NCBI GenBank assembly: GCA_963716745.1
Contig: OY970320.1
Location: 928,001-992,000, forward strand
Length of the DNA: 64,000 bases
DNA from: an uncultured Gemmatimonadaceae bacterium
GTDB taxonomy: Bacteria > Gemmatimonadota > Gemmatimonadetes > Gemmatimonadales > Gemmatimonadaceae
Direction of reading: 5' to 3'
Shown: in pieces, positions 1 through 64,000 of the stretch
How the letters are laid out: every line of letters starts with the position of its first letter
Position numbering within the stretch: the stretch's first letter is position 1
Notes under the pieces: model-generated
The model's database searches: none
The model's input: the letters and a program-made list of their open reading frames with translations, nothing else
What the model was told of the DNA's origin: nothing
Made by a program: the position numbers and the translations under genes

Positions 1-422
1 CTCTTTCGCACCGAAACATCGTACGTGTCGCCCGAGACCATCGACTCGAAGCGCCGGCCGCCGTCCGAGTTGCATTCGGGAAAGAATCTCACCCGCCCCG
101 ATTTCACGAGCCGCTCGTTCATGACGCGGCCGAAGTACTCGCGGATCTCGGCGCCGCTCGCGCGGCCGTACATGCCCGCCTCGCGGCCGCTCGTCTGGAT
201 CGCCTCCGGCCCAAGCGGCATCGAGTTCACACCATAGTAGAGCGACGGCTGGTGCAGCTGGACGAACGGATACGCGTCGTTCCAATGCCCGCCCGGCGTG
301 GCGCGCCGGTCCACGACAATGACCTCGGCGTCGGACTCCGTGATCAGCGAATCCGTGAACGCGAGGCCCGCGGCTCCGGCGCCGATGACGAGGTAGTCCG
401 TTTCCAGGGAGCGGGACGGCAT
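1..422 (-). CDS. FAD/NAD(P)-dependent oxidoreductase (5' part, runs off window)
   Basis: Not in ORF track; manual translation from ATG 422: MPSRSLETDYLVIGAGAAGLAFTDSL...DRRATPGGHWNDAYPFV, Rossmann GxGxxG and GGHW motifs. Confidence 0.85.
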   Translation of the reverse strand, partial: MPSRSLETDYLVIGAGAAGLAFTDSLITESDAEVIVVDRRATPGGHWNDAYPFVQLHQPSLYYGVNSMPLGPEAIQTSGREAGMYGRASGAEIREYFGRVMNERLVKSGRVRFFPECNSDGGRRFESMVSGDTYDVSVRK

Positions 423-501
423 GCATCGATGATGCGGAGCGCGCGCCTCGGTCGCCAGGCGGTTCACCTTATCGCGCCCGCCGAAATCACGGTGCTGATT
501 C

Positions 502-560
502 AGCAATATCATAGTGCTAAAATTGCATTTGACGCACCACGCGCCTGGACCTAGACATTC
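502..560 (+). promoter_or_regulatory. Putative LysR-regulated promoter box A (TTGACG-N17-TAGACA)
   Basis: 502-537 matches the reverse complement of 5667-5702 at 32/36 positions; lies upstream of the permease. Confidence 0.55.
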
Positions 561-604
561 GTCCATCGGCGCGGCGAGCGCCGCCCGTCATCACGAGGAG
601 GGTT

Positions 605-3087
605 ATGGACGCTCTGCTGCAGGACCTGCGCTATGCGATGCGGACGCTGAGCAAGAGCCCCGCGTTCGTGACGATCACCGTGCTGACGCTCGCGCTCGGC
701 ATCGGCGCGAACCTCGCGATCTTCACCGTCGTCAACGCCGTGCTGCTGCAGCCGCTGCCCTTCCGCGAACCCGAGCGCATCGTGCGCGTGTTCGATGATC
801 TGGGCGGCGCGGGAGCCAAGAACGTCGGGATGTCGGTCCCCGAACTGTATGATCTGACCGAACGCTCCGGAGTATTCGAACAGATCAGCGCGACCTTTCC
901 TTCGAGCGGGGCTCTGTCCGGCGGCGGAAGGGTGGAGCGGATCGTGTTGATCGGTACGAGCCCGAACTACTTCGAACTCCTCGGCGCGACGCCGGCACTC
1001 GGACGGGTCTACACCCAGTCCGAGTGGGTGCCGGGCTTCCTGGACGGCGTCGTCATCAGCGACGGCCTCTGGAAGCGCCAATTCGGATCGGATCCGCATA
1101 TCATCGGGCGGCGCGTTCGCATGGACGAGGACCCGTACACCGTCATCGGCGTCATGCCGCCCGACTTTCGCCACCCGGGCAATACGGATGCCGGCGACAT
1201 CGAGATGTGGACGGCAGCCGGCTTCACCGGCGATCCTTGGCCGTCGCCGCCGCGTGCGCGGCGCGCGGCGTTTGCCCGGAGCGTTGGGTCGCTTGAAACC
1301 GGGCATCACGCTCGAACAGGCACAGCGGCGACTCGATGCGTTCACGACTTCGCTGCAGCAGACCTACCCCAATGAATATCCCAAGCAGTTGGGTTGGTCG
1401 CTTCGGCTCGAGCCCGCCCAAAGCAGCCTCACCGGCAATGTGCGACCGACGCTGGTGATCCTGCTCGCCGCCGTGAGTTTCGTGCTCCTGATCGTGTGCG
1501 TCAACGTGGCCAGCTTGCTGATCGCGCGGGCGTCGGCGCAAATGCGTGAGTTCGCCATTCGCCAGGCGCTCGGCGCATCGCGCGGCCAGCTCGTTCGACA
1601 GGTGCTGACCGAGAGCGTGCTCATTTCGCTGGCCGGAGGCACGGCGGCCCTTGCGGTGCTTCTCGTCGCGCAACGATCGCTGCTTACGCTCGATGCCCGC
1701 GGATGTGCCTCGACTCGCCGAGGTGCATGCGGATTGGCGAATGGTGGCGTTCGCGCTGGTGCTGTCGCTCGCGACCGGAGTGTTGGTCGGACTGATGCCG
1801 GCGCTCCACGCATCGGCGATCGATCCCAATCGCGACTTGAGGGACGGCGGACGCACGGGTGGTGGACAGAGCCTGCGCCAGAACCGATCGCGCGCCACGC
1901 TGGTCGTGACGGAGGTCGCGCTATCGGCGGTGTTGCTCATTGGCGCCGGGTTGCTTGTCCGCAGTTTCTCGGCCGCGCTCGGTCAGGATCCCGGTCTCGA
2001 TCCGGAGAGGCTTGTGGCGGGCCAGATCTGGGTGCCCATTCCGAGCGATCCCAAGGCGAATCCATACTGACCGCCGCCGCAGCGCGCCGGGCTTGCCAGG
2101 GAACTGCTCGCACGGATCGCGCTGCTCCCCGGCATGGAGCGAACGGCGATCGGCACGTCGAGCGCTGTCCCGCTCCTGAGCAATCGTGAACAATCCCGTC
2201 GCGTTCTCCATTGCCCGACGAGGTCTCGACGCAGGAGAACGATCACGCCGCGGAGTTCGTCGCCGTGAGCGCAGGGTATTTCGACGTGCTCAGGACGCCG
2301 CTGAAAAAGGGCCGCGTCTTCACCGATCACGATGCGGACTCCAGCGCGAGAGTCGTGGTGGTCAATGAAGCGTTCGTCCGCAGATTCTCACCGCAACGGG
2401 ACGTGGTTGGCCGGCGGATGCGGTTTGTTTGGCGGGGTAGAGGAACAAGAAGCCGAAATCGTCGGCGTGGTCGGGGATGTGCGCAATGACGGACTGGACG
2501 TGGCGCCGCCGCCGCGCGTGTACCAATCCATTCTTCAATATCCCGGCATCAGGCTCGCCGTGTTTCTCCGCACGCGTTCCGATGTGGACGTGAAGGCGAC
2601 CAAGGAAGCCCTCACCGCGACGGTACACAGCATCAATCCGGAAATTCCGGTGTTCGACGTCAGGACCATGGCGGACCTGATGTCGGCTTCGATGGCGCGG
2701 CGCCAGTTCTCACTCTTCTTGATGTCGGTCTTTGCCGTGTCGGCGCTCCTGCTCGCCGCGCTGGGGATTTATGGTGTGATGGCCTTCGTCGTCGGCCAGC
2801 GCGCTCAGGAATTCGGCATCCGGCTGGCCCTGGGTGCGAAGCCGCGGGATATCCTCGGCCTCGCGTTCCGCCCCGGCCTCATTCTCACCGCCACGGGAAC
2901 CATCGTCGGTCTGGGTGCGTCGATCGTCGTGACGCGGCTGATGTCGAGCCTCCTGTTCGGCGTGTCGGCGAGCGACCCGATGACGTTCGCCGTTGTGCCG
3001 GTGCTGCTGGGGATCGTTACGATGGCCGCGTGTTTCATTCCGGCGAGACGCGCCACGCGCGTTTCTCCGATGGAGGTGCTGAAGTAG
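605..3087 (+). CDS. ADOP-type duplicated MacB/FtsX ABC permease (frameshifted)
   Basis: [15 protein letters not shown]...[13 protein letters not shown] start, [35 protein letters not shown] end; pieced from ORFs 605-1375, 1188-2189, 1651-2070, 2211-2489, 2332-3087; GGAG RBS. Confidence 0.9.
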
Positions 3088-3138
3088 TTATCATCGGATG
3101 ACTGTCTCACCACCTCCCTCTCACCAGACAACGATCAT

Positions 3139-3518
3139 ATGCCGCTCAAAGCCCATTACGTCCGACCGTCTGGCCAAGCCCGTCGGTCCATTCTCACCGG
3201 CCGTTCGCGATGGCGACCGCGTGTACACGAGCGGCCAGGTCGCACAGGACCCGGCCACGGGAAAACTCATCGAGGGCGGCGTGGCTGCCCAAACGGAGCA
3301 GATCTTTCAGAACATCAAAGTGATCCTGGATGCGGCGGGCAAGTCGCTCGCCGACGTGGTGAAAGTGAATGTCTATCTCGTGGACATACAAGCGATTCGC
3401 CGAAATGAACGAGGTGTATGCCCGGCATTTCGCCGCTCCGTATCCAGCTCGCACCACTGTCGCCGTCGCCGCGCTGCCGCTGAATGCGGAAGTCGAGATC
3501 GAGATGATCGCCAGCTGA
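3139..3518 (+). CDS. RidA/YjgF family enamine deaminase (frameshifted)
   Basis: GPFSPAVR..VYTSGQV..VVKVNVYL; other frame YPARTTVAVAALPLNAEVEIEMIAS*. Confidence 0.85.
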
Positions 3519-3525
3519 TTCGCAC

Positions 3526-3540
3526 TTGCACCAAATGCAA
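3526..3540. promoter_or_regulatory. LysR-type T-N11-A inverted repeat TTGCA-CCAAA-TGCAA
   Basis: Directly upstream of the LysR gene; resembles the core of boxes at 502-537 and 5667-5702. Confidence 0.5.
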
Positions 3541-3584
3541 TCTCTACCATATCATCGTGCTCGACCGGCAACTGGGAGTCTGTC

Positions 3585-4544
3585 ATGCTCGATGAGATGC
3601 GAACGTTCGTCGTCTTGGCCGAGTCGGGTTCGTTGCAGCGGGCGGCCGAACGGCTGTTCCTGACGCCATCGGCGGTCACACGGCAGATCCAGCGCCTCGA
3701 AGCGGCGCTGAAGACGCCCCTGCTCGATCGTCGCGTGAAACCGGGGCGGATCACCCGTGAAGGCCGCGCGGTGCTCGACAGCGGGCGGCACATGCTGCGC
3801 ATCATGGACGATCTCAAGGCGAGCGGGGCGAACCGCGCCGAGCCGAGCGGACCATTCCGCGTCGGATTGTCGCATGCGCTCGCGCAACCGAGCCTCGTCG
3901 CGTCGATCCAGCGCTTGACGAGCCGCTTCCCCCGGCTTCAACCGGTGCTGAGCACCGATCTCAGGCAACAGCTCATCGAGCAGACGCGCACCGGCGAACT
4001 CAATGTGGCACTGGCCTTCCTCTCGGCGGCCGACACGCCGCCCGCCGATGTGGCCAGCAGCGTCTTGGCTGCGGAACGTCTGGTATTGGTGAAGGCGAGA
4101 GGGCCGCACCCTCGCGCACGGCGCAGCAGCAAGTCGAGAGATCGCGATCTCGACGCACGCTGGGTGCTCAACCCGCCGGGTTGCTTCATTCGAGCCGCAC
4201 TCGAGGCGAGGTTGCGCGAACTCGGCTCTCCGTTCGAAGTCGCCGCCGCGATCAACAATATCGACATGCAATTGTCTCTCGTGGCGAGCGGCATCGGCCT
4301 CGGGCTCATCCCCGGGCGATTCCTCGCCTCGCATCCGAAGCGCCGGCGGCTGGAGCGTATCACGCGGAGCGGCATCAGCATTGAGGCATCCATCGTGTTC
4401 ATGCAAGCCGGCCATTTGGGCCGGCTCGAACCGGCGGCGGCATTTCTCCAAGAAAGAGTTGCGAGACCATTTCGCTCCCGTCAAAGGCGCAGCTCCATGA
4501 AGACCGCACTGGAGCGATACCGGTCCATCGTGTCGCGTGGCTGA
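3585..4544 (+). CDS. LysR family transcriptional regulator
   Basis: N-terminal HTH GSLQRAAERLFLTPSAVTRQIQRLE; substrate-binding domain with LVASGIGLGLIP. Confidence 0.93.
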   Translation: MLDEMRTFVVLAESGSLQRAAERLFLTPSAVTRQIQRLEAALKTPLLDRRVKPGRITREGRAVLDSGRHMLRIMDDLKASGANRAEPSGPFRVGLSHALAQPSLVASIQRLTSRFPRLQPVLSTDLRQQLIEQTRTGELNVALAFLSAADTPPADVASSVLAAERLVLVKARGPHPRARRSSKSRDRDLDARWVLNPPGCFIRAALEARLRELGSPFEVAAAINNIDMQLSLVASGIGLGLIPGRFLASHPKRRRLERITRSGISIEASIVFMQAGHLGRLEPAAAFLQERVARPFRSRQRRSSMKTALERYRSIVSRG

Positions 4545-5022
4545 TACTCCGTCATGCTGTTCTCGGCATACGGAGTGATCTCAGCGAACCCGACCGACTT
4601 GTAGAGCGCGTGAGCTGCGGACAGGAATTTCAGACTTTCCAATCGCACCGACTTCGTACCCGATCGCGCGCGCGTCTGACAGGAGCTGCTGCAGCAGGAG
4701 GCGGCCAGCGCCGGCTCCCCGAACGTGCGGCTGCACATACATCCTCTGGATCTCGGCGACCAGACGGCGTGATGCGCTTAAGACATCCGACTCCGACGTT
4801 CGCGCTATCGCGGCGGATCACGTAGAACCGGCCGCTCGGCGGATAGAACTTCGCCGGATCCTCGATATCCGATGTGACCATCGCATCGATATCGAAAGAC
4901 AGGCCGTAGTTCGCGGCAGCAGCGCTCGCGATCCATCGCAAATACTCGGCGATCAGGTGCCGCGCGGCTTCTCGCATTGCCGCGTCATCGACGGCAACCA
5001 GCTCGATCGCGGCAACGGTCAT
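4481..5022 (-). CDS. GNAT family N-acetyltransferase (frameshifted)
   Basis: ORFs 4630-5022 and 4481-4738: VGVGCLKRI..., VRLESLKFLSAAHALYKSVGF. Confidence 0.8.
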
Positions 5023-5023
5023 T

Positions 5024-5548
5024 CTATCGGGTCACGATGGGCAAGTACGCGCGCCACGGCCCGATCGCGTCCCGGTACTGTTTCGCCATCACACGGGCGG
5101 TTTGTGCGATATGTCCCAAGTCGTGCACGACCCAAGTCGCCAACAGCTGCCGGAGCGTGACCGTGCCGAACTCCGGATGCTCTCCATCCAGCGCGAGTTC
5201 TGTGTCCGTCAACCGCCAGGCCGCGAGCGTCGCGAGATTCTCCGCACGCAATCGCCCGAACTCATCGAGGAGGACGGACAGCGATTTGCCCTGACTCTCG
5301 CGGAGCTGTGCGAAACGATCGTACGGCGGAAGGCGGCGGCTCGTACTTTGAGAAAGGATGACCCGGGCGCGCGGGATCCAGTCCGTGCGCTCGCCGTGGA
5401 CGAGATGTCCGACGATGACGTACGGGCTCCACGTTTCGGGCCCTTCCGTCGCGTCGATCCACGCCGCACCCAAGTCGCGCAACATCGCATTCAGCGTCCC
5501 GGGCGTGCGTTCGAGGATCGCGATGCCCTGCGTGATGTCGAAGTCCAT
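5024..5548 (-). CDS. DinB family protein
   Basis: WSPYVIVGHLVHGE...HPEFG...WVVHDLGHIAQ His triad; likely start MDFDI. Confidence 0.88.
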   Translation of the reverse strand: MDFDITQGIAILERTPGTLNAMLRDLGAAWIDATEGPETWSPYVIVGHLVHGERTDWIPRARVILSQSTSRRLPPYDRFAQLRESQGKSLSVLLDEFGRLRAENLATLAAWRLTDTELALDGEHPEFGTVTLRQLLATWVVHDLGHIAQTARVMAKQYRDAIGPWRAYLPIVTR

Positions 5549-5643
5549 TGCTCTCTTCCGTATGATGTTTGACCCCGCGCAAGGAACGCGCTTGCTCGAA
5601 GCCGTGTTCGCTGCGCGTTGCACGTCTCAGTGACGGTGCGAAT

Positions 5644-5702
5644 GAACGTTTAAGCCAAGTGATCACGTGCGTCAACTGCAATCTTTTCACTATGATATTG
5701 CT
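5644..5702 (-). promoter_or_regulatory. Putative LysR-regulated promoter box B (TTGACG-N17-TAAACG)
   Basis: Inverted copy of 502-537, upstream of the DinB-GNAT genes. Confidence 0.55.
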
Positions 5703-5722
5703 CGACTGACGTTACCCCCGGC

Positions 5723-5980
5723 TTAGGCCAGAAACCTATCGGAGGATCGCGACAGCGGAGGGTTCCTTCGCCAGGGTGAGTTCCCGGCCGACCGCACGGC
5801 CAGCTCGTTCATGACGCGGCCGGAGCATTCGCGGATCTCGGCGCCACTCGCGCGGCCGTCCATCCAAGGAATGCGATGGCATTCACCGATTGTGCGGCGC
5901 ATTCTCTGGGGTCGCCCGCATCTCCCACGGTCCATCCGATTCTCGCGGGCAACGACGACGAAGTCGACGATTCGCGGCAA
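5723..5980 (-). pseudogene. Degenerate remnant of the FAD oxidoreductase at 1-422
   Basis: 5803-5863 matches 113-173 at 56/61 nt; GRASGAEIRECSGRVMNE versus GRASGAEIREYFGRVMNE. Confidence 0.6.
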
Positions 5981-6237
5981 GTGTTGACGCTGATCCGCAT
6001 CCTCTTGCGACTACTGCCTAGAACAGCGACGTTCGAGCTGCTGCGGAACTATCGGAGAGCGCCGACATCAAGCCAGAGCATGGGCGCCATGACGGCGGGA
6101 AGGATGGTACTCTGCACCGGCGCTGTTGGAACGTGGCTGGCCCAACGTAGGGTTCGACTTGATATCGGGGAAGGGCCGACTCGACTCACACGTCGAGCAC
6201 CATTCGGTGACTCGGTGAGCCGCACGGCGAGGATATA

Positions 6238-6483
6238 ATGTCGATCACCAGGCACCGCTCTCAAGAGCAAGGAGACTCCCGTGGCGTGGATCGACCAAAT
6301 CTTCGATGCCAAGATTGTGAGAGAAAGAAGGCATTGTGCGGCGGAGCAAGAGGGACGTTCACCGGTTCTCATTGTTTGACGAGCTACTCCTTCAAGTGCA
6401 AGACCGAGGATATCATTCTCATTGAGACCGGACACCAATATGTCATTTTGTGCCACAAGGGGGCTCTTGTTATTCACTGCTAA
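6238..6483 (+). CDS. Small conserved hypothetical protein (frameshifted)
   Basis: Across frames: WIDQIFDAKIV..GIVRRSKRDV..IETGHQYVILCHKGALVIHC*; GAGG RBS before ATG 6238. Confidence 0.5.
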   Translation: MSITRHRSQEQGDSRGVDRPNLRCQDCERKKALCGGARGTFTGSHCLTSYSFKCKTEDIILIETGHQYVILCHKGALVIHC

Positions 6484-6684
6484 CCGTGGCCGGACTTGGA
6501 CAAGCGTTGGTTGCGCGGGTGGAATCGATCATTTGAATTACGCTACAGCGTATCGAGCTGTCACGCGTGGGATGGGACGAGGCGCGGCTCGGCGCAACAG
6601 TAGTCGATTGACGACAATCCCCGCGCAGCTTCTGGCGGGGCCACGCGCACTGGATCGCCACCACATAGCCCATCAGGTACTTCC

Positions 6685-7308
6685 ATTGACATTGCCGAAC
6701 TAGTCAGAGACTTTTCCGCCGCTCTGAAGGCTGTCGATTCGGAGAGGCCTGTGGGCGCGCGAATTCAATTCAAGCCGGGTGCCGGTCCCCTCACGGAAAC
6801 CGAACTGACGAGGTTGATTCTAAGCTACATGAAGTCTATGCAGGGCACGGTGTACTCGGACGCGGGTGAGCGCGCCTACCCGGGAAGTCGCCAGACTTGC
6901 GACATAGTCGTTCCGGGCAGGTGGGCAATAGAGGTCAAGCTAGCGCGCCCGTTTGGAGACAACGGCAAGCCGGCGGAGCGCTGGTCTGAGAACCTACTCT
7001 ACCCGTATGTGGGAAACACAAGCTCAATCGGCGACTGCCTGAAACTTGTCGAGTCACGCTTTCCTGAGCGAAAGGCCGTCCTCGTGATCGGGTACGAGCA
7101 TTCTCCACCACGGATTCCGCTGGAACCTGCCGTGCGAGGATTTGAGTTACTTGCTTCGGATATCGTTGGAATAGCAATCTCTGCTCGAAGCGAAGAGCTC
7201 GTTGTTGGCCTGGTTCACCCTTTCCATCAGCAAGCGCGGGTTTACGGATGGGAGGTCTTGGGCCGCACGATCGCGGCAGCTGACGCGTCCAGGGATTTTG
7301 ACGCTTAG
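6685..7308 (+). CDS. Hypothetical protein with PD-(D/E)XK nuclease-like motif; start uncertain
   Basis: TCDIVVPGRWAIEVK (D...ExK); frame stays open upstream of GTG 6751 (IDIAELVRDFSAALKAVD). Confidence 0.6.
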   Translation: MDIAELVRDFSAALKAVDSERPVGARIQFKPGAGPLTETELTRLILSYMKSMQGTVYSDAGERAYPGSRQTCDIVVPGRWAIEVKLARPFGDNGKPAERWSENLLYPYVGNTSSIGDCLKLVESRFPERKAVLVIGYEHSPPRIPLEPAVRGFELLASDIVGIAISARSEELVVGLVHPFHQQARVYGWEVLGRTIAAADASRDFDA

Positions 7309-7513
7309 TGCCGCGCGCGGGCCTGCCAGGCGCCCGAGAATTTCGGTGGACCGACCTAAACCGCTGTCCTTCTGGCGCCCCGCACCGCGCGCTGCCGCGA
7401 TTTTAAGTGGGCCCCTGCCAGCCGCCGGCGCGCTCTCGCGTCCTCTCCGAGAGCTGAGGGGGCTGCAGGTCAGTCTGTCGCTTGATCTCCATCATGCCAT
7501 CCGCGAGGGATGA

Positions 7514-9061
7514 ATGCCTGACAAGGGTCACAAGCTCAACGAGAGGGTCTGGCGGCTCTTCTCCAAGGCGGGGTTCGACACCAAGCCGAACGCAACCGAC
7601 GCCTCCGAGGAGCAGGTAAGCCTGGGCACCGGCAATCCCCGCACGCTTGACTTGTCGGCAGCAGACTCGGCTCTCGGCGTCAAGATCATCGGCTGGAACA
7701 AGTCGAGAAAGCAATTCAGCGAGTCCATCAGCGTGCACATCCACGACGTGAGCGATCTTCTTATCCCGGCAGCTGCAGATGCTGGAGTGATGATCTCTCT
7801 AGAGAAGGAATTCACCGATAGCGACAAAGTTCTCGGTCGCGCGCGCAAGATAGCGATGTGGAACAAGGCGGACCTAGAGTACTTCGAAGCGCTAGTCGAG
7901 GCAGTTGGCGATCAAGCCAAGTTCGAAATCTTAAACGCGCTTAATGTCCGAACTAGAGAAGAGACGGGTGTGTTCAATGTTCTCGCGATAAAGTTCAATC
8001 AGCCAGCACCCGGATCCGCCGCTGAGTTGTTCATGTTCACAGCCCCTCCAAGAGTCCTTCTGAGAACGTGTGTCGTCTTGAGAAAGGCACAAGGCAGCAA
8101 GTATGCATATCAACGAATTCTTCAGGCGAAGCGACTCGGAAAGATAGCCGCCTTCGTTAGCAGGGCCGACGCGCTTCTTCCGCCGAATATTATCGTCCAC
8201 TTCGGCGACGAAGTTCGGTGGGAGCCGATTGCACATCCGAGTCAGGATCAGTCCGGTCGGAGAATCACTCTCGCCCGCGAACACGACTACGAACTCGGCC
8301 TTCTGGGCATCCCCTTGCGATACGCGTCGCTCGAACTGATCGATGGCCAGCACCGACTATTCGGATTTGCCCACGCCAACGCGGCGGCGCAGGACACGTT
8401 CAACTTAGCCGTACTTGGAATGCGTGCGATAAGGCCCGCTGGCCGAACCGAAACGTTTATCGCAATCAATGACAACGCGAAGCGAGTAGACGCAAATCTC
8501 GTCGCTTATTTGAAGTACGTTGCGGACGAGGCGACTTGTCAGGCGAACAACGAGCTCATGGCCATCAAAGTCGTCGTCGAATTGAATAAGACCAGTCCAT
8601 TCAAGGGAAGGATCAGAATACTGGATTTCGGCTCAGAGAGAATCACGCTCAAAGGATTCGCGGGTTATGACCTCAAGGGCCTTCTCGGCACGAGAGGACT
8701 TCTCCGCAAGTACTACAAGAATGACTCAGCGGAATTCGTTGGTGCACTCCGGATCTACTTTAGCGTCATGAAGACGATCTTCCCGAAGCAGTGGACCGAT
8801 CCAGATCGATACATTGTGTTTACCAAACGAGGAGTATCTGCATTTCTTAAGCTGCTGAGATCGATCCTGAAGAGCGAGAAGGCTCCACTAACGGCTGTCA
8901 TGGCCAATAAGTACCTGCAACCTCTACGCAATGACTGGGCGGACACCCGCTGGGAGACTGCGTCCCTCGCCAGCGGATATGTCGGATCGAAGGGGTGGAA
9001 GGATTTCCACCGAGACCTCGTCAAGATCATCCGCAGGAAGTACAAGAAATTCGAGGCCTAA
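7514..9061 (+). CDS. DGQHR domain protein with REase-like N-terminal domain
   Basis: Intact 515-aa ORF; YQR, PPNII, LELIDGQHRLFGF and FIAIN motifs of the DndB/DGQHR family. Confidence 0.88.
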   Translation: MPDKGHKLNERVWRLFSKAGFDTKPNATDASEEQVSLGTGNPRTLDLSAADSALGVKIIGWNKSRKQFSESISVHIHDVSDLLIPAAADAGVMISLEKEFTDSDKVLGRARKIAMWNKADLEYFEALVEAVGDQAKFEILNALNVRTREETGVFNVLAIKFNQPAPGSAAELFMFTAPPRVLLRTCVVLRKAQGSKYAYQRILQAKRLGKIAAFVSRADALLPPNIIVHFGDEVRWEPIAHPSQDQSGRRITLAREHDYELGLLGIPLRYASLELIDGQHRLFGFAHANAAAQDTFNLAVLGMRAIRPAGRTETFIAINDNAKRVDANLVAYLKYVADEATCQANNELMAIKVVVELNKTSPFKGRIRILDFGSERITLKGFAGYDLKGLLGTRGLLRKYYKNDSAEFVGALRIYFSVMKTIFPKQWTDPDRYIVFTKRGVSAFLKLLRSILKSEKAPLTAVMANKYLQPLRNDWADTRWETASLASGYVGSKGWKDFHRDLVKIIRRKYKKFEA

Positions 9062-9234
9062 CAGGAGCGCGTTGCGCGCTACAAGGGGATCACGCGAAGA
9101 CGTGTGCCCCATTGCGTTCGAGAGGGCGGCGGTAGGTCAGCTGCTCTTCCACCCGATCTGGAGCAGCTCATACCGTAATGCCTCCAATCGCACTTCCGCC
9201 CTCTCGGTTTGCGCCTCTAGATACTCCGACCGAC

Positions 9235-11645
9235 TTAGCGGACACCATTTAGCTTGGGCACGCGAAATCCATCCACAAACTGGCGGAAGACATCTTCCTC
9301 GACGTCCGCCTTGAATCTCTCGATGTTCTGCCTAATACTGCCGACCGGATCATCCTTATCGACAAGAACCTCCGAGTCCTGATAAGCAACCGCCAACATG
9401 TGATAGAGACACTGATCGACCACGACCTCAGCAAGGCGATACTGTGAGGTCCGCTCCGCGTCAATCGAATCGCGAAACGATTTCTCGTCAGTGCCAAATG
9501 CTGCGCGATTGACTGCATGCAGGCTATTGATCGTGATCATGCCGGTGATCCGATCGAACTCGCTGGCATTCTTCGACAAGCCGCCCGGCAGCGCCCGATA
9601 TTGCAGTCCCTTGAAGACACCGCCAAATGGGCTCTTGGTCTCCTCGATCGAAACCAGCGCCTCTGCACGAACATTCACCTTTGGCTTCGGGAAGCAATCC
9701 GCGGTGATATGCGCCTTCTGGCCAAATCCATAGCCGCGATATGAGAGTCCAATGCGACCAACTGTCCCCGGTGGCAACAAATGGTCCTTTGTGAACTTGA
9801 CCTCTAGCTCGTCCTTCTCCACGCCCTTCGCATTGACGAGCTTCACTGTTGAATCACCCTGTGCCCTCCGCACCGAAATGAGAGTGCCAGTTGGCACAAT
9901 TAGCGGATTAACGAGTAGAGTCAGCCCCCCCAATCGATTCGGCGCTGCCTTACTCGCTTTCGGGTGAACTCAAGGCCCGAAGCGGGCGGTTCCGCAATTT
10001 CGGGTGGTATGACGTCGACCACATTCAGGCGCGCCTCTACATTGTTACCGTCAACGTCCTGGCCGAGTGCGAGAATCTCCGCCTGAGAACCAAGCTTGAA
10101 GCCGGCGATTGTGAAGCTGACCGTCAGCAGTCGCTCATTGGAGAGCACAGGCTCGAATACGGTTGAGCTTGGCTCGATACTAACATTGCCATTGTTGCTG
10201 TCCACGATAACCGTGTATTCTGGCTAGTACCCTAGCGCTGTTTGCGAGCAACCGAACGCGACGAGTTTGTCCGACCTTCAGTTGGATCCGTTCGTCCTCG
10301 AAAGCCATGACATTCGGAATGGCGGGACCTACAGAACCGGGGCCGCCTCCGGGCTGTTGTTTCGTGACGTCCTCGAACAGCTCATTCAGCTTCTGCAGCG
10401 CCTTCTTCACCTTCTTCTCTGCAGCATTGGAAAGGGCCTTCGTCGGCTCCGAGCGTCGGTCGATCTCCTTCTTCAGAATGGGTTCAAGCAGCGGCCTAAG
10501 GGTCGCGTCGAGCGCCTTGTAAAAATCGGTCCTAGTGTCGAACCCGTCGCGAGACTCGGTGAGAAGCGCCTCGCCTGCATTCAGGCGCTTCCTAATCACC
10601 TCGCGAACTCCCGTGAGTCGCACTACACCGTACACCTGGTCCAAGTAAGGTGAGCCCTCAAAGCCGAAAAGCGTCTGATCATATACGGTATCGACTTCAT
10701 CAACGACCAAGAGCCCACCCGCACGATCGTCACCAGCATCCGCACTGGGCAGAGTAGTGTCAGCGCGCACAACAATCACTTCCGCGAGAATCTCGCCATA
10801 CTCCTGATACTTCAGCTTGCAGTCGAACCTGCCGATCACCTGACCGCGTGGAAAATTGTATGTGAGATGGTGACGTTGGTCCCCTCCTCCGCGGCTCTGT
10901 TCGAGATTGACATCACAATGCGGATCGGCATTGATCAGGCGGAGCATGTAGAAGCCTGACAGGCGTGCAACAAGGCCTTCGGCATTCGGTACGCGACACT
11001 GCTCATTGAGCAGACACGAGACGTTCGTGCCGTTCTTCGAACCGATACCCCGAGTCCTGCCGCTGTTTTCGCGTTGCAGCGCCAATATCCATTACTTCAT
11101 AAACTGGTTCCTCCTGGCCAGGCCCACCCTCCCATTCAAAGGAGCATATGCTGGCGCGGTTCTCCTTTATGGTGCGCACTTGGCCCTGGTGTGTGTGAAT
11201 ACACGACATTGCCAATTCCTTGGCCAAAAAGACCCCGGGACAGCGTGTCCCTCGCCCGCACCACTCTTCTCCTCACCGTACTTCAATAATCTTCCGCATC
11301 CATCTCACCGGCAGTCATTCCTTCGGCGTGATCAATTACTTGGCACTCACGCTTTTCCAGTGAAGCCGCGGCAGCAGTAGTGCTAACTCGAATTGTGACT
11401 TCTCGGCGGGGTCTGCCCGGAAGCTCCTTGAGGAGGTCGTCGTGAATCACGTGAGTTCCAACCGGAAGGCCGAGTAGCTTCGCGATGATGCCCGTCGATG
11501 AATCCGCCGCGCCGTACATTCTCTTGTACGAGTCGTAGCTGTTGGTAACTGGTTCGGTAATCGTCTTCGCGATGCTCTGTTGGACAGCCTTGTTAAACTG
11601 TCGTTTCCACTTTCTTGTTGCGAGGGTCAACTTGCGCTTCGTCAT
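9235..11645 (-). CDS. GHKL (HATPase_c/MORC-like) ATPase domain protein, about 800 aa (frameshifted)
   Basis: ITEPVTNSYDS (ExxxNxxD), VIDHAEGMT (DxxxG), GLFGQGIG in a shifted frame, NGT motif; pieced from ORFs 11283-11645, 11003-11227, 10180-11085, 9921-10205, 9235-9933. Confidence 0.72.
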
Positions 11646-12357
11646 TCGTATCTCCTACGGTTCGGCGGTGGTAGTCGCGAGGTCAGCGCTTCCTGGAACA
11701 ACGTCGAGAATCGTTCGCGAAGTTCATTAAGAAGTTGACCACATCGTCGTCTCCGACTGAGGCGGCGGTCGTTCTTAGTCGCGCTAAGCGGTGCGTCAGC
11801 GCCTCGGGCGGCGTGTGCGAGTATGCCTCCAGGACATCAAGAGCCTCGAGTGCGTCCGCATTCTCCCAGCCAAGCTGGAATTTTTGCCAAAGCGCTGAGG
11901 TGCGTATTCGCGCAACTCCATCTTCAGCATGCACCGTTCGTTTTACCTTGCCGCCTGGTTCCGCCTGGAGGTCAGATGGCGAGAGCTTAAGATTCACGCT
12001 CGCGTTCGTCCCGAGCTTCCCCATCAACGCGCGCGCCTCTTCTTCTCCTCCGACCGTTAGCTGCCATCCCAGTCGAGTCTTACCGGTGGCCCAATTCCGA
12101 TACTTGGGGCGGAGCTGCAGGAGTGCTCTGTTGACCCGCGTCGCATCTGGGTACTCCGCGAAGCCAACCATTGCAAACCTTCTCGGAAACATTCGAAACA
12201 ATGCCACCGCAATGTTCTCGAACGTTGCCGGTACATCAAGATCAGAGAGCACTTTGATGGCGAACACGGTCAAGCGATTCAGATCGATGGCCGAGTACCG
12301 ATCTGCCTCATAGGGCTTCAGGCCCATGATCGCCGTGGGAGTTGAAGCTTTACTCAC
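11642..12357 (-). CDS. Hypothetical protein, winged-helix-like N-terminal half; start uncertain
   Basis: FENIAVALFRMFP..YPDATRVNRALLQL..WQLTVGG; shifted C-terminus ..NRRRYE* ends in an ATGA overlap with the ATPase start. Confidence 0.6.
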
Positions 12358-12406
12358 TTGAGCGTGGGTTCTGGAATTGTGAGCTCCTTGGTCCAAGGAT
12401 TCCTTG

Positions 12407-13259
12407 TCAATGAGCTGTCGGCGGGTGGCACGTAGATCGGGCGTCCATACGCCCGAAGAGGAAGTTTGCCCGCCGCGGCCTGCCGAGCTCGCGTACGACA
12501 ATCCGGACATACGATGCATGTATGTCAGATCCTATCGCGCGCCGACCTCGCAAAACGGCGGCGGCGATCGTCGTGCCTGAACCCATGTATGGATCACACA
12601 CCGCGTCGCCGCGATCCGTAAGGGCGAGGATCAGGCGATCGGCCAGCTCAAGCGGAAACTGACAAGGGTGATCAGTTTTTTCGGGATGATTGTGCTTGAC
12701 GTTGGGGATTGCCCAAACATTGCCGGGATTCTGACCATTGGGGTTTGATGAGAACTGACCCTTCTTTGGCCCCTTGTAGTGCCTCTTGCCTGGGTATTTT
12801 TGCGGAACACGCACATGCTCGAGATTGAACTTGTAGCGTTTGCTCTTTGTGAACCATGAGATAGTCTCGTACCTTCCCGAGAATCGCTGGTTGCAATGCA
12901 ATCCATGCTCGAAATGCCACACGATTCTATTGCGCATTTCTGAATCCGGAGTCGATGAACTCCCTATAAAGCAGTGAATCAAGAGGGTACACCTGACCCG
13001 AGCGCACATAGTTTCCAACCTGCCAGCATATGCTACCGTTGGGCTTCAGGACGCGCGCGCACTCAGAAATCACAAGCCGCTGGTTCGCCAAGTATGAATT
13101 GATGTCTGTCCTCTCCTCGTAACTCTTGCCGAGGTTGTACGGCGGCGATGTCAGCACCAGCATTACTGATTCGTCGGGTAGTGATCGCAGGAACGCCAGA
13201 CAGTCGCCTGTATGCAGCACGACGTCTGCGTCGCTGCGGTGAGACTTGCTAATCTTCAT
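12407..13259 (-). CDS. Site-specific DNA methyltransferase, beta class, SPPY motif (likely N4-cytosine; frameshifted)
   Basis: GDCL, LTSPPYN, RNRIVWHFEHGLH, HPCQFP, DPYMGSGTT. Confidence 0.92.
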
Positions 13260-14345
13260 TCTCCTCCCCCGGAGCTATTGTGGATCGGGTGCCTATGCGT
13301 TGCATGTGCGCCTGCGTTCCTGAGTTGGTCCAACGCGGACTCGCCACCGCGTGCGATCGCGAACCGAGCGGACCTACCGGTCTTGATGCGGGTAATTAGT
13401 CGCAAGTCTTGCATGCGTCCCAACGCACCAGCTTTCATGGTCTGTACCGTCGCTTCTGACAGGCGGGAAGGAAGGTTTTGTTTTGCGAGTTGATCCAACT
13501 CTTCAACAGACAGTTCACTCTCGAGGAGGCCAGTAAGAATTGCCATCAGGCAAGAACGTTCACGGGGAATTCTCTCCGCGGCGTTATCGAGATACCATCC
13601 GGATCTCGTCGGCCGAGAGCGCCGTACTTAGGTCACCAGCGTCGAGGGCAGGATTAGGCAGCTTGGCAAACGTGAGTCCGCCGGCGGTCAGCCCCACGCG
13701 ATTCTTTTCAGCGACGCCCGCGAGGCCAAGTTCAAACAGAGCTCCGCTCGCTCGCCCCTTCCTGTCGACTCTGCCGAAATAGTGGTCCCCAAATCGTTCT
13801 CTGGCTCTAAAGAGCGGCTCGCGGCTCGGCAGGCCTGTGAGAAGGCTTTCGTCGCCTGGCGGCCTGGCCACTCCGTATCGCGTAGCGATCCACCTGCCCG
13901 CCGCTTCCGCGCGCACGCTCGCGAGATTCTTGGCGGCTTCGAGGTCAGTTGGCCCCATCGCCGACTCTCTGAGTAGTGAGCGCAACGCGATCTTGATCGG
14001 GAACACGCGATTTACAATTCCCCAAAGCCAACCGTGATCAGCCACTCTCATGCTGGCGGCAGCCGATAAGTCCAGCGTTGCTACTGGCTCCCCGTGGAGC
14101 ACGCCAAGATCAGAGAATGAGGTATTCTCGGAAGGCTGATGTGCGAAGACTGATCGGCTCCGCATTGATTCACGATCGCCTGCGGCGAGCGAAGGCCCCT
14201 CCTCGCGCCCAGTCGGCGCCTCCAGCGAGAGCTGATTCTCAATTGCGAGAGTAGCGAACTGGCCCACAGAGGCAAAGCCGCCGGCTTCCACTGCCCGCTG
14301 TACCCTATCGAATAACCCCGACGGGACGTCAATTAGAATTCTCAT
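13256..14345 (-). CDS. Hypothetical regulator-like protein: RHH-like N-terminus, wHTH-like C-terminus (frameshifted)
   Basis: MRILIDVPSGLFDRVQRAVEAGGFASVGQFATLAIENQL (CopG/RHH pattern); GALGRMQDLRLITRIKTG at C-terminus; AGAGG RBS; ATGA overlap with the MTase. Confidence 0.62.
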
Positions 14346-14378
14346 GGCAACGGATCCTCTATGACTGCGACCGGATGC

Positions 14379-14407
14379 ATCATATAATACAGCTGATGTC
14401 TTGTCAA
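14379..14407 (-). promoter_or_regulatory. Sigma70-type promoter TTGACA-N17-TATGAT
   Basis: -35 at 14407-14402, -10 at 14384-14379, upstream of ATG 14345. Confidence 0.75.
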
Positions 14408-14574
14408 TAGCAACCGATGTATCAAATCGATACAACCGTTCCTCGTTCCCCATCGACAGACTCGGCGGCCGTCCAAAGATCCGGTTTGCCATCGGGGGAG
14501 GCTTCTCAGGATGGAGAGTTCTTCCCTCGGAACCTGGCAGCATCAGAGGTACCGCCCACCGACGCGACGGTAAG

Positions 14575-14610
14575 AAAAAAAAGCCCCACCGCGATATCGC
14601 GGCGAGGCTT
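14575..14610 (-). terminator. Intrinsic terminator after tRNA-Pro
   Basis: Hairpin AAGCCTCGCCGCGATATCGCGGTGGGGCTT followed by a T run on the minus strand. Confidence 0.8.
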
Positions 14611-14624
14611 CATCTTCAATTCAA

Positions 14625-14698
14625 TCGGGACGGCGGGATTTGAACCCGCGACCCCCTGAACCCCATTCAGGTGCGCTACCGGGCTGCGCTACGTCCCG
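14625..14698 (-). tRNA. tRNA-Pro(GGG)
   Basis: Cloverleaf CGGGACG...CGTCCCG-A; anticodon arm CCTGA-AT GGG GT-TCAGG; GGTTCAAATCC T arm. Confidence 0.97.
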
Positions 14699-14792
14699 CT
14701 CCTCTGCCTCGGAGCAAGGACCGGAATCTACTCGCGCGACGATGCCCCGACAACCGCCGCCGCACTCCGCGCCCGCGCGACGCCCCCGGCGC

Positions 14793-15446
14793 TCACTCCC
14801 TGCCCCGGCGCACGCCGACGAACGGCAGCAGCGCCCGCACCTGCTCGCGATACTCCGCGTACGGCCGGCCGAGCGCGGCAACGAGCATCTCGTCTTCCAC
14901 TCTCACGCGGTACGCGTACGCCGCGAGGGTCGCGACGAGACTCGCGGCGAGGGTCACGGCGTTCCCGCTCGCCATCGCGACGCCGTTCAGACAGAGCAGT
15001 GATCCGAGATAACCGGGATGCCGCACCCACCGGTACGGACCGTCGCGCGACACTCTGTGCTCGGCGTTCACGAGCAGCGTCCGCGTGTAGCGCTCGCGCA
15101 GAGTGAGCACGGCCCACAGCCGCAGCGCGAAACCCGCGACGCCGAGTGCCACGCCCGTCCACGCGGCCGCGGGCATGCCGGGGATCGCGGCGTCGCGGAA
15201 CCAATGCGGCAGCCACCCCGCGTAGCCGGGCGAGTTGGCCTTCATCGCGAGGACGAATCCGAACACCGGCACGAGCGACGCGGCGGACAGGATCCACGTG
15301 CTCTTCCGGTCGTACTCGCCGCCGCGATGAGCCCGCGCGCGCGCGCCGAAGCGGAGCTCGGCCTGCAGCATGTACAACAGGAGCACGACGATGGCGGACT
15401 GGCCGTACGCGGGGAGTTCGGCGAAGCGGTTGATCCAGTCGGACAT
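14793..15446 (-). CDS. Isoprenylcysteine carboxyl methyltransferase family membrane protein
   Basis: GPYRWVRHPGYLG..RVRVEDEML..YAEYR. Confidence 0.85.
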   Translation of the reverse strand: MSDWINRFAELPAYGQSAIVVLLLYMLQAELRFGARARAHRGGEYDRKSTWILSAASLVPVFGFVLAMKANSPGYAGWLPHWFRDAAIPGMPAAAWTGVALGVAGFALRLWAVLTLRERYTRTLLVNAEHRVSRDGPYRWVRHPGYLGSLLCLNGVAMASGNAVTLAASLVATLAAYAYRVRVEDEMLVAALGRPYAEYREQVRALLPFVGVRRGRE

Positions 15447-15458
15447 CAGCTGTCGCCG

Positions 15459-15870
15459 CTACGGCAGCGCGGTGCCGCTGAGCGTCACGTGCACGTGCGC
15501 GCTGCCCGGTTGGGCCACGACGTCGAGGGTCGCATTCTTCGTGCCGATGCTGCTCACGGGAGTGAACTCGACCCTGATGGTGCACGTGGCGCTGGCGACG
15601 ACGGCGCCCGCGGCGGCGCAACCGTCGGCGATGATCGTGAAGTCACCGGCGTTCGGTCCGCTCAATCCGTTGGCGAACGATGTCGTCGCTGCGTTGCCCG
15701 CGTTGGTGATCGTGAAGTCCTTGAACGCCGAGGAATCGCCGAGGTTCACGTTCCCGTAGCCCCACGTCAGGGGGTTCGCGAGGAGGATGATGCGAGGACG
15801 GAGTCGTTGGGGTGCTGCTGCAGGCTCCGACGAGAGCGGCGAGCGCGAGAAGGATCGGCGTGCGCTTCAT
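15459..15870 (-). CDS. Lipoprotein with Ig-like (choice-of-anchor D type) domain (frameshifted)
   Basis: MKRTPILLALAALVGAC lipobox; FTITNAG..CTIRVEFTP. Confidence 0.65.
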
Positions 15871-15928
15871 CCAGGGGCTCCCGCGGAATCTACGCGCGCA
15901 GCGGGGGCGACAACGGCTACTGCAACTA

Positions 15929-16045
15929 CCGGGAACCGATTGCCGGGAACCGGTGAGGAATAACAAAGAATGCATTACGACATCGCGCGATGTCGTAACA
16001 CCATGCTTTGTCATGCAACACCGGTTCCCGGCAATCGGTTCCCGG
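15929..16045. repeat. ~118-bp palindromic element, copy 1
   Basis: CCGGGAACCGATTGCCGGGAACCGGTG...CACCGGTTCCCGGCAATCGGTTCCCGG. Confidence 0.95.
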
Positions 16046-16059
16046 CAGTTACAGGCCAC

Positions 16060-17424
16060 TCAGATCGGCGGAGTGGTCACGACCTGCGCGAGAAGCCGCT
16101 CAGCAGACCGCCGCCGTCGGAACCGATCGTGTACGCACGGTGGTCACGTGGAGATTCGCCGCCGCGGTCGCATTGCCGAGCGCGCCAAAGAACACGGTGG
16201 TGGTGCCGAAATCGGGTGAGGTCGCTTGGGCATCCCCCTGGCAACAGGAAGGCCTTCACGAGGCCATCCACGCAGAGAAGATACAAATTGACCGACCCTT
16301 CCTTCCTGACCCGGTACTTGTGAGAGGACAGTCGCAGTCACGTTGAAGGAGGCTCCGGGGGTAGCGACGTCGCTCCACAAGCCGGTGACCGGATCCAGGT
16401 GCACGAACGCGACGTGGTCCTCATAGAACCCCAGGACCGCTTGCGTCCCCGTCGCGCCAGGCTGGACGATACCGATCACGGCCTGTATGGGAACGCCAGC
16501 GATGGCGCTTCCAAGCTTTCCTTCCAGGAAAATGGAGGCGAGGCTCGGCGCATCCAGAGAATCGTTGCGCGCGATGTAGATGGAGCTGGTGCCGGTCGCG
16601 GCCGTGAGCACCAGGTCGGTGCCAATGTTGAACGTCTCGCTGCCCAGCGTTGTGTACTGATTGACCTGCGTGTACGGCGTCTTCCATCGCGGCTTCGCGA
16701 ACTGGTCGGGCAGCGAATCGGTCTTCCCGCTATATGAGTAGGCCCACAACGTGTCATTCGGCGGCGGCCACGCGGCGTTCACCATGAGCACGAAGGTGAA
16801 TGAATGCACGGTATCGCCGGTGGACGGCTTGAATGAGCCGGTGAACTTCCACTGCTGATCGGATGTGAGATCGGTTCCGGGCGAACCCTGCACTGCCGTG
16901 GGGCGGTCCTTGTACCAGAAGAACGGCTGGTTCAGGGCCGTGAAGAAGCCCAAGCCAGCGTAGTTCGCAACCGTGATGGTGCAGGCGACGCACGGCGTAC
17001 TCTGCGTGATCACCGGCGAGCTCGAGAAGCCGATGAACACGCCGCTCGTGTCAGGCGGCGCCGGATTGGTCGCCGAGTAGTTCGACCCGATCGGGAAGCT
17101 CAGCAGATTCTCCATGTGGACGTTGAACGTCCACGTCCGATTCACGGGCGCATTGTCGACGAGACTCACGAAAGTCCCGGTGATCGCCACGGTGGTAGAG
17201 CCGCCGTAAATGGCTGGACTGACAGCGCTGTTCTTCCCGACCGCGGCCTGCGCGCCCATTGGCACGAACTCGGCCGTCATCGTCTTTCCAGTCACCGTGC
17301 CGCGGATCATGCCGAGAGGCGCAGGACGCCCGCGCGGAGCGAGGGGTGCATTGCCCGTCGGGCCGTCGCTGCAGGCAGCGACGGCGAGGAGAATGAACGC
17401 GGCTTGGAAGAGGCGGTTAGTCAT
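16060..17424 (-). CDS. Secreted lipoprotein, hypothetical (3' end frameshifted, approximate)
   Basis: MTNRLFQAAFILLAVAAC lipobox; long beta-rich ORF 16144-17442. Confidence 0.7.
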
Positions 17425-17553
17425 GGGGGAAATGTACACCATTTGGGCGCAAGAGGTGCCTACTAATTCTGACCAGTAAGACCCGAAGTTGCAACAAATT
17501 GTGGCGGAAGGGGAGGGCTAAGGGGCTCGGGGAATGTTCGGGGCCTCTAACAG

Positions 17554-17671
17554 CCGGGAACCGGTTGCCGGGAACCGGTGAGGAATGACAATGCATGGTG
17601 CTACGGCACCGCGCAATGAAGTGATGTAATGCGTTGTCATGCCACACCGGTTCCCGGCAATCGGTTCCCGG
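17554..17671. repeat. ~118-bp palindromic element, copy 2
   Basis: Same terminal arms as copy 1. Confidence 0.95.
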
Positions 17672-17754
17672 TAGTTGCAGTTAACCTCTGGCACCCCGCC
17701 CAAGCTCGGGCCATGTTCGGCGCTCGCGCACGTCTCCTCTGCCCCGGGCCCGAC

Positions 17755-19344
17755 ATGAATCGCACTGCTCGTTGCCTCCTATTCTGCCGCTGCCATCATT
17801 CCGGCCGCCCGAGGCGCCGCCCAGCAGCTGCCCGGCTGCGCAATTCACCGATCCCGATCGAGCCGCGAAGCTCGCCGCGGCGTATCCGGCTATCGATTCG
17901 CTATTCGCGGCCATGGCGCTTCGCGAGCATATCCCCGGCGCGGCGTGGGGCATCGTGATCGACGGGAGACTCGGCCACATCGGCGCGGCCGGTGTTCGCG
18001 ATATCGCGACGAAGTCCCCAGTGGACACGAATTCCGTGTTCCGCATCGCGAGCATGACCAAGAGCTTCACGGCGGCGAGCATCCTACTATTGCGTGATGA
18101 GGGCAAGCTTTCGCTCGATGATCCTGCGGAAAAGTGGGTCCCGGAGCTGAAGGGACTTCGCGCCACAAAGGACTCGCCGACGCTCACGATCCGCATGCTC
18201 CTGTCGCACGACACCGGTTGGCCCGAGGACAATCCGTGGGGCGATCAGCAGCTCTCGATCGCCGACAGCACGCTGAGTCGCATGATCGCGCACGGCATTC
18301 CCTTCTCGCACGCGCCCAACACGGCGTACGAATATTCGAACTACGCATTCATGATCCTTGGCCGCATCGTGTCGCGCGCGAGCGGAATGCCGTACCGGCA
18401 ATTCGTGCAAACGCGCCTGCTCACGCCGCTGGGCATGAAGTCGAGCACGCTCGAAGTCGCCATGGTGCCGAAAGACAAGCTCACGCTCGGATACCGCTGG
18501 GAAGACGGCACCTGGAAGCTCGAGCCGCAGCTGCCCGACGGCGCCGGCGGACCGATGGGCGGCATGCTCGTGAGTCCGCACGACATGGGCGTGTGGATCG
18601 CGAACATGCTCTCGGCGTGGCCGCCGAGCGATGCGCCGGAGACGGGACCGGTGAGGCGGAGTTCGCTGCGCGAGATGCAGCAGATGCACCGCACGCGGCC
18701 GCCGCAGGTCACGTACGACACGCTCACGAAGCACGTGACGCTCTTCGCGCCCGGTTATGGATTTGGTCTGCGCATCGTTGCCAATTGCAATTTTTCGCAC
18801 ATCGTGGCGCACGCGGGCGGACTGCCGGGATTCGGATCGTCTGATGATCTGGCTGCCGGAATACGGAGTGGGGCTGTTCGCGTTCGGGAATCGCACATAC
18901 ACGGATTACAGCGCGGCGAGCGATTCGGTGTTCGCGCTGCTGAAGAGGACGGGCGGGCTCGAGCGGAGAACGCCGGTGCCGGCGCCGGCGCTCGTGAAGG
19001 CGCGCGACCAGGTGAGCCGCCTCGTGATCAAGTGGAGCGACGCGCTCGCGGATTCACTCGCGTCAATGAATCTCTACCTCGACCACTCGAAGTCCCATCG
19101 CATCGCGCAACTCGACTCGCTGCACGCGAAAGTCGGCGCGTGCACGGCCGCAACGAATTGGTTCGTGGTGGAGAATGCGCTGCGCGGACAGTGGATCATG
19201 CCGTGCGAACGAGGAGCCATATGGGTGAGCATCACGATGGCGCCGACAATGCCGCCGTCGGTGCAATTCCTCGATGTGGCGGAGGAATCGACGGCGATGG
19301 CGAATGCGGTGAGGCACCCGGAGGAACGGAACTGCAGGAACTGA
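17755..19344 (+). CDS. Serine hydrolase, beta-lactamase family (frameshifted)
   Basis: FRIASMTKSF (SxxK), YEYSN, HAGGLPGF. Confidence 0.9.
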
Positions 19345-19354
19345 ACTGCGACTG

Positions 19355-19472
19355 CCGGGAACCGATTGCCGGGAACCGGTGATGCATGACAAACGCATGG
19401 TGTTACGACATCGCGCAATGTCGTAACACCATGCGTTGTTATGCCTACCGGTTCCCGGCAATCGGTTCCCGG
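19355..19472. repeat. ~118-bp palindromic element, copy 3
   Basis: Near-perfect hairpin; core GCATGGTGTTACGACAT-CGCGCA-ATGTCGTAACACCATGC. Confidence 0.95.
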
Positions 19473-19485
19473 TAGTTCCGCCTCA

Positions 19486-20323
19486 CTATCTCACGACCGT
19501 CCCCTCCCTGATCGTGATCGTCTGCACGTGCTCCTTCGCGCCGTCGAGCGTCAGCACCGCGTTCCAGCCCTCGAACGCGTAAGTCGCCAGCGAGCCATTC
19601 ACGAATTGCGGCGCGCCCCAACCGGAGAGCACGTCCTCGCGCCCGCTGCCGATGTGCACGCCGAGCACATCGGCGTTGGACAGCCGGCCTGCCGCGATGA
19701 GAATCGCGCCCGACCGTGGGCGCGAGCTTCACTTCCATCTCGCGACTCGGGAATCGAAGCGTCACGATGCCTTCGGCGAGCGTGCTGTCCTCCGGATCGC
19801 CGAGTGCCGCCGCGATCGCCGCCCGGCTGGCACCGAGCATGACGCCCGCGATGTTCACTTTCGGATCGCCCGTCTTCCACACCGGCACGAAGAGCGCGGT
19901 GGTCGGCCGACTCGCATCAGGCGCGCGAAGCTTGTGCGCGAGCTTGTAGTACGTCGGTTCGCCGAACCAGGCGAGGAAATCCGACAGCGGCTGCTCCCCT
20001 TCGCGCGTTTCGATCGGCCCCCGAGGACCCGCGGTCACGGCCATGTACCAAGGCCACCAAATGATGTAGCCGTCGCCGGGCACATCGACGCGATTGAATT
20101 GCGGATCGCCCGGCACCAGCTCGGCCGGCGTCATGTGATAGTGGAAACCGCCTCGGCAATACTTGGACCACACCGTCCACGCGCCGTCCCGATCCTCCTC
20201 TCGCGACACGGGAAGCGTATGCACCGTTGAGTCGCGAACGCCGCAATAGGGGCCCCATGCCGCCTGGGACCGGGCCACGACAGCGGTGGCGACGACGAGC
20301 GATGCAACGGCAACGAGGCGCAT
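19486..20323 (-). CDS. Secreted hypothetical protein (frameshifted)
   Basis: Signal-like MRLVAVASLVVATAVVA; two GVxLG/GVHIG..FG repeats; ORFs 19445-20503 and 19486-19668. Confidence 0.6.
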
Positions 20324-20425
20324 GCTGCGCAGGACCACGAATGCCTCCGGGTGCGAACGGGTCTGAACTGCTGGAGAATAGGTCGGTTCCCGGGCACGGA
20401 AGCAAGTGTGGGTGAACGACAGCCG

Positions 20426-20544
20426 CCGGGAACCGATTGCCGGGAACCGGTGATGCATGAAAACGCATGGTGTTACGACATCGCGCGAGTGTCGTAACAC
20501 CATGCTTTGTTATGCCTCACCGGTTCCCGGCAATCGGTTCCCGG
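20426..20544. repeat. ~118-bp palindromic element, copy 4
   Basis: Same arms and core. Confidence 0.95.
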
Positions 20545-20612
20545 TAGTACAGCAGTTGCCTCCTCGGCCCCGATTGGTGTAACTACAAGTATCACTCCAA
20601 CGGGGCGTCCGT

Positions 20613-21731
20613 ATGTCTCGCGTAAGGGTCCTCGCCGGCACGAAGAAAGGCGCATTCATTCTCACCGCCGACGGCAAACGGAAGAAATGGGAAGTGTCCG
20701 GTCCGCATTTCGCGGGCTGGGAGATCTACCACATGAAGGGATCGCCGGCCGATCCCGATCGCATTTACGCGTCGCAGACGAGCGGTTGGTTCGGGCAGGT
20801 GATGCAGCGCTCGAGCGACGGCGGGAAAACGTGGGAAGCGGTGGGCAACAAGTTCGCGTACACCGGCACGCCGGGCACGCATCAATGGTACGACGGCACG
20901 CCGCACCCGTGGGAATTCAAGCGCGTGTGGCACATCGAGCCGAGTCTCAAGGATCCGAACACCGTGTACGCCGGCATCGAGGACGCCGCGATCTTCAAGA
21001 GCACCGACGGCGGCACGAACTGGAAGGAGCTGCCGGGCCTGCGCGGGCACGGCACGGGCCCGGACTGGACGCCGGGCGCGGGCGGCATGTGTCTCCATAC
21101 CATTCTGCTCGATCCCAAGGATCCCAAGCGCATCTTCGTCGCGATCAGCGCGGCCGGCGCGTTCCGCACCGATGATGGCGGCGAAACGTGGAAGCCCATC
21201 AACCAGGGGCTGCGCTCGAATCACATTCCCGATCCCAAGGCCGAAGTGGGCCACTGCGTGCACCGCATCGCGATGCACAAGTCGAAACCGAAAACGCTGT
21301 TCATGCAGAAGCACTGGGACGTGATGCGCAGTCGGACGACGCGGGCGACAGCTGGCGCGAAGTGAGCGGCAATCTCCCCACCGATTTCGGTTTCGTGATC
21401 GACGTGCACGCGCACAAGCCCGAGACCATTTACGTGGTGCCGATCAAGAGCGACTCCGAGCATTTCCCCATCGGCGGCAAGCTGCAGGTGTTCCGCAGCA
21501 CCACGGGCGGCAACGAGTGGGAGCCGCTCAAGAAGGGACTGCCGCAGAAGAACTGTTATGTGAACGTGCTGCGCGACGCGATGGCGATCGACACGCTCGA
21601 CAAGTGCGGCGTGTACTTCGGCACCACCGGCGGGCAGATCTACTGCAGCGCCGACAGCGGCGACAGCTGGGGCGCGATCGCGCGCGATCTGCCGGCGGTG
21701 CTGCAGCGTGGAGGTACAGACGCTGCAATGA
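20613..21731 (+). CDS. BNR/Asp-box beta-propeller (sialidase-like) protein (frameshifted)
   Basis: Repeated SxDGGxTW boxes; [10 protein letters not shown] start; GVYFGTTGG. Confidence 0.88.
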
Positions 21732-22027
21732 CGGTGCGCGTGGTGCTGCCGCATCACCTGCGGATCCTCGCGCAGGTGGGAGACGAAGTCACGGTGAACG
21801 TGAACGGCGGCGGGACTCAGCGCGACGTGCTCGACGCGCTGGAATCTCAGTATCCCGTGTTGCAGGGGACGATGCGGGATCATGACACGCTTAAGAGGCG
21901 GGCGTTCATCAGGTTCTTTGCGTGCGAACGAGACCTCACATTCGAGCCGGCCGATGCGCCGCTGCCGGAGGCGGTGCGGAAAGGGGACGAGCCTTTCTTG
22001 GTGATCGGAGCGATCGCGGGAGGCTGA
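21728..22027 (+). CDS. MoaD/ThiS family ubiquitin-like protein
   Basis: [11 protein letters not shown]...IGAIAGG* C-terminal GG; ATGA overlap with the upstream gene. Confidence 0.88.
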
Positions 22028-22037
22028 ACGGCAACGG

Positions 22038-22155
22038 CCGGGAACCGATTACCGGGAACCGGTGATGCATGAAAACGCATGGTATTACGACATCGCGCAC
22101 TGTCGTAACGCCATGCATTGTTATTCCTCACCGGTTCCCGGTAACCGGTTCCCGG
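22038..22155. repeat. ~118-bp palindromic element, copy 5
   Basis: Same arms and core. Confidence 0.95.
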
Positions 22156-22159
22156 CAGT

Positions 22160-23367
22160 TCAGAATCCCATCACGCGCGCGGTCACAGAGATCCGCGCTC
22201 CGTTCCTCTCCAGCACCAGCACTCGAGTTTCTCCGGGTGTCCCGTGCATCGCGGCAGTATATCTCCCCGAACGATGCGCCCGTCGCCTCGAGTTCGCCGA
22301 TCTTGACGAGACGATCGCCGATCTCGACGCCGGATACCGTGGGTGCGCCGTTCTTGGTCGCGATCCCCGCCACGAAATACGATCCGCCTTCGGCGCGCAG
22401 CGTCAGGCCGATCTGATCCTGGTCCGTCGCATCGGGATCCGATTCTCGCAGCCAGTAACTCGTGCGGCGCGGGTAGTCGATCGTGAGCTGTGAATCCCTT
22501 CAGCACGTTCCCGCCGATCCAGCCGAGCACGGGCACCGCGTTCTTCTGCGAGTACCAATCGAAGAATTCGAGGCCGCCGGTCAAGTTCCGTCCACCGGAA
22601 ACGGCGAGCGCGCCCACGCTGTGCAGCGTCAGCGAACCCAGAGCGATCTCGGGAATGCGCATGAGCGTGCCCGTGATCTCCGAGCTGTCGCCCAGACATC
22701 ATCATGTTGCTCGCGCCCACGGCGCCCGTGCCGCGCGCCCACGCGGGATGCGCGCGCAGCCAATCGTTCGCGGCGCTCTTCCGCACCCACGTGTACGCCG
22801 ATCCGTTGTCGATGGTGATCGCGTACGGCCGGCCATCGATCGTTGCATTCACCGCGATGAGACCCGTCGCCGAGTCGAGCTGGAATGGAACGGCGATCCC
22901 CTTCGGCGTGAGTGTGCCGGGCTGTGCGAAGGTGAGCGTGCGCTTCGCATAATCGATCACGACCACATATCGCTGGAGCACACTCGCCGGAATGATCGCC
23001 GCCACGCGCAGATCGGATCCGCCGAGACGGCGCGGCGGACGGTGCACGCTCGCGATCCCCGCGGCCGGCGTCTCGACGGTCAGCGCGCCGATCGTGAATC
23101 GCAGCGGACGAATGGAGTCGAGCTGCAACTCGCGAAAGACGGAGTCCGCGAGCACGAGCGATGTGCCGCCCATGTCGATGTACGCGAGGGCGCGATGCGC
23201 CGAGCCGTCGGGGCGCAGAAAGTCGATCTGCGCGTAGACCCTGTTCCCGTCGAGGATGAAAGGCGTCGTGCCCGAATGTCTGGGCGCGCGAGCGCCGAGC
23301 ACGCGACGGCAAGACGAGCAACAGCCGGGAACCGGTTACCGGGAACCGGTGAGGAATGAAAACGCAT
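22160..23367 (-). CDS. Retropepsin-like aspartyl protease with C-terminal PDZ-like domain (frameshifted; start uncertain)
   Basis: IDMGG and IDNGS motifs, GWIGGNVL, VEIGDRLVKIG; ends VTARVMGF*. Confidence 0.65.
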
Positions 23368-23442
23368 GACGTTTCGACATTGCGCGATGTCTCTACGAAA
23401 TGCGTTTTCATGCCAGACCGGTTCCCGGTAACCGGTTCCCGG
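23325..23442. repeat. ~118-bp palindromic element, copy 6
   Basis: Same arms, diverged core. Confidence 0.95.
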
Positions 23443-23446
23443 CCGT

Positions 23447-23680
23447 TCAAGACCATCGCTGCAATTTCTTCGTCGACCCCGCGAGCCACTTGGCCACGAA
23501 TCCCGGCATTCCCTGTTCTCGCAGCTTCTGCTCCACGAGCTGCGTCATTTGCTCGAGCGTGAAGTCGGGCTGCTTGAACTTCGATCCATCGTAGCAATAA
23601 CTGCAGAATGCGGCTCCGGCGAGCGGTGCGGGATCTTTGCTGAGGGGCATGCCGCAGGATTGGCATCGGGTACTGGACAT
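23447..23680 (-). CDS. Zinc ribbon domain protein
   Basis: CQSCGMPL..FCSYCYDG..LQRW; GGAGG RBS. Confidence 0.85.
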   Translation of the reverse strand: MSSTRCQSCGMPLSKDPAPLAGAAFCSYCYDGSKFKQPDFTLEQMTQLVEQKLREQGMPGFVAKWLAGSTKKLQRWS

Positions 23681-23698
23681 GGGTCCTCCGTCGGAACT

Positions 23699-23777
23699 GC
23701 AGACCTAGACGCTAGACCTAGACGCTAGAATACAACGGCGGCGCAGTCTAGCGTCTAGGTCTAGCGTCTAGGTCTGC
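23699..23777. repeat. CTAGAC(G) tandem-unit palindrome
   Basis: GCAGACCTAGACGCTAGACCTAGACGCTAGA and its reverse complement; partial copy near 38319-38344. Confidence 0.9.
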
Positions 23778-23779
23778 CG

Positions 23780-26215
23780 TCAATCGATCCCCAACGCCGC
23801 GTCGTTCTCCCCCTGCTGGATCGCCTTGATCTGCTCGGGGGTGAGTTTCACTTCGCTGGTGTTGAACTTCACGCGCGCGATGGTGCCGGTGTAATCGTTG
23901 TGGAACTGTCCGTACTCGGTCGTCACGGGCGTCCCCTCATCGGCGCCGACGTCGGCGGCGTCGTCCAGTCCGTACGTGAAAGCCTGCGTCGCCGGGATCT
24001 TCCCGGTGGCCACCTTCTTCCCGTTGATGTAGAGAACGCCCGTGCCGCCCGCACCGGGCTTGCCGCCGTCATAGAGGAACGCCCATCGCATGGTGACCTT
24101 CCCCGCCGGCAACTTCTCTGGGGAGCGGATGGTCGTGAGCTGGAGCCCGAGATAGTTGTACGCGAACACCGGCTTGTTGTCCTTCACGTACAGACTCCAG
24201 CCGCCGAAGCGGCCGCCCTGCGCCATGAGTACGCCGTTCGCGCCGCCGGCAGGCACCACGATATCGGCAGTGATCGCGTACGAGCGGTTCTTCGTGTTGA
24301 TGAACGCATTCTCGCCCATCCCCACCATGCCGGGGTAGACTGTGAGCTCGGTGCGTCCGCCCATGAGGTCGGGGCGGCCCGCGATCTCGGCGTCGAAGCG
24401 TTCGATGGTGCGGTCGTCGATCGGCAGCACGTGGTACTTCAGCGCCTCGCTCATGAAGAGATCCTGCATTTCCTTGAGCTTCGCCGGCTGCGCGGCCGCC
24501 AGATCGTTGGACAGCGAGAAATCGGAATCGGCGTGATAGAGCGTCCACACATCCTGATCCAGCGTGTGCTCCGGCTTGAAATCCCACGGCGCGCGATGCA
24601 CGGTGCCGGCGAGCCATCCGTCGTGATAGATGCCTCGGTTCCCGGCGATCTCGAAGTACTGCGTATTGTGGCGGCTCCTCGCGCCTGCGCTGTCGAAGCT
24701 GTACATGAAGCTCGTGCCATCCATCGGCCACTGCATGACACCATTCACGGTGCGCGGCGCGGGAATGCCCGTGGCCTCGAGCACGGTGCTCGCGATGTCG
24801 GTCGCGTGGGTCCACTGCGTACGGAGTTCGCCCTTCATCTTGATGCGCGCCGGCCATGACACGACGAGCGGGTTCTGCGTGCCGCCGTAACTCCCGGCGA
24901 TCTGCTTGGTCCACTCGAACGGCGCGTCGGTGGCCACCGCCCAGCCGGCGGCGAAATGGCCGTAGCTGTGCGGACCACCGAGGTCGTCGAGATGCTTCGC
25001 GATGTCCTCCACCTTCTCGTTCACGCCGTTGAAATACGTCATCTCGTTGAGCATGCCCACCATGCCGCCCTCGGCGCTCGAACCGTTGTCGCCCACTTCG
25101 TAGAAGACGAGCGTATTGTCGGCGACGCCCATCTCGTGCAGCGAAGCGAGCACGCGGCCGATCTCATAGTCCGTTTGCGCGGCGAAGCCGGCGAAGACCT
25201 CCATCTCGTGCGCGAACACTTTTTTCTCGAGCGGCGAGAGCGTGTTCCAGTCCTTGATCGCCTTGGGCTTGGGGGCGAGCTTCGTGCCCGGCGGCACGAT
25301 GCCGAGCTTGAGTTGCCGCGCGAGCGTCTGTTCGCGATAGGCGTCCCAGCCGTCGTCGAATTTCCCCTTGAACTTCGCGATCCACTCCTTGGGCACCTGG
25401 TGCGGCGCGTGCGTGGCGCCGGTGGCGAAATACACGAAGAACGGCTTGTCGGGCGTGAGCGAGTGCTGCGCCTGCATCCAGCCGATCGCGCGATTCGTCA
25501 TGTCGATCGTGAAGTGATACTTGGGATCGCTCGGCGTGGGCATCAGCGTCGTGCCGTCGTACAGGAGCGGTGAGTACTGATTCGTCTCGCCGCCAATGAA
25601 GCCGTAGAATTTGTCGAAGCCCGAATGCGTGGGCCACCGGTCGAATGAACCGGAGACGCTCACTTCCCAAGGCGGCGTCTCGTGATACTTGCCGAAGGCG
25701 GCCGTGCTGTAGCCGTTCTGCCGGAGGATCTCGGCGAGCGGCGTCGTCTCGAGCGGACGAATGCCGGTGTTGCCGGTGAATGCCGTGGCGATCTCCATGA
25801 TCGCGCCGGTATTCACCGTGTGATGGTTGCGGCCCGTGAGGATCGCCATGCGCGTGGGCGAACAGAGCGCGGTGGTGTGATAGTTGTTGTACTTGAGCCC
25901 CTGCCCCGCGAGCGAATCGAGCGCCGGCATTGGGAGGGCGCCGCCGAACGCGCTGGGAGCGCCGAAGCCCATGTCATCGATGAGAATGAAGACGACGTTG
26001 GGCGCGCCCTTGGGCGCCTTCACCTCGAACGGTGGCGGCGCCTTGGCGTTGCGCGCATCGAGCGTGGTGATCACTGGGTTCACGGGACGCGCGATCGGAA
26101 GGACGCTCCGATCGAGGGCGCCCGACGGTTGCGGTGTGGCGGGCGTGGGCTCGGTGCGGCACTCGACTGCGGCGAGCGAGGCCAGTGCGAGGGCGAGTAC
26201 GTTTACGGTACGCAT
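23780..26215 (-). CDS. Arylsulfatase
   Basis: Intact 811 aa; PNVVFILIDD, LCSPTR (CxPxR), GKYH, GDNG. Confidence 0.95.
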   Translation of the reverse strand: MRTVNVLALALASLAAVECRTEPTPATPQPSGALDRSVLPIARPVNPVITTLDARNAKAPPPFEVKAPKGAPNVVFILIDDMGFGAPSAFGGALPMPALDSLAGQGLKYNNYHTTALCSPTRMAILTGRNHHTVNTGAIMEIATAFTGNTGIRPLETTPLAEILRQNGYSTAAFGKYHETPPWEVSVSGSFDRWPTHSGFDKFYGFIGGETNQYSPLLYDGTTLMPTPSDPKYHFTIDMTNRAIGWMQAQHSLTPDKPFFVYFATGATHAPHQVPKEWIAKFKGKFDDGWDAYREQTLARQLKLGIVPPGTKLAPKPKAIKDWNTLSPLEKKVFAHEMEVFAGFAAQTDYEIGRVLASLHEMGVADNTLVFYEVGDNGSSAEGGMVGMLNEMTYFNGVNEKVEDIAKHLDDLGGPHSYGHFAAGWAVATDAPFEWTKQIAGSYGGTQNPLVVSWPARIKMKGELRTQWTHATDIASTVLEATGIPAPRTVNGVMQWPMDGTSFMYSFDSAGARSRHNTQYFEIAGNRGIYHDGWLAGTVHRAPWDFKPEHTLDQDVWTLYHADSDFSLSNDLAAAQPAKLKEMQDLFMSEALKYHVLPIDDRTIERFDAEIAGRPDLMGGRTELTVYPGMVGMGENAFINTKNRSYAITADIVVPAGGANGVLMAQGGRFGGWSLYVKDNKPVFAYNYLGLQLTTIRSPEKLPAGKVTMRWAFLYDGGKPGAGGTGVLYINGKKVATGKIPATQAFTYGLDDAADVGADEGTPVTTEYGQFHNDYTGTIARVKFNTSEVKLTPEQIKAIQQGENDAALGID

Positions 26216-26230
26216 ATTCCAAGCCTCTTC

Positions 26231-26260
26231 GCGTTCGGGATTCGGGACTCGGGACTCGGG
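26231..26260. repeat. CGGGA(C/T)T heptamer tract (half element)
   Basis: GCGTTCGGGATTCGGGACTCGGGACTCGGG; same family as 39072, 40175 and 40819. Confidence 0.8.
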
Positions 26261-26375
26261 GAACCACGACAGAATCTAGGGATTCGAGAATGGAGTCGGG
26301 CGTAGGACTTTCGTCGTACGGCTGGCTCCGCTCACCTGGCGCCGGCCGTCGATGCCCCCGCATAATCGGTCAATC

Positions 26376-26892
26376 ATGCGCGACTCCGCATCCATCAAGG
26401 CCAGTGTCGAGCGCAGCGTCAAGGCCGTCTCCATGCGCGCGAGCATCGCGCAGGGAACGGCGCGCACGGTCGCGACGCTCGGCGACGGCCTCTCGTGCAC
26501 GATCACCGAGGGCGAACACTCGATCGCGGTAGGGCTCACTGAGAAATACGGCGGCACGGGCACGGATGTGAATCCGGGCATCCTCGGGCGTGCGGCGCTC
26601 GCGAGTTGCCTCGTGCTCGGCATCGCGATGTGGGCCGCGCGCATGGACGTCGCGCTCGACGCGCTTTCCGTGGAGGTGGAGGCCGACTTCGACGTGCGCG
26701 GCGAGCTCGGCGTCTCCCCCGAGGTGCTGCCAGGTTATGCGGCGATGCGGTACGTGGTGGATGTGGCGAGCCGAGACGCCGGAAGCGGAAGTCCGCGCGA
26801 TGCTGGAGGTCGCGCTGCGCACGAGTTCGTGGGTGGACAACATGACGCGCGCGATGCCGGTCACTGGCATGGCGCGCGTGAATGGGAAATAG
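26376..26892 (+). CDS. OsmC family protein (frameshifted)
   Basis: GGTGTDVNPGILGRAALASC..VEVEADFDVRG. Confidence 0.8.
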
Positions 26893-27709
26893 ATGGATCC
26901 CAAACTGCAGCTTCGCGTCCAGCGATACGGGTGGGACAAGGCGGCAGCGGAGTACGAGCGGTACTGGGCACGAGCTCTCGAGCCAGCGCAGAACCGATTG
27001 CTGCAACTGGCATCGCTTCGGAGCGGAGAGCGCGTGTTGGACGTGGCGTGTGGGACGGGACTCGTCACGCTGCGCGCGGCGAGCACGGTGGGCGAGCGCG
27101 GGAAAGTGATGGCGGTGGATCTGAGCGATGAGATGGTGAGAGATCTCGAGCAGAACGCCGCCGAGCAGTCGCTGTCGAATGTGATCGTGAAGCGCATGGA
27201 CGCGCAGGAGCTCGCGCTGCCCGACGGGACGTACGATGCGGCGCTGTGCGCGTTCGGGCTCATGTACGTTCCCGATCCGCTCGCGGCGCTCAAGGAGATG
27301 AAGCGCGCGCTGCGCGCCGGCGGGCGCGCAGTGATGGCCGTGTGGGGCGCGCGGGACAAGTGCGGATGGGCGGAGATATTCCCGATCGTCGAGCGGCGGG
27401 TGGAATCGGATGTGTGTCCGCTGTTCTTTCAGCTCGGGACGGCGGACGCGCTCGCGCTCAATCATGGAGCTGGCGGGGTTCACCGCGATCACGTCGGAGC
27501 GGATGAACACCACGCTCCACTACGACTCGGGATCGGATGCGTGCGGCGCGGCGTTCGTGGCGGGGCCGGTGGCGCTCGCATATTCACATTTTTCCGACTC
27601 GGACAAAGCGGCGGCTCGCGCAGAATATCTGGAGTCCATCGCGGCGTTCAAGTCGGGAGATGCGTATGAGATCCCGGGTGAATTCGTGATCGCAACCGCA
27701 ACGGCGTGA
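26893..27709 (+). CDS. Class I SAM-dependent methyltransferase, UbiE-like (frameshifted)
   Basis: VLDVACGTG, VDLS, CAFGLMYVPD. Confidence 0.88.
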
Positions 27710-27714
27710 GTCGC

Positions 27715-27821
27715 ACCGCTGACGGCGGGACTGGGCACCGCGAGGGGCGGGATTAGCGTTAGATGGTGCCGCATCCAACGCCAATCCCGCCGTCAGCGGT
27801 ACCAGTCCCGCCGTCGGCGGT
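27715..27821. repeat. Palindromic element of the GCGGGATTRGCGTT family
   Basis: GACGGCGGGACTGG...CCAGTCCCGCCGTC; related copies near 28289-28392 and 29601-29745. Confidence 0.8.
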
Positions 27822-27861
27822 TCCAGCTACCGGAATTCGGGGAACCGCTGTAGAATTCAGG

Positions 27862-27957
27862 AGTAGAAGTAACTAGGTAATGCCTTGATGTGCGAGTGAT
27901 CTCGACTCGTAATTCGAAGGCGCGAAGGGACTCTCTCAAGTCCCGCGCGCCTTTTTT
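27862..27957 (+). ncRNA. Candidate small RNA or leader with intrinsic terminator
   Basis: TAGAAT -10-like hexamer at 27851-27856, AT-richer non-coding stretch, hairpin 27917-27953 plus T run; family not recognised. Confidence 0.35.
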
Positions 27958-27987
27958 CGTTCATACCGATCCTTCGGAGGATCGATC

Positions 27988-28157
27988 ATGACACCCAACG
28001 CATCTTCACCCGCGGGCTCGCCGCAGAGCGCTGTGCGCATGCCGGATGCAAGTGCTCGCCGCGCCCGGGACAGAAATTCTGCAGTGATCATTGCGCGAAG
28101 GCTGGCACCGCGAGCACCGGCGCAGCATGCGGCTGCGGACACGCGGGCTGCAACTGA
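27988..28157 (+). CDS. Metallothionein-like small Cys/His-rich protein (one apparent missing base)
   Basis: GGAGG RBS, ATG 27988; shifted frame CAHAGCKCSPRPGQKFCSDHCAKAGTASTGAACGCGHAGCN*. Confidence 0.75.
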
Positions 28158-28391
28158 ATTCGAATTACGTTGGGCGGTAGGGAGGTGGAGGTCGAGAGTC
28201 GGTGCAGTCGACGGCTCCGAATCCGAAGTTCCAGCCTCCCTAACGCCCAGACCTCCTCGCGACCTACTCCCGGACGGTTCGCGTCTGTACCGCAAGGAGC
28301 GGGATTGGCGTTGGATGAGGCGACTCCACGCGAGTTGCAGTATCCAACGCCAATCCCGACGCTAGCGGTGCCAGTTCGGCCGCCAGCGGTT

Positions 28392-29510
28392 CTACCGCGC
28401 CGTCAGCGATTCGCCTGTGCCGTAAGCAAGCACCACGAGCTGCTGCGGCACCCCCTGTCCGAATAATTGATCATTCGCCACCGCGACGATCTCCGCCCTC
28501 GGTCCACGCGGACCCTCTGATCCAACCGGTCCCGTTTGTCCCTTGCGGCCGACCGCGCCATCCGACGCATCGGCGACATTCGTGCCGTCGGAATTCGCCT
28601 TGCCCTGCCCTCCTCGTCCGCCAACTCCACCGTTGCCGCCGATGCCACCGGGCCCACCATAACCACCGGGCTCGCGTGCAGTCACCAGCCCCGCCATGAA
28701 CGGTTCGTCGGCCGGCACGACGATCGTCACCGACGCCGCCGCGTCCGCCGGGCGCGCCGGGTCCGCCGCTGCCGCCGTCGCCGCCCGTGCCGCCCGCCTG
28801 CGCGGGACACCCCGCCGCTCCATTCGCGCCGTCACCGCCCTTGCGGACCCGTGACGCCGACGCCGCCGCGGCCGCCGCGCGTCGCGATGCCAATGAAATC
28901 CGCGGGCGGGATCGTCGCGGCATCGTACAATTCGTAGAACGGCGCCTGCGCGCCCACCTGGATGCCGGCGACGATCAGCTTCTCGTAGAACGGCGAATGC
29001 GCGCGCGCGAGCGTGACGGTCACCGGCGGTCCGTTCTCTCCCGATTGTGCGCGGCCGCCGGGCGCGCCTTCGAACTCGAACGCGTGCTGCGCGCAGCTGT
29101 AGTCCGGTTGCACGGAGACGGTGCCGCCGATGCTCGGCTTCGCTCTGAGCGTCGCCGTGAGACGGAATCCGGTCGCTCGCCGAGAGCAATGGATCCTGCG
29201 CCGATACCCAACTGCCGTCGGAGCGGCTGCGCGCTTCGTCACTCGAGAGCGCGAGGAAATTCACGTGCAGCCGCGGCGGATGCTTCTCGTCGTAGCTGTG
29301 CACGAATGGGATATGCGTACCATCCGCGAGCACGGCTTCGTACTGCGCGGGGATCGCGGCGCCGGGGCAGACGCGCGAATAACCGGGCATGATCTGAATG
29401 GAGCGGATCTGCGCGACGAGTGCCGGATCTGGTGCGAAATCCGCCGGCGGCTGGTGGCCGCAGGCGGCGAGGGTGGAGAGGAAAAGTACGCACAGGATCG
29501 AGCGGTTCAT
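28392..29510 (-). CDS. Lipoprotein with collagen-like Gly-X-X region (frameshifted)
   Basis: LSTLAAC lipobox; GGDGANG, GGPGGIGGNGGVGGRGGQG repeats. Confidence 0.65.
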   Translation of the reverse strand: MNRSILCVLFLSTLAACGHQPPADFAPDPALVAQIRSIQIMPGYSRVCPGAAIPAQYEAVLADGTHIPFVHSYDEKHPPRLHVNFLALSSDEARSRSDGSWVSAQDPLLSASDRIPSHGDAQSEAEHRRHRLRATGLQLRAARVRVRRRARRPRTIGRERTAGDRHARARAFAVLREADRRRHPGGRAGAVLRIVRCRDDPARGFHWHRDARRPRRRRRHGSARAVTARMERRGVPRRRAARAATAAAADPARPADAAASVTIVVPADEPFMAGLVTAREPGGYGGPGGIGGNGGVGGRGGQGKANSDGTNVADASDGAVGRKGQTGPVGSEGPRGPRAEIVAVANDQLFGQGVPQQLVVLAYGTGESLTAR

Positions 29511-29801
29511 CGAGGATCCTCACGAGTCGAGAGTCCAACGGGTGCTGTACCAGGACTGTTACGCTCTGCTAAGGGAAACCCGGCTCCGTGCGATCGTAAA
29601 ACCGCAAGGGGCGGGGTTGGTACCGCGAAATGCGTGTGTAGCGCTGGCATTGGGAACTGCGGCCTCCAGGGAGCTCGCAGTACACAACGCCAACGCTAAC
29701 GCGCCTCTCGCGGCACCAACCCCGCCGTCGGCGGTACCAGCACCGCAGTTCGTGCCCTTCTGCACTGGACTCCCCCCGTCCCCATTCGCACATTTGGGGT
29801 C

Positions 29802-31902
<2,101 letters not shown>

Positions 31903-31906
<4 letters not shown>

Positions 31907-32283
31907 CCGATGGAAAGCGCGTGCTGCTGGTGGAAGACAACGAGATGAATCGCGACATGCTCTCGCGCCGGCTGGCGCGGCGCGGATTCGAGGTGGGCAT
32001 CGCAGTGGACGGGCGCAGCGGCGTGGAGATGACGCTCACCGGCGAGTTCGATGTGGTGCTCATGGACATGAATCTCCCCGAGATCGATGGCTGGGAGGCG
32101 GCGCGCCAGATCCGCGCCGGCGAGAAGGGGCGCCGCGTGGCGATCATCGCGCTCACGGCGCACGCGATGCAGGGCGACCGCGAGAAGGCGCTCGCCGCCG
32201 GCTGCGACGAATACGACACGAAGCCGGTGGACTTCGAGCGCTTGCTCGGCAAGATCGCCGCGGTGCTCGGGAGCGCGGCGTGA
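31903..32283 (+). CDS. Single-domain response regulator (DivK-like)
   Basis: [29 protein letters not shown] overlap. Confidence 0.92.
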
Positions 32284-34167
32284 GCGGTCGCAATTCGGCG
32301 GTGGGGGAACTGCGGCACACCTTCCGCACGCCGGTGAATCACATCGTCGGCTACACGGAAATGTTGCTCGAAGATCTCCCGCCGGGCGACGAGGAGCATC
32401 GCGAGCCGCTCAAGATCATCCTCGCGGCGGCGCACGATGCGCTGCAGCACATCAGCGCGGTGCTCGTGCCGAGCAGCACGCCGCCGAGCGATGCGGTGCG
32501 GAGATTGTACGACGAGCTGGAGGAACCGCAGGCGCAGATCATTCGCGCGGTCACGTCGCTCATCTCGGCGCATGATCTTGGCGACGCGGCGGCGGACGAT
32601 CTGCGTCGCATCCTGCATGCGGCGGAGCAGCTGCGGCCGAAGGACCTCGAGATCGTGGCGAGTGCGCCGTTGGCGGAAGAAGAGCCCGCGGAGGAGCGCG
32701 CCGCGCGCGTGCTCGTGGTGGACGATGTGGAGGACAACCGTCAGCTGCTGAAGCGCCGGCTCGAGAAGCAGGGTTACGCGGTGAGTTGCGCGGAGAACGG
32801 ACGCGTTGCGCTCGAGATGGTGGAGAGCGAGATGCCCGATCTCATTTTGCTCGACATCATGATGCCCGAACTCGACGGCTTCGCGGTGCTGGAGCGTCTC
32901 AAGGGAGCGAAGCGCACGCGCGACATTCCGGTGATCGTGATCTCGGCGCTGGACGATACGGCGAGCGCCGTGCGATGCATCGAGCAGGGCGCCGAGGATT
33001 TCCTGCCGAAACCGTTCGATCCCGTGCTGCTCAAGGCGCGCGTGGGCGCGAGCATCGCGCGGAAGCGCGCGCGCGATCAGGAGCGCGCGGTGGCGCTCGC
33101 GGCGGAGAGCGTGGCGACCGCGGCGGCGGCGGTCGAGGCGGGCACTTACAAAGCTGGGATGCTCGCCGACGTGGCGCGGCGTCGCGACGCGGTGGGCCGT
33201 CTCGCGCGCGTGTTCGACACGATGGCGACCAACGTGCGCGCGCGCGAGCAGCAATTGCACGAGCGTGTGCGCGCGCTCAAGACCGACATCACCAAGGCGC
33301 GCGAGTCGAACGCCGGCGGTCCGGGCGGGCTCGCGCCGATCACGCTGCAGACCGGCGAACGCATCGCGAACCGCTATGAGATCCTCGCGACGCTGGGCCG
33401 CGGCGGCATGGGCGCCGTGTTCCGCGCGAGAGACAGCGAGCTGGGCGAGGAGATCGCGCTCAAGACGCTGCGCAAGGAGAGTGTCGCCGACGAAGCGACG
33501 ATCGAGCGCTTCAAGAGCGAGATCCGCCTCGCGCGGAAGATCACGCACCGGAACGTCGTGCGCACGCACGATCTGGGCGAATACGACGGCGGCTATTTCC
33601 TCACCATGGAATTGGTGGAGGGGATCACCGTGCGCGAGCTGATCGACACGCGGGGCGTGCTGAGCATGGAGAGCGTGCTCGCGATCGGCACGCAGCTCGC
33701 CGACGCGCTCGCGGCCGCGCACGCGGAGGGCGTGATCCATCGCGACGTGAAGCCGCACAATTTGCTCGTGGACGGCGAAGGCGTGCTCAAGGTGATGGAC
33801 TTCGGCGTCGCGCGCCTCACCGACCGCGCGGGCGCGGGACTCACCGAGATCGGCTTGGTGGTCGGTACGCCGGCTTACATGCCGCCCGAGCAGCTACTCG
33901 GCGAAGAAGTGGACAGTCGCGCCGATCTCTACGCGATGGGCGTGGTGCTGTTCGAGGCGGCGACGGGGAAGCTGCCGTTCGAGGCGGCGACGGCCATGAC
34001 GCTGATCGCGAAGCTGCTGAAGGAAGAACCGCCGACTGCCAAGAGCGTGAACGACGCGGTGCCCGTGGCGCTGAGCGAGCTCATTGCGCTGCTGCTGGCG
34101 AAACGGCCCGACGCAAGACCGCGGACGGCTGCGGAGGTCCGAGATAGGTTGAGTCAGAATGGCCTGA
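32280..34167 (+). CDS. DHp-like/receiver/Hanks-type Ser/Thr kinase fusion
   Basis: [58 protein letters not shown] track runs to 34304 through a repeat; probable true stop 34165-34167. Confidence 0.88.
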
Positions 34168-34282
34168 CGACGCGGGAAGCGGGAAGCGGGAAGCGCCGCG
34201 GGATACGCGATAACTGCGCGATGGGCTCCTCGCGCACTTCTCGCATCCCGCGGCGCTTCCCGCTTCCCGCTTCCCGCGTCGT
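34167..34282. repeat. GCGGGAA-unit palindrome
   Basis: GCGGGAAGCGGGAAGCGGGAAGCG...CGCTTCCCGCTTCCCGCTTCCCGC between convergent genes. Confidence 0.9.
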
Positions 34283-34645
34283 TAGTTCTTCGGCCTGTAC
34301 GTGAACCAGTAACTCCCCTTCGCCGGGTGCCCATCAGTCGCAGCAGTCTTCCACACGACGAGATAGGTTCCCGCCGCCAGAGGCGCCGGGATCTTGCCGG
34401 CCACTGATTTCTTGTCGTCCGTCGCGGCGATCACGAGCTTCGCGACGACGCTGCTGTCGGCTCTCTCGAGCACGACGCTCGTGAGACCGAGCTCCGGCTC
34501 CTCGGAGAACCAGAGCCTGATCTGCGTGGGCGCCGTCACACAGTCGACGCGATGCCCGGATCCGCCTTATAGAGCTTTGTATGGAAGAAGGAATCCGTGA
34601 CGGGGAATCGAGAGCAAGTAGCGCAGAGGCCAGTGATTTCAGCAT
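34282..34645 (-). CDS. copC: Copper resistance protein CopC family (frameshifted)
   Basis: APTQIRLWFSEE..YLVVWKTAATDGHPAKGSYWF. Confidence 0.78.
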
Positions 34646-34670
34646 GTGATCTCCGAGAAGGATGTCGTTC

Positions 34671-34737
34671 CCATCTTGAAAATCATGTTAATCCTGTCAA
34701 ATGCTTTTGACATGATTCACATGATTCACATGATTTC
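34671..34737. repeat. AATCATGTTAATCCTGTC / ACATGATT repeat
   Basis: Same family as 58366-58463. Confidence 0.75.
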
Positions 34738-34739
34738 AA

Positions 34740-36305
34740 CTACCGCGCGTACATGCTCGAGTTCCGGAGCACTTCCGTGCATTCCGGCCACGCGACGGCC
34801 GCTCCTGTCTTCGGGTCCTTGAGCTCCACGCGATCGCGCGGCATCGTCGCGTCGTCCTCGCTCGCGAGGTACGCGAGCATCGCGACGAGCGTCGCGTTCT
34901 TCTGCACTTCGGCCCACGCGATCTTGTCGTACGTGTCGCGATTCGTGTGCCACGTATAGGAGAAATAGTCCCAGTTCGTGCTGCCGAGTCCGAACGCGGG
35001 GGCGCCGTAGCAAATGAAGCTGGCGTTGTCCGTGCCGCCGCGGCCGGGTGCGCCGGGCGCCGTGATCTTGATGCCGGCGGTGACGCTGTCGGGCATCTCG
35101 GCGAACCACCGTCTGAAGAACGGCTCCGCGCCGGTGAGGCCCTGGAGCCCGACCTGCGCGACGTGCCCGGTGCCGTTGTCCTGATTGAAGAGCGCCTGCA
35201 TCGAGTCGACGATCGCCTTGTGATCGGCGGCGTAGGCGCGCGATCCGATCAGCCCTTCCTCTTCGCCACTCCAGTGGCCGGAGATGATCGTGCGCTTGGG
35301 ATTCGGGAGCACGATCTTGAGGATGCGCATCGCTTCCATCATGACGATCGTGCCGGTGCCATTGTCGGTGGCGCCGCTCGAGCCATCCCAGCTGTCGAAG
35401 TGCGAGCTCAGCATCACGACTTCATTCTTCTTCGCGCCGCCGGGGATCGTCGCGATCACGTTGCCCACCGGCACTTCGCCCTGGAACGCGCTCGTCGCGT
35501 TCACGCGCACGCGCGGATGCTGGCCTTTGGTCGCGAGGCGCGACATGAGTCCGAAGTCCTCACAGCTCGCGTCGATGAGCGGCATGGTCTTCGTGCGCGC
35601 GCCGAAGATGCGGTCGACGCCCCAGCCGCCGGTCCACGTGTTTCGGAACGCGCCGAGTGCGCCGGCATGCTCGAGCGAATCCGGCAGATCGCGCACCGTG
35701 ACGCCGGCGGCGCGCAGACTCCGCGCGAAGGTCGAATCCGCGGCGGCGCGCGCGGTCTTCATGTCGGAGTATTCGGCGGGCGTCGCGTTCACGGCCCACG
35801 TGGTGTCGGGGCGGCAAGTGGGCTGGCCGACGGAAACGAGCACGAACTTGCCTTTCACCGTCGCGAGGAAGTTCTGGAGATCGCCGGGCGCGAGGAAGGT
35901 GGGCATCGCGACCACTTCACCTTCGACATCCTTGCCGCCGGTGCCCGGGCTCCATGCGAGCATGATCGCTTCGAGCGAGCGCACGCGCGGCGCGATGAGA
36001 TCGACATGCGTGGGGCCGCGCATCCAGCTGCGCCACGTGCCGTAGTCCTCGACTCTGGCGCCGATCCCCCACGCGGCATAGCGCGAGATGATGTACGCTT
36101 GCGCGCTGCGCAGATTCGGACTGCCGGTGAGGCGCGGGCCGATGGAGTCGAAGAGCGGCTGCGCGAAGCTCGCCATTTGGCTCGAGTCGCGCTCGATGTC
36201 GCGGATGCGCGTGATCGCGGATTCTGGGGCGTGGATCGTGGCGGTCTGGGCCACCGCGGCGGGCGCGATCGCGCAGAGGAGCAGCGCGGCGAGACGATTG
36301 GTCAT
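34740..36305 (-). CDS. M28 family peptidase (carboxypeptidase Q-like)
   Basis: IGPRLTGS, SHFDSWD, GATDNGTG, GEEEGL, WHTNRDTYD. Confidence 0.93.
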   Translation of the reverse strand: MTNRLAALLLCAIAPAAVAQTATIHAPESAITRIRDIERDSSQMASFAQPLFDSIGPRLTGSPNLRSAQAYIISRYAAWGIGARVEDYGTWRSWMRGPTHVDLIAPRVRSLEAIMLAWSPGTGGKDVEGEVVAMPTFLAPGDLQNFLATVKGKFVLVSVGQPTCRPDTTWAVNATPAEYSDMKTARAAADSTFARSLRAAGVTVRDLPDSLEHAGALGAFRNTWTGGWGVDRIFGARTKTMPLIDASCEDFGLMSRLATKGQHPRVRVNATSAFQGEVPVGNVIATIPGGAKKNEVVMLSSHFDSWDGSSGATDNGTGTIVMMEAMRILKIVLPNPKRTIISGHWSGEEEGLIGSRAYAADHKAIVDSMQALFNQDNGTGHVAQVGLQGLTGAEPFFRRWFAEMPDSVTAGIKITAPGAPGRGGTDNASFICYGAPAFGLGSTNWDYFSYTWHTNRDTYDKIAWAEVQKNATLVAMLAYLASEDDATMPRDRVELKDPKTGAAVAWPECTEVLRNSSMYAR

Positions 36306-36415
36306 TGTCTGAGTGGAGAGTGGGGGTTTGGCACTGGCACGACGCCACAAATGTACGCCCGCCGCGCCGTTCGCGTTGCCCCTAAGCTAACTCCGCGCGG
36401 CGATCCGTCCACGCG

Positions 36416-36811
36416 GTCTCCGTCCCACCCGTTCCATCCGTTCGATCCGTGTTGAACATGAACCGTGATCTCCGCGCGCTCGCGATGATCCACGCGGGCG
36501 CCTGGGCATCAAGGTTGAAGTTTCGACCGGATCAACCGGATGATCCGGATCTGTCGGATACCTGATCGCGCAAGTCGCGCTTCTCGGGTTCGAATGGTCC
36601 CCGTAGTTGTTGTTAACAACCGATCGATCGTTTCGCACCCGCACGACCTTAGCACGCGCGTTAGAGTATCCGATCGATCCGGATCATCCGGTTGATCCGG
36701 TCGAAACTTCAACCTAGATGCGCGCGCGCCCGCGCGGATCATCGCGGGCGCGAGGGAATCACGGTTCATGTCTTACGCGGATGTGACGGATGGAACGGAT
36801 GGGACGGAGAC
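36416..36811. repeat. ~396-bp non-coding inverted-repeat element (MITE-like)
   Basis: Arms ~36416-36561 and ~36666-36811 are imperfect reverse complements. Confidence 0.85.
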
Positions 36812-36834
36812 AGCAGCGACTGATCTCCGGGAGA

Positions 36835-38305
36835 TCAGTCTTCTTGATCCTGGCAGTGACGACCTGGATAGGTGATGGGCCACTGCTGGGCGCCGGCCAT
36901 GCGGATCGCCTCCCAGCGGCGCGCGTTGTACTCGTACCATGCGCCGGGCGCGAGTTCGCAGCGTTTGCTCACGCGCTCTTTGAGCATCGTGGTGAGACTG
37001 TCGGCCAGCACGGGGGGCAGCGACGCGCGCGCAGCGAGGAGCGATGGCATCGCGTCCATCGACAGTCCCGACGCGAGATAGCGCACATCGAGTTTACCGC
37101 TGCTTGCGAAGCGTGCGACGTTCTCGCGCACGACAAAGGCGCCGGTGTTCCAGTAGATGAGCGCCGCGAGCGCGACGGCGCCCACCACCGCGCCGCGACG
37201 GGCGAGGCGGCGCGCGTCGAGGCCGCGCGCGATCTCCCACACCGTGAGCGCGAGCGCGATCCACACGCACACCATGAACGTCTGCGCCCAGAGACGCGGC
37301 ATGGTGTAGCCGTAGGCCGATTCGTAGAGCGCGATGCGACGGAACGCGGACAGGACCACGAACGCGGTGAGCGCGAGGAGCGCGAGACTCAGCGCGCGCG
37401 CGGCGCGTTCCTGCCCCGCTCCGCCGCGCGCAGCGCGTCGTCTCGAGCACCACGATGAGCACCGTCACGATCGTCGCCGCTGTCGTCAGCTCGGCGAAGC
37501 CGCTATGCACCCACTCGGCGTACGTGACACCCGAGCCCGTGACGGCCGCGGGATTCCCGAACATTACCGGCAGCTGCAACACGAAGAAGGCGGCGAAGAG
37601 CGCGGTGACCGCGCCGAGCACGATGAGCCGCTCGGTGATGGATGCGCGCGCGAGCGGCACGAAGGCGGGGTCGCCCGAGGTGACGGCTTCGCGCGACGCG
37701 AGGCCGAACGCGCCGAGTGAGAGCACACCGATCCCGGCGGCGAAGATGAGGCGCGGGATGAAGGTGAGCTCGCGGATGGCGTCGACGATCGCACCACCCC
37801 AGCTCGAGAGGTGCGGATCCGCGGCGGCCAGCAGCAGCCAGAGGAGGATGATCACCGGCACCGCGAGCATCGTGCCGCGCAGCACCGGCATGCTGCGCTC
37901 CGCGTTCGCGGATTCGGCGAGTTCGCCGACTTGGTCCCAGGATTCGTGCGCGGTTTCGAACGCGCCCACGAGTGGAGCGCTCGCAATGAAGATGGCGCCG
38001 GCGCTCGCGGCCGGCACGCCGGCGGCGATGCGCGATGCGTAGGCGAAGAGCAGTACGTTCGCGACGACGATGAAGAAGTGGAGCGCTGGGCTGCTCGTGA
38101 TCGTGGCGCCCGCCGAGATCACCACGGCGAGCGCGAGCGGCACCGCGATGTCGCGCACGGCGGCGGGGCGCGTCGCGAGCGTGTAGTAGCAGAGTGCGAG
38201 CGCGGCGGGCGCGGTCCAGAGGAGCCAATTGAGGCCCGGTTCGGCATCGAACTCGATCGTGGCGGCGATCAGGGAGAGAACGAGAGCGGCGATCCAGATG
38301 CTCAT
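36835..38305 (-). CDS. DUF4153/DUF4173-type membrane protein (frameshifted)
   Basis: PGLNW, LLAAADP, TYAEWVHSGFAEL, LYESAYGYTMPR, LDVRYL..LSMDA. Confidence 0.8.
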
Positions 38306-38338
38306 GTGAACCCCAGATTTAGACGTTAGACCTAGACG

Positions 38339-39049
38339 CTAGACTGCGATGAGCGAGCCGAAACGACGGTCGCGGGTGTGGAAATCACTGACGGCTCTCG
38401 CGAGGTCGTCTCCCGTGAAGGCGGGCCACATGACATCGGTGAAGTAGAGCTCGGCGTAGGCGCATTCCCAGAGCATGAAATCGCTGAGGCGGCGCTCGGC
38501 GCCGCTGCGGATCAAGAGGTCCACGGGTGGCGCGGCGGAGAGTTGGGCGTCGAGCGCTTCGCGCGTGAAGGGCGCGTGGTGCTGGGAGAGTTCGCGGGCG
38601 GCGCGGAGGATCTCGTCGCGTGCGGAGTAGTCGATGGCGATGCGGAGGTCGAGCATGGTTCCGCCGCGCGTGATCTGCTCGGCGCGCGCGATGAGCTCCG
38701 TGAGCACGGGTGGCAGCCGGTCGCGGCGGCCGATGACGGTGAGCTGCGCGCCGTGCTCGGCGAGCCGACGGCTCTCGGTGAGGAGATGGCGCCGGAAGAG
38801 ACGGAGGAGGATCTCGACCTCGAGCGGTGGGCGGCGCCAGTTGTCGGAACTGAAGGCGTAGAGCGTGAGCGTGGCGATGCCGAGCGTTGGCGCGGCGGTG
38901 ACGACGCGGCGCACGGCGTCGGCGCCGGCGCGGTGGCCGGCGGCGCGGGGGAGGCCGCGGGCCGTCGCCCATCTTCCATTCCCGTCCATGATCATGGCGA
39001 CGTGGAGTCCGCGTTCAATAGTACTTTGTTCTGTAAAGCTCAATGACAT
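38339..39049 (-). CDS. uppS: Undecaprenyl/polyprenyl diphosphate synthase
   Basis: HVAMIMDGNGRWA, YAFSSDNWRRP, DLLIRSGAERRLSDFMLWE. Confidence 0.93.
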   Translation of the reverse strand: MSLSFTEQSTIERGLHVAMIMDGNGRWATARGLPRAAGHRAGADAVRRVVTAAPTLGIATLTLYAFSSDNWRRPPLEVEILLRLFRRHLLTESRRLAEHGAQLTVIGRRDRLPPVLTELIARAEQITRGGTMLDLRIAIDYSARDEILRAARELSQHHAPFTREALDAQLSAAPPVDLLIRSGAERRLSDFMLWECAYAELYFTDVMWPAFTGDDLARAVSDFHTRDRRFGSLIAV

Positions 39050-39071
39050 GTGAAATAGTCTCAGCTTTGTT

Positions 39072-39112
39072 GCGTTCGGGATTCGGGACTCGGGACGCGC
39101 CGCGGGATGCGC
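39072..39112. repeat. CGGGA(C/T)T heptamer tract (half element)
   Basis: GCGTTCGGGATTCGGGACTCGGGACGCGCCGCG. Confidence 0.75.
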
Positions 39113-39124
39113 AACCGCAGACTG

Positions 39125-39511
39125 CTACGGGCGCATCTTTGCGATCAGGGACTCCATGTGCGACAAATACCTGTTCAACGCCGCACGGCCGGCGGCGGTG
39201 AGTTTGTAGTCGGTGCGGGGGCGGCGGGACTCGAAGCGCTTCGTCACGTGAACGTACTTGGCGTCCTCGAGTTTCCGGGCATGTACGCTGAGATTCCCAT
39301 CCGTGGTGTTGAGGATGTCGCGCAGTTCGGTGAAGCTCAGGGTCTCGTTCGCGGCGAGGGCGCTCACCATGCCCAGGCGGAGACGATGATGGATCACTTC
39401 GTCGAGGGCGAGCGGAGCCGAGGCGGCCGCCTTCCCCGCGATCGCGCGGAGGGCGCGCGACAGCTCGGGCGGATCGGCGGCTGGGCGCCGGGCGGCGTTG
39501 TGCTTAGCCAC
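39125..39511 (-). CDS. Winged-helix transcriptional regulator (HTH_34 type)
   Basis: LDEVIHHRLRLGMVSAL..TDGNLSVHARKLE..YKLTAAGR. Confidence 0.88.
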   Translation of the reverse strand: MAKHNAARRPAADPPELSRALRAIAGKAAASAPLALDEVIHHRLRLGMVSALAANETLSFTELRDILNTTDGNLSVHARKLEDAKYVHVTKRFESRRPRTDYKLTAAGRAALNRYLSHMESLIAKMRP

Positions 39512-40086
39512 CGTGCCGCACCGCAATGAAGAGTCCGAAGAGCAAGTTGAGTCCTCCGAAGCCCGCAATCAGATAGGCGTTGCCGAGCCAGTCGGGCGAG
39601 GCGAGGGCCGCGGCGCCGAGCGCGAGGAAACAGGCGCCCATGACGGGTACGGCGCGGATCGAGAAGACGCCCCCCGCCATGACGCCAGCGCCGTAGCAAA
39701 CGAGCCACGCCGCGGGCAGGAGCGTGAGCGAGCCGGTCTGGACGATCGCGACCGTGAGGATGGCGCCCGCGACGATCGCCGGGGAGAACGCGAGGACGAA
39801 TTTCCGGATCGCGGGATTGAGCACCGCCTTGCCCGCGCGCCGCGTCTTGAGCAGCGTGGCTCCCGTGCCGATCGCGGCGCCGGCGACTGCGGCCGTGATC
39901 CAGACCGTGAGCCACGCGCGTCCGGTGGGCTGCGTGGCCGCGACGAGGCCGGCGGCGATCCCGACGCCCCCGACCGCCGCCTGCCCCCAGCCTGAGAATG
40001 GCCGTGAAGCCGGCGGCGGACTCCATGGTCTCGCGGATGAAGGCGAGATCCTGGGTGGCGCGGTCGTGAAGGCTCAGGTGGGGCAT
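39504..40086 (-). CDS. Hypothetical membrane protein (frameshifted)
   Basis: LHDRATQDLAFIRETME..WLVCYG..GFGGLNLLFG; overlaps the regulator start. Confidence 0.75.
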
Positions 40087-40093
40087 GGGGGTC

Positions 40094-40141
40094 AATCTGG
40101 GACGCCTGGCTCATTTTGTCAAGTACTTTGTGACGCAAAGT
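40094..40141 (-). promoter_or_regulatory. Promoter TTGACA-N17-CAGATT with adjacent operator ACTTTG-N5-CAAAGT
   Basis: Perfect palindrome 40125-40141 just upstream of -35 (40122-40117); variant copy at 39023-39039. Confidence 0.65.
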
Positions 40142-40174
40142 GCAATGAGGCGGGATGAGCCCAAGCACATCCTA

Positions 40175-40278
40175 CGTTCGGGATTCGGGGCTCGGGACTC
40201 GCCGCAATGTGCGGGACGCGGGAGATCTCACGCGCAGCCCGCGTCCCGCGGCGAGTCCCGAGTCCCGAGTCCCGAACG
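40175..40278. repeat. CGGGACT-unit palindrome
   Basis: CGTTCGGGATTCGGGGCTCGGGACTCGCCGC...GCGGCGAGTCCCGAGTCCCGAGTCCCGAACG. Confidence 0.9.
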
Positions 40279-40351
40279 CCGTGCACCCTTTGGCATTGCG
40301 CAGTGTCTCAGGACAAGACACAACAATGAACCCTCCCTCCGTGAGCCAGTC

Positions 40352-40811
40352 ATGCGCCTCGCCGCCCTTCCCGCCCTCCTGATCGCCGCCTCGCTCGGCG
40401 CCCACGCCCAGGCCTTCGACTCCATGCAGCAGCGCGGCAAGATGGCGATGGGGGTGGATCAGTACACTTCTACCCACGTGTTCGATGATCTGCCGAACGG
40501 TGGGCGCATCGAATTGCAGCGCGATAGCACCGACTCGGCGGGCGTCGCGAAGATCCGGAAACACTTCGCGGAGATCGCGACGGCGTTCAAGGGTGGCAAC
40601 TTCAGCTCGCCGGAGTTCGTGCACGCGCAGAGCGTCAGCGGCACGGGCGTCATGGCCGCGAAGCGCGCGGAGATCACCTACACGGTGAAGGACCTCCCGC
40701 GCGGTGCCGAATTGCTGATCACGACGACCGATCCCGCAGCCGTCGCGGCGATCCATGAATTCTTCGAGCTTCCAGCGCCACGAGCATCATTCGGGGGGAA
40801 TGACGCACTGA
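40352..40811 (+). CDS. Secreted hypothetical protein (frameshift near end)
   Basis: Signal peptide; MGVDQYTSTHVF..GGRIEL..F..PEFVH; shifted end FQRHEHHSGGMTH*. Confidence 0.7.
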
Positions 40812-40818
40812 CTGCTCA

Positions 40819-40915
40819 GGATGCGGGACCCGGGACTCGCCGCGATGTGCGGGACGCGGGAGATATCACGCGCATCCCGAGTCCCGCGGCGAGTCCCGAG
40901 TCCCGAGTCCCGAAC
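40819..40915. repeat. CGGGACT-unit palindrome, second full copy
   Basis: Closely similar to 40175-40278. Confidence 0.9.
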
Positions 40916-40962
40916 ACGACAGGGCTTGGGGCCGGTAGCACGCGGCAGCATCTTACGGTCCG

Positions 40963-41815
40963 ATGAAGACCGTGCTCTTCGCCACCAGCAAGGACTACCC
41001 CGCCCTGCACGCCGACGACCGCGTGCTCGTCGACGCGCTCGCACCGCTCGGCGTGCGCGCGATCCCGCGCGTCTGGAACGCGCCCGGCGCCGCATGGGAC
41101 GATCCGGTCGTGATTCGATCGGCGTGGGACTACCACTTGCATGCCTCGGAATTCCTCGAGTGGGCCGAGCGCGTAAGCGCGCGCGTGCGGCTGCTCAATC
41201 CGATCGCGCTCGTGCGATGGAATGCGCACAAGACGTACCTGCGCGATCTCGCGGAGCGCGGAGTGGCGACGGTGCCCACGCTCTGGAGCGAAGGCGGCGC
41301 GCTCGGCGAGTTCGGCGCGGAGCTCGAAAGGCGGGGCTGGGGCGAGATCGTGATCAAGCCGGCGGTGGCCGCGAGCGCGCACGGCGCCAAGCGGTTCTCG
41401 CGCGCGAATCGCGATGCGGCGCGTGCGCATTTCCAGTCGCTCTCGCGCGCGTGGCGAGGTGCTGGTCCAGCCGTACCTGCCCTCGGTGGAGACGTACGGC
41501 GAGCGGTCGTTCATCCACATCGAAGGGCGCTTCACTCATGGCGTGAAGCGGCAGGCCGTGCTCAGCGCGCCGTTCGAGATGGAAGCCCCTGCCCCGCGCG
41601 TGGAGCCATCGGCGGCCGAGCGGGCGTTGTGCGAGGCGACGCTCGGCGCGCTGCCGGAGACTCCGCTATACGCGCGGATCGATATGGCACCCGACGAACT
41701 GGGGACGCCACGGCTCATGGAACTTGAGCTCATCGAACCTCGGCTTTACTTGCGCGAGGAGACAGACGCGGCAGCGAGAATGGCGGAGGGGATCGTCGAA
41801 AGACTAGAGGCGTGA
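40963..41815 (+). CDS. ATP-grasp (RimK/glutathione synthetase-like) protein (frameshifted)
   Basis: IRSAWDY, WNAHKTYL, VIKPAV, LVQPYL, YARID, LMELELIEP. Confidence 0.85.
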
Positions 41816-41996
41816 CTCGTAACCCGAACGCCGTGAGTACCGAGTCGTGCGTCGTGGACCACGCACGGCGTGAGTACCGAGTCGTGCGTCGCAACCGTGC
41901 GTCGTGAGTCGTGCGTCGCTAGCGTAAGTCGTGAGTCGTGAGTCTTCCAGTCGCCACACGCCACGAACGGTTGCGACGCACGACTCGGTACTCACG
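41811..41996. repeat. CGTGAGT/GTCGTGC-unit repeat element
   Basis: CGTGAGTACCGAGTCGTGCGTCG twice direct and once inverted; same family as 49066-49310. Confidence 0.85.
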
Positions 41997-42007
41997 CTTC
42001 TTGAACC

Positions 42008-42526
42008 TCAGGGCCAGGGTTTGTCTCCCCGATCCTTGTCGGCCAAAGCGGAGAGGTGCACATCCGCGTATTCCACGCCGGTCGCCGTCCCGGCGGCTTT
42101 GCCCGCGCGCGCATAGTACAGCGTGAGCCGCGTAGTCCTCGTTTGCCAGATCACTTCGCCGAGCCCCGAGTCCGTGGTGTCCTCGCGCGTCGGCGCGCCG
42201 TACATGCCGTTCAGGCGAAAGCGCATCGTCGAGTAACGACGATCCTCCGGGGGCGTCGTGAATGCGAACAGCGAGTCGCGGATGAACGCGCAATCGAATT
42301 GTTGCATCCCGGGCAGACCGCCTCCGCCGGCCTCCACGGTGTCGATGAACGCCTTCGCGCGCGCCTCGTGTGCGCCGCAATTCTGCTTGGGCGTGCAATC
42401 GGGCAACTCGTGGGTGAGACGCGTGAATGCCTGCACGGGCATCCCGAGCTTCACCGGCCCAACGGCGCGCGGCAGCGGCAACGCCGCGGCCGCCAGCATC
42501 CCTATGATCACAACACTCCGCATCAC
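42008..42526 (-). CDS. Secreted hypothetical protein
   Basis: Signal-like N-terminus, AGGAGG RBS, 172-aa ORF. Confidence 0.65.
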   Translation of the reverse strand: MMRSVVIIGMLAAAALPLPRAVGPVKLGMPVQAFTRLTHELPDCTPKQNCGAHEARAKAFIDTVEAGGGGLPGMQQFDCAFIRDSLFAFTTPPEDRRYSTMRFRLNGMYGAPTREDTTDSGLGEVIWQTRTTRLTLYYARAGKAAGTATGVEYADVHLSALADKDRGDKPWP

Positions 42527-42582
42527 GCCTCCTGTTGCAAGGAGGTTACTTTCTGCGCCGGCTATCGCGCAAGCTTTTTATT

Positions 42583-44526
42583 TCAGATCCCCAGTGCGGT
42601 CCGCTCGGCCGTATTCGTATCGAGCGTCTCGTCGTGCATCATTATATCGCGAAGCCGCTGCGCGCGCCCCACGAGATACGGCACGGAGGTGACCACGACA
42701 TTCGGGCGGAAGGTGAACGCCGTGCGGATGAAGAGCGCCGTCTTGTTGTGCAGGAGATGCTCCCACCACTTGTGCGGCACGATGTCGGCCACGACGACGG
42801 TCACGAGATCGGCATCGCCCCGATGGATCATCCGGTTCACATAGTCCACCAGCGGCCGCAGCACCGACCGATACGGCGACGGGATCACCACGAGATCCAC
42901 GCCAATGTCCCACGCGGCCCATTCGGTTTTGAGCCGCTCGGTCGCCGCCGGATCGGTCTCGACGTACACCGCGCGCACATCTTCGGAGATCGTCGTCGCG
43001 TACACCAGCACTCCCGCCGTCGCGCGCGTGATGCCGTTCACCGGCACGATCACTGTATGGTGCATGAACATCAGCGGCGAGTGCCCGGTGAACCGGATCT
43101 CCTCGGCGAATTCGGCGTAGTGCGAGTGGATCTTCCGCAGCAATAGAATAATGGCGGGGATGATGATGACGACGATCCACGCGCCGTGCAGGAATTTCGT
43201 GACCACCTGCACCACCGACACGATGGCCGTCGCGACGGCGCCGAGTCCGTTGAGCGCGGACTTCCACTTCCATCCTTCGTCGCGCGTGGTGCGCCAATGC
43301 ATCACCATGCCGGCCTGCGAGAGCGTGAAGCACACGAACACGCCGATCGCGTACAGCGGAATGAGCGCGCTCGTGTCGCCGTGGAAGAACCACACGAGCA
43401 GGATGGCCACGAGCGAGAGCGCGACGATCCCGTTCGAGAACGCGAGGCGGTCGCCGCGCGCCGCGAACTGGCGCGGCATGTAGCCGTCGCGCGCGAGGAT
43501 GCTGGACAATCGCGGGAAATCGGCGAACGCGGTATTCGCCGCGAGCACGAGGATCGCGAACGTCGCGTATTGCAGCGCGAAGTACACCACGCCGCCGCCG
43601 AAGATGTGCCGGCCGAGTTGCGATAGCACGGTGTCGGATGCCGAGGGCATCACCTGGTAATGTTGCGCGAGCGAACTCACGCCCATGAAGAACACGCCGA
43701 GGATCGCGGCCATCCAGCCGAGCGTGATGGCGGCGTTCTTGGCGCTGGGCGACTTGAACGCGCTCACGCCGTTGGAGATGGCCTCGGTGCCGGTCATCGC
43801 GACGCATCCTTCGGCGAACCCGCGCAGGATGAGGAACACGAGCGCGAAGCCGGCGATGCCCTGCGACCCGTGCGCCGCGGCCGAGACGGGATCAATGCGC
43901 GGCGCGCCGAGCACCGGCGCGAGCTCATGGCCGAGCGCGATGCGATAGAAGCCGGTGCCGATGAGCGCGAGCATCAGCACGATGAAGATGTACGTGGGCA
44001 CGCTGAACGCCGCGCCCGATTCCCGAACGCCGCGCAGGTTCACGAGCATGAGCAGCACGATGGCGCCGACGCAGAGTCCCACCGTGTGCGGCTGCAGCAC
44101 GGGGTACGCGGACGTGATCGCGGCGATGCCGCCGGAGATCGACACGGCGACCGTGAGGATATAGTCGGTGAGCAGTGCGGCCGCGGCGACGAGTCCGGGC
44201 ATCGTGCCGAGGTTGTCCTTCGCGACCGTGTAGGACCCGCCGCCGCCGGGATAGGCGAAGATCGTCTGCCGGTACGAGAGCGCGACGATGATGAGCAGTG
44301 CGACGATGACGCCGGAGATCGGAACGATGTACTGGAAGGCGAGCGTTCCGAGGACGGCGAGGACGATCAGCGTCTGCTCGGTGGCGTAGGCGACGGAGGA
44401 GATCGCGTCGGAGGAGAGGACGGCGAGCGCCGTTTTCTTGTTGAGGCGCTCGTGATCGAGGCGATCGGAGGCGAGCGGGCGGCCGAAGAGCAGCCGCTTG
44501 AATCGCGGTAACGCGGGGGCGGACAT
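42583..44526 (-). CDS. APC family permease (KimA/YdaO-like)
   Basis: ALAVLSSDAISSVAYATE, YPGGGGSY, TGTEAISNGV, SPYR, WWEHLLHN. Confidence 0.92.
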   Translation of the reverse strand: MSAPALPRFKRLLFGRPLASDRLDHERLNKKTALAVLSSDAISSVAYATEQTLIVLAVLGTLAFQYIVPISGVIVALLIIVALSYRQTIFAYPGGGGSYTVAKDNLGTMPGLVAAAALLTDYILTVAVSISGGIAAITSAYPVLQPHTVGLCVGAIVLLMLVNLRGVRESGAAFSVPTYIFIVLMLALIGTGFYRIALGHELAPVLGAPRIDPVSAAAHGSQGIAGFALVFLILRGFAEGCVAMTGTEAISNGVSAFKSPSAKNAAITLGWMAAILGVFFMGVSSLAQHYQVMPSASDTVLSQLGRHIFGGGVVYFALQYATFAILVLAANTAFADFPRLSSILARDGYMPRQFAARGDRLAFSNGIVALSLVAILLVWFFHGDTSALIPLYAIGVFVCFTLSQAGMVMHWRTTRDEGWKWKSALNGLGAVATAIVSVVQVVTKFLHGAWIVVIIIPAIILLLRKIHSHYAEFAEEIRFTGHSPLMFMHHTVIVPVNGITRATAGVLVYATTISEDVRAVYVETDPAATERLKTEWAAWDIGVDLVVIPSPYRSVLRPLVDYVNRMIHRGDADLVTVVVADIVPHKWWEHLLHNKTALFIRTAFTFRPNVVVTSVPYLVGRAQRLRDIMMHDETLDTNTAERTALGI

Positions 44527-44607
44527 TTTTCCTGCCGGGCATGAGAACGGGCCCCGGTCCAGACGGACCGCGACCCGGTGATCGACAGCACTAGGGTATC
44601 ACATAAG

Positions 44608-44680
<73 letters not shown>

Positions 44681-44763
44681 GTTCACTACAGGTACGCGTT
44701 GCTCCTAGAAACTACTGGCTGGCGGTGCGGCAGGCTACTCCCTTGCTTCGGAAGGCGCGGCAA

Positions 44764-44856
44764 GCGGGAAGCGGGAAGCGCCGCGGGACGCGGGAAGGGC
44801 GCGGAGGCTCACGCGCGTCCCGCACATCGCGGCGCTTCCCGCTTCCCGCGTCCCGC
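44764..44856. repeat. GCGGGAA-unit palindrome, second copy
   Basis: Similar to 34167-34282. Confidence 0.88.
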
Positions 44857-44860
44857 GTAG

Positions 44861-45142
44861 TTATTTCTTCGCCGGCGGATCGACCTTGATGTCCTTCGCG
44901 CCGAGGGTGGCGTCTTGCACGAGCTTGACGCCGCAGGCTTCGAGTGTATCGCGGGCCTCCTGCATCTGCGACGGGAGCTTGAGCTCGGCGTTGTCGGGCG
45001 AGACGCGAACGGTGGAACCCTTCGCGATCAGGCGGTCCTCGGCGCGCTCCAGCAGGTCGTCGATGTTCGTGATGGGAGCGGGCGCGGCGGGCGGCTTAGG
45101 CGGCTGCGGGGCGGTCATGGTGGCTCCTGGTTGGGCTGCCAT
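44861..45142 (-). CDS. Small hypothetical protein
   Basis: 93-aa ORF; alternative start MTAP at 45119 follows an AGGAG RBS. Confidence 0.6.
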   Translation of the reverse strand: MAAQPGATMTAPQPPKPPAAPAPITNIDDLLERAEDRLIAKGSTVRVSPDNAELKLPSQMQEARDTLEACGVKLVQDATLGAKDIKVDPPAKK

Positions 45143-45180
45143 AAGTGACGCGGCTCGCGCGGGAGTAGCAACCCGGAACG

Positions 45181-45208
45181 AAAACGGCCCCGGATCACGG
45201 GGCCGTCT
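45181..45208 (-). terminator. Terminator of the tRNA cluster
   Basis: ACGGCCCCG-TGATC-CGGGGCCGT followed by T run. Confidence 0.8.
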
Positions 45209-45211
45209 GAG

Positions 45212-45283
45212 AGCCAGCGGTCAGGATTGAACTGACGACCGCTCGATTACGAATCGAGTGCTCTACCACTGAGCTACGCTGGC
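45212..45283 (-). tRNA. tRNA-Thr(CGT)
   Basis: CTCGA-TT CGT AA-TCGAG. Confidence 0.96.
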
Positions 45284-45312
45284 GATCGTCGAAGGTACTG
45301 CGAGTTGCTGCA

Positions 45313-45394
45313 TGCCCTGGCGCGGACTCGAACCGCGACGCCTTACGGCACCACCCCCTCAAGATGGCGTGTCTACCAATTTCACCACCAGGGC
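45313..45394 (-). tRNA. tRNA-Leu(GAG)
   Basis: CCATC-TT GAG GG-GGTGG, long variable arm. Confidence 0.96.
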
Positions 45395-45445
45395 GCTGCT
45401 GACCTTAAGTCGAGATGAGGTCTAACGTCCAACGACCAACGACTA

Positions 45446-45519
45446 CGGGGCTGACGGGGATCGAACCCGCGACCTCCGGTGTGACAGACCGGCACTCTAA
45501 CCAGCTGAGCTACAGCCCC
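45446..45519 (-). tRNA. tRNA-Asp(GTC)
   Basis: CCGGT-CT GTC AC-ACCGG. Confidence 0.97.
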
Positions 45520-45543
45520 AAATACATCTCTATCGTCCCCTAG

Positions 45544-45615
45544 TAGCCCCAAGGGGAGTCGAACCCCTCTCTGCACCTTGAAAGGGTGCCGTCCTAACCG
45601 ATAGACGATGGGGCC
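45544..45615 (-). tRNA. tRNA-Glu(TTC)
   Basis: GCACC-CT TTC AA-GGTGC. Confidence 0.96.
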
Positions 45616-45702
45616 GTGCAACAGCAGAGGCGCGTCTAGCGTGTGGCGCTACTGAACTGCGGCGTTAGACGTTGGACCATCCTGCAAGGGAAAGTTTCCA
45701 CA

Positions 45703-45775
45703 TAGCGGTAACGGGATTCGAACCCGTGTTTAAGCCTTGAGAGGGCTCCGTCCTAGTCCCCTAGACGATACCGCC
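45703..45775 (-). tRNA. tRNA-Glu(CTC)
   Basis: GAGCC-CT CTC AA-GGCTT. Confidence 0.95.
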
Positions 45776-45808
45776 AGTCGACTGCTCGAGAATCATTTCA
45801 AAAAGCAA

Positions 45809-45881
45809 CAGGCCCGGAGGGACTTGAACCCCCAACCGCTGGTTTTGGAGACCAGTGCTCTACCAGTTGAGCTACGGACCT
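45809..45881 (-). tRNA. tRNA-Trp(CCA)
   Basis: CTGGT-CT CCA AA-ACCAG. Confidence 0.96.
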
Positions 45882-45924
45882 AACGACCGCGACGGCCTCG
45901 GATCCTCCGCTCCTCCCCCCCCAG

Positions 45925-45999
45925 GGTGACCGAGGGGAATTGAACCCCCAACCCCCGGAGCCACAGTCCGGTGCTCTAACCAATTGAGCTACGGTCACC
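45925..45999 (-). tRNA. tRNA-His(GTG)
   Basis: CCGGA-CT GTG GC-TCCGG; encoded G-1 and C discriminator. Confidence 0.96.
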
Positions 46000-46084
46000 A
46001 TGTTCCTGCGAACATGATATTCTAACGGTGAAGACGACCCGAATCAACAATCCGCTCACGACGCACGACTCATAACTCACGCCG

Positions 46085-46651
46085 TCAGTTCTTAACTCGG
46101 TCTAGGTACTCGCCCGTATTCGGATTCACGCGAATCCGCTCCCCGCTCGAGATGAACTCCGGTACGTTCACCGTCGCGCCGTTCTCCAGCTTCGCCGGCT
46201 TCGCACTCGCGTTCTTCGTCGCACTCTTCATCACCGGACTCGTCTCGACGATCGTCAGCTCCATCGAATTCGGCAGCTCGATGCCGATCGGCTTCCCGTT
46301 ATAGTACTCGGCGATGATCTTCATCCCCTCCTGCATCCACTGCGCCCCGTCGCCCAGCGTCTCTTCGTCGATCTCGAGCTGGTCGTAATTCTCGCTGTTC
46401 ATGAAGTGGTAGGTATCCGCACTCTTGTACATGAAGTCGAGATTGTGCGTTTCGAGACTCGCCTTCGTGATCGAGTCCGCGGCGCGGAACCGATGCTCGA
46501 AGTTGGAGCCCGTGCGCAGGTTACGGAGCTTCGCCTGCACCATCGCGCGGAGGTTGCCCGGCGTGTGGTGACGGAATTCAGTGATGCGGCAGGGATCGCC
46601 TTCGAAGACGATGACCATGCCGCGCCGGATCTGGGTCGCGGGAATCGCCAT
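46085..46651 (-). CDS. efp: Elongation factor P
   Basis: 188 aa; HHTPGNLRAMVQAKLRN, FMNSENYDQ, KPAKLENG, VPEFI. Confidence 0.97.
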   Translation of the reverse strand: MAIPATQIRRGMVIVFEGDPCRITEFRHHTPGNLRAMVQAKLRNLRTGSNFEHRFRAADSITKASLETHNLDFMYKSADTYHFMNSENYDQLEIDEETLGDGAQWMQEGMKIIAEYYNGKPIGIELPNSMELTIVETSPVMKSATKNASAKPAKLENGATVNVPEFISSGERIRVNPNTGEYLDRVKN

Positions 46652-46701
46652 TGGACTCTATACTTGCTTTGAGTGGATACGGTAAACTGGCTTAGCCTTT
46701 A

Positions 46702-46731
46702 AGTTTACACTGTTGAGGGTATTCAGGTCAA
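46702..46731 (-). promoter_or_regulatory. Putative sigma70 promoter of efp (TTGACC-N18-TAAACT)
   Basis: AT-rich intergenic stretch upstream of efp. Confidence 0.5.
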
Positions 46732-46798
46732 CTGAAAAGGGCGTGTGTGGCGCATGGCGTATAGTGCAACCACCGTAACGGCATTCTGGGGGTCGGTC

Positions 46799-49066
46799 AT
46801 GAGGAGATTCACGATCATTCTGGCGGCGTCGCTCATCGCCCCGCACGTGGCGGCGCAGGTCACCGGCAATACGGTCTTCTCACCGCCGCCGGTCCCGCCC
46901 GCCGATTCCGGCTGGCCCCGCATTGTCCAGACCAAGGCGGACACCTTCACCGCGTACCAGCCACAGCTGGATTCGTGGGAGGGGAATCAGGTCGTGGCAC
47001 GCATGGCGGTGTCGGTGCTGCCCAACGGCGCGCGTGACTCGCTGTTCGGCGTCGTGGAGTTCACCGCGCGCACGGACGTCGACAAGGCGAACCGCACGGT
47101 CTATCTCGAGGCGATGAAGATCACCTCCGTGAAATTCCCGACCGCGCCGGACCGCGAAGCAGGCTACCTCGCCGTGCTCACGACGAAACTGCCCGCGCGA
47201 TCGCACGCGATCCAGCTCGATAAGCTCGAGGCGGCGTTGCAGGTGATCGGCGGCACTCGGCAGATGACGAAGCACACACTCGCCAACGCGCCGCCCGCCA
47301 TCGTCTTCTCGCCGGTGCCCGCGGTGCTGGTCCCGATCGACGGCGCGCCGGTGTGGCGGCCGATGAAGGGCACGAAGCTCACGCGCGTGATCAACACCGC
47401 GCCGGTGCTCGTGAAGTCGTCGCAGACGAAGATGCTGTATCTGCACGTGTTCGATGGTTGGCTGCAGGCGGCCGACACGACTGGCCCGTGGACGGTCACA
47501 AAGAGCGCGCCGGTCGAGACGGTGAACGATCTCAATGTCGTGCTGCGCGCGCTGGTCGATTCCGGCGATGCCGACCCGCTCTCCGGCGCGCCTTCCACGC
47601 CGTACTCGCAGGTGCCGCTGCCGTCGTTGCTCAAGCCGCCGGTGCCGAAAGTGATCATCGCGACGAAGACCACCGAGCTCATCGTCACCGACAGCGCGCC
47701 CAAGTGGGCGCCGATCACCGGCGTGCCGCTGCAGTACGTCAAGAACACCAGCGGCCGCATCCTGCGCGACACGACGGACCACAAGATCTACATTCTGCTC
47801 TCGGGCCGATGGTTCACGTCAATGGCACTCGCCGGACCGTGGACGTACGTGCGTGGCGCGGATCTGCCCAAGTCGTTCGCGCAGATCCCGGACTCCAGCG
47901 CAATGGAGAACGTGCGCGCGGCGATCCCCGGAACGCCGCAGGCCGAGGAAGCGCGGATCGAGAATTCGATCCCGCAAACGGAGACGCTGAGCCGCACGGG
48001 CACGAAGGCCGAGGCGGTGGAGATCGACGGTGCGGCCAAGATCCTGCCGCTCGAGCTCACGGGGCTGCAGTACGTCTCGAATGCGTCGCGTCCACTGATC
48101 GAGGTCACCTCCTCGAGCTGGTACCTGTGCGAGAACGGCGTGTGGTTCAACGGCCCGTCAATGACGGGCCCGTGGGCGGTCGCGACCACCGTGCCCGACG
48201 CGATCTACCAGATCCCGCCGAGTTCACCGTTGCACTATGTGACATACGTGAGAGTGTACGATTCGTCGGCGGATTCGGTGTGGGTGGGCTACACGCCCGG
48301 CTACACCGGCGTGATCCTGGACGATGAGAACGTGGCGGTGTACGGCACGGGTTACGGGTACACCTCCTGGATCGGCAATGACTGGTATGCGCCGCCGTTC
48401 ACCTACGGCTACGGCGCGAACATCGGGTGGACGCCGTGGTACGGCTGGCGCTACGGCGCCGGTTACGGCTATGCCTGGGGCTGGGGCGGGTACGGACTCG
48501 GTTCGTATCGCGGCGTGGGCCGCTGGGGCGTGGGAGACTGGGGCTCCATGACGGGAAGCGTGTACGACCGGTGGCTCGACGGCGGCCGCGCGAAGTTGTA
48601 CGGCGGCGTCGATCCTCGCATGGGCAATCCGTGGGGCGACCGGTTCAGCATGTCGTTCAACTCACGCACGGGGTGGGCCGCCGCCGGCCAGTATGGCGCC
48701 GTGGGGAACGTGTTCACTGGCGTGTACGCCGATGGCATGTACGCCGCGGGGATCTACGGCGGCTACGGCGCGTACGCGGGTGGCTATTACAACTACGGCG
48801 CGTACGCCGACTACGCCGCACGCTGGGCGTACCGGAACAACGTGTACGGGGACCGCAACGGGAACGTGTTCCGTCGCGACGGCTACGGCAGCTGGAGCGG
48901 CAACGGCGTGCGCGGCTGGGGTGGAGTGGACGCAGGCCGCGCCGCGACATTGAACCGGATGGACGGAGCGCGCGGGATCGGCGAGACGAGAGCGGGAGGG
49001 TTCAATAATGCGGGAGGGGCACGCGCACGGTCGGGCGGGATGAGAGGGGGCGGCCGAAGACGCTAA
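46799..49066 (+). CDS. Large secreted hypothetical protein with Gly/Tyr/Trp-rich C-terminus
   Basis: Signal peptide MRRFTIILAASL; YQPQLDSW, LSGRWF, IPPSSPLHYVTYV, GYTPGY; ends GGGRRR. Confidence 0.82.
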   Translation: MRRFTIILAASLIAPHVAAQVTGNTVFSPPPVPPADSGWPRIVQTKADTFTAYQPQLDSWEGNQVVARMAVSVLPNGARDSLFGVVEFTARTDVDKANRTVYLEAMKITSVKFPTAPDREAGYLAVLTTKLPARSHAIQLDKLEAALQVIGGTRQMTKHTLANAPPAIVFSPVPAVLVPIDGAPVWRPMKGTKLTRVINTAPVLVKSSQTKMLYLHVFDGWLQAADTTGPWTVTKSAPVETVNDLNVVLRALVDSGDADPLSGAPSTPYSQVPLPSLLKPPVPKVIIATKTTELIVTDSAPKWAPITGVPLQYVKNTSGRILRDTTDHKIYILLSGRWFTSMALAGPWTYVRGADLPKSFAQIPDSSAMENVRAAIPGTPQAEEARIENSIPQTETLSRTGTKAEAVEIDGAAKILPLELTGLQYVSNASRPLIEVTSSSWYLCENGVWFNGPSMTGPWAVATTVPDAIYQIPPSSPLHYVTYVRVYDSSADSVWVGYTPGYTGVILDDENVAVYGTGYGYTSWIGNDWYAPPFTYGYGANIGWTPWYGWRYGAGYGYAWGWGGYGLGSYRGVGRWGVGDWGSMTGSVYDRWLDGGRAKLYGGVDPRMGNPWGDRFSMSFNSRTGWAAAGQYGAVGNVFTGVYADGMYAAGIYGGYGAYAGGYYNYGAYADYAARWAYRNNVYGDRNGNVFRRDGYGSWSGNGVRGWGGVDAGRAATLNRMDGARGIGETRAGGFNNAGGARARSGGMRGGGRRR

Positions 49067-49310
49067 CGGCGTGAGTCGTAACCCTGACTCCGTGAGTTCC
49101 GAGTCGTGCGTCGTGGACCACGACCTGCGTGCGTCGCGACCCGAACGCCGTGAGTGACAACTCACGGCGTTCTGCGTACTCACGGAGTTCGGGGTGCGAC
49201 GCACGGAGTGTCGGGTCGCGACGCACGGTGTCAGTGGTCCACGACGCACGACTCGGTACTCACGGCGTTCGGGGTACGAGTCACGGCGTTCGGGTCGCGA
49301 GTCACGCCGT
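49066..49310. repeat. CGTGAGT/GTCGTGC-unit palindromic element
   Basis: About 245 bp of nested inverted repeats between convergent genes. Confidence 0.88.
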
Positions 49311-50004
49311 CAGCGCTTCAGCGAATCCAAGACCGGGACAAGGACTCTCATCACATTCGTCGCGACGATCTGCGCCCCGCGAACATTCGGGTGTATCCCA
49401 TCCCCTTGATTGAGCGTATCGATCCCCGCCACTCCATTGAGCAGGAACGGCAAGAATGTGATCTTGTTCGCGCGTCGCCAATTCCGGGAATGCCCGGTGA
49501 AAGTCCGATGCGTAACCCGGTCCCATGTTCGGCAGCGCTTCCATGGCCATCAGGATGATCCTCGCGCGCGGCTGCTCGGCGCGGATCGAGTCGATGATCG
49601 CTTGGATGTTCGCGCGCATGGAATCCACGCTCAGTCCGCGCAGCCCATCGTTCGCGCCAGTCTCGAGCAGGATCACGGCCGCGGGGCGCGCGCAGCAGCC
49701 AGCCGATCCGTCCGCGCGCGTCGGCTGACGTCTCCCCGCTGACGCCCGCGTTCACCACCTCATAGTTTTCGTGCAGCGAGTCGAGCCGGCGCGCGATCAC
49801 GGCCACGTACGACTGGTCGGGCTCCAGACCGTAGCCGGCGGTGAGACTCGTGCCGATGAACAGGATCACGGGCTTCGCGGCGCCACTGTCGGCATGCGCC
49901 TTCGCGGCTGCCGCGACTGACGCCTCGCGCGGCGCCGGCTTCACCCCGCGGTCGCAGGCGGCGAGCGCGATCACGATCATTCCCCATTTCAGCGGTGCAC
50001 GCAT
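49302..50004 (-). CDS. tesA: Arylesterase/acyl-CoA thioesterase I, SGNH family (frameshifted; 3' end approximate)
   Basis: GTSLTAGYG, NAGVSGETS, ETGANDGLRG, DGIHPN in shifted frame. Confidence 0.85.
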
Positions 50005-50680
50005 GCTCGTAGTCCGGGAGTTGACGAAGACCTTCCCCAGCGGCGATCAGTCCCTAACGGTACTGCGCGACGTGAACTTCGACATCCCCGAGCGCGCTTT
50101 CGTGGCGGTGCTCGGCCCCTCGGGCAGCGGCAAGACGACGCTCCTCGCGCTGCTCGCGGGGCTCGACACGCCGTCGCGCGGCTCGGTGTCGCTCGACGGT
50201 TCCGACTTGGGCACGCTCTCCGAAGATGCGCGCGCCAAACTCCGCGGACAGAAAGTTGGGTTCGTGTTCCAGAGCTTTCAACTCATCCCCACCCTCACGG
50301 CGCTCGAGAACGTGCGCGTGCCGCTGGAACTGCGCGGCGTGGCCGACGCGGCCATCCGCGCGCGTGAACTCCTCGGCCGCGTGGGGCTCGCCGACCGCAC
50401 GCACCACTACCCCGCCCAGCTCTCGGGCGGCGAGCAGCAACGTGTCGCGCTCGCGCGCGCCTTCGTGAACGCGCCGCGCGTGCTCTTCGCCGATGAGCCC
50501 ACGGGCAATCTCGACCAGGCCACCGGCGCCAAGATCATCGATCTCATCGAGGAACTGAACCGCGAATCGGGCACGACGGTGATCCTCGTGACGCACGATG
50601 AGGCGCTCGCCGCGCGCGCGACGCGCGTGATCCGTCTGGCCGACGGCGCCGTGGTGCAGGACACGGGACGCGCCGCGTGA
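50003..50680 (+). CDS. ABC transporter ATP-binding protein (YbbA-like)
   Basis: GPSGSGKTT, LSGGEQQR, ADEPTGNLD; start overlaps the divergent tesA start. Confidence 0.93.
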   Translation: MLVVRELTKTFPSGDQSLTVLRDVNFDIPERAFVAVLGPSGSGKTTLLALLAGLDTPSRGSVSLDGSDLGTLSEDARAKLRGQKVGFVFQSFQLIPTLTALENVRVPLELRGVADAAIRARELLGRVGLADRTHHYPAQLSGGEQQRVALARAFVNAPRVLFADEPTGNLDQATGAKIIDLIEELNRESGTTVILVTHDEALAARATRVIRLADGAVVQDTGRAA

Positions 50681-53218
50681 CGCTTCGCGACGGCAGTCGC
50701 TGGCGCGCGATCCCCGCGCTCGCGTGGCACGACACGCGCACCGCCCGCCGGCGGCTCATCGTCTCGGTGAGCGCGATCTCGCTCGGCATCGCCGCGCTCG
50801 TCGCCACCGATTCGTTCAGCGCCGACGTCACGCGCTCGGTGCGCCAACAGTCGCGCGCGTTGCTCGGCGCCGACCTCGCGCTCAATTCCAGCCAGAAGTT
50901 CACCGCGCCGGTGGATTCCGTGCTCGCGTCGCTCGAGCAGCAGGGCGCGCAGGTCGCGCGCGCCACGACCTTCACCTCGATGGCCGTGGTGCCCGGGCAT
51001 CCCGGCTCGAAGCTGGTACAAGTGCGCGCCGTCTCCGAAGGCATGCCGTTCTACGGCACGATCGAGACGGAGCCCGCGGGGCAATGGGCGCATCTGCAGG
51101 AGGGGCGCCACGCGTTGGTTGATCCCGCGCTCCTCATCGCGCTCAACGCGAACGTTGGCGATACGCTCTTCCTGGGCTTCGCGCGCTTCGCGATCACCGG
51201 TGTGCTCTCGAACGTGCCCGGCGACGTGGGGATCTCCGCCGCGATCGGGCCGCGCGTGTACATCCCCGAATCGTTCCTCGCGGAAACGCGGCTGCTCGGT
51301 TTCGGCAGCCGCGCGCAGTATCAGGCGATGCTCAAATTGCCGGCCACGCTCAGTCCCGCGCGCGTCGTCGCGCGCGCGCGCCCCGTGTTCGAGGCGCAGA
51401 AAGTGCGCGCCCGCACGGTGGCGGAAACGGAACAGTCGCTCACGCAGGGCGTCGAGCAACTCAACAAATTCCTCGGACTCGTAGGACTCGTCGCGCTGCT
51501 CCTCGGCGGCATCGGCGTGGGCAGCGCGATCAGCGCGTACATCGCCGACCGGCTGGACAGCGTGGCCGTGCTGCGCTGCCTCGGCGCCACCGGCCCGCAG
51601 GTGACGGCGATGTACGTGATCGAAGCGTCGCTGCTCGGCGTGATCGGCGCGGTGCTCGGCATCGTGCTCGGCGTGGCGGCGCAATTGCTCTTGCCCAAAG
51701 TGTTCGGCGACTTCCTGCCGGTGGATGTCGCGCCGCAACTCGAGCCGCGCATTCTGCTCATGGGCCTCGCGATCGGCGTATGGACCGCCACGCTGTTCGC
51801 GCTGCGTCCGGTGCTGGCGGTGCGCGACGTGAGTCCGCTCATGGTGCTGCGGCGCAATACGCCGGGCGCGGCGGGGCGCGTGCGGCGCGTGGATGTACCG
51901 CGGCTCTCGGTGGAACTGCTGCTGGGCGCCACCGTGCTGCTGCTCGCGGTGCGCCGCACGGGACTGCTCTCGCAGGGCGTGGGGATGACCATCGGCATCG
52001 TGGGCGTGGTGGGCGTGCTCGCGTTGGGTGCGGCGCTGCTCAGCGCGCTGGCGCGGCGGGTGGTGCGCGAGCGCTGGCCGTTCGTGCTGCGCCAGGGCGT
52101 CGCGAACCTGTATCGCCCCGCGAATCAGACGCGCGCGGTGGTGCTGTCGCTCGGCTTCGCGACGTTCCTGCTCTGCTTCGTGTACCTCGTGCAATCGAGC
52201 CTGCTGGGCGAATTGCGCGCGGCGGGCAATGCGGCGCAGGCGAACATGGCGTTCTTCGACGTGCAGCCCGCGGCGCTCGTGGGTCTCGATTCCATGGTGC
52301 AGGCCGCGCACGCGCCGGTGCTGCAGCAGGTGGCGATCATCCCGATGCGCGTGGCCGAGATCAACGGCGTTTCCGTCGCGGAGATCACGAAGAAACGGCA
52401 GAGCTGGGCGCTCAGGCGCGAGTATCGCTCGAGCTACCGCGATACACTGGTCGCGTCCGAGCGCGTGACCGCGGGAAAATGGGGACCGCGCGATGCCGCC
52501 GGCCTGCCGGGCATCTCGGTGGAGCGCGATCTCGCCGCCGAACTCCAGGTGGCGCTCGGCGACACGATCGTGTGGGACGTGCAGGGCGTACGCGTGCCGA
52601 GTATCGTGACGAGTCTGCGTGAGGTGCAGTGGGCGCGCTTCGAGCCGAACTTCTTCGTGGTATTCGAGCCGCGCGCGCTGAGAGACGCGCCGGCGAGCTT
52701 CGCGGTGCTCACGCGCATGGACGACGCGCGCGGGCGCGCGCAGCTGCAGCACGATGTGGTGACGCGTTTCCCAAGCGCGAGCGCGATCGACCTCTCGACC
52801 ATCCAGGATGCGGTGCGGCGGATATTGGACAAAGTGTCGCTCGCCGTGCGGTTCCTCTCACTGTTCAGTCTCGTGACCGGCGTGCTGGTGCTCGTGAGCG
52901 CCGTGTCGAGCGCGCGCCGCCAGCGCGTGCGCGAAGCGGTGCTGCTCAAGACCCTTGGTGCCACGCGCGCGCAGATCGCGCGCATCATGGCGGCGGAGTA
53001 CGCGTCGCTCGGAGCGTTGGGCAGCCTCACCGGCATGACGCTCTCGGCGTTCGCCGCCTGGGGCGTGATGCATTTCATCTTCGAGAGCACGTTCGCGCTC
53101 GCGCCGGTGGGGATGCTGCTGCTCGCCGCCGGGACGATGGCGCTCACGGTGTCGATCGGCGTTTGGAGCGGACGCGAGGTCTTTCGCGCGACCGGTGAGC
53201 GACGAGCTGCGGGACTGA
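50677..53218 (+). CDS. ABC transporter permease (YbbP-like)
   Basis: ALLGADL, PFYG, VLRCLGAT, PNFFVVF, LLKTLGAT; ORF track ends 53235 inside a repeat, probable true stop 53216-53218. Confidence 0.9.
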
Positions 53219-53221
53219 TTG

Positions 53222-53385
53222 AACGGCGCGTGTAGGCCCTAGTACCGCTGAGAAGCGCGTTTAGCAACTGAGCGTATGGTACGGCTCGGCGTGAGTAGGA
53301 AACCTTCCCACTCACGCCGAGCCGTACCATACGCTCAGTTGCTAGACGCGCTGTTTCAGCGGTACTAGGGCCTACACGCGCCGTT
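53222..53385. repeat. 164-bp near-perfect palindrome
   Basis: AACGGCGCGTGTAGGCCCTAGTACCGCTGA...TCAGCGGTACTAGGGCCTACACGCGCCGTT. Confidence 0.92.
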
Positions 53386-53419
53386 TGCCTCGTTCCGGCC
53401 CCCCGGCCACCTTTCATCC

Positions 53420-54091
53420 ATGCCACTGCTCTGGTTGTTCCTCGCGGTCAAGGGAAACCCGGTGCTGCACGCGCTCGACTCGGCGTGGGGGTTCCTCGCG
53501 ATCGGCGCGTCGGTGATCCTCTTCGAGGAGACGATGCCCGTGCTCGCGGGCTTCACCGCGCATCAGGAACACTTCTCGGTGTGGCAGCTCGGACTCGTAT
53601 GCGCGTTCGGCGGGTGGTTCGCGTCGCTCGCGCCATACGCGATCGGCCGCTACGGCGCCGCGCGGCTGTTGACCCGTTGGCCGGCGGCGGAGGCCACGGT
53701 GCTGCGGCTTACCGGCGTCGTGTCGCGCCGGCCGTGGCGCGCCGCGCTCGCGAGCCGGTTCGTATTCGGCGCGCGTACGCTGCTGCCGCTCGCGTGCGGC
53801 ACGGCGAAAGTGCCGGTGGTGCCGTTCGTCGCCGGAAGTGCGATCAGCGCGGTGGTGTGGGCGTCGCTCTTCACGTGGCTCGGCTGGATGTCGGGCGAGA
53901 CGCTGCTGCTCCTGCTGGGGCGCGCGCGACGGCATGAACTCAGCGTGTGGCTGGTGTTCGCGCTCGTCATCCTGATCGTGCTCTGGGTGATCCAGCGACG
54001 GAACCGCGCCCATGTAGCAGCGGAACTGGAGAAGACGGACGAGATCCTGAAGTTGACGGGATCGCATCCGACGATCCCGAAGGGGGACTGA
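53420..54091 (+). CDS. DedA family membrane protein
   Basis: YAIGRYG, SRFVFGAR, AISAVVW. Confidence 0.88.
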   Translation: MPLLWLFLAVKGNPVLHALDSAWGFLAIGASVILFEETMPVLAGFTAHQEHFSVWQLGLVCAFGGWFASLAPYAIGRYGAARLLTRWPAAEATVLRLTGVVSRRPWRAALASRFVFGARTLLPLACGTAKVPVVPFVAGSAISAVVWASLFTWLGWMSGETLLLLLGRARRHELSVWLVFALVILIVLWVIQRRNRAHVAAELEKTDEILKLTGSHPTIPKGD

Positions 54092-54101
54092 GATAAGACA
54101 G

Positions 54102-54219
54102 CCGGGAACCGATTACCGGGAACCGGTGTGGCATGAAAACGAATTCCATCAGGACATCGCGCGATGTCGTGATGGAATATGTTGTTATGCCTCACCGGTT
54201 CCCGGCAATCGGTTCCCGG
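54102..54219. repeat. ~118-bp palindromic element, copy 7
   Basis: Same arms; core differs but stays self-complementary. Confidence 0.95.
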
Positions 54220-54229
54220 TTCTCAGTTG

Positions 54230-57200
54230 TTATCCTCGCTGCGCCATCGCCGGTTCTATCTCCACCGTCGCCTTCCGCTCCAGATTCCCCCATCCCACCA
54301 CGCGCCCCTGCAGCGCTGCGAGCAGTGAGCGGATCACCACGACGTACATCACCTGTCGATACGCGAACCGCTGGAGCAGCACGAGCCAGGTGAGCGAGCG
54401 ATCCTCGTCGGGCTCCAGAAGGAAAGCGAAGATCGTCGCGGCCCAGTCCACCACGAGGAAGATCGCGTAGAACTTGAGCACGTGCTCCAGCGACGAGATG
54501 GCGAACGTCGTGCCGTGCTCGGCGCGCACCCAGTATACGCTTGCGATGCTCCAGACGAACAGGAAGTCCGCGATCGGCGAGACAGCCGGATAGAAGAGCT
54601 GGAAGATCAGCACGTTCGGCAGCGCCACCCATCCGAGCGAGCCGTACTGCTTCTTGAAGAACACCTCGCGGTGTTTCCAGAGGCACTGCAGCGTGCCGAA
54701 GCTCCAGCGGAATCGCTGGCGCGAGAGCATGCGCAGCGTGTCCGGCGCCTCGGTGTAGCCGATCGCCTCGTCGGCGTACGCGATCGCGTGACCGGCGCGG
54801 CGGATCGAGAGCGTGAGGTCCTGATCCTCGGCGAGCGTCTCCTCGCTGAACCCGCCGGCGCCGAGCACGAGCGCCTTGCGCCACGCACCCACCGCACCCG
54901 GGACCACCGTGATGCAATTCAGGAGCGAGAACGCGCGCCGGTCGAGATTCTGGCTCGTGACATACTCGATCGCTTGCCAGCGCGTGGTGATGTTGATGCG
55001 ATTGCCCACCTTCGCGTTGCCGGCCACCGCGCCCACCGCCGGATCGCGCAGCGGCTCCACGAGTTCGCCCACGGTGTTCGGCACGAAGATCGTGTCGGCG
55101 TCGAGACAGATCACGATCTCGCCGTTCGCAACCGTGAGTCCGTAGTTGAGCGCACTCGCCTTGCCGCCGTTCGGTTTGCGATACACGCGCACGAGCGGAT
55201 GCGTGCCGAACGCTTCCATCGCGCGAGCGTACGTGTCGTCGGGTGAACCGTCGTCCACCACCACCACCTCGAGCGTGCCCGGATAGTCCTGCGACACGAG
55301 GCTCTCGATGGTCTTCACGATCACCATCTCTTCCTTGTACGCCGGGACGATCACGCTCACGCTCGGCGCATACGTGACCGGCGCCTCGGGGTCCTGGTGG
55401 CGCCGCGCGTGCTGGATCACGGCGAGCGTGGTGATGAACAGCAGTCGCGCGACGCCGAGGGCGATCGCGATCATGAAGATCCAGTAGAGCATCCACTCGA
55501 TGATGCCGAAGATGCCGAAGGCGGCGAGTTCGCCGAAGCGCGCGACGACCGTGCGCGATGGCAATCCGGGCATCGCCTGGTCGCGCGTGAGACCGAGCAG
55601 TTCGGATACGGTTACGAGCGTGTCGCCTTCGGCGCGGAGCGAGTCGATGAGCGGACCGAACGCGGCGACCGTTTGGCTGCGGTCGCCGCCGCCGTCGTGC
55701 AACAACACCACGTTGCCGCGCTCGCGCTGCGCGAGGGTGGTGTCGATGATCACCTGCACGCCGGGCGAGCGCCAATCCTCGCTGTCGAGGTGCACGCCCA
55801 CCGTGAGGTAGCCGCGATCGCTCGCGAGTGCGACGGGGATCAGTTCGTCATCGGTGGTGGGCTCAGCGTCGCCGAAATACGGCGGACGGAAGAACGCCGT
55901 GCGCCGGTTGAGGACGGCCTCGATGAGCCGCTCGGTGGCGTCGAGTTGCAGCTTGGTCTGCAGGGGATTCGTGAAGAAAAGATTCGGATGCGTGAACGTG
56001 TGATTGCCGATCTCGTGCCCTTCGGCCCATTCGCGCCGCAGCAGCGGGATGTGCGCTTCGACGTTCTGCCCGATCACGAAGAACGTGGCGGGCGCGTTGC
56101 GCGACTTGAGCGTGTCGAGGATCGCGGCGGTCCAGCGGCCATCGGGTCCGTCGTCGAAGGTGAGCGCGACGCGATGCGGGAAGCCGTCGCCGAAGCGGTC
56201 GTACACATAGGGGGTCGCGTACGAAACGACCTTCTCGTTCACCACGAGCCTCGCAACGGAATCGTACGTGATCTCGCGCCGCCCTTCGGTGGGGCGCGAC
56301 ACCATCTGGATGATCTCGCCCTTCCCGTCGCGCGGCAGCGCTTCCGGATCGTAGCCCGGCGGGATGACGGCGAGCGATTCCGCCGGCTGATCGATGCCCT
56401 TGCGTCCGATCACGCGCCAGATCGCGGGGTCCTCGGAGCCCAGGCGCCACACCGCGTGCCCCGCGACGCCGAGCGCTTGGCCGGCGACGATCTGGTCATA
56501 GGCGGTGACCGCGTCGAGATACCACGCGACGTGATCGGTGGAGTCGGAGTCCGTCCAGCGCGCGTACGGATTGAGCGTGATCGGATCGAAGTGGAACGAC
56601 TTGATCGGCGCATTGCGCATCGCCGACATCATCTCCTGGAAGGTGAGCGTCTGCCCGTTGGACAGGGAGTCGCCGTCGTTCCAGTCGTAGCCGTACGCGC
56701 CCACGGCGAGGATCGCCTTGTCGGCGGGGATGAACTTGAGCATCCGCTTCGCTTTGGAGATGTACCAATCCTGGCTCGCGACGGGGCCGGGATCGCCTTT
56801 GCCGTAGTGCTCATCGTAGAGCATGAGGAAGACGTGATCGTTCGCCTCGGCGTAGCGCGCGAGCTGATCGTCGGTGTCGTTGAACGAGACGGCCTGCGTC
56901 ACGCGGCGTCCACGCGGCGCGAGGGCGGCGGTGAGCGCGCGCGTGAAGAGGACCACGTCGGATGTGAGCTCGCCCGGGACTTCTTCGAAGTCGATCGTGA
57001 CGCCGGCGAGTCCGTAGTGCGTCACCGAATCGGTGAGCTGGTCGACGGCTCGCTGGCGTGCCGTGCGGTCGGTGAGCAGGTGACGCAGCGAGCGCGGATC
57101 CCACTTGTGCGTGATCTGGTCGTAGTTGCTCACCATGAGGAACACGGCGGGCCGCTGCGACGGATCGGAGATCACCTGATTGATGGTGTACTGCACGCGG

Positions 57201-57703
57201 CGATCGATCTTCATGAGCAACGAGTCGCCGCCGTTGGCGACGAATGCCCACTCGCAGACGACCCAGTCGAGATCGTCGGCGTGATCACGCAGCGCGGCGG
57301 TGGAGTTGTCGTCCCAGTTGACGTAGAAGCCGACGATGATCGGATCGCCCGGCTTGCGGGGGGACTTCGCCTGAACGCGCTTGTCCACCGGGAGTTCCGA
57401 TGGACGCAGCGACGGCGGCGCGTGCTGGCGTTCGAGCGCGAACCACAGCTCGAGCTTCTTCTCCATCTGGGCACGCTCTGCCTTGCTGGTGGCGATGCGC
57501 GGCGTGATGTTGAGCTTCACCGGGTTGGTCGCGAGCCGCGGGAGGAGCGGCGGCACGAGCAGGCTGAGCACCACGGTGCCGCCGACGATCGTCGTGAAGA
57601 TGCCGAGGCCCAGGCCGACCGCGCGCACGCGGCGCCAACGGCGTCCAGACACATCCAGGAAGACCGGCGCGACGGGCCGGTGCGAGTGCGACACTTTGCT
57701 CAC
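54230..57703 (-). CDS. GH18-like / polysaccharide deacetylase / GT2 glycosyltransferase fusion
   Basis: GVTIDFEE, MLYDEH; ALTFDDGP, GNHTFTH, LLHDGG; VVDDGS, LDADT, AED, QRFRW. Confidence 0.92.
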   Translation of the reverse strand: MSKVSHSHRPVAPVFLDVSGRRWRRVRAVGLGLGIFTTIVGGTVVLSLLVPPLLPRLATNPVKLNITPRIATSKAERAQMEKKLELWFALERQHAPPSLRPSELPVDKRVQAKSPRKPGDPIIVGFYVNWDDNSTAALRDHADDLDWVVCEWAFVANGGDSLLMKIDRRVQYTINQVISDPSQRPAVFLMVSNYDQITHKWDPRSLRHLLTDRTARQRAVDQLTDSVTHYGLAGVTIDFEEVPGELTSDVVLFTRALTAALAPRGRRVTQAVSFNDTDDQLARYAEANDHVFLMLYDEHYGKGDPGPVASQDWYISKAKRMLKFIPADKAILAVGAYGYDWNDGDSLSNGQTLTFQEMMSAMRNAPIKSFHFDPITLNPYARWTDSDSTDHVAWYLDAVTAYDQIVAGQALGVAGHAVWRLGSEDPAIWRVIGRKGIDQPAESLAVIPPGYDPEALPRDGKGEIIQMVSRPTEGRREITYDSVARLVVNEKVVSYATPYVYDRFGDGFPHRVALTFDDGPDGRWTAAILDTLKSRNAPATFFVIGQNVEAHIPLLRREWAEGHEIGNHTFTHPNLFFTNPLQTKLQLDATERLIEAVLNRRTAFFRPPYFGDAEPTTDDELIPVALASDRGYLTVGVHLDSEDWRSPGVQVIIDTTLAQRERGNVVLLHDGGGDRSQTVAAFGPLIDSLRAEGDTLVTVSELLGLTRDQAMPGLPSRTVVARFGELAAFGIFGIIEWMLYWIFMIAIALGVARLLFITTLAVIQHARRHQDPEAPVTYAPSVSVIVPAYKEEMVIVKTIESLVSQDYPGTLEVVVVDDGSPDDTYARAMEAFGTHPLVRVYRKPNGGKASALNYGLTVANGEIVICLDADTIFVPNTVGELVEPLRDPAVGAVAGNAKVGNRINITTRWQAIEYVTSQNLDRRAFSLLNCITVVPGAVGAWRKALVLGAGGFSEETLAEDQDLTLSIRRAGHAIAYADEAIGYTEAPDTLRMLSRQRFRWSFGTLQCLWKHREVFFKKQYGSLGWVALPNVLIFQLFYPAVSPIADFLFVWSIASVYWVRAEHGTTFAISSLEHVLKFYAIFLVVDWAATIFAFLLEPDEDRSLTWLVLLQRFAYRQVMYVVVIRSLLAALQGRVVGWGNLERKATVEIEPAMAQRG

Positions 57704-57768
57704 GGCCCCATAAGATAGCGCCGCGCGCCCCACCGTGCCCCGGCCGCGCCGTCGCGCGTCTTGCCCGC

Positions 57769-58371
57769 ATGACCGGCGATGCGACGGGACTCACCTGGCG
57801 CGAAGATGCCCTGGATTGGTGCCGCGGCCGCGACTGGCGCTGGCGCGCGCCGCTCATGGTGTACCTCGCGTATACCGCCGCGCGCGGCCTCACGGACCCC
57901 ATGCGATGGAACTGGTGGAGCGGCATCACGCTCGGCGTGCACGAGGCGGGGCACATCATCTTCTCCCCGTTCGGGGAATTCCTGATGGTGGCCGGCGGGA
58001 GCATCACGCAGCTCGCCGCGCCACTGGTGGTGATGTGGCTGTTCAGGCGACAGCGCGATTGGTACGGCGTGTGCGTTGGCGCGACGTGGCTCGGGTCGAG
58101 TCTCGCGAACCTCGCGACCTACATCGGCGACGCGCGCGCGCAGGAACTGCCGCTGGTGGGATTCACCGACAACCCGGAACACGATTGGCACTACCTGCTC
58201 TACCGGACGGGATTGCTGAAGGAGGACACGCTGTTCGCGGGACTCACGCGCTTCATCGCGGCCGTGGTGCTTCTGGCCGCGGTATCCGCGACCGCATGGC
58301 TCTGCGTGCAGATGCGCCGATCGCGCGCAACGGTACCTGCCGACCCTTCGACACAGAACAAACTGCTTTGA
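57769..58371 (+). CDS. Hypothetical membrane protein with HExxH (M50-like)
   Basis: VHEAGH, YIGDAR, HDWHYLL. Confidence 0.75.
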   Translation: MTGDATGLTWREDALDWCRGRDWRWRAPLMVYLAYTAARGLTDPMRWNWWSGITLGVHEAGHIIFSPFGEFLMVAGGSITQLAAPLVVMWLFRRQRDWYGVCVGATWLGSSLANLATYIGDARAQELPLVGFTDNPEHDWHYLLYRTGLLKEDTLFAGLTRFIAAVVLLAAVSATAWLCVQMRRSRATVPADPSTQNKLL

Positions 58372-58463
58372 CAGGATTAACATGATTTACATGAGTTGAC
58401 TGCAACGACTCCGTGGCGGGCGGCGCCGTTCTCATCATGTAAATCATGTTAATCCTGTCAAAG
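58366..58463. repeat. AATCATGTTAATCCTGTC-family palindrome
   Basis: 29-bp arm CTTTGACAGGATTAACATGATTTACATGA and its reverse complement, between convergent genes. Confidence 0.9.
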
Positions 58464-58474
58464 TAGTTTTTCCC

Positions 58475-61138
58475 CTATCGCGTTTCGATCCCCGGCGCGA
58501 TGGTGACCTTGAGTGTCTGTTTCTGTTTCGTCTTCCCGAAACTCATCGTGATCGTATAGTCACCGCTCGGGAGGAACTTGTCCCCGCCCTCGCCGCCGTA
58601 CTCGGTGAGAAGATCGCTCGTGGGGCGGAGGTTCCACACGATCCGCCCGAAGCCGGGCGTGCCGGGGGCGGAGAGATTCGCGACGGTGGTGCCCGCGGCG
58701 TTCGTGATGCTCACCTTCACGTTGTCGCCCGTGTACGCCTTCACGTAGTACTGCAGGATCGCGCCGTCCGGCGGATTGTCACCGCGGAACACCGTGTTGC
58801 CATCGCTGTTCACCCAACCCGGCAGCGGGTACCGCCCGAACGCCGGACGTGGCGTGAAGAAGTGCATCGCTTCACCCGCGATCGCCGGCGTGAATTCCTC
58901 GATCGGCGTGACATCGTCCACGATGAACAGACTGCGGCCGTGCGTGCCGATGACCAGATCGCGCTCGCGCGGGTGGATCATGATGTCGTCCACTGCGACG
59001 GTGGGCAGGCTGCCGAACTTCTGCCAATGCGCGCCGCGGTCCACGCTCAGCCACAGCGCGAACTCCGTGCCCACGAACAGCACGTTCGCGTTCTTCGAAC
59101 TCTCGCGGATCACCTTGGCCGGCGCATCGGCCGGAAGATTCGCGGCGATGCTCTGCCACGTCTTGCCGCCGTCGGCGGTGCGATAGAGGAACGTCCCGAA
59201 ATTGCCGGTGCGATGGCCGTCCACGGCCATGTACGCCACCATCGGATCGAAGTGGCTCGCCTCAATGCGGCTGATCCAGAGTCCCTTCACCGCGGCCGGG
59301 AGCGACGCGGTGAGATCGGTCCAGTTGCCGCCGTCATCATCCGTGCGCCACAGCTTGCCGTCGTCGCTGCCCGCCCAGAGCAGCCCCGCCTTCATAGGCG
59401 ATTCGGCGAACGCATAGATCACGCCATAGTCCTCGGCGCCGCTGCCCACGACGGTCATCTTGTCGTAATCACGCGTGGAGAGATCCTTGCTGATCGCCTG
59501 CCACTTCGTTCCATGGTCGGTGATCTTGAAGATCCGGTTGCCCGCGAGGTACAGCGTGCCGGGCGCGTGCACGCTCTGCACGATGGGCGACACCCAATGG
59601 TAGCGGAACGCATTGCTCCCCTCGCTCGGCGAAGGCTGGAGATCGCGCGCTTCGCCGTTCGTGAGGTCCATGCGGAAGATCGTGCCGCCCTGCGACTCGG
59701 CGTACACGAGGTTGGAATCGGTCGCGTCGAAGGCGCAATACGCGCCGTCGCCGCCGCTGATGTTGAAGCCCGCGCCGTTCGTGATGCCGTTCTTCGACCA
59801 CACGGCGCTCGGCGTGATCCAATTCTCATTGTCCTGCAAGCCGCCGCAGATGCGATACGGCGAGCTCATGTCCACCTGCACGCGATAGTACTCGCCCGAC
59901 GGCACGTTGCGCACGTGCTGCCACGACTCCGCGCCGTCGAAGCTCTGGTAAATGCCGCCGTCGGTGCCGAGGATGATGTGCTTGGAGTTCCGCGGGTCGA
60001 TGCTGAGCGCGTGATTGTCGGAGTGCACGTTCTTGAAGCGGTCCTCGCGCCACGTCTTCCCGCCGTCTTCGCTCACGTGCACCATGAAGCCGAGCACGTA
60101 GATGAGCTTGTCGTTCGCGGGGTCAACGCGGATCTGTGAGAAATAGAACGGGCGCGGATTCAGGCGCGACATGCGCGTCCAATGTTCGCCAGCGTCGTCG
60201 GAGCGGAACACGCCGCCCGACTTGCTGAGCGGCCCGTCGAGGTTCGTCGTGCCGCCCAGGTCGGTCTGGATCTCGGCGTATACGATCTTGGGGTTCTTCG
60301 CGTACACGGAGAGCGCGATGCGCTGCGTGCGCGTGGGCAGCCCCTCGGTGAGCTTCTTCCATGTGGCGCCGCCATCGGTGCTCTTGAAGATTCCGCCCAC
60401 GTCGGCGCCGGTATAGTCCACACCGGACACGAAGCTCCACGGGCGCCGGATGCGCGCATACAGCGCGGCGTAGAGCACATTGGGATTGGACGGGTCGATC
60501 GCGATGTCGCCGCCGCCGGCCTTCGTGTCGTTCGGCTTTGGCGCGCTCAGCACCTTCGTCCAGTTCGCGCCGCCGTCGGTGGTCTTGTAGATCCCGCGCT
60601 CGGCGCTCTCGGCCCACAGGTTGCCGGCGACCGCCGCCCACGCCGTTTTCGGATCGGTGGGATGCACGACGATGCGCGCGATGCTCTTGCTGTCCTTGAG
60701 TCCGGCGAACGTCCAGCTGCCACCGCCGTCGGAGGAGCGGTAGACTCCCGCGCCCCAGCCGGTGGAATTGCGATCATTCGCTTCGCCGGTGGCGACGTAC
60801 ACGACGCTCGAGTCGGAGGGCGAGAGCGCGATGTCGCCGATGGAAGCGACGGCCTCCTTGTCGAATACCGGCGAGAACGTCTGCCCGTTGTCGTTCGTGC
60901 GCACCACACCGCCGGTGGCGAGGCCCACGTAGTACGTGTACGGATCATGCGGATCGAACGCGAGCGCTGACACGCGCCCTCCCATGATGCCGGGCCCGAT
61001 GCTGCGCGCTTTCTGGCCGGCACCGAAGATCAGCGTGTCGGTCATGGCGGCGGGGGCCGCAGCAGGTTTCGCGGGCTTGGATTGTGCGTTCAGTGCGAAC
61101 GGGAGAATCAAGAGAGCGCTAACGGCTTTGCGACGCAT
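58475..61138 (-). CDS. VPS10/BNR-repeat glycosyl hydrolase-like protein
   Basis: RSIGPGIMGGRV, many SxDGGxTW boxes, GGLQDN, GTHGRS. Confidence 0.9.
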   Translation of the reverse strand: MRRKAVSALLILPFALNAQSKPAKPAAAPAAMTDTLIFGAGQKARSIGPGIMGGRVSALAFDPHDPYTYYVGLATGGVVRTNDNGQTFSPVFDKEAVASIGDIALSPSDSSVVYVATGEANDRNSTGWGAGVYRSSDGGGSWTFAGLKDSKSIARIVVHPTDPKTAWAAVAGNLWAESAERGIYKTTDGGANWTKVLSAPKPNDTKAGGGDIAIDPSNPNVLYAALYARIRRPWSFVSGVDYTGADVGGIFKSTDGGATWKKLTEGLPTRTQRIALSVYAKNPKIVYAEIQTDLGGTTNLDGPLSKSGGVFRSDDAGEHWTRMSRLNPRPFYFSQIRVDPANDKLIYVLGFMVHVSEDGGKTWREDRFKNVHSDNHALSIDPRNSKHIILGTDGGIYQSFDGAESWQHVRNVPSGEYYRVQVDMSSPYRICGGLQDNENWITPSAVWSKNGITNGAGFNISGGDGAYCAFDATDSNLVYAESQGGTIFRMDLTNGEARDLQPSPSEGSNAFRYHWVSPIVQSVHAPGTLYLAGNRIFKITDHGTKWQAISKDLSTRDYDKMTVVGSGAEDYGVIYAFAESPMKAGLLWAGSDDGKLWRTDDDGGNWTDLTASLPAAVKGLWISRIEASHFDPMVAYMAVDGHRTGNFGTFLYRTADGGKTWQSIAANLPADAPAKVIRESSKNANVLFVGTEFALWLSVDRGAHWQKFGSLPTVAVDDIMIHPRERDLVIGTHGRSLFIVDDVTPIEEFTPAIAGEAMHFFTPRPAFGRYPLPGWVNSDGNTVFRGDNPPDGAILQYYVKAYTGDNVKVSITNAAGTTVANLSAPGTPGFGRIVWNLRPTSDLLTEYGGEGGDKFLPSGDYTITMSFGKTKQKQTLKVTIAPGIETR

Positions 61139-61157
61139 ATGAGTCCTTAGAAGAAGG

Positions 61158-61221
61158 GTGCATCGTGCATCGTGCATCGTGCATCGCCACTGCGATGCTC
61201 GATGCACGATGCACGATGCAC
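61158..61221. repeat. GTGCATC heptamer palindrome
   Basis: (GTGCATC)x4, short loop, then GATGCTC(GATGCAC)x3. Confidence 0.9.
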
Positions 61222-61223
61222 GT

Positions 61224-62600
61224 CTAGAGGAGCGTTCCGTGCAGGATGAGCAAAGCAACCGAGAAATAGATGATCAGCCCCGTGACGTCCACAAGGGTGG
61301 CGACGAAGGGAGCCGATGCGCTCGCGGGATCGAAGCCGAAGCGGCGCAGCAAGAAGGGGAGCATCGAGCCGGCGAGCGAGCCGAAGGTCACGACGCCCAC
61401 GAGCGCAGTGCCCACGGTGAACGCGACGAGGAGATAGTGCTCGCCGTAGCTGTACCATCCGAGTTTCTGCCAGAGCACGATGCGAATGACGCCGATCGTG
61501 CCGAGGATGGAGCCGAGCGCGATGCCCGAGGGCAGTTCGCGCATCGCGACGCGCCACCAATCCTTGAGCGTGAGCTCGCGCAGCGCCATTGCGCGGATGA
61601 TGAGCGAGGTGGCCTGCGAACCGGAATTGCCGCCGGAACTGATGATGAGCGGAATGAACAGCGCGAGCACAACGGCTTTGCTGATCTCGCCCTCGAAATA
61701 ACCCATCGCCGTAGCGGTGAGCATCTCGCCGAAGAACAGCGCCGAAAGCCAGCCGGCGCGCTTCTTGATCATCGCGACGAATCCCACCTGCGTGTATGGC
61801 TCGTCCAGGGCCTCGACGCCTCCGAGCTGTTGGATGTCCTTGGTCTGTTCGCGGATCAGCGCATCGATCACGTCGTCAACGGTGACGATGCCGATCACGT
61901 GATTCGTGTCGTCCACCACCGGCACGGCGAGCAGGTTGTACTTGGAGATGAGCCGCGCGACATCTTCGCGCGGCATGCTGGGCGTCACCGTGAGCGGCGT
62001 GACCCCCGTGCTGATCCGTCCGACCGCGGCGCCCGGCTCCGCGAGCACGAGGTCGCGCAGCGACACGACGTGGACGAGGCGCTGGTCCGACGGGTCGAGC
62101 ACGTACACGGCGTACACCGTTTCCTTGCCGCGCGCCACCTCGCGGATCTTCTCGAGCGCGCGCTGCGCGCTCCAGTCGGCGGGCACCGCCATGAATTCGG
62201 TGGTCATCAGTCCGCCCGCGACATCGGACGGATACTTGAGCAAGCTGATCAGCGCTTCGCGCGTGGGTGCGGTGAGGGTCGGCAGCAGACGCTCGCGCTC
62301 CGCGGGTTCCAGCTCGCGGAAGAGATCCGCCTGCTGGTCGGCCGCCATCGCTTCGATCACCGGCGCCGCGCGTCCGCCCTCAAGCCCTTTGAACAGGACC
62401 GCCTTGCTCTCGAGCTCCGGTTCGTCGAACACGCGCACGATCAAGTCGAACGGCAGTGCGCAGAGCACCGCCGCCGCCGCGGGAGGTTCGAGATGGTTGA
62501 GCGAATCCGCCACGTCGGCGCTGCGCATGGTGGAGAGCGTCTGCGCGAATTCGGCGGAGTCGCCGGCGAGCAGATAGAGGAGTTCGGGAGGGGCGGTCAT
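61224..62600 (-). CDS. mgtE: Magnesium transporter MgtE
   Basis: AGGLMTTE CBS pair, GGNSGSQ, DPASASAPFVATLVDVTG. Confidence 0.95.
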   Translation of the reverse strand: MTAPPELLYLLAGDSAEFAQTLSTMRSADVADSLNHLEPPAAAAVLCALPFDLIVRVFDEPELESKAVLFKGLEGGRAAPVIEAMAADQQADLFRELEPAERERLLPTLTAPTREALISLLKYPSDVAGGLMTTEFMAVPADWSAQRALEKIREVARGKETVYAVYVLDPSDQRLVHVVSLRDLVLAEPGAAVGRISTGVTPLTVTPSMPREDVARLISKYNLLAVPVVDDTNHVIGIVTVDDVIDALIREQTKDIQQLGGVEALDEPYTQVGFVAMIKKRAGWLSALFFGEMLTATAMGYFEGEISKAVVLALFIPLIISSGGNSGSQATSLIIRAMALRELTLKDWWRVAMRELPSGIALGSILGTIGVIRIVLWQKLGWYSYGEHYLLVAFTVGTALVGVVTFGSLAGSMLPFLLRRFGFDPASASAPFVATLVDVTGLIIYFSVALLILHGTLL

Positions 62601-63841
62601 GTGGTCGCTCCACGGGCGGGACTGCGTTCGCCGCGCCAGGCGGCGTAGAGCCAGATCAGGCCGCCGAGAGCGACGGCGAAGGGGATGATCATCACGGCGC
62701 CCTGCAGCGTGCCGCGATCGGAGAGATAGCCGATGATCGCCGGCGACGGGCCGTCGCCCAGCACGTGGATCGCGAAGATCGAAAGCGCCATGGACGCGGC
62801 GCGCATGGTGGGCTGCACCAATCCCAAGATGCTCGAGTTCACCGGCCCGGTGCTGAGGAAGATGAGGAGTTCCGCGGCGAACAACGCGTACAGATAGAGC
62901 GGCGCCGGCAGCGTGAACGCCAGATACGCGAGCGGCGCGGCGAGCAGCGTGCTCGCACCCGACAGCCAGAGATACGCCTGCCGCCACCGCCGCAGCATGC
63001 GGTCGCCCAGCCATCCGCCGGCGAGCGAACCAGTGAAACCGGTGATCACGGTGATGATGCCCAGCTGGTTGTTCGCCGCCGCGAGCCCGAGGTGATGCAC
63101 GCGCTCCAGGAACGCCGGCATCCACACGGAGATGCCGCCCAATCCGAAGGTGTATGCCGCATAGCCGAGGATCACGAGCATGTACGGTCTGTTCTTGAGG
63201 AGCGTTAGGTAATTGCCGAAGCCGGCGGCCGCGCCTTTCGCCGCGCGCTCGGTGGCTTCGGGCAAGCGCAGTGCGAGCAACGCGAGGATGAGTCCAGGCA
63301 CGCCAGCGATGAAGAACGCGTAGCGCCATCCATAGTGCGCGCCGATCTGACCGCCGAGCACATAGCCGAGCGCCGCGCCCGCCGGCGTGGCCGCGTAGAA
63401 TATCGCGAGCACGCGGCCGCGCATCGCCGCCGGAAAGTGGTCCGCCAGGAGCGCGGGCGCGATGGTCGCATACGCCGCCTCGCCGATGCCGACCATCGCG
63501 CGCGACGCGAGCAGGAATCCGAAGCTCGTCGCGATGCCGCCCAGCGCGGTCGCGATGCTCCACACCCCGACGCCGAGCGCGAGGAGCTTGGGGCGGTGGC
63601 CGCGGTCACCGAACACGCCGAAGAACGGAGCGGTGAGCGTGTACACGAGGAGGAACGCGGTGGTGAGCAGCCCGAGCTGCACATCGGAGGGCTGCAGTTC
63701 GGAGCGCTTCAGCTCATCCATCACGGCCGGCACGATGAACCGGTCGATGTAATTCAGGAGATTGATGAGCGTGAGCACCACGAGGGCGACCCACGCGGCA
63801 CGCGGCGCTCGTTCCCCGGCTGCCTCGCGCGCCGGAGTCAC
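62597..63841 (-). CDS. MFS transporter (Spinster family)
   Basis: NLLNYIDR, RAMVGIGEA, HVLGDGPSP. Confidence 0.92.
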   Translation of the reverse strand: MTPAREAAGERAPRAAWVALVVLTLINLLNYIDRFIVPAVMDELKRSELQPSDVQLGLLTTAFLLVYTLTAPFFGVFGDRGHRPKLLALGVGVWSIATALGGIATSFGFLLASRAMVGIGEAAYATIAPALLADHFPAAMRGRVLAIFYAATPAGAALGYVLGGQIGAHYGWRYAFFIAGVPGLILALLALRLPEATERAAKGAAAGFGNYLTLLKNRPYMLVILGYAAYTFGLGGISVWMPAFLERVHHLGLAAANNQLGIITVITGFTGSLAGGWLGDRMLRRWRQAYLWLSGASTLLAAPLAYLAFTLPAPLYLYALFAAELLIFLSTGPVNSSILGLVQPTMRAASMALSIFAIHVLGDGPSPAIIGYLSDRGTLQGAVMIIPFAVALGGLIWLYAAWRGERSPARGATT

Positions 63842-63847
63842 GCGCGA

Positions 63848-64000
63848 CTACTTCTCGTCCAGAGCGCGCAGCACTTCGCGATCGAACTGCACGGCGAGCC
63901 CCTCGCGCGGTGCGTACGGACTCGGCGCGTACATCCGGCTCGCGACGCCGAGCTGGCTCAACTCGGACACGTGCCAATCCTGGAGATTCACTTCGTCCCA
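63848..64000 (-). CDS. 3' end of an unidentified CDS entering from the window edge
   Basis: Open frame ...DWHVSELSQLGVASRMYAPSPYAPREGLAVQFDREVLRALDEK*. Confidence 0.55.
   Translation of the reverse strand, partial: WDEVNLQDWHVSELSQLGVASRMYAPSPYAPREGLAVQFDREVLRALDEK

Follow-up and report, generated by a model that had tools for sequence, protein, structure and literature searches.

The window analysed here, a 64,000-nucleotide stretch of the genome of an uncultured Gemmatimonadaceae bacterium (contig OY970320.1, positions 928,001 to 992,000), carries a low-GC island between a DinB-family gene and a tRNA-Pro gene. In 1-kb windows, GC content is 0.535-0.568 across 7501-13500 versus 0.62-0.69 on both flanks, a profile that, together with the ARAGORN tRNA call, bears out the AT-rich island beside tRNA-Pro described in the first-pass annotation. 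Within the island, four translationally coupled minus-strand genes (geneA, a methylase gene, geneB and an ATPase gene) lie downstream of a sigma-70-like promoter and face two plus-strand genes, whose D..ExK and DGQHR motifs and orientation are likewise as first described. The features, in window coordinates, are as follows.

5027-5626: DinB-family gene bordering the island (Pfam DinB_2)
5630-14620, no strand: low-GC island between the DinB-family gene and tRNA-Pro (GC profile)
6685-7308, plus strand: PD-(D/E)xK-like protein, ~200 aa (185 aa from GTG 6751), with a D..ExK motif
7514-9061, plus strand: DGQHR protein, 515 aa, gene intact (TIGR03187, 120.1 bits versus a cutoff of 58.85)
9235-11645, minus strand: predicted GHKL ATPase, ~800 aa, covered end to end by the relative P0001
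11642-12357, minus strand: geneB, ~225-235 aa, winged helix plus C-terminal helical domain
12354-13259, minus strand: beta-class N6/N4 DNA methylase of the M.BstYI type, SPPY motif (PF01555; aligned, protein to DNA, with the methylases of L006 and L004)
13256-14345, minus strand: geneA, ~350 aa, both pieces covered by single homologues of 335-383 aa
14407-14379, minus strand: sigma-70-like promoter, TTGACA-17-TATGAT, 11 of 12 positions matching
14611-14580: terminator-like hairpin after tRNA-Pro (terminator scan)
14625-14698, minus strand: tRNA-Pro (GGG) (ARAGORN)

The promoter-like site, which had been called near-consensus and placed ahead of the four minus-strand genes, is the best of six in the region; the shuffled region gave 2.9 +/- 1.7 sites. 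No integrase was found in the island, a repeat search returned short, weak pairs and no convincing att repeat, and Pfam recognises nothing in the ORFs within 5723-6703 and 7202-7513. Successive operon genes share four-base overlaps: ATGA at 13259-13256, GTGA at 12357-12354 and ATGA at 11645-11642. Both ATGA overlaps had been anticipated, the latter emerging when the geneB frame is traced past its frameshift, and the GTGA overlap comes in addition.

As assembled, the operon contains 10-11 frameshifts within 5.1 kb and no in-frame stop codon; both plus-strand genes are free of frameshifts. The same genome, a single closed contig with a completeness of 89.8%, has its rpoC gene in at least seven frame pieces (at least six frame changes in 4 kb) next to an intact rpoB, and the MacB-like, hybrid kinase and DUF4153 genes of the window are split as well. 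Because the essential rpoC gene is as densely broken and the operon lacks in-frame stops, its frameshifts are most likely assembly errors, as the earlier frame repair presupposed, in which case the cell probably carries an unbroken operon. A reading in which the frameshifts are genuine, and the module is decaying as dead cargo within an old island, is very improbable. Such decay would fit a frameshift density far above that of most of the window, where ORFs of 1186, 932 and 877 aa are intact, and the loss of any integrase or att repeat. However, clumped errors like those in rpoC are typical of this assembly, completeness is below 90% despite the closed contig, every gene overlap has been kept, and the ATPase, free of nonsense codons, is 72% identical over its full length to an intact relative.

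A single frameshift near 13604-13610 splits geneA into ORFs 14345-13584 and 13546-13256. We considered and rejected the RHH ORF and the 96-aa ORF as separate genes, since they are pieces of one gene whose undivided homologues (335-383 aa) occur in loci L002, L003, L004, L006 and L014. An RHH-like stretch, read by eye, opens the protein; its middle region is conserved and its C-terminus resembles a winged helix. It matches no Pfam or PADLOC family, and its C-terminus alone gives weak matches to PaaX (E 0.004) and to DUF4194 (E 0.0053), which we take to be a MukE/JetB-like family. The next protein but one, encoded by geneB with one frameshift at 11727, was modelled with a pLDDT of 90.3. Residues 25-149 of the model match a winged-helix structure, 2qvo_A, for which VIA gives Z 11.2 and an rmsd of 1.9 A over 83 residues. 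Many chains of the MarR, DtxR and PadR kinds come next, at Z 8-10, and the protein weakly resembles the kleisin MukF (Foldseek E 0.036). Its family comprises 965 cluster representatives at E<=0.001.

The ATPase gene has six or seven frameshifts, near 11294, 11238, 11186, 11053, 10218 and 9966, and its product aligns to P0001 with 72% identity over 815 of 819 residues. It begins with a Bergerat-type ATPase domain, which is followed by a conserved middle region containing TESRDGF, then by a linker rich in Gly, a pair of Ig-like domains and, at the end, a small beta/helical domain. The motifs E31...N35, D..G and RGLFGQG are present, and alignments of 21 and 27 sequences show little or no variation at E31, N35, D104/D105, G108/G109 and in the RGLFGQG block. 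HATPase_c_3 was detected in 15 of 21 relatives at E<=0.01, its 25-bit cutoff being passed by two of five tested relatives (best, 27.1 bits). These motifs assign the family to the GHKL (Bergerat-fold) superfamily, with a weak Pfam signal. A profile search of the PDB returned nothing significant, and the C-terminal half (model pLDDT 82.8) has only Ig-like structural matches, at Z about 10. Many unnamed Atlas clusters belong to the family at 0.98-0.99; the version in L009 carries added Sigma70_r4 and DnaA_C HTH domains. Pfam, PADLOC and NCBIfam, together with a fold search of the ATPase C-terminal half, revealed neither a nuclease nor any other effector domain in geneA, geneB or the ATPase.

The methylase, interrupted by frameshifts near 12938 and 12499-12505, matches PF01555 with both pieces (135.8 and 46.2 bits) and is the only such match in the genome. 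It also matches PADLOC MTase_II (9e-52) and, among its PDB profile matches, M.RsrI (3.7e-41); its N-terminal piece gives a weak PADLOC mad2 match (3.1e-5). The SPPY motif, generally associated with N4-cytosine methylation, suggests that the enzyme acts in this way. We sampled 80 loci of its own family, the short type, and 80 of a long type. In 42 of the short-type loci, one family of ~203 aa lies directly downstream of the methylase, and this family is BstYI (E 6.8e-72 over full length to PDB 1sdo). The window methylase is 65-70% identical over 147-154 aa to the methylases that adjoin BstYI homologues, and it is equally close to BstYI-linked and to ATPase-linked methylases. Seven ATPase-linked methylases form one group within the short-type family (SH-aLRT 92 in a quick tree search with a midpoint root). 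The likeness of the operon to the BstYI type II restriction-modification (R-M) system lies in the methylase, over about 150 aa; the difference is that window and genome lack any BstYI-like gene and that geneB and the ATPase occupy its place. In one methylase clade, geneB and the ATPase appear to replace the BstYI nuclease, in line with the earlier suggestion that an ATPase and a DNA-binding subunit stand in for a restriction enzyme. Among the 80 long-type loci, 11 combine the methylase with geneB-ATPase; in L078, L094 and L102 its partner is another GHKL ATPase, and in L101 and L133 a NOV_C nuclease.

The four minus-strand genes had been taken as a unit, and comparison of relatives' loci upholds this. 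In all 14 loci geneB lies directly upstream of the ATPase gene, making it an obligate partner of the ATPase, and in 11 of them an N6/N4 methylase is adjacent to the pair. Guarding by methylation is not universal, because the full loci L009 and L013 have geneB-ATPase and no methylase within 7 kb. The 14 loci span Gemmatimonadota, Armatimonadota, Acidobacteriota, Nitrospirota, Syntrophobacteraceae, Saccharibacteria, Thermoleophilia and Thermoplasmata, so that the family is present in bacteria and archaea, and the methylase-based samples supplied ten more (L071, L074, L081, L100, L135 and L146-L150). A strong PADLOC neighbour is found in five of the 14 (respectively PDC-S41; PD-Lambda-2_B; a CBASS cyclase with a 2TM effector; PDC-S05 with SoFic; and a methyl-directed REase). 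A helicase is nearby in L002 only (SLFN-g3 / PDC-S41), and the 14 loci share no conserved nuclease neighbour. Queried against PADLOC-DB v2.0.0, the ATPase pieces, five intact ATPase relatives, intact geneA, geneB and the small PD-(D/E)xK-like protein matched no family; the ATPase, geneA and geneB matched none of the MADS, BREX, Mza and Tiamat models, nor any REase model. As the non-methylase parts of the operon match neither a PADLOC nor an NCBIfam model, the combination is, as supposed at the outset, probably not a named system. Set against type II R-M systems, the operon has a cognate methylase and lacks a recognisable restriction endonuclease.

The 515-aa DGQHR protein consists of an N-terminal domain of ~155 aa and a ParB/Srx-like DGQHR domain with the literal motif encoded at 8342-8356. 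The N-terminal domain possibly has a restriction-endonuclease fold, its matches all being sub-threshold (Mrr_cat, E 0.094, and Tox-REase-7, E 0.022, each in one of five sequences; Atlas scores of 0.78-0.79). Assignment as DndB or DpdB was rejected: scores fall far below the equivalog cutoffs (TIGR04172, 68.6 versus 450; NF041060, 63.8 versus 300) and short of Pfam DndB (24.8 versus 29.1), and no dnd or dpd genes lie nearby. In all four close relatives, an N6/N4 methylase gene lies directly upstream of the DGQHR gene. Conversely, a DGQHR ORF is present in 54 of 80 long-methylase loci, 50 times directly downstream on the same strand, and three further loci have the literal motif. These pairings argue that the protein belongs to a separate methylase-linked module, here without its own methylase, and it may borrow that of the operon.

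The small plus-strand gene is a different case. Residues D51, E61 and K63 (counted from GTG 6751) are invariant in 21 aligned relatives out of 508, and the gene aligns to them from 6700 without a frameshift; the conserved N-terminus reaches upstream to about 6685-6700, where there is no ATG, GTG or TTG. The protein has no Pfam, PADLOC, NCBIfam or PDB match. The gene is absent from the 14 ATPase, 80 long-methylase and four DGQHR loci, and none of its neighbours is conserved across its own 38 loci. Its inclusion as the nuclease-like part of the system therefore does not stand: it is an unlinked solo gene outside either module.

On balance, we consider it likely that the locus, a small island of DNA of foreign origin, holds three separate defence-type units: an R-M-like operon, a DGQHR half-module and a solo PD-(D/E)xK-like gene. 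The operon is probably an unnamed, widespread anti-virus module. Of the undescribed defence system originally proposed, the operon survives as a conserved, unmodelled unit, and the PD-(D/E)xK gene drops out. We propose that the methylase would mark host DNA and that geneB and the ATPase would stand in for a restriction enzyme, acting on incoming DNA that lacks the mark. Like other GHKL proteins, the ATPase probably forms ATP-dependent dimers, and its two Ig-like domains and end domain could serve assembly. With its RHH-like N-terminus, geneA most likely times expression, like the controller proteins of type II systems. DNA would most plausibly be disabled by a cryptic or recruited nuclease, or by ATP-driven trapping without cutting; this killing or blocking step is a guess, because the searches of geneA, geneB and the ATPase revealed no nuclease or effector domain. 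Methylation-guarded exclusion works without an identified nuclease in BREX. The 515-aa DGQHR protein would be the effector half of the different, two-gene methylase-DGQHR module.

A composite system, in which the one operon methylase guards both geneB-ATPase and the DGQHR protein and the DGQHR N-terminal domain supplies the nuclease, seems to us doubtful. It would explain why an intact DGQHR gene sits here without a methylase of its own, in a genome with one PF01555 gene, when its relatives so regularly adjoin N6/N4 methylases (four of four, and 54-57 of 80 from the methylase side). Both methylase families also accompany both effectors. In L065 a DGQHR-515 protein has as its partner a short-type methylase from the same family as that of the window, and in L003 a DGQHR gene converges on the module's methylase. 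Yet L003 is the only one of the 14 ATPase loci with a DGQHR gene, which belongs to a different, shorter subfamily (24% identity), and the two effectors occur together in none of the 80 long-methylase or four DGQHR loci. Moreover, the nuclease assignment depends on sub-threshold matches, and the PD-(D/E)xK gene is clearly unlinked.

We hold it improbable that the operon is a non-defence device, epigenetic or regulatory, serving for example methylation-dependent gene control or mobile-element maintenance. The lack of a detectable nuclease, the regulator-type DNA-binding domains of geneA, geneB and some ATPase variants (those added in L009) and the nine of 14 loci without strong defence neighbours are all compatible with such a role. 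Against it, the module takes the place of a true restriction enzyme beside orthologous methylases, and the long-type methylase family is common to the module, DGQHR proteins, other GHKL ATPases and NOV_C nucleases. Furthermore, the patchy, cross-phylum spread through bacteria and archaea is typical of mobile defence genes, and five of the 14 loci are in defence-gene neighbourhoods. Restriction might instead be nuclease-free, although we rate this an unlikely elaboration: a GHKL clamp, loaded by the winged helix and closed by ATP, would trap or compact unmethylated DNA and block its replication, with the DGQHR protein as second effector. If so, MORC-type silencing would have a prokaryotic counterpart in the module, the MukF and DUF4194 resemblances would reflect an SMC-like architecture on a GHKL motor, and the same methyl mark would also control the DGQHR protein.

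Several known systems share elements with the operon that we regard as an R-M-like module in its own right. GHKL ATPases beside DNA methylases in laterally mobile R-M operons were reported by Iyer, Abhiman and Aravind (2008, PMC2292703), who propose that these MORC/paraMORC proteins, expected to carry an S5-fold domain right behind the GHKL domain, manipulate or loop DNA, replacing or assisting a restriction nuclease, and who note a minority of such operons with methylases or nucleases only and no helicase. The adjacency of a GHKL ATPase gene and a DNA methylase is what the window shares with them. In contrast, HATPase_c_3 barely detects the window ATPase, and a profile search gives it no PDB relative. 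The protein ends in two Ig-like domains and an end domain rather than a RecB-like nuclease, TIR or HxH domain; its winged-helix partner is obligate, and no helicase or nuclease neighbour is conserved. Pairs that combine Response_reg_2 with HEF_HK (HATPase_c_3) and that adjoin type II R-M genes (Bellieny-Rabelo et al. 2021, PMC8011034) similarly join a small partner to a GHKL-type ATPase, and the two members are in tight linkage both with one another and with methylases of R-M systems. However, PF19191 and PF19192 match none of geneB, geneA and the ATPase, the partner here is winged-helix whereas theirs is receiver-like, and the methylases near those pairs are mainly C5-cytosine enzymes, those here being beta-class N6/N4. 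The DGQHR domain places the window protein with DndB, DpdB and GmrS-type proteins in the ParB/Srx superfamily, whose members often occur as fusions with nucleases and have links to DNA-modification systems (PMC3632139, PMC4619093); unlike DndB and DpdB, its relatives are partnered by an N6/N4 methylase. GHL ATPases, Tiamat among them, act in anti-phage defence, sometimes beside methylases, according to a preprint (bioRxiv 10.64898/2026.09.30.754977), but the operon matches no PADLOC model for Tiamat or BREX and has no PD-(D/E)xK C-terminus, helicase or PglZ. The operon is a new variant among GHKL-containing R-M-like systems, whose ATPases were predicted in 2008 (PMC2292703). Our literature search found no experiment on any geneB-ATPase family member and no experimental work on GHKL ATPases of R-M operons.

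More broadly, a large family present in bacteria and archaea has been missed by PADLOC and NCBIfam. A second module, the two-gene methylase-DGQHR pair, is very common and apparently unnamed, and cultured strains of Pseudomonas, Bacteroides, Pedobacter and Paenibacillus carry it. Orthologous methylases found beside BstYI, beside a winged helix and GHKL ATPase, or beside a DGQHR protein constitute a natural experiment. Because they sit beside these alternative effectors, it can be asked directly whether a GHKL ATPase without a recognisable nuclease restricts unmethylated DNA.

The genes studied here lie in a low-GC island (~5630-14620) beside tRNA-Pro; a 1-kb GC profile confirms this reading of the first-pass annotation, with values of 0.535-0.568 across 7501-13500 versus 0.62-0.69 in both flanks.

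Features of the low-GC island and its borders
5027-5626: DinB-family gene, bordering the island at the low-coordinate end
6685/6751-7308, plus strand: ~200-aa PD-(D/E)xK-like protein; intact, with D51...E61xK63 invariant
7514-9061, plus strand: 515-aa DGQHR protein; intact, scoring 120 bits with TIGR03187 (cutoff 58.85)
11645-9235, minus strand: GHKL ATPase
12357-11642, minus strand: geneB
13259-12354, minus strand: DNA methylase
14345-13256, minus strand: geneA
14407-14379: promoter-like site TTGACA-17-TATGAT, downstream of the tRNA and its hairpin
14625-14698: tRNA-Pro(GGG), bordering the island at the other end, with a terminator-like hairpin downstream

As had been described, four minus-strand genes follow a near-consensus promoter, which agrees with the consensus at 11 of 12 positions and ranks first among 6 promoter-like sites found (shuffled sequence yields 2.9 +/- 1.7). 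They are linked by 4-base overlaps, in order ATGA, GTGA and ATGA. The two unbroken plus-strand genes converge on this operon, and both carry the motifs ascribed to them, D..ExK and DGQHR. The overall layout of the original gene list was thus correct, except that an RHH ORF and a 96-aa ORF are two pieces of the single ~350-aa geneA. The conserved N-terminus of the PD-(D/E)xK-like gene has no ATG, GTG or TTG start, the nearest candidate being ATT at 6685. A candidate att site (6764-6785 against the tRNA 3' end) matches at 17 of 22 positions only and was judged to be chance. Elsewhere in the window, a minus-strand cluster at 44607-45998 encodes eight tRNAs (Gly, Thr, Leu, Asp, Glu, Glu, Trp and His).

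All four operon genes are interrupted. Using a purpose-written protein-to-DNA aligner that tolerates frame changes, we mapped frameshifts against intact relatives: geneA has a single one (near 13604-13610), as does geneB (11727), whereas the methylase has two (12938 and near 12500) and the ATPase six or seven (near 11294, 11238, 11186, 11053, 10218 and 9966). The same frame-aware alignment revealed no in-frame stop codons in the operon, and the ATPase retains 72% identity to its intact relative P0001 over 815 of 819 residues. At ~2 per kb, frameshift density is far above that in most of the window, which holds unbroken ORFs of 1186, 932 and 877 aa. Other window genes are split nonetheless, at 533-3084 (MacB-type permease), 29700-32280 (hybrid histidine kinase) and 36838-38338 (DUF4153 protein), and the essential rpoC gene (G000:C1:2764247-2768286, in whole-genome coordinates) is broken into seven or more frame pieces within 4 kb, next to a whole rpoB. 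Because rpoC and ordinary window genes are split, and because the genome forms one contig with a completeness of only 89.8%, clumped indels appear to be a property of the assembly, and the island frameshifts are very probably artefacts. The frame repair first proposed for part of the operon is accordingly justified, rpoC being as densely broken and the operon free of in-frame stops. Gene calls made on this genome should all be checked with frame-aware methods.

The repaired ATPase has invariant GHKL motifs (E31...N35, D..G and RGLFGQG), and Pfam yields HATPase_c_3 alone, in 15 of 21 relatives and at 27.1 bits at best. A profile search of the PDB returned nothing significant for it (best, HSP90 N-domain, E 0.84). 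In the model of its C-terminal half (pLDDT 82.8), two beta-sandwiches of Ig-like type precede a small end domain with beta and helical parts; structure searches (Foldseek, VIA) retrieved only Ig-like, PapD-like or Big_2-like chains at Z ~10 and barely covered the last domain (residues 236-348 of the model). No operon gene yielded a nuclease domain in the searches made, which scarcely reached that end domain. A His-Me-finger nuclease considered at VNxxHPxNRxxFG in the last domain, where beta-beta-alpha is predicted, was dropped, as 3 of 27 sequences have another residue in place of the His. In geneB, modeled from 87 sequences at pLDDT 90.3, residues 25-149 form a winged-helix domain (83 residues superpose on 2qvo_A at Z 11.2 and rmsd 1.9 A); the helical domain at the C-terminus has no fold match. 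Complex prediction with geneB and the N-terminal (1-430) and C-terminal (1-342) parts of the ATPase gave a score of 0.01 and a mark of 0.32, which speak neither for nor against an interaction. Two matches below significance, DUF4194 at the geneA C-terminus (13256-13546; Pfam E 0.0053) and MukF as the best Foldseek match of the geneB model (E 0.036, probability 0.75), hint weakly at an SMC-accessory-like winged-helix set.

The first-pass annotation proposed a candidate undescribed defence system; the minus-strand genes do form a conserved unit whose parts, the methylase aside, match no PADLOC or NCBIfam model. The ATPase pieces fall in a ~800-aa family with 23 full-length relatives in a word-indexed search, and a profile built from these located 14 loci, spread over many phyla (Gemmatimonadota, Armatimonadota, Acidobacteriota, Nitrospirota, Syntrophobacteraceae, Saccharibacteria, Thermoleophilia and archaeal Thermoplasmata). 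All 14 have a homologue of geneB immediately upstream of the ATPase gene, and an N6/N4 methylase adjoins in 11/14; L009, L013 and L014, a short contig, are the exceptions. Five of the 14 loci carry geneA, and a conserved ~75-aa protein fills the upstream position in six others. Methylase-based samples surfaced 10 additional loci of this module. GeneB has 965 cluster representatives at E<=0.001, and Atlas holds many unnamed ATPase clusters at 0.98-0.99; neither PADLOC nor NCBIfam has a match to the ATPase, to geneA or geneB, or to the small protein. Strong known defence genes lie near five of the 14 ATPase loci (PDC-S41; PD-Lambda-2_B; a CBASS cyclase and effector; PDC-S05 with SoFic; and a methyl-directed REase). 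No relative was found in viral contigs searched with the A1 profile, nor any match in plasmids searched with P0001. In the Saccharibacteria-type genomes of L009 (10001-12802) and L013 (10001-12442), ATPase variants carry extra C-terminal HTH domains (Sigma70_r4 and DnaA_C in L009), and geneB and the small protein are present with no methylase within 7 kb; in L009, a CBASS-like cyclase and a 2TM effector follow the ATPase.

In the operon, geneB-ATPase takes the position that a restriction enzyme holds beside related methylases. The window enzyme belongs to a short (~310-aa) family, of which we sampled 80 of 589 metagenomic relatives. In 42 of these 80 loci, one ~203-aa family lies directly downstream, and it is BstYI, matching PDB 1sdo over its full length at E 6.8e-72. 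The five short-type relatives nearest to the query are all ATPase-linked, and a quick, midpoint-rooted tree unites the seven ATPase-linked methylases (SH-aLRT 92) in the midst of BstYI-linked ones. That tree places the L065 methylase, whose gene precedes one for a DGQHR-515 protein, in another BstYI-linked clade. The window methylase piece is 65-70% identical to BstYI-linked and ATPase-linked members alike, so that it may fall with either. Its specificity is probably BstYI-like. SPPY motifs are associated with N4-cytosine methylation, and the SPPY of the window methylase suggests this chemistry here. Genome-wide, RGATCY has an observed/expected ratio of 0.94, which is uninformative on avoidance. 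Relative to maximal-order Markov expectation across the genome, AGATCT stands at 0.64, the other RGATCY words at 1.01-1.02 and CTAG at 0.48.

The other ATPase loci use a second N6/N4 methylase family, the long type, which spans 412-485 aa and has an extension at its C-terminus that is conserved. Among 80 of its 102 genomic loci, 54 contain a DGQHR protein, 50 of them directly downstream on the same strand; all 56 DGQHR ORFs of the sample bear the literal motif, as does a ~592-aa ORF in three further loci (total 54-57/80). The geneB/ATPase module occupies 11/80. Other partners behind this methylase include NOV_C (DUF3883) nucleases (L101 3698-4543 and L133 2649-3503) and different GHKL ATPases of ~500-560 aa (L078 8286-9962, L094 8323-9834 and L102 4701-6359; HATPase_c_3 68-70 bits), all three accompanied by another gene of ~290-320 aa; REase_II models of PADLOC match the L078 ATPase. 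Taken together, the two samples indicate that two unrelated methylase families each alternate between a nuclease or DGQHR partner and geneB-ATPase.

The plus-strand pair was originally grouped with the operon. The PD-(D/E)xK-like family comprises at least 508 proteins at 50-70% identity across many phyla, and its 38 genomic loci (L026-L063) have no shared neighbour and no cluster in more than five loci; nearby genes are as varied as SelA, SRP54, a luciferase-like gene, a type I R subunit, an integrase and a transposase. Neither DGQHR nor module genes were found beside it among the 66 of 143 neighbour ORFs scanned, and it is absent from all ATPase, DGQHR and methylase loci sampled. It has no significant PDB match by profile. 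It is a solo gene, which removes the nuclease-like gene from the proposed system.

The four close relatives of the DGQHR protein all lie directly downstream of an N6/N4 methylase (4/4), which assigns it to a separate methylase-DGQHR module, in which a DGQHR protein of 515-657 aa comes directly after a long methylase (loci in L064-L067 and L072-L145, among them L093 7001-10013, L091, L089 and L098). The module is common among cultured bacteria, with hosts such as Pseudomonas citronellolis, Mucilaginibacter, Pedobacter, Bacteroides neonati, Alistipes and Parabacteroides. The only PADLOC match to this module is a weak one to DpdB, and the pair would seem to be an R-M-like system that has no name as yet and whose effector is of the ParB/Srx type; the N-terminal ~155 residues of DGQHR-515 give weak leads to a restriction-endonuclease fold (Atlas leads <0.9), and profile searches of the PDB with the DGQHR protein returned nothing significant. 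No remnants of a long-type methylase or BstYI were found near the window DGQHR gene, itself the only TIGR03187 match in the genome. Because this gene has no methylase of its own and the operon methylase is the only PF01555 match genome-wide, the two effectors could share that enzyme. Against such sharing, both occur together in no other locus (4 DGQHR loci, 80 long-type loci), and among the 14 ATPase loci a DGQHR gene lies near the module in L003 only. We regard a shared methylase as rather unlikely, and favor a DGQHR protein that belongs to a separate module.

The closest described systems are MORC/paraMORC R-M operons (PMC2292703) and Response_reg_2/HEF_HK pairs (PMC8011034). From each of these, the ATPase family here differs in its Ig-like C-terminal half, its winged-helix partner and its lack of a helicase or nuclease. 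Searches of a paper library turned up no account of the operon gene set or the methylase-DGQHR pair.

Building on the observed gene order and coupling, folds, linkage statistics and replacement of BstYI, we propose that the methylase would mark a BstYI-like site and that geneB and the ATPase would form an ATP-dependent complex recognizing unmarked DNA, with expression controlled by geneA or the ~75-aa protein. The effector step could rely on a nuclease, either cryptic or recruited, or on trapping that is driven by ATP and involves no cleavage. The early suggestion that an ATPase and a DNA-binding subunit may stand in for a classical restriction enzyme has comparative backing, as kin of the methylase are paired with either BstYI or geneB-ATPase. 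Judged from gene neighborhoods, partner swapping in two methylase families is the strongest argument that geneB-ATPase constitutes the restriction half of these systems.
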